A stretch of DNA of 63,320 nucleotides, counting the filler, from Globobulimina sp. (taxonomy: Eukaryota), in the NCBI GenBank assembly GCA_003354225.1. It is 56 parts of 56 records of this genome, joined end to end, with 100 filler letters (N's around TTAATTAATTAA, not from the genome) between each part and the next. Parts side by side here need not be neighbours in the genome. Positions count along the whole stretch, not along the records: positions 28,329 to 29,360 come from PIVH01025289.1; 55 more parts are not named here. One strand, written 5' to 3'. The notes beneath the pieces were generated by a model that saw only the letters and a list, made by a program, of their open reading frames with translations, was not told the DNA's origin and searched no databases. Positions 1 to 63,320 of this stretch are shown piece after piece (position 1 is the stretch's first letter; each line of letters starts with the position of its first letter). The translations under genes were made by a program, and so were the position numbers.

Positions 1-753
1 AGCGGATATGCACCACACAATGGGGGAAACAATCCACGTTCTAATTTCTGTCAAGAATGAATATTTTTTATTAGGATCCATAACAGTGATAAGTAATAAA
101 CAAAACACATATAACACCATGGCAGTAATCATTATGGATTGCATTAATGTTTGTTTTACAATGATTTGAATGAACTCCGTAATGGATGCGGTTTCATCAG
201 CATCGATATCTGTTTCTGTTGTGTTGTCAGACTCAGATACTAATAAAATGAATAAAAATAACTTGTGATTGAAAATGTAAAGCAAATGAACGAGACCAAG
301 CATATAACAGAAGGTAGCTAGGCCTAAAAAAACTGTATTCAATGGAAATGCATCCATAAAATCAAAAAATGCTGACAGCAAAAATAATAATTCGGAAATA
401 ACAGCAAAAACACAATGCATATAAAAGATTGTTTTGGATATTTCATAAACAGAGTCTCGGAATGACAGATACATTCTGGCAAATATCAAAACATACAATG
501 ATGTAAACCCAATATTGATCCACGCAAAAAATATCATACGAAATAGCTCCATTTGAGTAACAATCGATATCGTGTTTAATGAATATCCGATAAATAACGA
601 CATCATATATATGATAGATAAATATTGTATTAATTTGCTTTCACCTTTCTTTGACTGACAAAGTTTAAGCAATGACAATGAGGATAATGTTCCGGTGATT
701 ATAACTATTGTCATATCCCGAAATATATCACTGAATTGTTTTGATGGAATCAT
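1..753 (-). CDS. Multi-pass (7TM/GPCR-like) membrane protein, 3' partial; absent from the ORF track
   Basis: Manual translation from ATG 753 is open to the window edge (MIPSKQFSDIFRDMTIVIITG...LIFARMYLSFRDSVYEISK...LLYIFNHKLFLF...). It has several hydrophobic stretches and shares motifs with 40849..41812. Confidence 0.7.
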   Translation of the reverse strand, partial: MIPSKQFSDIFRDMTIVIITGTLSSLSLLKLCQSKKGESKLIQYLSIIYMMSLFIGYSLNTISIVTQMELFRMIFFAWINIGFTSLYVLIFARMYLSFRDSVYEISKTIFYMHCVFAVISELLFLLSAFFDFMDAFPLNTVFLGLATFCYMLGLVHLLYIFNHKLFLFILLVSESDNTTETDIDADETASITEFIQIIVKQTLMQSIMITAMVLYVFCLLLITVMDPNKKYSFLTEIRTWIVSPIVWCISA

Positions 754-1034
754 TTGTATATATTTGAGTTGCTTGTTTTTTTTCGAAAATCTTTTTTTTT
801 GAGTTGCTTGTCTCTTTCTTTATTTTTATGTCTTTGGTACTGATAAACAATATCACTTTGTTGAGTGTGCCATATAGAGGCTATATTGGAATCGTAGCAT
901 GAATGGCTCAAAAACACAATAAAAGACCAATATGCTACAAATTGCATGGCCCATTTGTGAGGTGTAGAACAACGGGAATTATCCTGTGAACAAGTGTTAA
1001 TGTCTCTGTTTAAATTTTAACGATGATCAGATAT

Positions 1035-1134
1035 NNNNNNNNNNNNNNNNNNNNNNNNNNNNNNNNNNNNNNNNNNNNTTAATTAATTAANNNNNNNNNN
1101 NNNNNNNNNNNNNNNNNNNNNNNNNNNNNNNNNN
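1035..1134. other. Artificial contig linker N44-TTAATTAATTAA-N44 (first of 55 identical linkers; 56 contigs of about 1.03 kb)
   Basis: The same 100-bp block with a six-frame-stop core recurs every 1132-1134 bp, and sequence content changes abruptly at each linker. Confidence 0.99.
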
Positions 1135-1220
1135 AATTTACAGTTTTTTACAGATTATTCAAAATAAAAACATTGAAAGTCAAAATTGAATTGTTAAAGG
1201 TTGTGTTTCATCGGGAACCA

Positions 1221-1252
1221 TTAACATTTTATTATTAACCTATTTTCCTTCC
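1221..1252. repeat. Dispersed repeat end (TTTTATTATTAACCTATTTTCCTTCC), also at about 1783-1808 and 23887-23912
   Basis: Motif occurs three times in two contigs, twice followed by TA. Also, 1135-1157 is the reverse complement of 23797-23819. Confidence 0.7.
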
Positions 1253-3402
1253 ATTCCTTTATTATTTTTCAATAAATGAATTTAATGTTATTTCAATTGC
1301 TTTGAATAATAATTCACAATTGATATCATGCTCAAATAACCATCCAAATTTATGTGTAATCAATTTACAATATTGATACAGATCAAATCCGGAAAATTGT
1401 TTCTTTTTCTTCAGTTGTTAGCACTGCCTAGCTCATAATTTGATGAGTGGATTATTTTGGTTTCTACTAAAATAGGTTTGGATGATGCTATTAAGTTTAT
1501 TCATTTGTATCAGGTAGTTAGCACTTTAATAGCACGTAGAACCGCCGAAATGCGAATAAGCGGAAATCAGTTTTTATAGCTGCTGCTGGATTATTCTCTT
1601 TAAGTTTTTCTAAAGCTTTTGAGCCAAATCAATCAACCGCGAAATAAAATACACTGCGAAATAAAGTACACCTAAAGTAATTCAAATACACTGCAGTCAC
1701 AACTATTGAGCTAAAGAAGTTGTGACTGTTTGTTTGTTATTTACTGCAATCATCTTTCATATATTTTTGTGTTGAAATTGTTTTTTATTATTAACCTATT
1801 TTCCTTCCTAAACTTAGGATAAACAATATCAAAGTCTTCGACCAACCGTCGTAGATAAATCTACACGATCCTATCGACCAATAGAACAGCTCAATTTTCT
1901 ATGGACTAGGTCCGATTAACTTAGTTAATCACTGTGTTCACCATAGAAGTTTATATTGAGTGTCTACTAAAAGAACGGTTTGTGTGAAACTAAGAACAGT
2001 TCGTAAAATTCCACAACCAATTGAAAGAAGAAAAAAATAAAATAGGAGAGTACAAGGGGGTTCCTACTATAATTCGGCGAATTATAACTGAATTAATTCT
2101 TCGCTGGCCTGATTCTAAAATATTTCCAAGGGTACCCCCTTGGGAATTTCATAAATATCACCGAATTANNNNNNNNNNNNNNNNNNNNNNNNNNNNNNNN
2201 NNNNNNNNNNNNTTAATTAATTAANNNNNNNNNNNNNNNNNNNNNNNNNNNNNNNNNNNNNNNNNNNNAGTCATTCCACCATCAGATGTCTATATAACCA
2301 ATTATCAATATGTAGTGGTATATTGCTATTTGTTTAAATTTTCCTTGGGGAGTGTCGCGACAGTCGCGATTCTCTTGCATTTATGTAATAATATAGTTAA
2401 TATAGTTGTACTTTGATAATATGTAGTTTATTATGCATTTGCATTATGTACATACTTTGAACTATTCATGTATTGCCTAACGTAGATGATTTATGCATGT
2501 TTTTAACCTATAATATATATTTGCATATTCGGTTGTGGCTGACGCGAGATTGATACCCTTTCACCCCTAAACCAGTTTATAATAGTTTCGCCCAAATCTC
2601 TCGTCTCGGTCACGGCTACTTTTCATTGTTGCTCTCGGTCCTTATCTACACTTGGTGGGTACTTTTTATAATGGTTTTTATCTACGTTTATTTAACAAAG
2701 AAATAAATTGTTGTATTTATACGTTTCTTTCCGACCGACAACCAAAACATCCAGTCAACTTGTGAAGCATCCAAGCGTTCATTTTATGGCGATACCCGAT
2801 CGTGAATAAGAACATTCCTCCATCACTCAATTTGGCTGACAAAAGATTGGTTTCAATAATACTCTGTGAAACCAGGTTAGTTTACATTTGATAAAGCATT
2901 CTTAATTATTCCTCATACACTCTATCATATATGTAAACCTGACATTAGTCGGCGTATTCTGGTGAAACTTCACCCAATTGCTACCCCTATTAGTATTAGT
3001 AAATTACAGTCTTAGACGTGAACAATTACGGCCCAAATATCAATTTGCGGTCCGACTAAATCAGCAATATTGGGGTAGTCAGTCAAAATTACACACACAT
3101 CCTGGAGTCAGATAATAATAGGGTAGGACCATTTAATATTTCACACCTCTCCTGTTGCATTGATATAGTACTAAAGAGTGCTATAAGTTTATTTTGTGCA
3201 ATTGCATTGTGGTTTATTCCAGTAGTATTAAAAGAGTACTACAACGTTTGCATCTGTTTGAAGCCCAAACACGAATTGCATAAAAACGTTTACACTGCAT
3301 ACNNNNNNNNNNNNNNNNNNNNNNNNNNNNNNNNNNNNNNNNNNNNTTAATTAATTAANNNNNNNNNNNNNNNNNNNNNNNNNNNNNNNNNNNNNNNNNN
3401 NN

Positions 3403-4378
3403 GCAGATACTTCTTAATCATAAGAAAAGCTGCAATAATATGAATGATAGAAACGATGTGCAGCAACCATTCAATTCGGTTTGCGGCTCAATGTCGTACC
3501 ACTTCGCCACTCGAATATTTAAGTCAATGCAAGCTCGCGTGATATACTTGACATCATATTCACGAATGTCGATGATCTCTGCCATCAAATCGACAGATTT
3601 GAAATTCACGTTGTTGTTATTGGCAAATATATCGCCGTACACGTCCGCAGTGTTTTTTTTGTGTATATTGATTTTGATTCTTTTATTGATGTCTTTGCTA
3701 ACTTGGCGTAGATCATTTTCATTCAAAAAAATCAGTTTTAAGTATGCTTTTTGGATGCCACTGAGATGATTTTTTTGCGTTAAGTCGGTTTTTTTGCAGA
3801 TCTGGGTGTCATGGATTAAGCCATCAAATCTCTGCTTGATAAATTGCTGCATGTCATGTAGATGTATTTGAGCGCAGTAAATATAAAAATAAGGGTAGAA
3901 AATGATGGTGGATTTGAAGGTGGAGCAGCCGTTCTCTTCAATCAAATATAAGTCTAAACCGCTTTGTTCCTCTCCAGAGTCCGTGTGGGGGATTACGGTG
4001 CAGACAATGTTGAAGAGCCAACCTAATTTGCTGCCCTGTCCACAGGTTTTGAATCGATCGAAACCGAATGAAGAGTCTTCTTCATCAATGATCTCTTTTG
4101 TACGTAACTTCTCTTTTAGTCGTTGTTTGCGCGATAATTTATTGCTGTTGGTGTTAGTGTTGGTGTTGGTGGCTTTGGCATCGTCTCCTTTTTTGTAGTT
4201 ATGGCCTAGTTTTTTGGCGACTGCGGAGGCTCTCTTATCGTAGAAATTTCGCTCTGTGTTTATTTTTTTGTTTTGGTTGAGTTTAATTCCGAAAGCCAGA
4301 TTTTAATATGATGCATATTTTGTTTTTTTTGACATAACTCTTGCGTTTCCCACGTCCTTTGCGCCGAAATGAACTCAT
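3403..4378 (-). CDS. POLE: DNA polymerase epsilon catalytic subunit, N-terminal part (exon 4378-4339, intron 4338-4254, exon from 4253)
   Basis: Motifs FGFDRF, GWLFN, PYFYI, K.DL...NHLSG and IIDIREYDVKYITRACIDLNIRVAKWY. A GT..AG intron gives the in-frame start MSSFRRKGRGKRKKRNFYD. Confidence 0.93.
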
Positions 4379-4535
4379 TCAATGTGTGGAATTATTGTGC
4401 AATAATCCTTGCAATAATTAATGGATGCAATGGTANNNNNNNNNNNNNNNNNNNNNNNNNNNNNNNNNNNNNNNNNNNNTTAATTAATTAANNNNNNNNN
4501 NNNNNNNNNNNNNNNNNNNNNNNNNNNNNNNNNNN

Positions 4536-4857
4536 CAATTATATAATGGATAATTTACCATTTTTATCATTCGGAAAATTAATCTGTGGATATGAGACAT
4601 TACGAGCAAAGGGATGCGTCAATAAAACTTGCAAAGCAAATAAACAAATTATTCATACTCGATTGGTGGATTTCATTCCATTACAATCATCCAATCAGAA
4701 TAGGATTAGTCATAACGGAGGATATCCATATCAAAGGACTGTAGTAAGAGGAGGTTACGGTGGTAGAGGTCGAGGTTTTGGGAGTAGAGGCCGAGGATTC
4801 GGTAGAGGTCGTGGAGCGTTTTTTGGTCATAGAGGGCGAGGAGGAAGAAGAAGATAA
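4536..4857 (+). CDS. Gag-like ORF C-terminus (Cys/His finger plus RGG-rich tail) of a DIRS-type retrotransposon
   Basis: ICGYETLRAKGCVNKTCKANKQIIH followed by RGG/RGRG repeats, directly upstream of an RT ORF in the same contig. Confidence 0.55.
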
Positions 4858-5064
4858 GTCTACCGCGCCAGCACCAAATACGCTGTGTGTGGATTAAACA
4901 ATATATATTAGTAAATTTTATTTTTGTTTTGTTCCTTTTTTTTTGCGCTATTTAATATTATACGTACTTTGCCACTTTCAGTCAAAGAAAACACCTCAGT
5001 ACACACACCGTCCAATCTGCACACACTATTAACACATAACACACACATAACTAACTAGTTAGCC

Positions 5065-5568
5065 TTGAAAAACGAGTGGCTCCGCAAACTGCAGCGCTTG
5101 CCATCGAAAACAGTCCTTCAGAGAAAAATCTATAATTTGAACAATTGGAGACGTGAGGCCAAAACCCATCGCTCCAAATTGGCTATCGAGAAGCTTATGG
5201 TAGAGTTGGAGCTAGGTTTTGATTTAGGTTTTGATATGAAAAATCGGCCGGAGCCCCGACATAAAGTCCGTAACCCGCCAGCTGATTGTAACACCAGTAC
5301 CGGCCTTTCAAAGACAGTTTTTAAGTGGTACACAAAAAACCAGTTACTTGGACCGTTTACCCCCGAAGAAGCCGAAAAAATTGGTGTCACGGTAAGCCCC
5401 ATTCACGGTGTACCAAAACCAGACGGATCAATCCGCCCCGTCATTAACCACTCTTACCCGAAAAAACGTTTTGAAGAATCGGTCAATGGATCTCTTGATG
5501 AAGACCTATGCACCGTCCAATACATTAACTTGCAGGCTATCGTGGCGACAGTTCAACGAGAGGGCCCC
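5065..5568 (+). mobile_element. Reverse transcriptase N-terminal region of a tyrosine-recombinase (DIRS/Ngaro-type) retrotransposon
   Basis: LLGPF...VSPIHGVPKPDGSIRPVINHSYP...SVNGSLD...VQY matches the DIRS/Ngaro RT pattern; truncated at the contig end. Confidence 0.85.
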
Positions 5569-5669
5569 NNNNNNNNNNNNNNNNNNNNNNNNNNNNNNNN
5601 NNNNNNNNNNNNTTAATTAATTAANNNNNNNNNNNNNNNNNNNNNNNNNNNNNNNNNNNNNNNNNNNNA

Positions 5670-6347
5670 AACCCCTCAAAGCCATCAACTCATTTTGTCC
5701 GAATCCAAATAATATCGCATAAATCCATGAAATCATTGAAAGACTCCAAATTGCTATATGTAGGACATTCTTATTGCGACCAAACATTACAGACAAATAA
5801 ATCATGTCCATGCAAATTATTAAACCCTCTCAGATTATTAAGATTATATTTGAGACGAAGGAAGAAGTTGGCGGCCATGATACCAAATAGCAAACGCAAA
5901 AACCAGCTTCAGTTAACTTTGGAAAACAATGTATTTGTGTGGTCAAATGGTAAAGCTGTAAATACCACTGCTTTATCTAAAATAATCAAAGAAGTGGTAG
6001 CAGCAAATTCCAAATATATCCTTGAAGCGTCAAGATTCTCTGGTTATAGTGCTAGAATTGGAGGAACGACCAGAGCCTCCCAAGTCGGAATTGCTCACGG
6101 ACTTATTTTAAAATATGTAGGATGGAGCGATGCAAAATTGCCAGATGTGAGTATGAGATATATCCGACCCGATGCTATATGTCTCAGTCAGATGGTGCGA
6201 GATATAATACATGGCCCCGCCCATAATGATCTGAACACAAAAAACAGATTCTTCTTGCAAACAAGTGTGATTTTTGATCCGTGGGCCAAAGTTGAAGACA
6301 GAAAATTCTGCTTTCAAAAAATCAAAAACAGAAAACGCAAGAAATAA
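5670..6347 (+). mobile_element. Tyrosine recombinase C-terminal half (DIRS-type)
   Basis: FSGYSARIGGTTRASQVG...VGWS...SMRYIR corresponds to HxxR..W..Y with Tyr in place of His; frame open from 5670. Confidence 0.8.
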
Positions 6348-6801
6348 ATCAAAATACCATTACAATCATTCCCATACAATTCAATGGTTTGCCTTATAAA
6401 ATTTTTTGACATTCTAGGCACCATTAAAATTTTATTCACATTACATGCGGGCAAATGGGGATTTAGGAAATGAATATATGTATAATATATTCTATTTCCC
6501 TTTCTGTCTATTAATATTACCTGTTAATATTAGTACTTTTCCCCGTTTGTATATTCTGCTGTAATTGACCCAATTATAATATTAAATTAAATTATTATTT
6601 CTTATTCTTACTGCTTGCACCTTTTTATAAAAGAAAATTATAACAAGAAATTAAAACAAAAACATTAGAGATTATTAATAATGATATTAAACCAAAAGAT
6701 ANNNNNNNNNNNNNNNNNNNNNNNNNNNNNNNNNNNNNNNNNNNNTTAATTAATTAANNNNNNNNNNNNNNNNNNNNNNNNNNNNNNNNNNNNNNNNNNN
6801 N

Positions 6802-7833
6802 ACATTTACATAAATATACCGCTAACTTGGCTCCTTTCACGCGATTCCCAGTCGACGTACCAAATAAAGTGGTACTATTTGTCCGCGACGATCCGCGCAA
6901 AGCAATCTTTGTTTGCTCTTTTTGTTGCTCTTTCATTTCCACCTCGGACCTGCACGCATCAATTAAATAAATACGTGGGATCGATATCAATTTAGTATCG
7001 CATTGGAACAATGACCGAATGTCATTATAACTATATACTGCCCCGTCGCTACATATTATCCCCTTTTCCAAGCCATGAGCGCCAATGGTCACAAACAGCG
7101 AATCATAATAAATTGTACCGGTATCAAAATTAAATAACTTCTTCCTACATTGTCTCAAGAATTTCTCTACTTTTTTTTTGGGCATATACAACCCATACTT
7201 TTCCCCATGAGCTGAATCGATATTTGATACCAATGTGTATCCATATTGCTCCACCAACACCTCTGCATAATGTTGAATATCGCGTTCAACGCCAAGTAAA
7301 GTCTCAACTTTATATTGATTCGCGTCATATTCCTTAATCACCAACGATATAATCAACGCATCGCGTTTCACATTGACATTCTTAGCCTGCTCAATCTGTT
7401 TATATTCGCCGCAAAAGGAGCCTTTATTAAATTTCACAGTGCCTTCACGCATTGTTTCTTGAATATCGACAAGTTGCCTTGCTTTGAATTTCTGTTTCTT
7501 CACTTTTTTGTCTTTGGTCAACTTAAATGCTTCCGAGCGTATTTTCCCTTTGATTTTCTCCAATGTCCATTGTTGCTGCCTTTTCTGGGCATTATCTCCG
7601 TAACACAACGGCTGCCGTAACACGTTCACCACCGCTTTCATCAAAAAGCCGCCGTCGGAGTTATCGTACGAAATATAACCGACCGCGTTTGAATAAAAGC
7701 AAAACCAATCTGACATGGAATGGCTTGGCAGGGGAACGTTGCCAGTAACCTGCGAGTATGTGTCCATAAACATAATTTTGGGAATCTCTGGTAATTCATA
7801 CTCATCGCCAGTTGCTGAAAATATATCTTTAAT
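6802..7833 (-). CDS. Peptidase C14 (caspase-like) protein with tandem domains, partial at both ends
   Basis: Second domain has IGAHG and IPRIYLIDACRS. The upstream domain has the equivalent strand IPKIMFMDTYS and a p10-like segment (FYSNAVGYIS...GGFLMKAV). Confidence 0.8.
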
Positions 7834-7934
7834 ANNNNNNNNNNNNNNNNNNNNNNNNNNNNNNNNNNNNNNNNNNNNTTAATTAATTAANNNNNNNNNN
7901 NNNNNNNNNNNNNNNNNNNNNNNNNNNNNNNNNN

Positions 7935-8432
7935 AAACACTATATTTTCTAATTCTGTTCCACCAGCTACACACTCAAAAATTTTCGAGTTATTCACACT
8001 TTGCGAAGAAGACGGAATGCATACACCAATTACAATATTTTCTGTTTCATAGTTACTTTCATCACAATTGCCAGGTTCTCCATCATATGTCGTTTTTGTA
8101 GCAATATTGCAATCCTCTACGGTGCCACCTTTACAATAACAACTATCACTCTCTCCATCGCAATTCAATTCCAGTGTCTCTGCAAAATCTGCGTCTTTGT
8201 TTCCCGATACACCACAATCAGTGCTATTGCCCCACCATAGAAACTGTGCTTGGTATGTTCCGGTTGCCTCATTGGTTTGGCAATAATATCCACGCGATGT
8301 ACCGAGTTTAGTTGAAAATTTAGCACATGTATCCAATTGGTATGCTCTGTTCGCTACTGCTATATAATTACAAATAGAGCTTACAGATAATGTTAATAAT
8401 ATAATGCTATACACATAGTATGTTACAGTCAT
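7935..8432 (-). CDS. Secreted Cys-rich hypothetical protein, 3' partial
   Basis: N-terminal hydrophobic signal-like segment and about 11 Cys. Confidence 0.6.
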
Positions 8433-8497
8433 GGCTTCGAGTGCAAGTCCGTTAGTAAAGAGATTTTTGAAACAACGATTTCATTTCATTATAATTA

Positions 8498-8959
8498 TTA
8501 TATGGATTGTACAACATTTCTCCAGGCAGACCATGATACACATTGACTTGGACTGCTTTTGATCCATTGTGTTTCTCCAGATTTACTATTTGCAGGCGTT
8601 CTTACCAAATGATATGACAATGCATTAAGCAATGCAGCCTGTCTCTGAACCAACGCATTGGATTCCTGCGTTGATAGAATATCATTGAGATGCTGTAACA
8701 TCGTCGATATGCTTTCACTTCGATCATGAAATCCTGTATTGAAAGAAACAGCTTTTTTTGTTGCAAAATCAGTTTCCATTTGTTCCCAAATTTTGTCAAA
8801 TATTTGTGATTCCTCACATAACACGTCACCAATACCTAATTCACATAGCGCAGCATAGAAATGGATAGCGACTAATTCTAAACCATAAGCATCAATACAC
8901 ATTGTTGATGGGAATCGAACTTCATTTAAAAAATGACTTGCTGCCATTTCCGGTGACAT
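8498..8959 (-). CDS. Hypothetical protein, probably 5' partial
   Basis: 153-codon ORF with globular composition; no recognised motif. Confidence 0.45.
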   Translation of the reverse strand: MSPEMAASHFLNEVRFPSTMCIDAYGLELVAIHFYAALCELGIGDVLCEESQIFDKIWEQMETDFATKKAVSFNTGFHDRSESISTMLQHLNDILSTQESNALVQRQAALLNALSYHLVRTPANSKSGETQWIKSSPSQCVSWSAWRNVVQSI

Positions 8960-9067
8960 CTGCGCAANNNNNNNNNNNNNNNNNNNNNNNNNNNNNNNNN
9001 NNNNNNNNNNNTTAATTAATTAANNNNNNNNNNNNNNNNNNNNNNNNNNNNNNNNNNNNNNNNNNNN

Positions 9068-9910
9068 ATGTGGAAGCATGCATGTGCCAAAATAGGATGG
9101 TCGGCAATGCACGGACACCTATATGCGGTGAGAGATTATTTATTAAGCAATAATATTATCATTAAAACACAGCAGGAAGACATGCAAAGACTACATGGAA
9201 TAATAAAACAAGAAAGAAAAGACAGGCCAACAAAAGGTAAGGATGCCTTAAAAGAGAAAGAATTGGAATTGATGATAAATGCAATAAAAAGTGATAAAAA
9301 CATGTCAAAGAAAGACAAATATGCATGGGAGGCAATATTGACATTGCTTTATTTTGGAATAAAGCGAATATCGGAATATGTACACAACACAGATCTATCA
9401 TTGAATTTATCTGTAAACAATTTAGAATTCGAATACGATTTAAGGAGCAATGAGTTCAACAAATCAAGCCATTGCATCCTAAACAGAAAAAGAGGGAAAA
9501 CATATCAATACGGAGGAGATTTATTTGCCGTATTTATTTGCACCTGCAAAGCATCAAAATTCTGCTTTTTATGTGCCGCAAAAAGATATTTAAACATAAG
9601 AAAAAAAGAAAAAAAAGGAAAAGACATTTCAGATGAATGCCTATTTGAATTGGACAACAAACAGATTTTAAACAAATATACAATGGGAAAGATGATAAAA
9701 AAACTGGCACAAGAAATAGGATTAAATCCAGACAATATTGCTGGACATAGTTGGAGAAAAGGAGGAGCACAGTGGGCAGTTAAACAAAATCTGCCAACAA
9801 CAACCATAATGAAACAAGCGGATTGGAAGTCATTCAAATCACTAAAAAGATATTGTGATAACATTGATCGATTGGACCAAGTTCAAATTTTAAAAAATAT
9901 TGTCAAGTAA
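9068..9910 (+). mobile_element. Tyrosine recombinase (DIRS-type), catalytic domain intact
   Basis: LLYFGIKRISEY (R), RGKTYQ (K), AGHSWRKGGA (HxxR), ADWKS (W) and KRY (Y). Confidence 0.9.
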
Positions 9911-10201
9911 TTCAGTCTCTATTTAAAAGCGGCAAATAAATCTATTTTAACGATTGGTCGGGAAACGTTCGGTTAACGTTTGGTATATTGAAGGATTAAT
10001 ATTGCGGTACATACAGATCAGATGCACATACAAACGCATCTGACTCACCACAATATAAATCCTAGATATCTCCGAACCTGTTACCAACCAATCGTAGGTA
10101 NNNNNNNNNNNNNNNNNNNNNNNNNNNNNNNNNNNNNNNNNNNNTTAATTAATTAANNNNNNNNNNNNNNNNNNNNNNNNNNNNNNNNNNNNNNNNNNNN
10201 A

Positions 10202-10357
10202 TATTTTAATCAGGAAGATAAACAAAAATTCATTCATCGTTTGGTGAGGTGTTTAAAAACAGGAGGATATTTTTTCCCTGGGCATTCTGAGTCCTTACAT
10301 GGGTTATATGATAAACTAAAAACCATTGAACCATCAGTCTATCAAAAAACAAGTTGA
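10202..10357 (+). CDS. cheR: Chemotaxis methyltransferase CheR, C-terminus (bacterial)
   Basis: YFNQEDKQKFIHRLVRCLKTGGYFFPGHSESL...PSVYQK, directly upstream of cheB. Confidence 0.9.
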   Translation, partial: YFNQEDKQKFIHRLVRCLKTGGYFFPGHSESLHGLYDKLKTIEPSVYQKTS

Positions 10358-10378
10358 AAATGACATTGGAAATTCTTA

Positions 10379-10669
10379 ATGGCAAAAATTAAAGTAATGG
10401 TTGTTGATGATTCAGCATTAGTTCGGAAACTCATGTCGGAGTTACTTAACTCTGACAGAGAAATTGAGGTCATTGCACAAGCACCCGACCCAGTTTTTGC
10501 ATTAGAAAAATTAAAAACTATCAAACCAGATGTTATTACACTTGATATTGAGATGCCAAGAATGGATGGCATTACATTCCTGGGTAAATTAATGTCTGAA
10601 AATCCGATTCCAGTAGTCATTTGTTCCAGTTTGGCAGAATCAGGTGCCAAAACCACAATGGAAGCAATA
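10379..10669 (+). CDS. cheB: Chemotaxis methylesterase CheB receiver domain, truncated by a chimeric junction
   Basis: [14 protein letters not shown]...[19 protein letters not shown]...[21 protein letters not shown]. Confidence 0.93.
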
Positions 10670-10926
10670 AATTGCATGTTTTGTTGAGAAATGCGAATTT
10701 AACTACAAATGGATATGACTTTATTTTGTCGTTTTTGAAGTATGATCCATTAAAACGTATGACTTGTATTGAAGGATTGGAGCATGAATGGTTTGAACAA
10801 GCGCCATTGCCCATAAATAAGGATATTCTGGAAACCCATCCTCCGACAAATACAGAAACCAGAGACAATGTTATGAAAAGAAATAAAGAAAAACGATCTA
10901 AAGCATTGGGATTTATGCAATTTTGA
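10660..10926 (+). CDS. Cyclin-dependent kinase (CDK10/11-like) C-terminus, eukaryotic
   Basis: [34 protein letters not shown]...ETHP matches kinase subdomain XI and a CDK11-like tail; an AT-rich 3' UTR follows. Confidence 0.75.
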
Positions 10927-11333
10927 CAATGTATTTAATTAAAGTTTTAATGTTTTCTATTACTTTTTGTTGTTGTTGCATTTGGTCTGCAATATTTGCA
11001 TATAAAGAATACTAAAATAGAAGAATATCTAAGCAAGTACATGCATGAGTTATTTTGAGCCAAACCTTGTACTAATAAAGTATGGGTTTTTAGGGGCTGT
11101 CCCCTCCTAGGTCCAAAGCACTCGCTGTATATTCAAAGTCTTTCACACCAATATTTGCCCAATTTACATCAACTTATCAGTGCATAATCAGAATATTTCT
11201 GTTCAATCTGTCGAATGATAATATATTCGATCCNNNNNNNNNNNNNNNNNNNNNNNNNNNNNNNNNNNNNNNNNNNNTTAATTAATTAANNNNNNNNNNN
11301 NNNNNNNNNNNNNNNNNNNNNNNNNNNNNNNNN

Positions 11334-11620
11334 AGAAGTGCAAGAGCCATTCTCTCTGTAAATGCACTTTTAATAGCTTTGGTAAGCTGATTATAATTCA
11401 CTCCGATTGCCCGAAACTGTGAATAAAAAGAAGTCAGGCGCATGTAATAATCCACTGTTCCTTTATCAATTTTCACCACTTTAACTGGCTTCTCAAACAG
11501 GGTTGCCGTAATAAAATGTGCTTTTACCTCCATTCCCGAAGCTTCAAAAAGGGATAGAAACCGGGCATTATCGACATCGTTTAAGCTGATTGCGTACCTG
11601 TGTTTGCAAGGGTCTATTTT
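11334..11620 (-). CDS. mobA: Bacteroidetes conjugative-transposon mobilisation protein MobA, fragment
   Basis: IDPCKHRYAISLNDVDNARFLSLFEASGM...KAHFITATLF...DYYMRLTSFYSQFRAIGVNYNQ. Confidence 0.85.
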
Positions 11621-11701
11621 GGCTCACATTACATAGCTGATACTGTTGTGGGCGGTATAATGGGCTTTATTGTGACATGGGCTATTAACTGTTTCAATTA
11701 A
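11603..11701 (+). CDS. PAP2-family phosphatase C-terminal fragment
   Basis: FARVYFGSHYIADTVVGGIMG matches PAP2 motif 3 (R-x5-H-x3-D-x3-G); eukaryote-like T-rich UTR follows. Confidence 0.7.
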   Translation, partial: FARVYFGSHYIADTVVGGIMGFIVTWAINCFN

Positions 11702-12468
11702 CACAAATATTCTACACATTATACCATACACAATAACACACACACATTTTTATCGTTTTTCACCTGCTTTTTTTTGTCTTTTGTTTGATTTGGTAGCTTC
11801 GTTATTTACTTTTTTATTGTATTTGATTAATGTTTTGTTCTATGTCTAATGTAATCCTTTATATTAATTATTAGATATGTTGATTTTGTACACGTTTTGA
11901 AAATTCACAGCTCAATGGTTTGCCTTTCTGATTAGGCGGATTCGCGTTTCTAGCAAACTGGAATAAGTATTTTATAAATTTAATAAAATTATTCAATGGC
12001 AGATGGTCGGATTTATTTTTTACTTTAGAATGCGTGTTTGAACAATTTAAAATCCTATGGATATTTACATGTAGTGCAAGGATAATGTATACAGTTTCAA
12101 AGAAAAGTGTTTCAAACAGGTCCTATTCCAAAGTAATCCTATCAAATGATCACGTTTTCAAAAAAATTAAATTGATATAAATATTAAGTTACGATAACAA
12201 TAATTTACAATATGTTTCATCGATCATCTCAGCATCACATATAAACAATTCTATCTCCACGAATTACTGGTCTCTCTCCACGAAGACACTGAATATAAAA
12301 AATAGAATACATACTAGTATTAATTACAATTATATTTACAATTAACATACCAATCTATTTCCATTGNNNNNNNNNNNNNNNNNNNNNNNNNNNNNNNNNN
12401 NNNNNNNNNNTTAATTAATTAANNNNNNNNNNNNNNNNNNNNNNNNNNNNNNNNNNNNNNNNNNNNAA

Positions 12469-13499
12469 CTCAATGTACTGCGATATGAATATTGGAATCA
12501 TGCCACTGCTAAGTTTGCAAAGAGTGGAGCAGCAATAAACCATATACACCATCACCTATACATGCAACGGCTGATTGAATTATGCAGAAATGTCAATCTA
12601 AACCAGAAGCAATTCTGGATGGTACTCTGTGGCGCGAACTATTATAACAACGATTCTCGCACTTTTAATTACATACACAAACAAATAAATATAAACACAA
12701 CCAAACATACACTTTATAATGACCTCATATCCCAAACCCACAGATGGCTACACAATGTCAAACAAATCAATGCCGGCAAAAGTTCCATCCGACAAATCCA
12801 ATGCAAGCACAACGCAGTACCTTCGAAAATGGTCATGTTTCACATAAGAAATGATACCCTGAATGAATGGCACCATTACCAACACAAACTAAATAGTACG
12901 GATCTAATCATAGCCACGGACTCCTCCCATGACCCACAGACCAACACCACCGGGATAGGCATATACATCCAAGATAATAATAAGATATATTGCTTCTCTC
13001 AGCCAATCGGCCAACAAACCAACCATTATGGCGAACTGTATGCCATCTTCAAATCCAAATTCCTAATAAATTACCACAATATAAATATAATAAATAGAAG
13101 AATCATCATATTCACTGACTCGCTCTTTAACTTCCTTCCATTAATCATAACCCCAAAAAGACATCGAAACAATCCAATATCGATCCTATTCAAAAACACT
13201 CAGAAATATATCAAAAATAACCAGATATTACTATGGAAGGTCAAATCGCATACCAAACCACAACAACAGCCTTTTAACCAGATAGCTGATATCCTAGCAG
13301 AAATTGGAAGACAGCACCCACGTAATTCCAGCCTAATCACCACCAACTATAACTCTATCCGGTATGCCAAATCCAAATCATTTTACTATAATTGGGGTAT
13401 CTATCCCCACCAACTTTATTCTCTCGCCGGGATGTTTAAGCAATCGGTGAGTATGGAGCCAGATTTAGACCCTGGCTGAATGTTGCTTCACTACTACTA
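12469..13499 (+). mobile_element. Non-LTR retrotransposon 3' end: ORF2 C-terminus with RNase H, 11-nt 3' UTR and (CTA)n tail
   Basis: RNase H motifs IATDSS, TNHYGELYAI, IFTDSL, WKVKSH and NQIADILA; stop at 13477-13479; CTACTACTA at 13491-13499. Confidence 0.85.
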
Positions 13500-14732
13500 N
13501 NNNNNNNNNNNNNNNNNNNNNNNNNNNNNNNNNNNNNNNNNNNTTAATTAATTAANNNNNNNNNNNNNNNNNNNNNNNNNNNNNNNNNNNNNNNNNNNNA
13601 TGTCAAGGATAAAACAATATAAAATAGCACACATATGATTGATACGAATATAAACCTGATTTAGTGACAGGAACAATTGTGGTGTGCTTGTCTGGAGTGC
13701 ACGCAACCGAACTTTGAATGAGTTGTGGCATTATCTCGTTCAATATTTCAATAACAAGCTCACAGCTTTACTTAACTGTTTTTTTTTGGCATTTACCCAA
13801 CATATGTTCCTTCTCAATGTTCTCATGTTCCTCGGTGACACCACATACCAGCGCGGTGGGTGGGTGGGTGCGGTGGTTGGTGCGGGTGTGAAGGTGGGTG
13901 CTGGTTGGGGGTATATTTAGATTGCTTGTTTGACGACATTATGACTGTCAAGAGCGACTACAGGAGAGTGATTTGCCCAGAACTGGCTGAGAATCAAAAT
14001 TACTTTTTTTGTTCTTTGTTTTTTTAAAAATGTGATTATTATTTCAGAAATAAAACTTTTCTCAAAAATGTTTTGATATGCATCCAATTTAAAAGCTCCA
14101 ACAAATACAAATTGTTTTATTCACCATGGTTCGGAATAGAAACATCAGATAATTTGAAGTAACTCTTTCTCTATTTACATATTGATTAAATATTCATTCC
14201 TGTTTTTGTTAATAATAATATTTCTTCAATGATTTCTTAAACCCTTTGATCGATTCCCAATGGAATTCCACTTATTTTTTATTATATTCCGAATTAATTT
14301 CCCCATTTTGTTCCATCAAAAAACATGTAAAATAATAATAATTCCAATTGGTACCCGTTTTGGCGTTTTCCCTCTCATTTCATACGACCTGTGATTGACT
14401 ATTTTGATTATGAGGACGGATTATAATACTCCATGCTCGACCTTTGCAGTTCTTTAATTCCCAAAACAAAAACTTTTCAGTTCTTCTCTTTCAGTCGCCA
14501 TGGAATGGATATCGGTTATAAACTGGTAAAATAAACACAGAAAGTGTCCGCTATAGAGGAAGCAGCGTTGTTGATCCTTCTGTCGGATCCAATACGTCCA
14601 TTGTTCAACCCCTAAAATAGGTTCAGCATTATNNNNNNNNNNNNNNNNNNNNNNNNNNNNNNNNNNNNNNNNNNNNTTAATTAATTAANNNNNNNNNNNN
14701 NNNNNNNNNNNNNNNNNNNNNNNNNNNNNNNN

Positions 14733-14952
14733 GAGTTAAATCAGTCGCTGCCTGTATTTCAACTTCTGCTCCTCTGCAGGTGCCGTACGATGTATCAAAA
14801 TCACCATCACAATGTATAATGCATGGTTCAGTATAAGAGCAATATATTGATGTAGTAGCACATGAATATGAACCTTGGCAGTCTTGCGTATCTGATTGAA
14901 TACAAAGGAATGAAATTGGCATCAATAAAAAAGAAAAGGTGACATGATTCAT
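14733..14952 (-). CDS. Secreted Cys-repeat protein N-terminus (C.G..SC-type repeats)
   Basis: Signal-like MNHVTFSFLLMPISFLCIQS followed by CQGSYSC...C...C...CDG...C. Confidence 0.5.
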
Positions 14953-15867
14953 GCCCTCTGCTTCAAAAGTTTTTTTCCATCCCATGATATCTCGCATGAA
15001 ATATGTTTGTCAGAATATTTTTTTATTATAGCCTACAAAATCAAATTGAAAATAACATAACGAACAAATAACATTGATGTGCGTGATAGTAAAATCCAGA
15101 ATATGATGCAGACCCCTCTGTAGTTTCCATTTTTATACATTTTAGAATTCAGAAAAAAGACAAGATCACTAAAAAACTGTACATTTTCTAAACAATTATG
15201 CGGATCAATTATGAATAATTGGCAATTAATTTTTCTATATTTATCAAAATCCGATACAATGTCTTCTATATAAACAAAGAAAAACATTATTAATAAAATA
15301 TTAAATGATGTATTCAAGACAGTTAATAATAACATTCGTGTTTGTTATTTATCCTCCTGGGAAGAAGCGTAACGTAGTAAGCTCTTCCATGGAGTTATGT
15401 CAAAATTATTGTGAACTAGCTACTTTTATTTGAGGACTTTTTTGTTCTTCAAATCGTCTAGATTTCGATTACTTTCCCTGTAGAATAGGGTTTTTGCTTT
15501 TAGTTCATTTCTTCAATGAACGCTTTGATAATTGAAGAAAAAAAAACTTTTGTCATTTAGAAACATAACATTTTGCTTTCATCATGGCACTCAGCGAATT
15601 ACAAATGCAATCTCAATCCAATGCACAGTCCACAAACTCCTGCCTAGCTCAAGTAGAGCACTGGATAGATATATCCAGAAGATTCAGGTTCAAATTATTT
15701 ATTATTATAGGTATTTATTATGGTTTCATGGACAGATTGGCGCAGTCTTTGCGATATTGCATCGTNNNNNNNNNNNNNNNNNNNNNNNNNNNNNNNNNNN
15801 NNNNNNNNNTTAATTAATTAANNNNNNNNNNNNNNNNNNNNNNNNNNNNNNNNNNNNNNNNNNNNTG

Positions 15868-16850
15868 GATGCATATATTGCATATTCACCCTCAGAAAAT
15901 GCAAAATACTTAAAACAACACTCAGCCTCAAAAAACACAGAATCGATCGCCGCAACAAGAACATCAAACATCGTACCACGTCCACCACTATTCACCGCAC
16001 CACAGCCACAGCCACAACCACAACGACAACGACAACGACAAACCCCGACTCCCACGGAATTCCACGCAGATTCGCAGGCTGAGCTGCCAATCCCCATTCA
16101 ATTCTATCCCCATCCAATTGGAGATGGCATAGGCGACGAAATACCGTTATCATACAGCGACTTATCCACATTGCGCGAAGGCGATATTTTATACATATTG
16201 GATGAGGACAGTTTGATGGGTTGGTCTCGCGTTAAATTCATCGCTTTGGAAGAAGACGGCTTTCGCTTTTGTACAAATATAGTGATCCCCGATCAGAATG
16301 ATAAATTCGAGGAGATATTTTATAATACGTTCGGCGATGAGGATATGCCCATTATTTACACAGAGAGCAATTATAAACACGCAAACGAGGCCATATTGAC
16401 AGCGCCCACTAAGCACGAAATCGATTATACTTTGCGAGATTTTGAGTATAAAATTGGAGGCAAAATATTTGTGTATGATGATGCGAATAATTTTATATTT
16501 TATAACATCGAGTCGTATGATGCCAACACAACGAAAGCGACCTTGAAGGATAACAACGGCATTATGAGCTGTTTATATTTGAAACATTATAAGCATGAAA
16601 GCGCAGATACTCAGTCGAAGGCCATTGCCATTGTCAATGATAAGAATGAAAACGAGAATGAATATAAAAGCGAGGAGAAGGTGCCTGGAATGGAGAGAAT
16701 TGGACAATATATTGCTATGAAGGAGATTCGCGGCGAGTTTGTATGGTTGAAGAGGACCAATGGAATGAAATTAAAATGGATAAGTTATAAAAATACATTG
16801 CTGGGCGCCATTACTGTGGGCACCAAACATTTGTATCCCATATCATTGGG
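15868..16850 (+). CDS. Hypothetical eukaryotic protein fragment (Pro/Gln linker plus globular region)
   Basis: Frame open from the contig start for more than 320 codons; no recognised motif. Confidence 0.55.
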
Positions 16851-16998
16851 TCTGTTTAGTTTTTTTTCCGCGGAGTTTCTGTGTTTTTCGATCTGAATNN
16901 NNNNNNNNNNNNNNNNNNNNNNNNNNNNNNNNNNNNNNNNNNTTAATTAATTAANNNNNNNNNNNNNNNNNNNNNNNNNNNNNNNNNNNNNNNNNNNN

Positions 16999-17132
16999 AT
17001 GGGGTTCCCTATCGTTTCTCGGGGTTCCCTTCAATCTAAATGGGGTTCCCTATCGTTTCTCGGGGTTCCCTTCAATCTAAATGGGGTTCCCTATCGTTTC
17101 TTTGGGTTCCCTTATTCATCAAATGGGGTTCC
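16999..17132. repeat. 41-bp tandem repeat, about 3.3 copies
   Basis: ATGGGGTTCCCTATCGTTTCTCGGGGTTCCCTTCAATCTAA at 16999, 17040 and 17081 (third copy diverged). Confidence 0.9.
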
Positions 17133-17135
17133 TAC

Positions 17136-17945
17136 CAGTGTTGTGCCTAGCTAAAAATTTCGAAACTAGGTAAGTAAAAGTAAGTAAAAAAATTTTTTCA
17201 CAAACTAGGTAAGTAAAAGTAAGTACCTAGTTTTTTCATAAAAACTAGGTAGTACTCGGTACTTTTTTTCGAGTACTCGGTAATTTTACCTAGTTTTTTA
17301 CCTAGTTAAAACTAGGTAAAAACGAGGTAAAAAACTAGGTAAAAGGATAAATAATTTTTTTTTCAAAGGAATCTAGATAGTCATGACTTGACAGTAAAAG
17401 AAGCACTCATCTACTTGAATAGATGAAGAGATTTAGGATTCGGGGTGTGCTAACCTTGTCTGACAATGATATTTGATTAAATTGTCGATCGATTATCGCA
17501 AATATACTCAAATAATAATTCATAATTTCCGATATTTTCGCAAAAAATAAATACATTAACATCTAAATTGAAACTAAGAGGCTTCGAAAGGGACACCAAG
17601 TTTAAAAGTACAAGATTCGTAAGAGAAAAAACTTGTCACTTTTATGCGAAGAGGTGCAACTTATCGCTTTTATGTGGCTTTTGAACCAACTCTGCCTGAC
17701 GAAAATTTTTTTGATGTGGAAACATGACGAAAATTGAGTATTTTTAGCTTTTAAGCCAACTCTGTCTGACAAATTTTTTTTGATGTTGTGAAAACATAAG
17801 GAAAATTGCGTATTTTTAGCTTTTGAAATGCAAAAATGAACCACTTTTACCGAGTAAACAACTAGGTAAATTACCGAGTACCTAGTTAAAAGTACTCGGT
17901 AAAGCCATTAAAATAAACTAGGTAAAAGTAAACTAGGTAAGTTAA
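17136..17945. mobile_element. Non-autonomous DNA-transposon-like element with clustered subterminal repeats
   Basis: Begins CAGTGTTG. ACTAGGTAA/ACTCGGTA motifs in both orientations cluster at 17165-17345 and 17845-17945. Confidence 0.55.
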
Positions 17946-18131
17946 GTACATTGAGGTGTAATTCTGCCAGTCTGTATGTACTGACATTTTCTCTGACAAA
18001 ACATTTAAAGCTTCATCTAAACCCACGTTTGNNNNNNNNNNNNNNNNNNNNNNNNNNNNNNNNNNNNNNNNNNNNTTAATTAATTAANNNNNNNNNNNNN
18101 NNNNNNNNNNNNNNNNNNNNNNNNNNNNNNN

Positions 18132-19160
18132 AAATATGTCAATATCAAATATTACGAAGCCCACGTCCATGATACCAAAAAAAATGCGCAAGAAAAGAAA
18201 ATGAACAGCCAATACGGTGAAGGCAGAGCGATAAGAAAATCGTTCGGAAAGGCATTCATCATCGAAAACAAATCAAATGATGAACAATCACAACCTGGCT
18301 CTGAAGAACAAAATAATGATTCAGACACTGAAATGGTTTCTAACGAAGAGAAAGAGGAAGAATTGGAAGAGAATAAAATAAATGACGAAGCAATCCAAAT
18401 ATACAACCTCTATAATAACATTAAGGATAAAAAAATAATCGACACCTTCCAAAATCGCACATGTTTAGCTGCATTAGAGGCAATCCAAGCCCTCAAACAA
18501 CAAAACAGGATACCGGATAACAAAATGATTGAAAGATGGGCAAATATGATATTCTATTTCGCAAAGAATAACGATCAATTTGACACACCAAACTGTGGAT
18601 GGCTCGACAGCGATATATTGGAATCGGATGTAAAAAGAATCTGCGGTAATGACTTTAAAATATCAATTTCAAATTTATATGATAAAATAGATAGTATCGA
18701 TGATATCCCCGATTCTGTATTGTGGAAATGCACTGTCGAAGGATCACACCGTGTTTTCATCCATTGCTTCAATGATCTGACAATTGGAACTGAAAAATTT
18801 GAAATATTGGAATATGAGCCCAATTTCAAAAAACAATGGATGAGGGACAACCTGAGACTTTGTCCGCTTTGTGGCCATCCATGCCACCAACTATGGATTT
18901 GCGATAAGTTCCTCCATCAACAAAGCCTGACAAAAACCAAACAAATCAAAGAATGGGTGGCAGAAGGAAAGAGGGAAGCGTTTATTAAGCATAATATCAA
19001 GAACATCAAAACTGAAATATGTATTGTATGTCAGCGCTGGCATCCAGATGAAAAATTATGCCCGAATATACCGCATTGTGCAGGCTGTGGCGACGGCCAC
19101 ATCCTATCTATTAATAATACAGTAGTGTTCCCGATAAGAGATACGCATATGATTAGCTAA
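18132..19160 (+). mobile_element. LINE ORF1 (gag-like nucleic-acid-binding protein) with three Zn knuckles
   Basis: CPLCGHPCHQLWIC (CX2CX4HX4C), CIVCQRWHPDEKLC and CAGCGDGH. Confidence 0.7.
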
Positions 19161-19264
19161 TATANNNNNNNNNNNNNNNNNNNNNNNNNNNNNNNNNNNN
19201 NNNNNNNNTTAATTAATTAANNNNNNNNNNNNNNNNNNNNNNNNNNNNNNNNNNNNNNNNNNNN

Positions 19265-20181
19265 TACTTGTACTTCTACAGTGCCAGTATCTTTGGTGTA
19301 GCCAAGTACATTGATTATCAGCATATCGATGGCAACAAACAAATACCTCTCAATTCATGCAAAAATTATGCAGTTTTTTGTGTTTCCGGTGCTGGAAATT
19401 CAGTTAATTCGCATTTAATTGCAAGGCATGCATCAAATCCAGATTTTAGCTATTTACATGTTGCCAGAGATGTTGATAGTGATTCATCCTTTTGTGTCTC
19501 TAAAAAATATGGCGTATTTTTTACATCAAATAACGGCACAGTGTTATACCAATCACCTCATTTAGAATCTGAATCTGCGGAAAAAGTATTGCAGATAATA
19601 CCAAATATATAAAGGTATTCAGTTATACATAATACTAAAAACGAAATACAAAATGTAACCAAAATATGCAATATTGTTTACGATGAATCATATGGAATAT
19701 CCGGCCGATTGTTGCTATTTTGTCAAACAAATGATGCAAAAAATAAATACATTATTCATCAAATATTTTGTTATGATGATTTTATTCATTTTATGCCTGA
19801 CAATGTTTGGAATGTCTATTTTTATCAAATGTTATATGGCGATGATATTATGCAACAATTAGTATCTTCAAAAATAAAATCAAAGCAATATCAACAAAAT
19901 GTACAACCAAAAATGCAAAATGAAATTGTCAAAGCACAAATTCGCGAACAACAAGAAGTTATTGGTTGGCTGACATATACTGTACGTTTACCACAATGGT
20001 AAATAATCTAAATACTCATTATTTGGCACAAATTGCGATTTTTCAAATTGGCCATCAATCACAAATTATCAATGAAATTGAAAAATTAAATAAAAATAAG
20101 AATGTAAGAAAAAGAAATCATGCTAATGATAATCTGAATGGAAATGATAGAAAACGAAGAAAATTAAATAATCCGAAATAA
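19265..20181 (+). pseudogene. Disrupted ORF of unknown family
   Basis: 19268..19612 and 19709..20002 share a frame separated by a single TAA; reading continues in another frame near 19995. Confidence 0.4.
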
Positions 20182-20476
20182 GTGATTTTTGTTAGGGACA
20201 ATATTATATTATTTATTTAAAAGCAATTTTTTACCTTTATCACGCACTACGACAGTGCCATAAACAGCCTACTTGAAACACCCCGTGTTGGAATAATNNN
20301 NNNNNNNNNNNNNNNNNNNNNNNNNNNNNNNNNNNNNNNNNTTAATTAATTAANNNNNNNNNNNNNNNNNNNNNNNNNNNNNNNNNNNNNNNNNNNNACT
20401 GGTCTGACATTGTAACCATTCTCCAACGTCAAAGTCAAGTACAGTTATCAATAACAATTATCAAACTAATCGATAC

Positions 20477-21430
20477 ATGACTGAAATCAATCCATTTACC
20501 GAAAACAGAACAGCATGGCTTGTATGTAATGTATGCGTCAAATACATGAAATACATTAAATACATGTTAACAAACCAGAGTACAACAGGCAGTCAGATAT
20601 TCTTTATGCAACTTGGTTTTCTGTGTTATGAAGCTGGATTTGTTCAACCTGTATGGACACAATCTATTATTCTCAAAAACATTGAGGATACTTTTGTTGT
20701 TAAGTCATTAATATAAAAACAACAATGAACAACAGAAACAAAACAAGTAAAAAATATTCAGGGAGTTCTGACTTTTTTAGCATTCGGTTATACGCTTTCT
20801 GAATCAGAGCACAGTTTTTATGGAATTATATCTATTCCAACCAATCCATTGTTAATTGGAATTGACCCTCATTTGCACGATCGAATACTAATATCAGTTT
20901 GGTGTTTTTCCGTCAGATTTTGTGTTTTTCCGTCGTTTTCTGTCTATTAATATTTGACTATCTCAACAATGTATTTTCTATACATTGAAACAGGCATTCT
21001 TCGCGTCGACATGTGCCAGTTTAGTAAGATATATTTTTGTTATGTTTGCAATATAAAAAAGTAACAATATCTCAATGCAGCAATAATAAGCGGAGCAGTT
21101 TTAGAACGAATGAAAAATAAAGTATACATAATATGGTGTTTATTAATAATTATTATAAATTATTCATTTGTGAGTCATTGGGTGTGGCACCCCGATGGTT
21201 GGCTGAGTAAGTTAGGTTTTGTAGATGGCGCCGGTGCCGTTGTAGTGCACTCAACCGCTGGCATGGCAGGTTTAGTAGCGGTCTGGAGACTGGGTCCCAG
21301 GAAGCAATCCCTTGACAAACATGGTAATTTATTAGCTGGTCAACAAGCATCGCGACCTATTATTCATGTAACGGGTGCATTTTTTTTGTGGTACGGCTGG
21401 TTTGCATTCAATGTGGCATCACCGATTGCA
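20477..21430 (+). CDS. amt: Ammonium transporter (Amt family), four introns, 3' partial
   Basis: Spliced reading gives IFFMQLGFLCYEAG...ILKNIED, AFGY, FASTCATIISGAVLERM, HWVW...GWL...DGAGAVVVHS...LGPR and LWYGWFAFN. Confidence 0.95.
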
Positions 21431-22299
21431 NNNNNNNNNNNNNNNNNNNNNNNNNNNNNNNNNNNNNNNNNNNNTTAATTAATTAANNNNNNNNNNNNNN
21501 NNNNNNNNNNNNNNNNNNNNNNNNNNNNNNAATAAAAGAACTACAAAGAATGGAGGAATCTATGGATAAAAGACCGAGTGTATCAAAATCAAAATCGCTA
21601 TCTGATGGAATAAGACTTAATAAATCCAATGGCAATCATCTCTCGCCAATAACCGAGATTGTAGTGGCGAAAAATGAGGCAAATGGATTAACAGATAAAA
21701 TGACATGGACTCAACAAATGTTACAATTGCATGTAATGCATCATTCGTTAATAATGGGGCAAATGCCACCGCCAATTGCAATTAATGCAACTGTTACAAA
21801 TACAATGCTATCACCACTTGCAAACAAAAAGAAAACAAGATCAGCAACAGAGATATCGCAATTGTCAGAGGCAGAGGCAATGTGATATTGTTAGTGTGAC
21901 TTAAATGTTTTAATGTACAAATACGTATTTTTAAATTAATGAAAAAAAGTTATGAATTGGGTATGTTTATTTTTTTCAGAGTCAAAATAATGAACATAGC
22001 CATTCTTAAGTTTTTTCGTTAATGTTCACATATTTCTAATTTTTGTTTGGTATTTAGTTGAATTGAATAGTTTACACCGTTGACATATTTTTTTGCAACA
22101 AGTCATGACTTTTTTCTTTGTCTTTATGAAATGGCAACTTCCATAAACCTCACACACCAATCGTGATTTTTTATTGTATACTGAGTCTAAAGAAGCTGCA
22201 AAATATGGATCTCTTCTTGAAGTAAACAACATACCTGTAAACAATGTTAGTAGTACTCAGTAAACCACTCTCGCTAACACAAAAACCTTGCCAATCGAT

Positions 22300-22349
22300 G
22301 AAATGAAACGAAATGAAACGAAACGAAACGAAACGAAACGAAACGAAAC
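22300..22349. repeat. (GAAAC/GAAAT)n microsatellite
   Basis: Direct reading. Confidence 0.9.
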
Positions 22350-22708
22350 TAAGCCAAAAAAGTTAAATGAACTGGACCCTTTATTCATATGTACTAACAT
22401 TGTTCGCAGGTGTTATTTGCTTCAAGTAGAGATCCATATTTTGCAGCTCCTTCTTTGGACTCGGTATACAATAAAAAATCACGATTGGTGTATGAGGTTT
22501 ATGGAAGGAGTTGGTAAAATATCATATATATAATCCTTAGTTTAAGGGAAAAAAGTCATGACCNNNNNNNNNNNNNNNNNNNNNNNNNNNNNNNNNNNNN
22601 NNNNNNNTTAATTAATTAANNNNNNNNNNNNNNNNNNNNNNNNNNNNNNNNNNNNNNNNNNNNAAAAAGCCTATTTTTATTTGAATTAACAACATATACT
22701 TTGACACC

Positions 22709-23497
22709 ATGGACGCGTTGCAAGTAAAATACGATGCATTACAAGCAAACTACGAAGCTTTGCGCATCGATCTGAAACAAAAAGACAAAATTATTGTTTC
22801 ATTAACGGAACAAAACAGGAAGCTCCAAGCAACGGTGGAGAGCTATGAACCCAATTCGAGTAATAACAGTTCCTTTGATTCTGTTTCAAGCAAAAGTGTC
22901 TATGACACAAATTTGGAAATGATAAACGAATCAGTCACCAAGGATGAATATAAATTCATGGAAGACTTAAGCAGAGCGAAGCACCTATTCAATGATAACA
23001 ATTTACTTCTTGAGCCACGAAGCAATATCATCAAGAAAGCGCATACCGATGCGGAAGAAGAATATTTTTTATTGACAGTGCTTTCGTGCAAAATAGATTT
23101 AGCCACCAAAGGCTGTTCGAATGCCGCTGTGTCTGACGTGGAGCCACAAATATTATGGAATCGGGCTCAAGAACAAAGTATATCTATGCACCAATTCCAT
23201 GATTGGATCATGAGTGAATTATTGAAGGTGTATACGGAAACACAAAGTGAGTCAACGCCAATTGCGCATAAATGGAATACGGCACTTTCACACCAATCGA
23301 AATCTAAATCTAAATCTATTGCCAATATATATGATAGCATCAATAACGAAGTTAGTACGCGTATTGAAAAAAGAATGGATGCACAAAAAACAGAAAAATA
23401 TGTGACTACATATACAAACTCGTCGCCCCGGCAAATGAAGGATGAGGAACAAATATTATCCGACGAGGAGGATGAATCTGATTTCGATTATTTGTGA
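22709..23497 (+). CDS. Hypothetical protein with N-terminal coiled coil and acidic tail
   Basis: Complete 262-aa ATG-to-stop ORF with a heptad-like N-terminus. Confidence 0.7.
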   Translation: MDALQVKYDALQANYEALRIDLKQKDKIIVSLTEQNRKLQATVESYEPNSSNNSSFDSVSSKSVYDTNLEMINESVTKDEYKFMEDLSRAKHLFNDNNLLLEPRSNIIKKAHTDAEEEYFLLTVLSCKIDLATKGCSNAAVSDVEPQILWNRAQEQSISMHQFHDWIMSELLKVYTETQSESTPIAHKWNTALSHQSKSKSKSIANIYDSINNEVSTRIEKRMDAQKTEKYVTTYTNSSPRQMKDEEQILSDEEDESDFDYL

Positions 23498-23912
23498 TGA
23501 CGCGAGATACGATGTATATTACATGAGAAGACAACAGAATTGTTTTTAACTAAATATTTATTGTGTGAGCTAGTTAATTGTGACTATGTTTTTTTTTGCT
23601 GATATTTTTGTGCATTGCTAACTATTAAGTAATTTTTTAACTATTATTTATGGGTCGTTCAATTAATATTTTTATATGTTAACGCTTACAGATTGTNNNN
23701 NNNNNNNNNNNNNNNNNNNNNNNNNNNNNNNNNNNNNNNNTTAATTAATTAANNNNNNNNNNNNNNNNNNNNNNNNNNNNNNNNNNNNNNNNNNNNTAAT
23801 CTGTAAAAAACTGTAAATTCAAAGAGTTTACAGTAAAAACAGTAATTTCAAACTGAAAAGCAAAAAGTTAAATGTTACCTTTAACATTTTATTATTAACC
23901 TATTTTCCTTCC

Positions 23913-24779
23913 TATTAATCTAAATCTATCCTATCCTAACCATCCTAACCTATCCTAACCAATGTTAACAAATCCTACCTATTCTAACCAATCTTAACCA
24001 ATCCTAACATATCCTAACCAATCATAATCTATCCTAAACAATCCTAACTAATCCTAACCAATCCTAACCAATCCTAACCAATCCTAACATATTCTAACCT
24101 ATTCTAACTTATCCTCACCAATCCTAACCAATCCTAACCAATCATAACCAATCCTAACACATGCTAACTTATTCTCACCAATCCTAACCAATCCTAACCA
24201 ATCCTAACACATCCTAACTTATTCTCACCAATCCTAACCAATCTTAACCAATCCTAACCAACCCTAAGCAATCCTAACCAATCCTAACCAATCCTCACCA
24301 ATCCTAACCAATCCTAACCAACCCTAACCAATCCTAACCAATCTTAACCAATCTTAACCAATCCTCACCAATCCTAACCAACCCTAACCAATTCTAACCA
24401 ATCTTAACCAATCTTAACCAATCTTAACCAATCTTAACCAATCCTAACCAATCCTAACCTATCCTAACCAATCCTAACCTATCCTAACCAATCCTAACCA
24501 ACCCTAACCAATCCTAACCAATCCTAACCTATCCTAACCAACCCTAATCAATCCTAACCAACCCTAACCAATCCTAACCTATCCTAGGATTGGTTAGGAT
24601 TGGTTAGGATTAGTTAGGATAGGTTAGGATAGGTTAGGATTGTTTAGGATAGATTATGATTGGTTAGGATATGTTAGGATTGGTTAAGATTGGTTAGAAT
24701 AGGTTAGGATTTGTTAACATTGGTTAGGATAGGATAGGATAGGTTAGGATGGTTAGGATAGGATAGATTTAGATTAATA
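23913..24779. repeat. 10-bp satellite (ATCCTAACCA)n in a head-to-head fold-back centred at 24585/24586
   Basis: About 65 units on +, switching at the palindrome ATCCTAGGAT; 24631-24779 is a near-identical reverse complement of 23913-24050. Confidence 0.9.
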
Positions 24780-24938
24780 TAGGATTAATATACGATTGTT
24801 TAGAATATGATAAGTTAGAATAAGTTATGNNNNNNNNNNNNNNNNNNNNNNNNNNNNNNNNNNNNNNNNNNNNTTAATTAATTAANNNNNNNNNNNNNNN
24901 NNNNNNNNNNNNNNNNNNNNNNNNNNNNNAGTGCTTTG

Positions 24939-25962
24939 AATATGATGCTCAAGTTGTTGTTTATTGAATTAATTTTATTACAAAACATATTTGGAGCACC
25001 ACATTATTTGCCAATTGATTCATCCGCTCCATGTCGCGGGAAAAGTAAGATTGAGGAGATTTCCATCCAAATGGATTGGGATATAACAAACATATACGAT
25101 GGGACAGGATGGTCAATATCAGGTTCAGGACTTTTGCCAAAAACAAAATACAGAGCAACAGTATGTGGTGGCATCAGCAATGACATCAAAGCATGCGAAG
25201 GCGAACGAACATGGTGTTTAGAAGTAACAAACATAACATCTGGAGAATGTATTGAAGGGTTATCAAATTGGGACACATCGTCATTAATAACATATTATGC
25301 AATAACCCTTTCATTACAAAAATACGCACATATTTATGGTATTCGTGTACAAGTCAATGATTCCGATGATATATTTAATAAACAATGTCCAGATGGACAT
25401 AGTACAGTGAATTACGACATAATCTGCCATGCGAATAAGACTGTGGCTTATTCAATCTATCAAGATGTCGAACATTGCTATTATACCGTCTCCATTCACA
25501 GTGTATTTGGCTGTGTCAATTACGAACCAATTCAAGGAGTTATTATTGATTATTTACTAGATATGAATCAAGGGCAAGCGTGTAAAGGCAAAAAGTACAT
25601 TGAACAGTTACAGATTGAACTGGAGTGGAATCTAGGTTTGAGATATATAATCCGTCCAAAATCCATATCATATGACGGCTTTAAGGAGTTGTTATTGTTT
25701 CGCTGCAATATATAAGTGTCACAATCATAACCTCTTGAAACCGATAGCTATGGCCACTGCTAACCACAATAAAAATATTTAGGCAAATTAGGCGATCCCA
25801 AAGGATTCGAGAAAACGGACATTATATTTGGCCAAGAACCAAATAGAATGTTTCGCTTATCGTTATGTGAGGGAATGAAGGATACTGCGTCCATTTGTCA
25901 ATCAGAAAGAGGTTTATGTTTAGAAGTTGCCTCATTGAATCGTTCCTGTATCAGACCATTAG
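24939..25962 (+). CDS. Secreted or luminal protein with tandem MRH (mannose-6-phosphate receptor homology)-like repeats, with intron
   Basis: Signal peptide; YRATVCG...C...CLEV...C...IICH...CYYTVSIHSVFGC. Repeat 2 begins ACKGKKYIEQLQIELEWNL and resumes after an intron (FRLSLCEG...CLEV). Confidence 0.55.
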
Positions 25963-26084
25963 NNNNNNNNNNNNNNNNNNNNNNNNNNNNNNNNNNNNNN
26001 NNNNNNTTAATTAATTAANNNNNNNNNNNNNNNNNNNNNNNNNNNNNNNNNNNNNNNNNNNNCAATTGCTGAGAGAAAAATAAT

Positions 26085-26121
26085 AAAATCCCCCTGACCC
26101 ATTTTGATCAGTGGGGATTTT
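26085..26121. terminator. Rho-independent terminator-like hairpin (possibly bidirectional)
   Basis: AAAATCCCCCTGA...TCAGTGGGGATTTT with A/T tails in a bacterial-looking contig. Confidence 0.65.
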
Positions 26122-26818
26122 ACACTTGTTTAAGATCTTTCTTTTCTTTTCCGGTTATTTCCGCATGCCGATTACAATTCGGATGCAATTATTTAGAAGC
26201 TATTTCATGTAAACACGCATTTTCTGAAAAAGTTTCGCTTATTTTAAAAAGATCTGTAAAATATTTTAAATTCTTGCCACCCTACTGAAAAACATTAACT
26301 GATCCAATTCGATCTTACACACCTACCCATATACATTTTTAAAATTATTTTTCTGGAATTGATGGTCGTGTGATAAGTATTCAATCGTTTGTCCAATAAA
26401 ATAACAATTAAAAGCAGCACGGACCTGCGAACGATTATTTAATAATTCAGCATGTTAGAATTCCTGATAACGCGGATGCAGCAGATGAAACCAAAAATGT
26501 GAATTCGGTTTCCTATAATATGGAACAAAACACCCTTTATTTAGTACCTGCAATCAATCCCGGTAGTTATTATTTTAGCTTGAACATTCATGTTTTATGT
26601 GTTAACAATATGTAATAATTGATTATTTAAAATGTATCCAAATAAGTTACTCTATCTGTATTGCGTTTTTTTATTTCTTCTGGCCTGCACTCTATCCCTG
26701 CCAAATTCATAATTAATCCTTTATGTTATATGGATATTCGATATTTTTGGCGCATTTTTTGCAACTTTATTCGGCAACGAAAAAAATCAACTATTTAAAT
26801 TTAAATGGATAAAAAAAA

Positions 26819-27095
26819 ATGACTCATTTTATCAAATTTCTCAAAAAATCACACACAATATGGCAATTAAACACATTGCCCATTAATGGGGCTTTGGGAC
26901 ATACAAACAGCGACCAGGAGACTTTTGCCAAAATTCCTGGAATCTTAACGCTGGATTGTGGGGTCCATTTTAGAAAGATAAAGTCGTGCGCAACATGCTT
27001 GCTTACAATTTTATTCCTCCTTTCCACCTGCTTTTCCACGTTCGCCGGTGAGGCGGACGATTACGTTGCCGGACAGGTCACGGTTTTATTTAAAA
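26819..27095 (+). CDS. Secreted bacterial protein N-terminus, possibly an S8 peptidase pro-domain; start uncertain
   Basis: Signal-like LLTILFLLSTCFSTFA followed by DYVAGQVTVLFK. Confidence 0.4.
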
Positions 27096-28328
27096 NNNNN
27101 NNNNNNNNNNNNNNNNNNNNNNNNNNNNNNNNNNNNNNNTTAATTAATTAANNNNNNNNNNNNNNNNNNNNNNNNNNNNNNNNNNNNNNNNNNNNTGTAT
27201 TTATTTCCTATACATTTACATTGTAGCATTTTGCTTGGTTTTCAATATTAAAAAATCTTACAGTTTTTTTTCCTTTGTATAGCCTGATCAGCCTATGCAA
27301 GAGTAACAAAATATCAAATTATATCGCGACTTAATGTAGTGAACTTTCAAATGCGAGCTATGTTGATGTGGGTCCGGCGATTGACGCCAGATGGCGCAAA
27401 TGTACAATGCTTTGAAAGCCGCCAAATTCAAGCAAAATATGCACCCGTTTATATTTATTGTATCAGATTCAAATTTATATCAGTCATCATTTATCATATG
27501 TTGTGTGAAAAAAATATATTAGCTTGATACTATATCTACAGGGCACTGAAATATAAGCCAATTACCACACGGCGGGGTCTCAAGTGCTAGGCTTAAAGAA
27601 GGATTACCTCCCGCTCATTGGTTAAATAGAGGTTCCGAACCTATAGATTGTCAAAAGGTGACAAATTGAAACTTTTATGGCTTAATTTAGTAAAACCACT
27701 AACTGTCATCTTGGTCCAGAAAGGGTTTGTTCAGAAATGTGTTTTTAAGTGAAATATCACTCATTATGTGAGCTGCTACCAAGGCCTACCCCTTACCAAA
27801 TGATGGTAAAATGGCCATATTTACATGCTTACATAAAGTGTCACCCAAGTAAAACTCCTGATTTATTTAAACTAAAATTGATCTATCTTGTTATAAAATG
27901 TGTGTAGATACAAAAAACAAAAAATTCTATTAAAGTGATAAATATCTAGATTTTTATGCAAATTTAATTAATTTTTGGATAAATATACAAAAAAAATCAG
28001 GAAATTTCCCATGTAAATTGTCAAAATTTTGCTTTACACAACTAAAAACATGCTATTTGATAGATAAAGGTGTGTATTTTTACTTGTTTGTGCCAGGGGT
28101 GGGAGTCTGGGGTGCTCCCCAAATTTTATTTCATTTTATCGGGTGTTAAATTGTGGATTTTGGTGCATTCTCATCCCTCCTATTTTATGACCCCCCATCA
28201 TGGAGGTGATGAAATGTTGTGCCCCCCCNNNNNNNNNNNNNNNNNNNNNNNNNNNNNNNNNNNNNNNNNNNNTTAATTAATTAANNNNNNNNNNNNNNNN
28301 NNNNNNNNNNNNNNNNNNNNNNNNNNNN

Positions 28329-28593
28329 AAAACCTTAATACCATAAAATCAATGCAGGTTGACACCCATCCGATATTTATGGACCATCGGCCTGTGGTAT
28401 TCTCTTTGAATAATACTAAATGCCGCACCAAAATAATTGATAAACATTACATTCTTCGCAATCACAAACCCAATGCCATCCTCACTGCAATTCACCATAA
28501 CATTCTGGAGAGCAAAATCAAACACATTGAGAAATTCACATCAAATGTTGAGCATTTCACTAATAAAACTCGCCTAGAATACATTTCCCACAT
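28329..28593 (+). pseudogene. LINE apurinic-endonuclease domain C-terminal fragment, interrupted by a TIR element
   Basis: MDHRPVVFSL resembles the SDHxP motif ending APE domains; the frame ends just inside the TAGGG element. Confidence 0.45.
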
Positions 28594-29360
28594 TAGGGGT
28601 GTCCGATAAGTACTGATTTTTTCAAAAACTTTTCAAACAGCCTTTTTTTTTTCAATCAGTTCGATAAGTGCCAAAGAAAAGGGAAGAATCATGCCGATGA
28701 TTATGCGAATGGAATGGATGGCACAAATGGATTATTTTTATGAAATATTGCATCCATCACATAACAAAAATGGTATCAAAAATGAGAAATTTTGGTACGT
28801 GGCATCCACTGATCCACAGCCACAGCACACCACAATCAAATAATTTGGAGGCAATTCATAGCCACGCAAAAACAAACGATATTTGTAGTGAGATAGATAT
28901 TTAATTTGTGGCAATCCACAGTCATGCATATATAGATTTAAGTGGTATTTAATTGGCAATCAACAGCCATAGCACACAAAAAAAAGAAAAAGAAAAAAAT
29001 TGATATTTGAATAAATAATTTGGGGCAATCCACAGCCACAAAAAACAAAAACAACACACATATAATCATATATTGATTTATATAAATATTATTACATATA
29101 TTGGTGTGCCATCACACAAAGCACCAATACTATCCATTTTGTTGTGATGGTGCTTAAGGAGAGCATATACTATTTTAATTGGGTTCAAATCCCAAACATC
29201 ACATTTTATTATTTTTTCTGAAATAGGGTCAATGTTTTGTTTGTTTTGTGTGTGGATGTTTTAAAGTCATTCTTGTTAAGATTCTATAATATAAAAAAAA
29301 TGAAAATACTTATCGAACTGATTGCATTTTTGAGAGCTGTTTGATAAGTTTTTGAAAAAA
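28594..29360. mobile_element. Non-autonomous TIR element (MITE; TAGGG terminus), right end cut by the contig end
   Basis: 28617-28669 is an imperfect reverse complement of 29308-29360. Internal ATCCACAG repeats. Related termini at 51135 and 62775. Confidence 0.75.
29143..29207 (+). ncRNA. tRNA-like structure lacking the anticodon arm (copy 1)
   Basis: Acceptor TGTGATG/CATCACA, D-arm GCTT-AAGGA-GAGC, 14-nt linker, T-arm TTGGG-TTCAAAT-CCCAA, then TTTT. Confidence 0.6.
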
Positions 29361-29460
29361 NNNNNNNNNNNNNNNNNNNNNNNNNNNNNNNNNNNNNNNN
29401 NNNNTTAATTAATTAANNNNNNNNNNNNNNNNNNNNNNNNNNNNNNNNNNNNNNNNNNNN

Positions 29461-30308
29461 TCTTTTTTTCCCTTTCTTATGCTTAACATTTATGTTTTTA
29501 TCTTTACCGTCACCAAGTCTCTCAATCATGTGATCAATCCATAAACATTCAGCCAAAACAAATGGTGTAACCATAAAGTGCTCAACAGCCTCAACTGCTT
29601 CATCCGTTTTTTCATCATTCCGGTACATATTCAATACATTACATTTCTCAACCAATTTAGCAACATAATTTATATACGTTTTCATATCATATTTTAATGA
29701 TAAACCAGGTGATATCGCCAACATTGACTGCAATATACAAAGCAAATAATATTTGACATAACACAGAAAACATAAAAAATAACTTCATCAGCCATAAATG
29801 GTATGACTTTGGTATAAATTGCTAATATCAGTGATGCTGTAGCAACGCCAACACCTTTCAATTTAGCCAATGCTTTAATACTTAATTTAAGTTTATCACT
29901 ATTATTTATCTCATTTCCTTCTGTATTCATTGCATGTTTTATTATTTTAAATGCATTTTTTGAGCATTCAATAACTTCCTTGTTGTTATTTGAGTCAATT
30001 AATGTTTGCAAACGGGGTCTAAACTGACCACGGAATAATTTCCATTTCATTGCAATTGATAATTCATCCAATGTCATATAAGATTCATCATTCTTTTTCT
30101 CTCTATTTTTTATTGTTTTATGTAGTTTATTGAATAAATAGTTGTCAAACTCCACCAATTTCATGTTACTTATTAATTCCTCCTTATTTTTCCTTTTACT
30201 CTTCATCAACGATTCTAAAGCTTTTTGTTGCTTCTTACTTACATATTCATCTCGTTTATTATAAATAGCCATCCATTCATGGACAGCATCACTGCTAAAC
30301 AAAGACAT
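29461..30308 (-). CDS. HhH DNA-glycosylase-like protein (Amun-like), one intron
   Basis: ELSIAMKWKLFRGQFRPRL, LKGVGVATASLIL and PFMADE, then an intron, then SML...LKY...LW. Confidence 0.8.
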
Positions 30309-30861
30309 CGCAAATTTTGAGGTTAGCAGACGAAACAAACTGAGTAGTGACCACAAAACTTGCAATCGCTCGAAATAAAAATGACTTCCTTGTCGATAAG
30401 GAGGTGTTAATTGGGTAATATACCAACAATCCCTAATTGCAATTGAGAGGAGTCACAAAATCTGCAAAAACAATCTGAAAAATGGCATATCANNNNNNNN
30501 NNNNNNNNNNNNNNNNNNNNNNNNNNNNNNNNNNNNTTAATTAATTAANNNNNNNNNNNNNNNNNNNNNNNNNNNNNNNNNNNNNNNNNNNNCATCCGCA
30601 TTGCCTTTCGCATCCCGCAGGTTCGAGTGGTGGTGAAGGCGTTGATTGCGTCGCTGACCAATGTGATAAACACAATGTTGTATACGTGGAACAAGGGTTT
30701 TATGTGAAAGATGAAGATACAATATAACCTCTTATCTATTTATTTATTTCTTTCTTTTATTTCTTCAAGTTTTTAAAAAGTCTTTCTTTTTTAGTGAAGT
30801 ACCATAGTCGTTATCAGAAAGTCGTGAGAAACAGTTATTTTTCAAAGCAACATAACAGTCT

Positions 30862-31624
30862 ATGTCTATTACAGTTAATGTGGGCAATGCATTACGCCAC
30901 ACAAACATGAAACGGATCATAGCAAACAGTATAATATCAACCACAAGATTACCAAATGCACCGTCACAAACTGATCCTGATTTCACTATCAACAACGCGT
31001 TGATAGAATTTTATGATGATATTGCGTTGATTTTATCATTCAATGAAATCAAGAAAGTTGTAAACAACGTGGAATTTATTGCATATAAAATAGTTCGTGG
31101 AGGTACAACCGCGGATTATCGTACATTAAGAAAATGTGCCCAAGGCAGCCTTATCATCACCGATGATAATCATCCATTAAATGCACAAAGCGATTCAAAT
31201 GGACGCATCACGCCAACAATGGGTCAGATCAAATGTTGGGAAGTTATCGAAAACATTAAATCGGTCGTAATTAATATCTTGGAATTGAAATTGGCATCGT
31301 GGTTGGAGGAAGAATTAGATTATCCGACGTTAAATCTTCTCGACACGTTATTAAAATCATTAAAAGGATCAGCAAATCATCCAAATCCGGATGGCGTGGA
31401 TGAATTTATTAGCATCACTTCGTTCATTTGGCGCTTGGCAGTGAAATCCTGGAATAACTGGCTAGGGAATGGCGAGAGAAAAGTGACCATCCACAATACC
31501 CCAAGTCTTGAGATGTACGAAGGTCGTGACTTTGGCTTACAAAAAGTAAAAGTACATTATAAAATTAACACATTCGACATTGAATGGCAAGGTTTAGGTC
31601 AATGGATATCAAAATTGCAGGAAG
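30862..31624 (+). CDS. Orphan hypothetical protein, 3' partial
   Basis: 254 open codons from ATG; no recognised motif. Confidence 0.55.
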
Positions 31625-31724
31625 NNNNNNNNNNNNNNNNNNNNNNNNNNNNNNNNNNNNNNNNNNNNTTAATTAATTAANNNNNNNNNNNNNNNNNNNN
31701 NNNNNNNNNNNNNNNNNNNNNNNN

Positions 31725-31873
31725 CAATTATCTCTAATTAGTTGAATTATCTCTGATTACCTCCAATTACCTTAATTACCTGTCATTACCTCATATTATC
31801 TATAATTAAGCCTAATTATCTACAATTATCTCTTAATTATCTCATATTATCTTTAATTATCTGTAATTATCTC
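31725..31873. repeat. Degenerate ATTATCT/ATTACCT tandem repeat of about 10 bp
   Basis: Direct reading. Confidence 0.8.
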
Positions 31874-31948
31874 TTTTTTGTGATTTTCATAAAACGAAAA
31901 TAGCGTTATTCGTTACAGATATTTCTAAACAACAACGTTTGTACAGAT

Positions 31949-32647
31949 TTGGTTTCTCCATTATCCAAACAAGCCCGTGTTGTACTATTAACGTATGGAT
32001 ATATCAGAAAACATAATGGATATCCAATTCCAAAGGATTTATATGAAATAATTCTGTGTTTTGTTGGAGGAGTTTCTGGTTTTGGACTGCGTGCATTGAT
32101 GACAAGTAAAGAAATTGGAGCTGAACAACCCAATTTTTGTGAACGTTTAAGTGAACAAACTAAACAAATCATTGAGTGTTTATGTGAATGTGTTAAAATT
32201 GTGATATTGTGCTCTCTTAATTGTGCTTTAATTGTGCCGTTTGGTGCAGTTGGCGCAGATATTGCATGTTTGATAATTAATAGAAATAATCGTTGCAATG
32301 ATACTATGGATGAAACAAGCAATAAATATGTAGCATTTGATTTGAATACATGGATATTGTATGGATCGATAAGTCATATTGCTGCATCAGCATTGTTTAT
32401 TTGTTGTGCTTATTTGTTGTTACTATTTGAAGTGGGTGTTGCGGTCCGTTGTGTTAGAGTTAGTTTAGCATTTCTATGGTGTTTTTTTGTTTCATGGATG
32501 GTGATTGGATTTTTATTTTACTCAGAGATGGATAATTCAGATAAACAATGTACAAATGTGGTCTTATCTTGGTTAATTATACAAGCCATGGAAATCATTG
32601 TAATTCCCGTTTGTAGTGTTATATTAAGTTTAGATATTAAGTACTAA
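31949..32647 (+). CDS. Membrane protein with an N-terminal GYIR...IP.D (F-box-like) motif; start uncertain
   Basis: LLTYGYIRKHNGYPIPKDLYEIILCF followed by about four hydrophobic helices with extracellular Cys. Confidence 0.6.
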   Translation: MVSPLSKQARVVLLTYGYIRKHNGYPIPKDLYEIILCFVGGVSGFGLRALMTSKEIGAEQPNFCERLSEQTKQIIECLCECVKIVILCSLNCALIVPFGAVGADIACLIINRNNRCNDTMDETSNKYVAFDLNTWILYGSISHIAASALFICCAYLLLLFEVGVAVRCVRVSLAFLWCFFVSWMVIGFLFYSEMDNSDKQCTNVVLSWLIIQAMEIIVIPVCSVILSLDIKY

Positions 32648-33160
32648 GCAATTTGAATGGACTTGATCTGGTGCATTCTCTGTGAATCTCAATCGCTGAT
32701 TAAAATGAACAACAGGCTAGTGAGGGTGAACACAAAACCTTTTAAACATGTCAAGTNNNNNNNNNNNNNNNNNNNNNNNNNNNNNNNNNNNNNNNNNNNN
32801 TTAATTAATTAANNNNNNNNNNNNNNNNNNNNNNNNNNNNNNNNNNNNNNNNNNNNTGCAAAACAAAAACATTTAAAAAGCCATTCGGAAAAAAAAGCAT
32901 TAGCAATATTGTTAAAACAAGAAAAGAAACCGTTAAATAATAATATTAAAATTAAAGTATCAATGAAAATTTCTTTTGCCAAACTTCAAAAATATATAAT
33001 ACACATAACATTAAATGTGTTGACCCAAAGGGGATTCACCTTTTTCAAAATGGTATTTGCCAGTTATGTAAATAAATAATGTTTTTTTTCATTTAAACAT
33101 CAACCTAACTTTAACCATCCTTTCGATCATATCTTTAACAACCAAAACAAAACCAACACA

Positions 33161-33888
33161 ATGTCTCAATATGAAATGAATGAAGAAGATAAATTATACG
33201 ATGAGGTAATGATAAATTAATCATCTTACATTAATTTTATTGTCTTTTGCTCACAAATCCTCGCACCATAACAAACAAAACAAAACACAGTTTGGCAACT
33301 ACATTGGTCCAGACTTATCCGATGAAGACACCGACGATTCCTCAAACTCCGACAACTCAGATGATTGGGACGAATTTGCCGCACACAAAGCATCCCCACA
33401 CAGCCAACCACCCGCACCGCAGCCAATGGCGCAAGATGGCCTCGACCACAACAACCACGATGACGACGACCAAGACATAGATTTAGCCGAATTAAACGAC
33501 ACCAACATCCAATCCGAATTTGAAGAATCCGCCGCAAACACTATGAAACTACTCATTCACGGACAAAACAGCCAAACCGCCACAGACAACAGCAACGCTA
33601 TCGTCCTCCACGAAGACAAAGAATATTACAAATCCGCACAAGAAACCTATGGCTCCGACGTAGAAATCCAAATCGAAGAAGAAGACACGCAGCCAATCGA
33701 CACTCCGATCATCGCTCCCATCAAAGAGAAGTGCTTTGAATTGATCGAACGCAAACTGCCCACAACTAGCTTCAACTGGAAATTCCTCGCTTCCTTAATG
33801 GATTTACCGCCGTTAATACGCAACATCGGCTTCATCGGACACTTACATCATGGAAAGACATCCTTTATCGACATGTTAGTGAAACAAA
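33161..33888 (+). CDS. EFTUD2: U5 snRNP GTPase Snu114/EFTUD2, N-terminal part (intron 33206-33290)
   Basis: LYDE|FGNYIGP, IVLHEDKEYY, EEDTQP...PII and RNIGFIGHLHHGKTSFIDML. Confidence 0.97.
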
Positions 33889-34416
33889 NNNNNNNNNNNN
33901 NNNNNNNNNNNNNNNNNNNNNNNNNNNNNNNNTTAATTAATTAANNNNNNNNNNNNNNNNNNNNNNNNNNNNNNNNNNNNNNNNNNNNATGTAAAAAACT
34001 CGATGTGGGTAATACAACAAAAGCAGCTGTTGATGCATTTTATTGATTGTCCGCTAATGAAATCAATTATGCAACTATAAATAGGAAAAATCTAGAATCG
34101 TTTTCAACAAAAATAAACAAACTGAATTACTTAAAAAGATGCAGCAACTCCTAAACTTAGATCGGTCAAGAAAAATAATACGCCGGAAATATTAACAAAA
34201 GTGCCATTTCACATCGAAAAAATCAAACAAATTCAGCTACCGTTAGAGCAAGTACAAAAATGTAACTTTGACAAACAAAAACAGTCATTTAGGTATATAA
34301 TATTTTCTTTCATATAATACTATCCTATATAATATTTTCTTTTTTTAAAATATCAGGTTTTCTTTCATATAATATTCAGGTTTAATATTTTTCTATTTTC
34401 TTTCATATAATATTCA

Positions 34417-35020
34417 GGTTCAATATCCAAGAAGAGGATGAAAGCAGTAGTGGTGATGAAAGCAGTAATGATGATGATGACGACGACAAACATGACAACA
34501 ATGATCATGATGAAGATGATTATTTGGAAAATGAAGATTTGGAGAATGATACTAAAGCAAATTTGAGAAAACATTTTAAAAAATATTTATCAGAAACACA
34601 CAAAGAATTACATCTAACTGCTGTTGATGAACATTTTATTTTTCAGTTTGGCAGACGGTTAGAGAAATATGTTACTCGTCGTCGTCATGGTGGACAATTT
34701 CCATACACAAATTTATCTGTCGCGGATATACAAACATGTTATTATATTTTTGATGATAAGCAGATGGGTATTAATTTGCAGAATGTTAGAAAATTGATTC
34801 GTGGAGATTCACAAGTTCTTTCGAGGATTAAAAAAATGTTCAAGAGCCAAGACACAGTGTCTTTCGAGCAGGTAATGTCATGTTTATCAGACAAATACAT
34901 TATTTTATTTGCTTATGATTTTAATTATATGGGAGAGGAATGTAAAATTTCTCCTGCCAAGGACATGGACAAAGCAAACGTATTTTTATTATGCAGAACA
35001 AAATCGAACAAGCTAAATAT
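34417..35020 (+). CDS. Hypothetical eukaryotic protein exon (acidic tract then globular region)
   Basis: Open frame after a T-rich intron-like segment ending TTCAG. Confidence 0.45.
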
Positions 35021-35120
35021 NNNNNNNNNNNNNNNNNNNNNNNNNNNNNNNNNNNNNNNNNNNNTTAATTAATTAANNNNNNNNNNNNNNNNNNNNNNNN
35101 NNNNNNNNNNNNNNNNNNNN

Positions 35121-35860
35121 AATGACATTGGTTTTGCATATTGCGTTTCTGAGAAATCCACATCAATTTTGATTACACCATTCTTAAATTTATTTTGTTC
35201 CTTTTTTGATATCACATCATCATTTGAAGACAGCGTGCAATCAATGGAGTGTTCACACATTGTATACTCATCTTGCGTTTCAACATATTTTCGGATATAT
35301 CCATCCATTACTTTTGCTGGCACAGTTACAGGTAATGTCACACATTTATCTTTAATGTTTTCTAAGCATTTTTCACAAAAATGTCTACAATTATTCCGCC
35401 AATAACTGTATGTACCGTGTTTATTCATTGTATCTTCAGCAATCTCCATTATTTTATCCATATTTGTATGTAAAATATAAAATTGTTGACAATCATAATC
35501 ACGCGTATTATATATTGGTCCTTTTATTGATAAAACATTTTTTTTCTTCTCGATGTCGGTAAATAAATCAATGCAAAACACACGGCCAACCAATGTCGAC
35601 ATTGATGTTAATATATCATTAAATTCACTAAAATAACAAACAAATATTGATGCGTGGTCCAATTTTCCTTTGCTCCAAAAGCCAACTACCATATCTCTAT
35701 CCTGGCTCATTCTGGTTAAATAAGTTTTCGATTCATCCCTCAAAATATAACATTTTGATGGTTTTCTAATGTTGTCTGTCCAATTGATAAGATCATCATC
35801 TTGCTTAATAGAATTACCAGTGCTGGCAATACTGACTGAACAAGCAGCGCCCATGGCCAT
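35121..35860 (-). CDS. Permuted papain-like (PPPDE/LRAT-type) peptidase with possible N-myristoylation
   Basis: MGAACS N-terminus; His (LDHASIFV) precedes YSYWRNNCRHF. Confidence 0.6.
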
Positions 35861-36252
35861 GTAAGTGATGTTCCACTTAAAAAAAAAAACTTTATTAAAT
35901 TTAATATACCTTTTAATACCAACAAATTTCAAAAATTAGGATAGGATATTCATTGAATCACAAGCAAAATGTCAGAAATTGAACAAACAACAACAACACA
36001 AGAAGCAGCACAAACAAAGACCGAAACTACACAGCAAAACGCGATAAACACAGAAGTCCACAAAGATGAGAAGCAAAATGATATTGAAACTGGTGTTCAA
36101 ACTTTAGAAATCAAAAAAGATATTTATAATACATTTGCAATCCTGAGAGCCANNNNNNNNNNNNNNNNNNNNNNNNNNNNNNNNNNNNNNNNNNNNTTAA
36201 TTAATTAANNNNNNNNNNNNNNNNNNNNNNNNNNNNNNNNNNNNNNNNNNNN

Positions 36253-37284
36253 AAGGTTCCCGACTATCCTACTGGCCATCATCCTGCCGCAATCAGTAAT
36301 GTTCCTTTGTGCCATACTGTTGTATCTGGATTCTCTAAAATTGATCATGACAACGTTTGTTATGACATTTCTTTTTTGTTTGGGGAGGGTCCTCCGGATG
36401 AACTAAAACTCAAAAGCCAATTGCCTACTCCAAAATTGGGTTTCCCTTCAACTGGTTCCATGGGTTCCCCTTTCAATTCTACTTCCTTTGTGGGTCCCTT
36501 AACTTCAAAATTATCGGGCACAGTTTCCGTTGGCGTCAAACATTTCCCAGGCGTCGTTTCCAAATCGGGCGTCATTTCTACTTTTGGCGCAGACTCTACC
36601 TTTTCCTTGGGCGCCAATTCTACTTTTCCAAAATCGGACCCCACTGGTTTTGCGATTGGTTTTCCTACTTCTTTAGCCATCGATCCCATCAAATGCTTTG
36701 TTTATTGTAATGCCATCTCAATTTTGCTGTTTTTAGCAGTCATGTCATTTCGTTGTATGGGAGTTGGTACTGATGGCACTACAAATGGCTATTTGTCCTA
36801 TATCCGGCCTTCCAGGAAACCACCAGACGGTTTAGAGGGATCAATGGACTTCACATTAGGATCATTAACCACCCGTCAGATGACGATTAACCAATTATCA
36901 AATGGATGCTGCAAGATAAGTTTTTCCATTCTGATTAGTATCCAACATTGTGCTGATATATTTTTTAATATTTTTGTTTTCAGTACACTTCAATCTAGAA
37001 TGTTGATTACTAACTCAGTGAACTCGTCACAAACAAATGATGTACAAACAAATGCTGATGTGTTCAATCAAGTAGACATTTCACACAAGTTTTGTAATGT
37101 TAAAATTTTCTTGTGGGGAGTTTCGCGAAAGCGCGATACTTCTCAAGTATTGTATGATATTTTACTTACACTTAAAATAGTCTATTTGATATGTAGTATA
37201 TGTAGTTTGTTTAGTAAAACATTATGCATAATTTATACTAAGGTTATACGTGCATTATGGCATCCACAGTATGTACTAACGGTC
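36253..37284 (+). CDS. Contig-spanning ORF of unknown function (PPD/KPPD motifs; possibly retroelement-derived)
   Basis: 344 codons without a stop in AT-rich DNA. Confidence 0.4.
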
Positions 37285-38271
37285 NNNNNNNNNNNNNNNN
37301 NNNNNNNNNNNNNNNNNNNNNNNNNNNNTTAATTAATTAANNNNNNNNNNNNNNNNNNNNNNNNNNNNNNNNNNNNNNNNNNNNGTTGTTGTTGGTATCT
37401 AGTTTGCACGCAGAGATTCAGTCGACATGGATGCTCCAAAATATGATTTTCAAACAATTGCAACTGTAGATAAATAGTTCTTATGTATTTTTATTTGTGG
37501 TGTTCATGCCGGTGGGAAAGAGCACAACAAAGTAACACAATTAAACAATGCCATGAAACTGAGTACTATGGTATCGAGTATTGCTTTTGCCACACAATTT
37601 GCTCACCGACCAAATACAATATCCAATGAACACAGTCTCCATGCCTCACAGCTATGGAGTCTGAGATTGGCTATTTAAATTGTAATTGCAATTGCCTGTA
37701 AACCAAAATTAAAAGCAAACTCTCGCCAGTAATCTGAGTTTAACTTGGTAAGTCTGTGCCATTGTTTTTTTTAGTTAGTTAGTAAATGCAGAGTTGTTAG
37801 TGAGCAAGGGAAAAACAGTACTAATGGACTGTACAATAGAAGCAAAAGAAAATGACGCGCACAGACCAGTATATCATGCAAGGGCCCTATGTAAACAAAA
37901 AAGTTGCGATTGTTGGGCGATATGTAGATGGTCCATTGGGACACCGTTGTAGGTTTGTAGCTTGTGACGGGAGATAAAGTTTAGACGTAAAAATTGATGG
38001 AGATAAATTTTTGATTTATAAATATGAAATAAGTTATTAACTCATAAATTCCCTCAATTGTGCAGAATACATATTTCTCTTGCTAGATTTGGTGATCATA
38101 GAAAATCGTTTTTCCCACAAATCAAAAATTGGTACATTTGAGATAGTTTATATAGGAATTCGATTCTAGACATTTGACTACTTACTTACTTACTTACTTA
38201 CTTACTCACTTATTCAACTAATTCTACGTAATTAGTAATGTATTCGATGTTTTTTTTTTTGCTTATTTTTG

Positions 38272-38410
38272 TGTGATCATACATTTTTGATAATATATAT
38301 GATCATACATATGATCATACATTGATCATACATGATCATATATGTTCATGTATGATCATATGTGATCATACATGAAATTAATCATACATAAAACTTATAC
38401 TATGATCACA
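38272..38410. repeat. TGATCATA(C) tandem/palindromic repeat cluster
   Basis: About nine copies of a TGATCA-centred unit. Confidence 0.8.
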
Positions 38411-38516
38411 TTTTGCNNNNNNNNNNNNNNNNNNNNNNNNNNNNNNNNNNNNNNNNNNNNTTAATTAATTAANNNNNNNNNNNNNNNNNNNNNNNNNNNN
38501 NNNNNNNNNNNNNNNN

Positions 38517-39313
38517 GCCCTTTTCTGTTCCTCTAAAGAGAGGAGTGTTGCCCTCGATGTTTACGATAGCCTGTTGAGTTTCTGTCAACAATTTCGATTC
38601 ATCCTCTCTACCACCGGTTTTCCTGTAGCTTTTTTTGCCGCTATGTAACGCTTCTTTAGAATTGCATTTAATGTTCTGCCATCTTTTCTTCACTTTTTCG
38701 GCTGTATATGGCTTTCCAAATTGGGATGTGAGTGTGTCTATAATGCAAGGTTGAACTTGTATAGTCATGCATACCTGTGTTTGTGTCCAAGTGATGCGCA
38801 AGTGTGACAAAAATAGGATAAGTACTGTATGGTATTGGGGTACTGTACCCACCATTTACAGCCAAATCCATGTATAACGAATCCGGATATAACGAAATTC
38901 GCGTATAACCAGTTTTTTCGCGGTCTCTAACAACTCGTTATACGCGGATTTGACTGTACATTGAAGAGTTATGGCAATATTATACATTATATTGGAAACA
39001 TCCCAACTGGCTGTATAATTTTGTGTCAAGTCATACAAATTTGAACTCTTGCACATCTCTCGGACAATTTGAGTGCTCAACATTGACTGTCTTTGCACTA
39101 AACTATGCATGTATATATAACTCAAGTTCTACCTGTTAGTGTTTTCCATGCCGATTTGCGTTTTTTGGCCGATTCGGACACATTGGACCTTCCGTTTATG
39201 TCGTCTCTATGCTCTTCATATAACTCTACCAACCTTTTGGTATCATCTTCACCAAATTCAAACGTTTTGGGGGTTCGAGGTTGTTTAGATTTTGGTTCAA
39301 ATTCATCAGCCAT
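38517..39313 (-). CDS. Myb/SANT-like DNA-binding protein of PIF/Harbinger type, two exons
   Basis: FGEDDTKRLVELYEEH...KKRKSAWKTLT, then an intron, then YTAEKVKKRWQNIK...RKTGG. Repeated CTAG motifs and a possible TIR near 39515-39532. Confidence 0.8.
38859..38956. mobile_element. 98-bp pogo/Tc1-type MITE with TA target-site duplication, inside the Myb intron
   Basis: TA-CAGCCAAATCCATGTATAACGA...TCGTTATACGCGGATTTGACTG-TA (19/22 TIR match). Confidence 0.85.
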
Positions 39314-40848
39314 TGCGTTTTGACAACAATATTAAGTTAACAAGTGGAAACGAACAAGAAGAAACGGAAATATTTGTGTGCTATGCAGATAGAAAGTCCT
39401 AGGTAGATTGTGCTAGATCTAGAAACATCTATTTATAACGAATTCTAGACTATGCTAGATCAAGAACTTTCTACCCTAGAATTTGCTAGGGTCTTTAGAA
39501 CATGCTATGTTTTTCTTTATTTATCCGGCTCCTGGTCCTGTCTTGATANNNNNNNNNNNNNNNNNNNNNNNNNNNNNNNNNNNNNNNNNNNNTTAATTAA
39601 TTAANNNNNNNNNNNNNNNNNNNNNNNNNNNNNNNNNNNNNNNNNNNNTGATAATTTGGTTTTTGAGTTTTGTGTGACTGCGGTGCTGTTCTGTCATCAT
39701 AAAGTAGACAAACATTGTCGGCACTGGTGTATAAGATGCCCTTTTTCACGGAATAGGACTCCCATGGTCCGTCTTTTCTACTAGTCGAGCAGAGGACTCT
39801 CTGTCGCGAATGTCGCGATAGTAAAGATACGTACAAAGATACGTGAATGTACAAAGATACGTGTACGCACATTGAGTTATTTGTTATTGTGCGTACTAAG
39901 AAATATACTAACGTTTACGAAAGTGTACGCACATTTTGTTGTCTGTTTTGTGCGTACTTCAAGAAAGTGGCGTGGATTAGTCGGCGCATAGAAGCGAAGA
40001 ATACAGTATCTAAATAATTAATGCGTCTGTCCGGCTATACGTCATGATCATCTTTGGCGGCAATTATGAATTCTATGGAAGTTTTATGGGAAATTGCGAT
40101 ATGCTCCCTGGGTTTTCCGGTAGAATTGTCGCTGCAGTCGAAGTCGAACTAACAAGATTGGATACAATTAATTATGTTATGATATTATTGGTCGTTTATT
40201 TATTGTATATATTCTCCCTTGAATCTCGATAACTGGTCTTGTGCCTAGACTCATTGTTCTTAAATTCTTGGTGCCGTGCGTTGCTCTTGGTCACATAGAC
40301 CGTTGTTAGGTTTTTTATAGTAAAACTACTTTTATTATTTTCGTACTTAATAAACACCATATTATATAATAAGCTTTAGGCTTTTATTAGTATTGTAAAC
40401 ATTTTCGTACTGTATCTTCAGATAGCTTCCAGTGCATCAGGGCCGACGGTTTGGGCAATTTAGTAAATCTCAACCTTCTGATTATTTTAACTTGTCTATT
40501 CTAAATTATTCTAAAACCTTATTTTGGTAATCTAAAAAATCATGGAAGCCCAATCTCGTCATATGGTGATCATTGAAGTGTCCTGCAACAGAAGAAACTG
40601 AAGAACTTGCAAGAAATTTCGTCAGCCTTCAAAGCTAAGTACAAAGACTGAAGAAAGAAAAAGTACAAAGACACGTACAANNNNNNNNNNNNNNNNNNNN
40701 NNNNNNNNNNNNNNNNNNNNNNNNTTAATTAATTAANNNNNNNNNNNNNNNNNNNNNNNNNNNNNNNNNNNNNNNNNNNNTATTATTTATATATTCCTAA
40801 AAACTGTTTTCTTCAAAAAACTTTCCAAACACTGGTCCTTTCTCAAAA

Positions 40849-41812
40849 ATGAAGAAGGTTTCAGAACAACTTCTCACAATTCCAATAGCATTACTTTCAA
40901 TAATATTCACCGTACTCAACGCCTTGCTCACCACCTATTTGTTGCATTCATTTTTCTCGTCCAAACAACAAACAAAAGCCAGTGTTAGCAATGCACAGAA
41001 CCAACCCCCAAATCAGCAACCAGCCATAACAACACACAAAGAACCAATGTCAGAATCAATTGCACCATATTTCAAATATACCGCATCAATCACCGTTATA
41101 TTCAATACATTGAACTCTTTGTTCAACACCTTTTCTTGTATATATTTAATATACGATCCCCAACATGATGACCCTCGTTTTTATATCCATCATTCCTCTC
41201 ATATACAACGCATAATATCCACTGTTTGCTGGTACATCGCCAAAGTCGCTTTAATTTATGTAATAACTGGAAGATTATACAAAAGTTTTTATGGCAGTGT
41301 GTATAGTGTAGATAAAAAATTTATTATTTACATCAATATATTCAACACAATTATTGCTCCCATTGGCTTAGTTTGTGGTTATTACGGTGTGTTTACCGGC
41401 AATTTGATTTTAGCAGAAATTGGATTAAATTTAATTGCTCGCATTCTGTACGAAGTCATTTCATTGACAGTGTTGTATATGTTCAGCAAACGTTTGTTGT
41501 TATTGTCTATGCGGAATATTAATGTGAGGGTTGCTGAGCCAATGACGGTTACGGTGACAACGGGCAGTGTGCTATCCACCGCAACCACTGTGCCTACAAT
41601 GCCAACCACAGCGACCCCCACAACTACAAATATTGCAGCCAGCCACCATTTGGTTGATGCGAATAAAAAACCTGAATTAGAAATTGTGCCCCAAATTAAT
41701 ATTAAACGCGTTGGGAAATCGGAGGTAGCGTTGGGAGCCGATGACGAACACACTATGTTCTCTACTGATTATTTTATGCGGATTACTACGCGAAATGCTA
41801 TTTTGATGTTGA
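40849..41812 (+). CDS. Multi-pass (7TM/GPCR-like) membrane protein, 3' partial
   Basis: Five or more hydrophobic helices; GRLYKSFYGSVYSVDK and LYMFSKRL are shared with 1..753. Confidence 0.7.
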
Positions 41813-41914
41813 NNNNNNNNNNNNNNNNNNNNNNNNNNNNNNNNNNNNNNNNNNNNTTAATTAATTAANNNNNNNNNNNNNNNNNNNNNNNNNNNNNNNN
41901 NNNNNNNNNNNNCC

Positions 41915-41953
41915 ATTTCAAGTAAACCACCGGCAACAATTGAACCACAATAG
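41915..41953 (+). CDS. guaA: GMP synthase C-terminal tip
   Basis: ISSKPPATIEPQ* matches the KPPATIE terminus of GMP synthase. Confidence 0.7.
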   Translation: MSSKPPATIEPQ

Positions 41954-41970
41954 TGTGATAAATTTGGAAT

Positions 41971-42252
41971 ATGGAAAAATTTGTGATTGATATGGATTTT
42001 CATGTTTTTGACACATATGTAAAAGCAAAAGATGGACATACAATGCATTTTGATGTTGTTACAGATACAAGTGATTTAGAAAAGGCAATTTCCTATGCTA
42101 AAGATTGGCTAAAATCAATTGGCGAGGAATCATCAACAGTTACCGCAAATGAATGTAAATTTTGTCATACTCAATCAGTACCAGAAGATATGGAGATTGA
42201 AATAATGACTGATGGATATTCTATTTCAAAGATGGAAGGATGTCCAAATTAA
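41971..42252 (+). CDS. DUF2024-family protein (thaumarchaeal-like)
   Basis: HVFDTYVKAKDGHTMHFDV...ECKFCH...GYSI.KMEGC. Confidence 0.8.
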   Translation: MEKFVIDMDFHVFDTYVKAKDGHTMHFDVVTDTSDLEKAISYAKDWLKSIGEESSTVTANECKFCHTQSVPEDMEIEIMTDGYSISKMEGCPN

Positions 42253-42919
42253 TTAGAATCGACATTAAGAATCCCTTCAGAAATAAGATATTCTATTGCA
42301 GACAACAAATCATTTTCAGATATAGACTCATCAGCATACCAAACAAAAATATCATGAACCCAAATAGGTATTTTAGGTTCAAATTCCTCTGAATTTTCAA
42401 CTTGTAGTGATTCAATTCTATCAGGGTTGTCTAACTCTTCGGAGGATATTACTTGAGTTTCTAATGTTTCAGTGTTATTTTGAATTACAGGTATTGGCAT
42501 ACTTGATTTTATTATTGAAAATGTTGATGTGATTTCACTAGTACCAAATTCAGAAAAAATCCTCATCCCATATTCACCGATGAGATTAGTTTCATCTTCA
42601 TCGGGTTCAAGGTAATGTAAAATTTGAACAGTAAATAAATTATCATCTACAAATTTTGGAAAAATTTCAGTGGTTTTAATTATTTCCCCATCACTTAATC
42701 TAATTATTTGCATAAAATGATAACCATCTTGAGGATTATAATTTTGGATTTGAATTTCTGCTCGAATCATTTGTGTATTTTCATCTAGATCAATTATATT
42801 TCCAGAAATAAAATCAATAGTTACAATAGGTAATTCCTCGATACCATAAACATGATTAGTTTGTAACAACAAAACAATTGAAAATAATACAAATGAAATG
42901 TTTTGTAATGATCGTTTCA
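42249..42919 (-). CDS. Secreted thaumarchaeal (Nitrosopumilus-like) protein with C-terminal IPxW..W repeat
   Basis: Signal peptide; C-terminal IPIWVHDIFVWYADESISENDLLSAIEYLISEGIL. Confidence 0.8.
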
Positions 42920-43044
42920 TAAAATATATCAAATTTAATTAGTTNNNNNNNNNNNNNNNNNNNNNNNNNNNNNNNNNNNNNNNNNNNNTTAATTAATTAA
43001 NNNNNNNNNNNNNNNNNNNNNNNNNNNNNNNNNNNNNNNNNNNN

Positions 43045-43809
43045 TCCCCCCGTTCTGCAACGAATATGATAGAAAATAGGATGAGTGGTAAACAAAAGAT
43101 AAAATCAGTTGTATTATGTGGTTATAATACAATAATATTAGTCGGTAATAATAATAATAAGGAAGAGAAAGCAGAAGAATTTGAAGAGAAAAAGGAGGTA
43201 ATATATTATATAAATGTATTATATTTTTGTTTATTTTCTAATTATAATTTTTAGATTGAAGAGGAGAAAGAAGAGGATTTCCCGTTAAAGCAAGCATTAT
43301 TTATTATAAATGCGGAAACGATCAAATTCCAACACAAATATGATAAATTATCATTAACTGAGATGATGAAAGCGAATTTGGACGAGATTGTGAATAAAGA
43401 TTCAAGTTTAAATCGGAAATTATTGATTTATAGCAATGTGATGAATGATATTCAAACAAATGCCAATAAATTGGATGGATATATTCAAAATGCAAGAGCT
43501 GAAATTATTAAATTATCGCAACCGAATCCATTAAATTATATGACTTGGAATATGGCACAAATATTAATTTGGATTCAGAGTTTAGAGAGTGGCCGTTTTA
43601 CAAAATATTTATCCAAATTAGAAAAAGGATTTATTGAATGTGAAGCAACCGGTGATGTCTTGCCAGATATTGATAAGAATGAGTTGGCAAATAAATATTT
43701 TGATATTAAATCCATCAAAATCAGAAGAGATCTTGCTGTGTATTTTCAAAATTTACAAACTAAAAATAACGTTGAAGGTGCTAATATCGCTCCAACTGCT
43801 TATATTTAG
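43045..43809 (+). CDS. SAM-domain protein C-terminus (intron about 43198-43254)
   Basis: WNMAQILIWIQSLESGRFTKY...TGDVLPDIDKNEL...FDI...R..L; ends EGANIAPTAYI. Confidence 0.7.
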
Positions 43810-44531
43810 ACATTTTTTTTGTTAATTCTTTTTTGTAAATAATTTACATCGATCAGAAACATTGAGTGCGAGGATAAACCATAAATGAACCTACAAATAT
43901 GTAATTTCAGCAATTAGTGAGTCATTATTTTAGTCTTCGTTCACCAGTTTGCGAAATAATGGTAACTTTTGGCTGCACAGTTCCTTTTGGATTCGAGCCA
44001 ACAATAATATTAACAGCAACACATATATTCTTTGGTAACTTTTCAATTTCAAATTTTGTTTCAGCTTTATTTTTATNNNNNNNNNNNNNNNNNNNNNNNN
44101 NNNNNNNNNNNNNNNNNNNNTTAATTAATTAANNNNNNNNNNNNNNNNNNNNNNNNNNNNNNNNNNNNNNNNNNNNTTTTATAAAATTTCAATGTTTGTT
44201 TTCAGTTTTTGTGTCTGTTTCTATTTTTTTATTTTGCCTATCTGTTCATGTTCTGCTTATTTTGTTTTATTTGTTTAAAACTAAAATTAATTTATTTTTG
44301 TTTCAGACTGATATAGCATTGGACCACGACCATTATTTAAATGGGTATATGGATTTTTCAAAGTGAAAAGAGCGAATCTTATTTAATTAACAATTATGAA
44401 GATCAAAATATATCAAATGTAAAAAACCAACGTATTTCTATTGTAAATAATAACCTTTTTCTTGCTCCTCTCTATGCGTTTCATATCCCGCAAAGTTTTT
44501 GCCTCTGAAAATCACAAAATATCAGATTGCC

Positions 44532-45107
44532 ATGGCACAGCAAGCGGTAAAAGCGAAATTAGGACCTATCGCGTTTGGATCAATTGTTGGCAAATGGACT
44601 GGAGAATGCATCGGAGAATATCCTACCATTAACACCTTTGAATATGGTGAAGAAATTGAAATTGTTGACACAAAGAAACCATTTTTAACCTATACATCAC
44701 AAACCTGGAGGAAAGGACATAAAAATAAATTAATGCATTCAGAAGCCGGATTTATTCGATTCCCATCCGAAAAAGGTGTCGATTTTGTAATATCACAATG
44801 TACTGGAATTCAAGAAATATCATCAGGTGAAATTACAATCAATGATAAAGCAGATAACGCTGAGAATAAGGAGCAAAAAACTGATCAAGATCAGATGCAA
44901 AGCTTTGAGACTACATTAATCAGTGTCAACATTGGTCGCGTAGCCACCAGCAAAGAGCCAAAAGTTGTGCAAATTCAACGGATTTATAAATATAATTCTT
45001 CCACAGATACACTCTCTTATGAAATATGGATGAGCACCACAAAAACAAAAGAACTAACAAAACATTTATCAGGTGTCTTTAAACGAGCATGTTCTCCAAA
45101 ACTCTAA
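44532..45107 (+). CDS. Nitrobindin / THAP4-like heme-binding beta-barrel (DUF1794)
   Basis: GKWTGECIGEYPTI, KPFLTY, MHSEAGFIRF and the C-terminal heme His in KHLSG. Confidence 0.9.
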   Translation: MAQQAVKAKLGPIAFGSIVGKWTGECIGEYPTINTFEYGEEIEIVDTKKPFLTYTSQTWRKGHKNKLMHSEAGFIRFPSEKGVDFVISQCTGIQEISSGEITINDKADNAENKEQKTDQDQMQSFETTLISVNIGRVATSKEPKVVQIQRIYKYNSSTDTLSYEIWMSTTKTKELTKHLSGVFKRACSPKL

Positions 45108-45328
45108 AAAAAAACATAAAACATTTGTTATATATTAATACAATACACAAGTAATAATAATATTTATTCCTACACTTTATATAATTAATAGTTCAGATTA
45201 TTAAAAACNNNNNNNNNNNNNNNNNNNNNNNNNNNNNNNNNNNNNNNNNNNNTTAATTAATTAANNNNNNNNNNNNNNNNNNNNNNNNNNNNNNNNNNNN
45301 NNNNNNNNGAATATATCGTTTAAGCATA

Positions 45329-46340
45329 ATGTCTACGGCATTTGTTGAAGCAGTCGTATTGGGCACATTAGCAATGCTCGGCGCAAGTTGCTTTGCTATG
45401 AGTGCATTGGGCATTGCATTAATATTCCAAATTGGTTATTTCTTAGCTGGCTCATTAAAACTATTAAAAGATACCCAATCATTAACAGAAGCAAACATAT
45501 ATTTGACAGCCTTATTATTACCAATGTCTGTATTCCAATCTATTTATCTCAGAGCTCATTGGAATATATCCTATGTTATTTATTTTGGTATTATCAGAGC
45601 AATCTGCACCGCTGCAGGTATAACTATTCTCATATCAAACGACACAATTTGGTTAGTGCGCGCATTGGGGATATTTTTACTAATTTCATTCTTTATATTT
45701 GGATATATCCAATATTATAAGCTTAAGCACAGTAAAATGTCTCTATATATCCCAATGCAGGAACAAAATAAAACAGATGAGGATGAGCATGCGGATGAGA
45801 ATGAGATTGAGTTGACAGCGTTGACTCAGACATTATATGTTGATGATGGGATATCATTTGAAGTGGATACGTGTTGCAAGAGGTTAATATTGATGGCATT
45901 GGGAGTATCATCGGGTTTAATACGTGGGCTATGGGGCATTGCTGGACTTCCTATTATGTTTTTTGCATTGATTACCAATATAAACTTCAATGAGTTTCGC
46001 TCATCGACTGCTTTTGCTATTATTTTGAGTGAAATTGTATCGATTATACAATTATATATTATTGAGGATAAAATGGATATTAATAATAAATGCGTTGGAT
46101 ATATTGGTATATTATGTGGGGGATTTATTGGTGTGTTTATTGGTAATTATTTAGCAAAATATCATTTGAATCAGTTTTACTTTCATCTGTTCATTATGTA
46201 TATAATGTTTACGGGCGGAATTGTGTTGATTGTAAAGAATATTTGGACGCAATTGTTTGATATTATTGTTACTTTCATATTGTTGGCTATTCCTATCCTC
46301 GTCTTGCTCGTCTATTTGGTATATTCTTTGCATGGATGGA
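45329..46340 (+). CDS. TauE/SafE-like (TSUP) membrane transporter, 3' partial
   Basis: Two hydrophobic halves with a hydrophilic linker; GVSSGLIRGLWGIAGLP and GGFIGVFIGNYL. Confidence 0.65.
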
Positions 46341-46481
46341 NNNNNNNNNNNNNNNNNNNNNNNNNNNNNNNNNNNNNNNNNNNNTTAATTAATTAANNNN
46401 NNNNNNNNNNNNNNNNNNNNNNNNNNNNNNNNNNNNNNNNGTGAATAATAAAACAATCTACACCATGAATGGAACGAGTTA

Positions 46482-47312
46482 TTACAAACAATAAAACAAT
46501 TTTCTTTGTGATTTGGTCAGACAAATATCATCGCAAAACATATAAATATTTCTCAATATTACATATCCAGATATCACTAAACTAATCCATGCGATTGAGG
46601 TCATATCATTTAGTAAAACATAACTATTTATTAATATAATGGTTACAAACGGAATTGATTCGAAAAATACTTCAAATAACAAAAATATTAAATGCAATCT
46701 TAAATCAATTATTGTCTCTTCGTAATCTTCCTCATCGTAACCATCCTCTCTCTGACTCTGAATGTTCCAACTCGGAATTTCGACAATTTTGAAACAATTT
46801 GTGTTAAACAACACATTTTGAACCGATATTAACGGGATAACTTTCAATAAAATAAATATCGAAGCAACAATGACAAACATTATGCAGGAAAAAATAATAT
46901 GGAATGAAACTAATATTCTTCTTTCCAAAACGTGCGAGTTATCGGACCATTTTCGTCTGATTGGAAACCATATAATTTGCGTTTCATTTTCGTTTTCATT
47001 TTCATTTTTATTCTCAAATCTATCCGGATCGTAAATAACTTGTATCAAAACAAAGAAATCTGGAATAAGTTGAAAGAAAATAAATATCCAACATGCAATC
47101 CGCAAATATGGCGAATAAAATTGTGATAACAACACATAAAATATATCACTGCACAAATCCAGAAAAGAAGTGATAATTTGTATGGCGATCCATATCGTAA
47201 ATGGTTGCTGCGGATTAAATGGCAAAATATCACCGTCATCGGAGTCGTTATCATAATACCTCCCATTATCATTATGTTGCCGATGTAGCTCTTTTTTGTT
47301 CACACCATGCAT
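46482..47312 (-). CDS. XK-related-like membrane protein; start uncertain
   Basis: LDLCSDIFY and EVFFESIPF motifs with several TM helices. Confidence 0.5.
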   Translation of the reverse strand: MHGVNKKELHRQHNDNGRYYDNDSDDGDILPFNPQQPFTIWIAIQIITSFLDLCSDIFYVLLSQFYSPYLRIACWIFIFFQLIPDFFVLIQVIYDPDRFENKNENENENETQIIWFPIRRKWSDNSHVLERRILVSFHIIFSCIMFVIVASIFILLKVIPLISVQNVLFNTNCFKIVEIPSWNIQSQREDGYDEEDYEETIIDLRLHLIFLLFEVFFESIPFVTIILINSYVLLNDMTSIAWISLVISGYVILRNIYMFCDDICLTKSQRKLFYCL

Positions 47313-47746
47313 TTCAAGCGATTTTTGTCTGTCAATATTATTGTTTCCGTGCTGTGTTTGTGCACAAAAAGACTGTATACATTGATATATTATGCAATAA
47401 ATAATAAATATGACACATGGCACCGCACCAATAAGTATTATGACTGTTGCAAGCTGCCAAATAAATTGGTACNNNNNNNNNNNNNNNNNNNNNNNNNNNN
47501 NNNNNNNNNNNNNNNNTTAATTAATTAANNNNNNNNNNNNNNNNNNNNNNNNNNNNNNNNNNNNNNNNNNNNAAACTGTACCTCTCGATCCTTACACCCT
47601 CAACACTTTGTTAATGTGACCATCGCATATTCATTTTATGCGAGTTCAGCGGCAGATCTAGTTGGTACTATGTATATAAAATATAATTAGCGATAATTAG
47701 AAATATAGGTATAACACGCGCATTTTTTTATGTTATTATTATTTAT

Positions 47747-48604
47747 TTAAATGGCAGTATTTCCTTCATTTTGTTGATTATCATCATTTAAATTGGCAAT
47801 AAATCGAAGTAATTTCATTTTATGCGCAATTTTTGTAATTCCCATTAAAGTCAACTCATTGGCGGTGACATATTTTACAGATTGTAAATCTTCAAAACCT
47901 TCTTCCACCAAAATATCAAAATATTGTGGTAATTGAACTACATTTATTAGCCATGATTTTAATTGTTTTTGTCCTGGATTTTGATGAATATTTTCTTTAT
48001 TAATATTTATATCTTTTTGCATTTGTTTTATTTGTTGTTGTAATAATAATATTGAAGTGGTTAAATTATTAATATTATTTTCCTTTTCTTCATTCCCTTT
48101 TTTCTCGTCAAATACATATGATTCCATATTAGTTATCTTATTTGTTAATTGCTGAGCTGTTTTATCTTTGGTATCAATTAAATTTTGTAATGTAGAAATG
48201 GAGTGGCTCATTTCTTGTATTATTTTGTCTTTTTCCTTTTCATTATTATTAATCGAATCCATTTCATTTCTTAATTCTTTGACTGTTTTCTCTTTGGTAT
48301 CAATCATATTTTGCATTGTTTTGCCATTATCGGCTGTTTCTTGTTGGATGGATGTTATTTGATTTGTTAATTGTTGAATTTGTTCACTTTTCTTATTAAT
48401 TATATTCTGCATTGATATCATTTTTGAACTTAATTCTTGAATTAATTCAATATAAACAGGATCCAATTTATGTAATGAAAATATACGATCAATTATAATT
48501 GGATCAGAAATAACACATTCTATGTTTTCCTCTTTTTTCATATTCAAAATCTCAGCACTCACAATAAATGTAAGTTGATTCAATGAACATAACGTTGATA
48601 ATGG
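47747..48604 (-). CDS. Coiled-coil plus SAM-domain protein C-terminus
   Basis: Long heptad region; LKSWLINVVQLPQYFDILVEEGFEDL...LMGITKIAHKMKLL; ends EGNTAI. Confidence 0.8.
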   Translation of the reverse strand, partial: PLSTLCSLNQLTFIVSAEILNMKKEENIECVISDPIIIDRIFSLHKLDPVYIELIQELSSKMISMQNIINKKSEQIQQLTNQITSIQQETADNGKTMQNMIDTKEKTVKELRNEMDSINNNEKEKDKIIQEMSHSISTLQNLIDTKDKTAQQLTNKITNMESYVFDEKKGNEEKENNINNLTTSILLLQQQIKQMQKDININKENIHQNPGQKQLKSWLINVVQLPQYFDILVEEGFEDLQSVKYVTANELTLMGITKIAHKMKLLRFIANLNDDNQQNEGNTAI

Positions 48605-48704
48605 NNNNNNNNNNNNNNNNNNNNNNNNNNNNNNNNNNNNNNNNNNNNTTAATTAATTAANNNNNNNNNNNNNNNNNNNNNNNNNNNNNNNNNNNNNNNN
48701 NNNN

Positions 48705-49735
48705 GGACTTTCATCAGTATTTTTTGACCAATACCACACAGCTACAACGCCACAATAACTGAAGAGCAAGAAATATAACAACAAAAAAGATGAGTGAATT
48801 GAAACTAATGCAAGACATCCAAAGTGGGCATACGTGCAATGTCCGACATTTGAATTGACGGAACAGCCCCAAAATAATGAGATTAACATAAGGAATATAA
48901 TCCATCCATAAACCCGAGTGGTGGTATCTTCTGTTGCTATGACAGTGTAACCAAAGAGCATGGAACCCCATAAAAACATCCATATACAATCCATCAAAAC
49001 TATTGTTATCGAGACACAGATTGTGCCTTTATAATATCCTGCTATTTTGGACGATATTTCCTGTATACAAAACAAATTAATTTGCTGCGAATGGAAATGT
49101 TTGTTGCGAGCAAGCTTAACTAATAAAGCAGTGGAGAAAGCAACGCGAGACCATATGCACCAAGTATATAACACCCAAAATAAGGCTAATAAACCACAAA
49201 TTATTATCATGGCCACATTGACGTAAACGCAAGCAATGATAAATAAAGCAGTCCATGCAACGCAATTTAAAAATAACATCAATCGAATGATGAATGATGC
49301 GAATAACCTCTGTGTATCATAGTGAATAATGAATATTTCATTTGTATCGTACAACATATAATATAGAATTGGTACCATTATTTGCAACCAAATTAGTCCA
49401 AATAATAAACCAGAAACAGCACAGACGGGAATTGTAACCTTTTTTTGTTTTTGCATTTGTATGTTTTGTATGATTATCCGATATAGAAATATGTAATGAA
49501 ATCATACATAAACGCCAGTCCAATCTAATGAATTTGGATCTGGCTGTTCTGATGGAGGCCTATCTTCAATTTGTTCACGTATCTCATCTGCAGAAACGAT
49601 AAAAATATAACAGACTGCAGCTATAACACCTGCAATATGTAAATAATAAATCACGGCACAAAAACAATCTTTGCATTTACGGTTCTTAAAATCCACTCTA
49701 TCGCCATATTGCGACTCGCCATAATCTTCAGACAT
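48705..49735 (-). CDS. Choline transporter-like (CTL/SLC44/PNS1) protein, several introns, 3' partial
   Basis: RKCKDCFCAVIY, SRVAFSTALL and SLFWGCSVNSNVGHCT|YCGVVAVWYW. Confidence 0.85.
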
Positions 49736-49836
49736 TNNNNNNNNNNNNNNNNNNNNNNNNNNNNNNNNNNNNNNNNNNNNTTAATTAATTAANNNNNNNN
49801 NNNNNNNNNNNNNNNNNNNNNNNNNNNNNNNNNNNN

Positions 49837-50046
49837 TGAATGGATTGCTTTTTGATGTGCAAATTGGTTGTTGATGGCAGTCATTTGGAATGAATGGATT
49901 GGTTTTTGATGTGCAAATTGGTTGTGGATGGCAGTCATTTGGAATGAATGGATTGGTTTTTGATGTGCAAATTGGTTGTGGATGGCAGTCATTTTGAATG
50001 AATGGATTGCTTTTTGATGGCAGTCATTTGGAATGAATGGATTGGT
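49837..50046. repeat. 54-bp tandem repeat, about 3.5 copies
   Basis: TGAATGGATT... units start at 49837, 49891, 49945 and 49999. Confidence 0.9.
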
Positions 50047-50365
50047 TTGGTTTGGCACTTACCAAATAAATTGCCATAGCCTAATAAACATTGTAAATGT
50101 ATCTCTTTTTTCAACGTCTTTATTTGTGGCTTTAATATATGCGATGACAGAAACACCGCAGACTGCCAACGTCTTCATTCATGCAACACCAACGCAGGGT
50201 CACCCTTGTTCACTAATTACCGCGTCAGACTCTTTGCCTTGTCGCTCTGTTCATTCAGACAAATCTCCATGTAGCCTGAACTTGACACTTAGAAGGTTTT
50301 TAAGGTAGTTGTTGGTGCAAGGATAAGGAATAAATCTTTTAAAGGAATTAGAACATAATTATAAG

Positions 50366-50866
50366 TTATTTATGATTATGATTATTGTAATTATTATTAT
50401 TATTGCAGAGTGTTGTAGCAGGTAATTGTCCATTGTCAGGAAGCAAATTAAAGACTCCATTCCAATAATTGTTCGGATATGGAGTGAAATCGCAACTGTC
50501 GGGATGAAAGCCCCAAACGATGTTTACTTGCGTAAATAGACCAAATCTCTTGGCTTGTTTTAATTGCGGTAACTGTTTGGCTTTTGTATGTCTGGTAATT
50601 TGTAATTTCTTAAAATTACCTTTATTGTCTGCAAAAATGTAATTACACATCGGCCATTCTACTTTTTTTAAAAATATAATATCTTTTGTTGCATCATCAA
50701 AATGCTCGAATTTAATTCCAAATTCTTGTGCGGTTTCTTGAATGATTTCATTCAAAGGTACCTCGTTCGAGTCATACCAAATTGTGCTCATTATATCATG
50801 ACAGTCACCGCCGTTTGCTACGATGAATACGAAGTCCGATTCCTCGATATCACCTCTTGTTTGTAT
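50366..50866 (-). CDS. Hypothetical protein C-terminal fragment
   Basis: Frame open from the contig end to the stop at 50366. Confidence 0.45.
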   Translation of the reverse strand: MQTRGDIEESDFVFIVANGGDCHDIMSTIWYDSNEVPLNEIIQETAQEFGIKFEHFDDATKDIIFLKKVEWPMCNYIFADNKGNFKKLQITRHTKAKQLPQLKQAKRFGLFTQVNIVWGFHPDSCDFTPYPNNYWNGVFNLLPDNGQLPATTLCNNNNNYNNHNHK

Positions 50867-51277
50867 CANNNNNNNNNNNNNNNNNNNNNNNNNNNNNNNN
50901 NNNNNNNNNNNNTTAATTAATTAANNNNNNNNNNNNNNNNNNNNNNNNNNNNNNNNNNNNNNNNNNNNTTCATTTTGGTTCATTATTATTATTATTATTA
51001 TTGAATTCCAGATTGGACCAATTGACCACCATTTTCTATAAATTGTAATTCGATTCTGTCGAGAACAAATTGCTATTCTTCCTAATCCTACGCCATGCAA
51101 ATAACAAAAATATTTATTCAGACTGCATGTTTAATAGGGCTTTCCGATATGTACTGCAAATGTCTTGCTGTTTGAAAAGTTTTTTCTTTTTTTCATGATC
51201 ATATCGAACACCTCGGCAAACGCTATTTATGTGCCACCAAAACATATTGGTTTTGTTGGTGATTTGCTGGTGCGTAA

Positions 51278-51341
51278 ATCCACGTAGCTCAATCGGTAGA
51301 GCATGTAGGGAATCCAGGTTCAAATCCTGGCGTGGTATTTT
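51278..51341 (+). ncRNA. tRNA-like structure lacking the anticodon arm (copy 2)
   Basis: CCACG-TA-GCTC-AATCGGTA-GAGC, 11-nt linker, CCAGG-TTCAAAT-CCTGG-CGTGG, then TATTTT; near-consensus A and B boxes. Confidence 0.7.
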
Positions 51342-52101
51342 GGCGGAGATGACGCAATGGTTCCATCACATGGTCTTATACACAGTCTAATCATTGGCGA
51401 TCTGTTATAATGTTATTAACGATCGATATGGAGCTTGTTTATAATGAATGGGTCAGAACAAAAAATTGCGAATTGGTATTTTCATTATAATCAAGCCACA
51501 TGGCCTTTATGTTATGGATATCATATTTTGGAATTTTGAAAAAGAAACGTTGTTCATATGGACACGTTTCAAAGGGGACATTATGGCAACGCATCATAGG
51601 ACGGATATTTGTATAAAGAAACAGAAACAGTGCGATATTTGCGAGATGAATGAATAATATGGACTGGGAATAAAACGAATAGATAGATACACATATAAAG
51701 TGGATAGAAATGGTATTATACGAGTGATCGTTGTTTTACTTTTTGAGTGTTATATTTCATCCTTGCACAAAGAACATAATTATGTATCCTTGCACAAAGA
51801 ACATAATACTTATTTACTAAAATTAAATTAATTTACAATTGAAGTTTCCTGTCATGCAGCCATTGTTTATCCACAACTTGTAATATTAAAGCAGATGGAT
51901 ATTGTCACAACACAAAAACACAAAAATCATAATCACAACAACCAAATATAAACTCATACCATCCTGCACAAGCATTGGCGTTCCAGCCGTAAAATACAAC
52001 NNNNNNNNNNNNNNNNNNNNNNNNNNNNNNNNNNNNNNNNNNNNTTAATTAATTAANNNNNNNNNNNNNNNNNNNNNNNNNNNNNNNNNNNNNNNNNNNN
52101 T

Positions 52102-52998
52102 TAAATTGTTTATTTAATATTCAATACAAATATTATAAAAATAAATGGTGAACCATTTAACATCGCATTGTTGGAGGGATTAATAATTTTATGCTGCCTG
52201 CCATCAACAATCGCGTCATCCATCGTATATACACAAAGTAGCGGTGGTAACGAAGCTGCTGCCATAATCAATGCAACTTTATCCAATACATTTGCTATCA
52301 TATTGTCCCCCGCATTGATTTATTTATATTTGGGCAATCTGACAAATATCGATGTTGTTGATGTTGTATTTAAATTATCGATGAGAGTCATTGTACCATT
52401 CATTATTGGACAACTTATACGGTTTATGTTTACAAATTTTGTTACTTCCTTTGTCAAGAAATATAAGTTATATTTGAAAAAAGTCAGTGACATTTCGATT
52501 TTATACATTGTGTTTTGTTCAATGTCAGATACATTTAATACTGATTTTGATGCAACATTTATTGAGATTGCTATCATGTTAGTTATTGTTATATTTATTC
52601 ATATATTGACAATGTGCATTGTGTGGCTGTTATCTGGTATTTGTACGGTTGGTAATATCAAAAATAAAGAATATATTATGATGGAAACGGATAACAGAAA
52701 ATGCGATGAGTGTATGCTGTTTGATATTTATGATAGGATAACAATTTTATATTGTTCCATACAAAAAACTGTAGCATTTGGAATACCGATAATTGATACA
52801 TTGTATTTTGATGATGATAACTATGGCATCTACATCTTACCATTGTTGTTGTATGTGCCCGTTCAATTAATCATTGATAGCTTTTGTATGACTCATTTAA
52901 GTGAAAAGTCCAGGAAATATACAAACTTTATTAACAATATTAGTGAGGAAAAGGTGTCATTAGCTGCAATTCCATTATTTCAGATGAAAACAACTTAA
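52102..52998 (+). CDS. SLC10A7/SBF-like sodium-dependent transporter, 5' partial
   Basis: CLPSTIASSIVYTQSSGGNEAAAIINATLSN, QKTVAFGIP and PLLLYVPVQL. Confidence 0.9.
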
Positions 52999-53232
52999 TT
53001 GAGTTATATAAGTGTATACTGTTTATATAACTGTAAACCATTTCGCTTTAAACGTTTTTTTGTTGAAGTTGAGTTTTAAAAATCCTAGCTTTTCGAAAAT
53101 AGTAATTGTGCAGAAAATGGAAGTTGCAACAGNNNNNNNNNNNNNNNNNNNNNNNNNNNNNNNNNNNNNNNNNNNNTTAATTAATTAANNNNNNNNNNNN
53201 NNNNNNNNNNNNNNNNNNNNNNNNNNNNNNNN

Positions 53233-54264
53233 GTCAATATTCTCATGCCTAACCCTTTCACTTTCATTTTGATTCGTATTCTCAATCTCAACCCGGACGA
53301 TCCCACTGATGCCGCGACCGCCATTTACCTGATTTACCGCTATATTATTTGCATGATCATATTCTTGGCGTGCTTTATAACCAAACTGTTCTGGTTGTTG
53401 TTGTTGTTGTACATGTTGATTCTGATTATTCTGATTCCTATGTCCATTTTGATTCTGAATATTCTGATTAGCATTCCTCAAAACTGGCTGGTCCACAAGC
53501 TCTGGGACATAGGCACCCAGACGAGTTAAACCGGCATCTTTTCTAAACTTCCGATCCGAGGTCAGATCACTCGGCAAATTATCTAATATAAAATCATACA
53601 TTCTTCCTTTGATCATAGTGGAATGAAACTTCATTTTGTCCGGTTTGTTGCTCATATAATGAGGATATATGCGATGTCCATATTGATAAATTTCATTATT
53701 CATTGGAATGCCATTATCTTTCGGAAATATTGCGGCTTTCCCCGTTTTGGGGAAATCCAATGCAAAGGAATGGTATTTGGCAATTTCTAAACAATCCTTG
53801 TGTCCGATACCTTGTACGTTATGCTCACTGTACGCCTCATGCAACTCTGACAATTCTGCAGTATTTTCATGCAACGCATACTCTAAAAAATAATCCACGA
53901 TCGTATAATCATCGATGTATTCAGGCAACGATAACTGACCCTGTTCGTCAAATTTCTGCACTTTAATATGATATTTATATTCCATATCATAGTCGTTGTT
54001 TGGTAACAAATCCTTTTGGGTCACCACCAGAAACTCATCGCCATCCAAATCAGCGCCACTCATTGCAAAGACCGGCGAGGTTTTACAGCTGGTTTGCGTC
54101 GAAAACAGTAAACATTCACCGTCACACAAATTATTTAATAACTCACTATTGACTCCGGTAAATAACTTATAACCTCGGGGATGAAGGCAGGGGTTTTTCA
54201 ATAAGCCGCATTGGCCTTCGTATACCAGATATTTTGGGCGCGGTGTTTTACAAAATTGATTCGA
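53233..54264 (-). CDS. Cellular (RNAi-type) RNA-dependent RNA polymerase, catalytic region
   Basis: KNPCLHP, SGADLDGDEF, ALDFPKTG, YPHYM and S..IKGRMYD. Confidence 0.95.
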
Positions 54265-54365
54265 NNNNNNNNNNNNNNNNNNNNNNNNNNNNNNNNNNNN
54301 NNNNNNNNTTAATTAATTAANNNNNNNNNNNNNNNNNNNNNNNNNNNNNNNNNNNNNNNNNNNNT

Positions 54366-54599
54366 GTCGCAGATGCAGAGTGTCGCAAGGCATGGGTCTG
54401 TGATGACTATGGCAGAAATTGCAAGGTGAAGCAGATCTGTGACAGCACGATTGATTTACCATCTGTTGAAGTTGATCCTATTAAACCGTTACCGTCTGTC
54501 GAACTTAAGCCACTACCTTCTGTGAAATTACCTCCGCTTGGCACGACAAAGTGCGAATATAAACAAGTGAATGGTGTTTGGAAAAATGTTTGCAAATAA
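54366..54599 (+). CDS. Small Cys/Pro-rich bacterial protein (integron cassette ORF), 5' partial; absent from the ORF track
   Basis: ADAECRKAWVCDDYGRNCKVKQICDSTIDLPSV...PLPSV...CEYKQVNGVWKNVCK*; the stop lies 8 bp before the attC. Confidence 0.7.
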   Translation, partial: VADAECRKAWVCDDYGRNCKVKQICDSTIDLPSVEVDPIKPLPSVELKPLPSVKLPPLGTTKCEYKQVNGVWKNVCK

Positions 54600-54607
54600 A
54601 CTGCTCA

Positions 54608-54735
54608 GTCTAACAACACCATTCACCCAACTGGCAGGGTGATGTCGCTTTGAAATTTTGTAGTTTTCGATAGTTTTTCACTTTTTTGATATAATCCGTC
54701 ATACCATGCCAGCTGGGTGGTGGTGAGCGTTCAAC
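54608..54735 (+). mobile_element. Integron attC site
   Basis: R'' GTCTAAC; imperfect inverted arms CACCATTCACCCAACTGGCAGGGT / ACCATGCCAGCTGGGTGGTGGTG with one extrahelical base; ends GCGTT. Confidence 0.75.
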
Positions 54736-55044
54736 AGTCTTCACTATCAAAGTTCATCCCTAAGGTGCATATAGCAATAGCAAGTCAATACCCCAGATAA
54801 GATCAGACCAACCCCAATATATATGTGCCTGCATCTCGATTTTCTGACGCACTTCAAATATCAGGAGGCATCTATATACCAGACACCTCAAACGTTGAAA
54901 TTCACCCTATAATATTACTCTATGTTAAAAAATCAGATGGTGTTATTCAGAGTTTCAAGGGTGCGGAAGGGATATAACGAGGATCTAATCTGACAGACAC
55001 CTTATCAAAACCGGCACCTGTCTGATCAGATACGAATATTACAA

Positions 55045-55396
55045 TTAAATAAAGTTTGTAAGGTTTGCCTCAAGGCTTTCTATAGCCCTAAGCATCCCCA
55101 TTTTCCCCAAAATTTGTAATCGCCAAATTTCATCATGTATTTTTTCATATGTTTTTTGATGCATGCCTTTTGGTCTTGAAGGAATCGGTGAATCCAATCC
55201 TGCTTCACCACCAAGTTTTTCTTTTATTTTATATGCTCTATTCAACATCCTTCCGTATTTAGGTTCATTACAAGATTCATAAGTTAAATTACAGCAATGG
55301 CGACAAAGATAATATTTCCCGGCACCATACAGGAGAGCCACACGCCTATTACAATGAGGACAAAGAAACCATTGACGGAATCCACCGTAGTTGCAA
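55045..55396 (-). CDS. Conserved bacterial Zn-finger hypothetical protein, 5' partial
   Basis: YGGFRQWFLCPHCNRRVALLY...CRHCCNLTYES...RPKGMHQKTY. Confidence 0.7.
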
Positions 55397-55496
55397 NNNN
55401 NNNNNNNNNNNNNNNNNNNNNNNNNNNNNNNNNNNNNNNNTTAATTAATTAANNNNNNNNNNNNNNNNNNNNNNNNNNNNNNNNNNNNNNNNNNNN

Positions 55497-56026
55497 ATCA
55501 ATGCAGGCGGTTCGAAGCTGGAACTTTGTTTTTTGATATATTGGGATATGAATATCCTCGCGAAGCTGCACAGTATTTAAATATTTATGATTCAAACATA
55601 CATTTCAGGCAATTATTGCAACATAGCACTGGATTTGAAAGAGATTTGATGTTATCATTTTTAGAGGAGAATAGGGTCGGTGTTGTTCAATATCATAAAC
55701 AAATTGAGAATGTAAGAAAATTAAAAAACATATTTTTAGATTATTTTGCAGCGAATAATTTAGATATTATGGTTTATCCGACATTGACAGTTGAACCGCC
55801 ATTACGTAATTCGAATGAAAAAGTTGACTTTGAATTGATTGTATCGAAAATTCCACAAAACACAGTGCCTACGGCATTGGCACAGATTCCATGTATTACC
55901 ATTCCTGGAGTTAAAATTAAAGAAAGTAAATTTGTGGCTGGATTTGAGATGTGTTCTACACCAAATTTCGATGAAAAACTCTTGAAAATTGCGTCTTTAT
56001 TGATTGATATCATCAATGAAAGCTGA
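55497..56026 (+). CDS. Amidase-signature family protein C-terminus
   Basis: LDIMVYPT, NTVPTALAQIPCITIP and GFEM...DEKLLKIA. Confidence 0.8.
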
Positions 56027-56128
56027 TGTTAACCTTAATTATTGTTTGTATATACCTTAATGAAAGCTGATGTTAACAAAGCAGAAAGGTTTTAGTGATA
56101 AAGTCAGAAAAAGTGCGAGATGTCGGAG

Positions 56129-56528
56129 TTAATATACATCAAAAAAGCGAAAACAATTATGTTCATTATCTTTCACTTGCATCCATTTTAACCAACCTTT
56201 GTGATTTGAATATTTCAGATTTCGTTTATTCAATATTACACATTTTGCATTATGTTGTATCTTCCAATCCTTTTTTTGATGCTTTCTACTGCAGTAATAT
56301 ACTGATTTACATTGTGAACATTTTTTCAAATTTCCATTTTTCGCGTTACATCTGAAATAATTACATTCTTTTAAAGCACATAAATTTTTCATAATTTCAT
56401 AAGATTTATCGTTGCTAAAATATTCAACCCAACGGAATAAATATTTATTGGATATTTCCTTTTGTGCGGTTTTTTTCATCATGTGCATAAAGACCGAAAA
56501 TGCATTATTTTGTAACCCTCTGTGAAAT
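56129..56528 (-). CDS. MYND zinc-finger protein C-terminus
   Basis: CNYFRC...LKKCSQCKSVYYCSRKHQKKDWKIQHNAKC. Confidence 0.9.
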
Positions 56529-56628
56529 NNNNNNNNNNNNNNNNNNNNNNNNNNNNNNNNNNNNNNNNNNNNTTAATTAATTAANNNNNNNNNNNNNNNN
56601 NNNNNNNNNNNNNNNNNNNNNNNNNNNN

Positions 56629-57660
56629 TATCTTTTGTAATTTATGTTTAAATGGCTGTTGAGCCCATATACTTTTTACTTTGTTTGTAGTGACAAACTG
56701 TTTTGCTTTCAATAAAATTAAATTATTATATTGTTGTTTGGTAATATTAGGATCGCCAGAAAATAATAATTCATCCTTCAAACTCGAATATTTTCCTTTT
56801 TTAATATATAAATCCGACACAGAATACCCTACAAAATCATTTTTATTATAACTATGTTGTTGCTGTTTAATATCAGCAGGTTCATAATAATATGGCCAAT
56901 ACCAAAACACAAATCCGGTTGAAAATTCTGATGATTTCACTGTCAAATTAATTATTAAACATTTATATGAATATAACAAAATATAACACAAACATACACC
57001 GTGAGTCGTTAAGATATGCCGTCATTTATTGTGTCATCTGTTTATTTGTGCATTGTTTTAATATATTTGAAGTTGTCTCGTTTGCATATTCGTCAATATC
57101 ATCCATCAATGCATCGGTATCATATTCGCCATCATTCAAATATCTGTGCAATAAAATCAAATTATCCATGGAAATCGCATCATTTCTTTGAATCTCTAAA
57201 TATACACTCTCCAAATATGTCCATTCTGAATCTGTAAACAACAAATATATGACATTAAAGTGCAAGGATAAAATCTAAGAAAATACCATTTGGAGTCTGT
57301 CCGTTTCCTTTAATTGCATCAATAGTAAATTTATTATGTTTTGTCTCAAATCGCCCAAAAAACTCAGCCAATTTCTTCCTTTTTTGAGCAATGTCTTGCT
57401 TTCTTTCTGCAAATTCTTTATCAATACAACTTTGTAAATTTTCTTTTGTTTCTTGTTGATTACTATCATTATTTGCATTGTATTTATATCTCAATCCAGA
57501 CTCAAATAAATGTAATAAAAAATAGTGAATATTATCAAATGTGTCTTGATAGAACGCATACTTTGCATCAATTTGTTGGTTATTATTATTATGATTGGCA
57601 TCTCGCGCATTATTCAAACAGTGTCTGTCTGTCATTTGACATTGAAAAATATCGCATTTC
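56629..57660 (-). CDS. Intron-containing hypothetical protein fragment (three exons)
   Basis: Three consecutive ORFs separated by short AT-rich intron-like gaps: DNIHYFLLHLFESGLR, EYDTDALMDD and GFVFWYWPYY...KYSSLKDELL. Confidence 0.6.
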
Positions 57661-57760
57661 NNNNNNNNNNNNNNNNNNNNNNNNNNNNNNNNNNNNNNNN
57701 NNNNTTAATTAATTAANNNNNNNNNNNNNNNNNNNNNNNNNNNNNNNNNNNNNNNNNNNN

Positions 57761-58717
57761 TCTATGAATACTGTCCATTCTCATATCAGTTTTACTAATA
57801 TTCCAGACACAGTTTATGCGATATTTGAATAAATCTTCATTCAGTTCATAGTATTCCTTACGATACAAATATTTCATTATCGACAATAATTCATTAGTTC
57901 TGATACTATGGTCCGAGCTGACGATATTTTCAAATTTAACCATCAAAAACGATTTGTTGTTGGCTTTAAATAAATTCATAACTTCAATATTGCGATTCCA
58001 TTTTGCCGCCATTCCTTTGTTTTTCTTCAAAAATTTCAAAAACTTAGTCATATTATAACCGTTCAGCAGCACATGTCTTCGGTGTCTATTTCCAGCGCCC
58101 TTTGAATTCCCCTGCCAATAATTAAAAAGCGCAAACATAGCGTTCCAAGGGTCACGTACTATGAATATTGCGTTTGCTGTTAGGTTCCCATTGAATTTCC
58201 GGAACTCATTCAGAGAGATATTTTGCTTCTTGGTTCTAACCATAGTCTCTCCCTTCAATACAGCATCGAGAGTATCCGCAGACATGTGTTCGCCATGGAA
58301 TTTCACCACAATTGTCTCAGTGGAACAATAATCAGACCCCACATATCCCTCCCGTTTGAATTCTCCAGTATAGAGGCTTCCGGTGTATATTTTACTGACA
58401 TATTCAATTAGTAAACGGATAAATGTATTGCCGGAGCCTCCATAACTTATTAAATATGGTGGATTGTTGTGTTGCAATATGGTACTCCGTATAGACTGTG
58501 TTTCTGGATTATCGAAAGATGGCAGTAATGAAATTCCTTCCATTGCAGATTGACAGTATTCAGGAAACGAAAGGTTTGCTTGCAAGGGCGCACTTTGTGT
58601 GGCTGATAGTGTTTCCACTGTTTTGTTGTTGGTGGTAAATTTTAAGATCTCGTACGTCAATTGAACCATGAAAAATATACATAATAAAAGAAGGAGCGTT
58701 GAATACGTTGATGCCAT
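57761..58717 (-). CDS. Type II membrane sulfotransferase (WSCD-like), 3' partial
   Basis: N-terminal anchor; LISYGGSGNTFIRLLIE...YTGSLY, VVKFH and IFIVRDP. Confidence 0.85.
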
Positions 58718-58892
58718 TATTAGTTTAAATAAAGCTAGTACTTCAACTCACAGTGTATTTTAATAATGTCAGCTAAAGAGGAAGATGACGACNNNNNNNN
58801 NNNNNNNNNNNNNNNNNNNNNNNNNNNNNNNNNNNNTTAATTAATTAANNNNNNNNNNNNNNNNNNNNNNNNNNNNNNNNNNNNNNNNNNNN

Positions 58893-59924
58893 CTCATATT
58901 ATCCAAAGATGATGAATGCAAACAGCAGCAGCCATAATAATTTACAATTTGAAAAAAGTAACAATCCACACCACAGCAATAATACAACGGACAGCAACAA
59001 CCCAATATACAGCCACAGCCAGAATCCAAAGGATAGCAATAACCCAATACACAGCCATAACTATGCCAGGGACAGCTACAATAACATATATAATTTCCAT
59101 TTCCCTGAAACTCCAACGAGTACATATATGAATGGAATAATACAGTCATTCAACACAACTCCATCATCAAATGCCTCGAATGATAATATCGATATCGATG
59201 CACAAATGGCTGACGCAAAGGAGAAACTTAGAGAGGGATTATTAAAGATAGAGTTAGCTGATCTTTATCAAGAACTATTACTTTCGAGTGATGAGGATAC
59301 GGCGGAACAACCGATGGAATTCCAAAACGGAGCTGGAGCTGATTATGAAGTCGAGCATATGTTATCAAATGACAGATATCCTTCGTTTGCGTATGTTTTT
59401 ATATCCTTCCTTTTGAACTGTAAACCATTTATATTATAATAAATACGTAGCGGTATATGTAATGCAATGAATAATGCAATGAATAATACGAGTTAACCAA
59501 ATTTATTTGTGTTTGTATACTAAAAAATTGTGATAAAATAATAATAGATATGGATGGGGATGATATAACAGAGGAAATTGTACACGACTCTGAAGCGAAA
59601 AGCGAATTCTTAAATGATAGTTATAATATTATATATATTAACAACAATGAGAATAAAAACAATGATAATAAAAATCAACCAAATACATTACATCCACTCC
59701 AATTACCATTACAATCACCATTCAAAAAAAACAGGAAATCACATTTTAAAGCTCTACATCCCCCTCGTCCTTCTCATGCGTATGTTTTTATATTTACTTT
59801 TTATTTGTTTTATCATACAATAAATAATAAATAAATAAATACGTAGAGAAATTGATGAAATGTATAATAATATGATGGATATTAAATGTAATAAATGTAG
59901 CAAATTAATGGTGCACTACGCCTG
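58893..59924 (+). CDS. Asn-rich hypothetical protein with introns
   Basis: Repeated SNNPIxSH units; GT..AG introns at 59391-59450 and 59780-59846. Confidence 0.45.
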
Positions 59925-60416
59925 NNNNNNNNNNNNNNNNNNNNNNNNNNNNNNNNNNNNNNNNNNNNTTAATTAATTAANNNNNNNNNNNNNNNNNNNN
60001 NNNNNNNNNNNNNNNNNNNNNNNNATAAATGGAATCCTCGTGTCCGATAACATACTATTTTATCTTTTTATGTACAATTATGGGCAAGAAGAGACTTTTC
60101 GGTGTTGCCGATCAGATTTCTCACTCAAACCACATGAACTTACATTAGGATGTATACCGTTTGGTCTCTGTCATACAAAAGTCTATAACTTTTACCCTTA
60201 ACATTTCGTAAAAAACATGATTTATGCATAATTTTGACACGGTGAACAACTTGCGATAGTTTATTTTTCAGAAGAAATTCGTTAAAGACGTCTTTTTTAA
60301 GGTTTAAATTTTCGTCACTTTGTTCAGAAATATTTAACTATTTTTTACTCAAAGTTACGTGAACCGATTTGCTGAGATTTCGCGCTGTTGCACCTGTAGT
60401 AGAAAGGTACAAACAA

Positions 60417-60610
60417 GCGAAATTTCAGCCGAATCGACCGACGCTAGCTGGAGTAAGCAATCGCCAAAAATTTGCAGATCAGCGAAATTTCTGGTCAGCA
60501 AATATTTAACGAATTTTAACTACGGTGTGCGTCAGTCGATTCGGCTGAAATTCCGCATGTCGCTTCTTTCCTACCACAGGTATAACAGTGCGAAATTTCA
60601 GCCGAATCGA
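60417..60610. repeat. Direct and inverted GCGAAATTTCAGCCGAATCGA repeats (non-autonomous transposon-like)
   Basis: Direct copies at 60417 and 60590; inverted partial copy at 60536-60552. Confidence 0.7.
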
Positions 60611-61156
60611 TAGACGCGATCCGGAGTTACAAATCGTTAAATATCAAATCGACGTCACCAGACCAGACCCATAGGTCTTTTGAAATCTGATATCAGTGTG
60701 GAAAGCATAGAGAGTGAGAGAAAACACATGGCTTGTTCACGTATTAGAAATTTCTTCTAAAATTAGAGTTAATTGGAATGATCCAGAAGTGCATGATAGA
60801 TTTAAGATTGTGTGAACTCGGAGATTGTGATTTTCAATGAATCTGTCACCTTTTTAGTGGATTTTGCTCAATTTTATAACTGTTGTACCTTTGGTAAAAA
60901 GGAACCAACGTAGAAAGTTTCAGTCAAATCGGAATAAGGAAAGAAGAGTTAAAAATCGCTTAAGTTTTGCTAACGTGCGCTTTTGCTCATCATAAGTTTT
61001 CGGCGAATTGTTTCTCCGATTTCTTTCAGGCGATTTCGCGGATTTTTTGTGCGTTGNNNNNNNNNNNNNNNNNNNNNNNNNNNNNNNNNNNNNNNNNNNN
61101 TTAATTAATTAANNNNNNNNNNNNNNNNNNNNNNNNNNNNNNNNNNNNNNNNNNNN

Positions 61157-62143
61157 CTGTGGAAACGCTCTTATAAAGTACATGTAAAACGAAACCATGG
61201 AATGTCAAGAACAACCCCAGCCATAACTGATAGCTTTATTGTTACTGTTGGTCCTAAAGGGCATGCTATGTGTGTGAACCCACAAAACTGGGATCTACTT
61301 GGGGGTTTAGATATGGTAAAAGAATATAATACAGAAATTCCTTTTTGGTATACAGGCCAGTGCCCCATAATTGACAATAATACTGCAATTTTTGCTCCCG
61401 GAGGAAAGACCTTAATGATTGGAGTTGATTGCACAACTGGAAAAATAGTCTGGGAAACGCCAAATACTGATAATTGGCAAATGTCACACTCTTCAATTAT
61501 ACCAATGACATTTGGTGGAAAAAAAATGTATGTGTATGCTGCCGTAGGTGGAATATTTGGTGTTTCGGCTCATGGAGAAGATAAAGGGAAGCTTTTATGG
61601 AAAAGTAAAATATTTTCACCTTCTGTGGTAGCACCATCACCATTGATTATTGGTAATGGAACAATTTTAATAACAGCTGGTTATGGAGCTGGCTCGGCAG
61701 TTTTTCAATTAAAAAAAACGGGCGAAAAATTCACTGTTGAACTGGTAAAAAAATACAAGCCTAGTAAAGGAATTGCATCCGAACAACAAACACCAATTTT
61801 ATATAATGGTCATGTATTTGGAATTTTGCCTAAGGATGCTGGTAGTAATCGTAACCAGTTTGTAGTAGCCAAACCAACAGACCTTACTAAGATATTATGG
61901 ACGAGTGGCAAATCAGACCGTTTTGGATTAGGACCCTATATTTTAGCAGATGGTAAGTTTTTCATTTTAAATGATGACGGAACCTTAACAATAGCAAAAG
62001 CAAGTACTCAAAAATTTGTACCTTTAGATAAAACACAGGTTATTGATGGACATGATGCCTGGGGACCAATTGCCATTGCTGATGGATATATGTTGATGCG
62101 TGATTCTAAAACAATGTTGTGTTTGGATATACGGGCTAATTAA
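61157..62143 (+). CDS. PQQ-binding-like beta-propeller protein (bacterial), 5' partial
   Basis: Repeated GK.(V/L)W motifs, SHSS, GYGAGS and AWGPIAIADG...RD...CLD. Confidence 0.85.
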   Translation: MWKRSYKVHVKRNHGMSRTTPAITDSFIVTVGPKGHAMCVNPQNWDLLGGLDMVKEYNTEIPFWYTGQCPIIDNNTAIFAPGGKTLMIGVDCTTGKIVWETPNTDNWQMSHSSIIPMTFGGKKMYVYAAVGGIFGVSAHGEDKGKLLWKSKIFSPSVVAPSPLIIGNGTILITAGYGAGSAVFQLKKTGEKFTVELVKKYKPSKGIASEQQTPILYNGHVFGILPKDAGSNRNQFVVAKPTDLTKILWTSGKSDRFGLGPYILADGKFFILNDDGTLTIAKASTQKFVPLDKTQVIDGHDAWGPIAIADGYMLMRDSKTMLCLDIRAN

Positions 62144-62871
62144 TATATTAATTATAACGAAAAGCATTTTTTAAAATATTAATTCATTNNNNNNNNNNNN
62201 NNNNNNNNNNNNNNNNNNNNNNNNNNNNNNNNTTAATTAATTAANNNNNNNNNNNNNNNNNNNNNNNNNNNNNNNNNNNNNNNNNNNNATTGTGTTTTAA
62301 TTTGAATTTGTAAAAATCAGAACAAGTCAGATTAACGTTTTATGATTGGCCATTGTCGTTTGGTTGGCTTATCATTATCATTCGCAACTGTTACATGAAT
62401 CCCGCACTGCGCGTTGATACTGTAGAATGGACATGGAATGAACATGAATGCAATTAAGTGTTTCTGTGCTGTATGTAAATGATCCAAAGAATGATCCAAA
62501 TGTATGATCCACTTCCTGTAAATTGCAAGTTTTCTGAATTATTATTTGGTGCATGCAGCTGTCGTTCGAGCAAAGTGTAAAGTAACCTATATAACAGAAC
62601 ATATATTATATATGATTACAGGTCCACCATTTCTTTAATATATTATCTCAAATAATATATATATATACATTATTCGGAACACCACTGTACATATATGATC
62701 CAATGTGATTCGAACATTTTTTGCCTTCACTCCACTAAACTAAATGTTTCACATACTATATTGGCTTAGATTATTAGGGCTTTCCGATAAATACTTATCG
62801 AACGTACACGAAAAATCAGTACTTTCTGTTCAATGAATAGTTCAAAACAAATAAATGTATCAACAAAAATA

Positions 62872-63085
62872 TAGTAGTAGTGGGGGAACATTCAGCCAGG
62901 ATCTAAGTCTGGCTCCATGCTCACCGATTGCTTAAATATCCCGTTGCGGGTATATATAAACTGAAAACATTTTTGAACAGCAGAAATTTGTGCGCGTTGT
63001 TCATTTCCATGGTGCGCGTTGTAATTTCGACGGGTGGGAGACGAATTTTGATGATTTGTGTGCTGGGATAATTCGTTTTCGTGTG
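62872..63085 (-). mobile_element. 5'-truncated LINE copy related to 12469..13499
   Basis: Ends GIFKQSVSMEPDLDPG*, then an 11-nt UTR and (CTA)3; colinear NSS-x4-NYN upstream. Confidence 0.8.
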
Positions 63086-63320
63086 TGTGTGTTGTATGAA
63101 ACAATTTACTGATAAAAATATAACGCGAACACATTGTCTAAAATAGATAACGCACACATTGTCTAAAATAAATACAAAAAAAAGGTTTGTTGTTGCAATT
63201 GCGATGGAACCTATGGTCCAATTTTAATTACGTATTAAATTACCTTCATTGTACATGTTTGTTTGTAGTTTCAAATGCCAAATATCATCGAACCCAAAAC
63301 TTTTTTGAAGTGATCTAGTC

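Follow-up and report, generated by a model that had tools for sequence, protein, structure and literature searches.

A tRNA-derived module in the ends of inverted-repeat elements, apparently armless by deletion and putatively an internal Pol III promoter unit

SINEs, mobile elements that spread by way of RNA, are typified by Pol III modules of tRNA origin. In these elements the tRNA part is located at the 5' end, inverted repeats are absent and spreading occurs by retroposition (PMC3845634, PMC2817418); the unit has a simple-repeat or LINE-like tail. Two further RNAs, mascRNA and menRNA, are about 58 nt long and tRNA-shaped with a reduced anticodon region, and are cut by RNase P and RNase Z, which recognise them as tRNAs, from MALAT1 and MEN-beta (bioRxiv 10.64898/2026.01.19.700226, PMC11693755). 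They are single-copy parts of vertebrate Pol II lncRNAs and are not known to be transposon-borne. In plant mitochondria, tRNA-like structures called t-elements mark the ends of mRNAs for cutting by RNase Z and/or RNase P (PMC1920247). Dada DNA transposons insert into tRNA and snRNA genes and have no TIRs (PMC3706591); the insertion is at a fixed site, so that gene halves flank the element.

Compared with a SINE head, the module studied here is similar in being tRNA-derived and non-decoding, in having A and B boxes, in reaching a high copy number by means of a mobile element and in the decay of its anticodon region. It differs in being internal, 117-174 nt inside inverted termini (as in el1, an element described below, and in the metagenome locus L005) and, in L005, present at both ends; the internal position and the inverted termini together rule out a tRNA-derived SINE. 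With mascRNA and menRNA it shares the tRNA shape with a reduced anticodon region, and its processing is predicted. The t-elements differ from it in being organellar, immobile and without Pol III boxes. A DNA transposon closely tied to tRNA genes is also found in Dada (PMC3706591), but that identity is rejected, as the module here is whole and internal and the sequences beyond TAGGG show no relationship from one copy to the next. In its presumed action the module resembles a SINE head or a t-element/mascRNA mimic, yet belongs to neither class.

The hAT superfamily is characterised by an 8-bp target-site duplication and, in autonomous copies, by a hAT transposase. Our elements share just about 200-300 bp per end and have unrelated interiors, and this end-only similarity, together with short subterminal repeats of the TATCGAA type, makes them resemble Ds-like non-autonomous hAT elements. 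The terminus TAGGG fits the YARNG rule of hAT, which makes this superfamily a candidate. In the literature searched, no description was found of a hAT family whose ends carry tRNA-like modules. For transposon inverted-repeat ends in general, the full texts searched, a set outside which Repbase and the subscription journals lie, gave no description of such modules.

Modules and termini of the window

The window, i.e. the whole stretch of DNA that was analysed, has a length of 63,320 nt and consists of 56 separate contig stretches of 1032-1034 bases each, joined by N44-TTAATTAATTAA-N44 linkers. It is AT-rich (GC about 31%) and eukaryote-like, and comes from a fragmented assembly. Copy 1, copy 2 and the third terminus are three independent samples of the genome, since each is from its own contig, Table 1. 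In a blastn comparison among these three contigs no similarity was found outside the features described here.

Table 1. Positions of the features in the window.
Feature	Position	Strand	Description and evidence
Contig of copy 1	28329-29360
Contig of copy 2	50969-52000
Contig of the third terminus	62289-63320
el1, non-autonomous inverted-repeat element	28594..29360	+	left terminus 28594-28614; right terminus missing
el1 inverted repeat	28617-41/29336-60		25-nt arms, 96% complementary
el1 inner repeat	28653-69/29308-24		17-nt arms, 100% complementary
Putative remnant of a decayed type-B module (weak)	28690..28740	+	pairwise alignment of the left ends of el1 and L005
Copy 1, diverged tRNA-like module	29143..29207	+	direct reading, RNA fold, R2 28.4 bits
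Copy 1 acceptor stem	29143-29149/29197-29203		TGTGATG/CATCACA, 7/7 paired
Copy 1 D arm	29152-64		stem GCTT 29152-55/GAGC 29161-64, loop AAGGA
Copy 1 linker between D and T arms	29165-29178		14 nt
Copy 1 T arm	29179-95		stem TTGGG 29179-83/CCCAA 29191-95, loop TTCAAAT, GGTTCAAATCC box present
Copy 1 additional A	29196		bulge between T stem and acceptor
Copy 1 3' T run	29204-07		TTTT
el2 left terminus TAGGGCTTTCCGATATGTACT	51135..51155	+	exact pattern match; boundary of repeated DNA
Type-A leader, including a small hairpin	51236..51277	+	85-88% identity across 4 copies
Copy 2, a type-A tRNA-like module minus 8 nt	51278..51337	+	Rfam tRNA 36.4 bits, R2 51.5 bits
Third module, type B	15638..15695	+	R1 33.2 bits, R2 34.3 bits (R2 span 15631-15752)
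el3, third exact terminus	62775..62795	+	pattern match

The original prediction described copy 1 as a tRNA-like RNA without an anticodon arm inside an inverted-repeat element. All the parts it named (7-bp acceptor, D arm, T arm, box, T run and a 14-nt gap) are found, and the inverted repeat of el1 is real, with the right terminus cut off by the contig end at 29360. Folded alone, the RNA of copy 1 takes a three-arm shape with an MFE of -18.3 kcal/mol (z -3.2, 2/200 shuffles equal). The D arm is type-B-like, see below, and the acceptor and T stems are its own. Against the Rfam tRNA model copy 1 is unscored even at E<=10.

A second armless module had been claimed at 51278, downstream of a terminus of the same family, and this holds as well. 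Copy 2 scores above the gathering threshold of the Rfam tRNA model (RF00005), which is 29 bits, and starts 143 nt inside the el2 terminus, facing inward. Only five clean pairs (CCACG/CGTGG) are left in its acceptor, with two positions unpaired, and in the Rfam alignment 5 nt stand where the 17-nt anticodon arm belongs. The exact sequence GGTTCRANTCC has two matches in the window, one inside copy 1 and one inside copy 2. ARAGORN, run on the whole window, calls no tRNA genes.

The evidence comprises three modules of the window and six from one metagenome set. We built a covariance model, R2, from five complete metagenome modules only, i.e. with no window copy in the training, and used it in an unfiltered search of the whole window. 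Three matches result, namely copy 2 with 51.5 bits (E 8e-12), a further module at 15638 with 34.3 bits (E 5e-7) and copy 1 with 28.4 bits (E 2.4e-5); the E-values are rough due to a shortened calibration. The next-best match has 12.2 bits and an E-value of 0.79. This gap, and the occurrence of the module in five independent metagenome contigs and in the runs of two studies, makes it extremely improbable that we are dealing with a chance resemblance or an assembly artefact, as could be suspected from contigs of about 1 kb, a fragmented assembly and the absence of the copy 2 junction among the run-contig pieces listed. Copy 1 is a more diverged member of the family that has lost most of the arm.

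The module at 15638 retains the acceptor 5' strand, the D arm, a CTGGAT..ATCCAG hairpin, the T stem 5' strand and the T loop; its 3' portion is disrupted, with the break inside the T arm. A TAGGG located 156 nt upstream was considered as its terminus and rejected (score 34 against 25 +/- 4 for shuffles, maximum 43).

Exact matches to the terminus pattern are found at 28594, 51135 and 62775, i.e. three exact termini among 56 random 1-kb contigs, and they can be aligned over about 21 nt. A relaxed search of the window, allowing up to 5 substitutions, gives no further termini. In the contig of the third terminus no tRNA-like module was found by the R1 and R2 searches.

An element family with modules in its ends

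The 21-nt terminus pattern has eight matches in metagenome contigs (L001-L008), whereas searches of 596 Gb of prokaryote genomes and of viral contigs gave no match. Five of the eight (L001, L002, L004, L005 and L006) have one accession prefix, a GC of 0.31-0.34 and subterminal sequence in common with the window elements. The other three, with a GC of 0.45-0.57 and no common subterminal sequence, are chance matches and were discarded. Over the family the terminus reads TAGGG[C/G]T[G/T]TCCGATA..TACT. L002 is uninformative about the module because its contig stops 117 nt inside the terminus. Near the other termini, the Rfam tRNA model finds a match of 53.7 bits in L001, two in L006 (48.0 and 28.5 bits) and one of 30.2 bits in L005.

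These loci follow a common plan, in which a subterminal stretch of about 100 nt with motifs of the TATCGAA type separates the terminus from an inward-reading tRNA-like module. Counted from base 1 of the terminus, the acceptor starts at a distance of 143 nt in el2, 149 in L006, 153 in L004, 161 in L001 and 174 at the right end of L005; the left end of L005, where the locus starts at terminus base 17, would have about 117, giving the overall range mentioned above. L005 is about 1.5 kb long and covered at both ends, and a module is present at each, in inverted orientation (second end at 1262-1521). In L006 one module type is at the left end and the other type, facing back, is 167 nt before the contig end. 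In L004 the module breaks off behind the D arm.

The proposed association with the TAGGG..CCGATA family is supported. Seven ends comprise a terminus together with 180 nt or more of inside sequence. In five of them the module is in place, inward and 143-174 nt from the terminus; el1 has a remnant only and el3 none. The left end of el1 is homologous to the left end of L005 (pairwise alignment score 89 against 27.5 +/- 4.9 for shuffles), and the same alignment weakly suggests a module remnant about 100-150 nt inside the el1 terminus, in which a GGAT-like run would be retained and the D and T arms gone. Copy 1 itself is an exception to the position rule, with 549 nt between it and the left terminus of el1; it faces the right end, whose terminus would be about 180 nt away. 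Its flanks compared with the leader and trailer of the type-A modules score 58, against 35.6 +/- 7.4 (maximum 61) for shuffles; as this resemblance is suggestive but within the range of the shuffles, copy 1 was assigned neither to type A nor to type B.

Contigs of four public runs (X1-X4, from two studies; the kind of contig is not on record) were aligned to 50969-52000. In X1 the left flank and the interior of el2 have a summed depth of about 5-17, and from 51133 onward the depth is 309-1094. The run contigs that match from 51131-51135 on have several different sequences before this boundary. A depth jump combined with differing flanks is typical of repeated DNA that begins here and has inserted in many places, which shows the TAGGG..CCGATA terminus to be the genuine end of a mobile element present in many copies. 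In one X1 contig the left flank is matched as far as 51135, beyond which the sequence is unrelated, and in an X2 contig of the same sample flank and terminus are joined, a contrast that no more than hints at an insertion polymorphism. A Tc1/mariner-like arrangement, in which 'TA' is the duplication and the element starts with GGG, was considered and set aside; the X1 contig just mentioned does not retain the 'TA', which is only a hint, as this contig may not be an empty site.

Only short ORFs are present in the el2 contig and in L001, the only relative listed for this comparison, and no transposase was found among 25 ORFs of at least 200 aa. The elements are non-autonomous inverted-repeat elements (MITE-like), with inverted termini, no coding capacity, high copy number and varied flanks.

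The well-kept modules are 67-71 nt long, with canonical A and B boxes, a 6-7-bp acceptor, a normal T arm and a stunted anticodon arm, and they come in two types. In type A (L001, L006, L004 and el2) the acceptor has 7 bp, the D and T arms are normal, the D loop contains GG, and only CTG-TTTTAYG-CAG lies between the two arms. The type-A module is flanked by conserved sequence on both sides, a leader of about 40 nt that includes the small hairpin of Table 1 and a trailer. Type B (twice in L005, once in L006 and at 15638 in the window) has a 5-nt D loop and, in the position of the anticodon arm, a palindromic CTGGAT..ATCCAG hairpin with (GGAT)n; this microsatellite is not of equal length even at the two ends of L005. 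One terminus subtype is combined with type A in el2 and with type B at the right end of L005, in the same place and orientation. An idea that the module marks a primer-binding site was dropped, as the TGG/CCA complement is absent beside it.

The anticodon arm

A standard tRNA has 23 nt between the D and T arms, and its anticodon arm consists of a 5-bp stem and a 7-nt loop. The linker between these arms is 14 nt in copy 1 and 11 nt in copy 2, and even the best relatives have an anticodon stem of 3-4 bp. In type A, the mini anticodon arm consists of this stem and a UUA-containing loop of 5-7 nt, within an RNA of 69 nt. Folded alone, type A forms a cloverleaf in which the stem has 4 bp and the loop 5 nt (z -3.5 and -3.2).

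The modules of L001 and L006, the closest relatives of copy 2, match it with an identity of 90-91% outside one gap. Its linker, counting position 26, equals the 19-nt segment of these two modules minus 8 nt, with two transitions in addition. On this alignment copy 2 is a type-A module with an 8-nt deletion in the mini anticodon arm. Among the pieces listed, run contigs of the same organism have 8 and 10 extra letters across the copy 2 module, and in at least two X1 contigs a remnant of the arm is located immediately before 51303. The exact copy 2 junction, 51290-51303, is found in none of the pieces listed. A more drastic variant joins 51290 to 51776, skipping 485 bases, and is therefore without the 3' two-thirds of the module; X1 and X2 contain it, and a loose end in X3 matches it. 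The half of copy 2 that contains the T arm (51284-51353) is also repeated, with a depth of 203-417 in X1. In X3 there is no cover over 51319-51353, to which we give no weight as evidence.

The mini arm of the relatives, the 8-nt deletion in copy 2, the longer forms in the same organism and the hairpin of type B together argue that the arm was lost independently in the two window copies. Its absence there is the result of later deletions and not a conserved design. The original prediction had proposed a non-decoding tRNA mimic spread by DNA transposons and defined by the conserved lack of this arm. The regular presence of the module in the TIR family stands; the armless design does not, because the relatives carry the arm, and independent deletion was among the outcomes that the prediction itself had set against it. 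Both window copies do take the three-arm fold, and their stems differ and still pair, as expected of a purpose-built mimic. However, the best-kept relatives possess the arm that copy 2 lacks by 8 nt, the same-organism contigs have the longer form and the two window linkers are unlike each other, so that this proposal is largely refuted and now quite improbable.

ARAGORN calls the modules of L001 and L006 'tRNA-Stop (tta)', and with their Rfam scores of 53.7 and 48 bits they could be taken for working suppressor tRNAs with the anticodon UUA, carried on a transposon and dead in the window copies. Against this, the anticodon stem has only 3-4 bp and the loop 5-7 nt in these 69-nt RNAs, the loop varies between copies and type B has no anticodon loop. 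A tRNA with this anticodon would also be a suppressor of the main stop codon here, as 11 of the 13 long ORFs in the window with a genomic stop end in TAA. We consider a working suppressor very improbable, and neither module type can decode.

Conservation and possible role of the module

That the stems differ between copies and yet pair had been noticed for copies 1 and 2, and it extends to the family. In an alignment of seven modules 92.9% of the cells are paired, and in 9 of the 16 pairs both partners have changed. These values are never attained in 500 shuffles, and sliding the partners lowers the pairing to 34-43%. The D-arm and T-loop columns, which contain the A and B boxes, are invariant in all seven aligned modules. 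A coaxial helix of acceptor and T arm is predicted in 6/6 folded modules, in copy 1 with the bulged A 29196. Between L001 and L006 the identity is 100% in the terminus, 58% in the spacer, 86% in the leader, 96% in the module, 93% in the trailer and 44% beyond. In the four copies used for the leader comparison of Table 1, the subterminal spacer is 58-69% identical in five of six pairs, the exception being L006/L004 with 87%.

Fixed A and B boxes, covarying acceptor and T stems and a dispensable anticodon arm are together the pattern expected of a unit that is transcribed by Pol III and processed by RNase P and RNase Z. We therefore favour, with some but far from full confidence, a tRNA-derived module that resides in the TIR ends, has become armless by deletion and acts as a putative internal Pol III promoter unit. 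A Pol III promoter and an RNase P/Z signal had both been put forward in the original prediction, and both are plausible roles. Such a module would be a TFIIIC-binding tDNA retained by the master copies of the element. Pol III would transcribe it into a short, non-decoding RNA, which might then be trimmed by RNase P and RNase Z and perhaps be a substrate of the CCA-adding enzyme. These three enzymes read the acceptor/T-arm helix, and RNase P and RNase Z need nothing beyond it, so the RNA could be trimmed by RNase P and RNase Z despite the missing arm. The benefit would probably lie at the element ends, either as open, TFIIIC-marked chromatin or through the cutting of transcripts that enter from the flanks.

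Several observations run counter to this reading. Many copies are broken (copy 2, L004, the 51290-51776 form, 15638 and the el1 remnant), and el3 has no module. A consistent terminator is absent, as the T runs that follow the modules are irregular and located from +1 to about +95; in the deleted copies the spacing of the A and B boxes is also shorter. The covariation comes from seven related sequences and could stem from different source tRNAs. The A- and B-box columns are positions conserved in all tRNAs, so their invariance concerns universal tRNA positions. The high identity of the module could reflect recombination between elements instead of selection, and copy 1 is off the position rule.

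The broken copies, the end without a module and the irregular terminator would all be natural if the module were a neutral passenger, i.e. a captured tRNA gene or pseudogene that is copied with the ends, decays freely and has no role. What it fits less well is that the spacer between them and the terminus is much less conserved than module and leader (58% against 96% for the module), that one terminus subtype pairs with either type in the same place and orientation, and that the acceptor and T stems stay paired through double changes. We regard a passenger as a strong rival and a real possibility, though on balance not the probable one.

The preserved acceptor/T-arm helix and the dispensable anticodon arm would equally suit a tRNA-shaped RNase P/Z site that is not a gene of its own and cuts Pol II transcripts running into the element. 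Because the modules at both ends face inward, a transcript entering from either flank meets a module in sense orientation. There are precedents for such RNA punctuation in the t-elements (PMC1920247) and in mascRNA. This explanation is compatible with the Pol III reading rather than exclusive of it, and it leaves the invariance of the A- and B-box letters, which goes beyond pairing, without a cause; taken by itself it is unlikely. We rank the Pol III/TFIIIC unit first, with the processing signal as a close variant of it and the neutral passenger as its strongest competitor.

A more far-reaching version of the Pol III reading, which we offer as speculation and consider doubtful, is that paired inward tRNA-like Pol III units are a working part of the life cycle of a cut-and-paste transposon, as interchangeable, selected cassettes. 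In one option, the recruitment of TFIIIC would keep the ends open and insulated; in the other, RNase P and RNase Z would cut run-in transcripts before the inverted ends can form silencing dsRNA. Types A and B would then be swappable, the stems free to covary and the anticodon arm dispensable.

If the module is a passenger only, we are looking at an ordinary tRNA pseudogene family. A fixed, oriented tRNA module at both ends of a TIR DNA transposon family would, on the other hand, be unusual. For annotation, tRNA scans in this organism will catch many transposon-borne pseudo-tRNAs, including apparent 'suppressor' tRNAs. The family would also lend itself well to the question of whether TFIIIC binding and cutting by RNase P and RNase Z are used by DNA transposons in order to spread or to escape silencing.

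Left junction and breakpoints of the second element

We compared the contig carrying the second element (window 50969-52000) with contigs from four public sequencing runs, X1 to X4. One X1 contig matches the left flank up to the terminus at 51135 and then continues into unrelated sequence, while an X2 contig from the same sample spans both flank and terminus. From this comparison of contigs in one sample, the left junction may be an insertion polymorphism, which would imply recent mobility.

In X1 and X2 contigs a stretch of 485 bases (51291-51775) is absent and replaced by a single T. The skipped stretch begins within the D loop of the tRNA-like module (copy 2), and a loose end at 51290 in an X3 contig matches this skip. 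The metagenome locus L004, of the same TAGGG transposon family, has a break close to the 51290 breakpoint but at a different point. By these contig alignments, the tRNA-like module seems to be a recurrent breakpoint.

Hairpins and repeats of the elements

About 30 nt 5' of every type-A module (the type whose well-kept copies have a mini anticodon arm; window, L001, L004, L006) lies a small AT-rich hairpin of the CAACAAAA..TTTTGTTG type. In the window copy the pairing seems to have been kept through changes on both strands (CACCAA..TTGGTG). In type B, the module contains a hairpin with a GGAT microsatellite; L005 carries both ends of one element, and there the microsatellite is two units longer on the right than on the left.

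The first element contains four to five copies of a subrepeat of ~25-40 nt (GGCAATCCACAGCCA type) between its left end region and copy 1. About 95 nt inward of the third terminus (62775) there is one copy of a 72-nt repeat, with the other on the opposite strand at 90% identity. Within the repeat, a GCCAGG..TCTGGC hairpin occupies the same place as the tRNA-like module in other elements; neither repeat copy has tRNA likeness by Rfam or by our covariance models R1 and R2, the latter built from metagenome copies only.

Features of the window and of the metagenome loci
Feature	Sequence	Position
Type-A upstream hairpin	window	51245-51272
Type-A upstream hairpin	L001	~893-920 (-)
Type-A upstream hairpin	L004	
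Type-A upstream hairpin	L006	~1606-1632
Type-B module, left	L005	102-172
Type-B module, right	L005	1262-1351
Subrepeats, first element	window	28800-29060
72-nt repeat	window	62872-62943; 13428-13499
Phage_integrase ORF	window	9068-9910
RNase H ORF	window	12562-13479
RNA-dependent RNA polymerase ORF	window	53185-54201
Caspase ORF	window	6754-7773
Linker (N44-TTAATTAATTAA-N44), examples	window	29361-29460; 52001-52100

Composition of the window and possible other mobile elements

The window (1-63320) is made up of 56 contigs of 1032-1034 bases each; because these are separate contigs joined by linkers, adjacent features are not genome neighbours. One contig (23797-24829) consists from end to end of densely packed repeats, both direct and inverted, at 77-91% identity. 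No TAGGG family transposase was seen among the 25 window ORFs of 200 aa or more. Four domains were found in window ORFs (see table), and the Phage_integrase and RNase H ORFs suggest, by their domains, other mobile-element families.

Annotation as suppressor tRNA

ARAGORN labels type-A modules as "tRNA-Stop, anticodon tta" (L001 787-855, L006 1650-1718). In this organism, an annotated genome would list transposon-borne pseudo-suppressor tRNAs.
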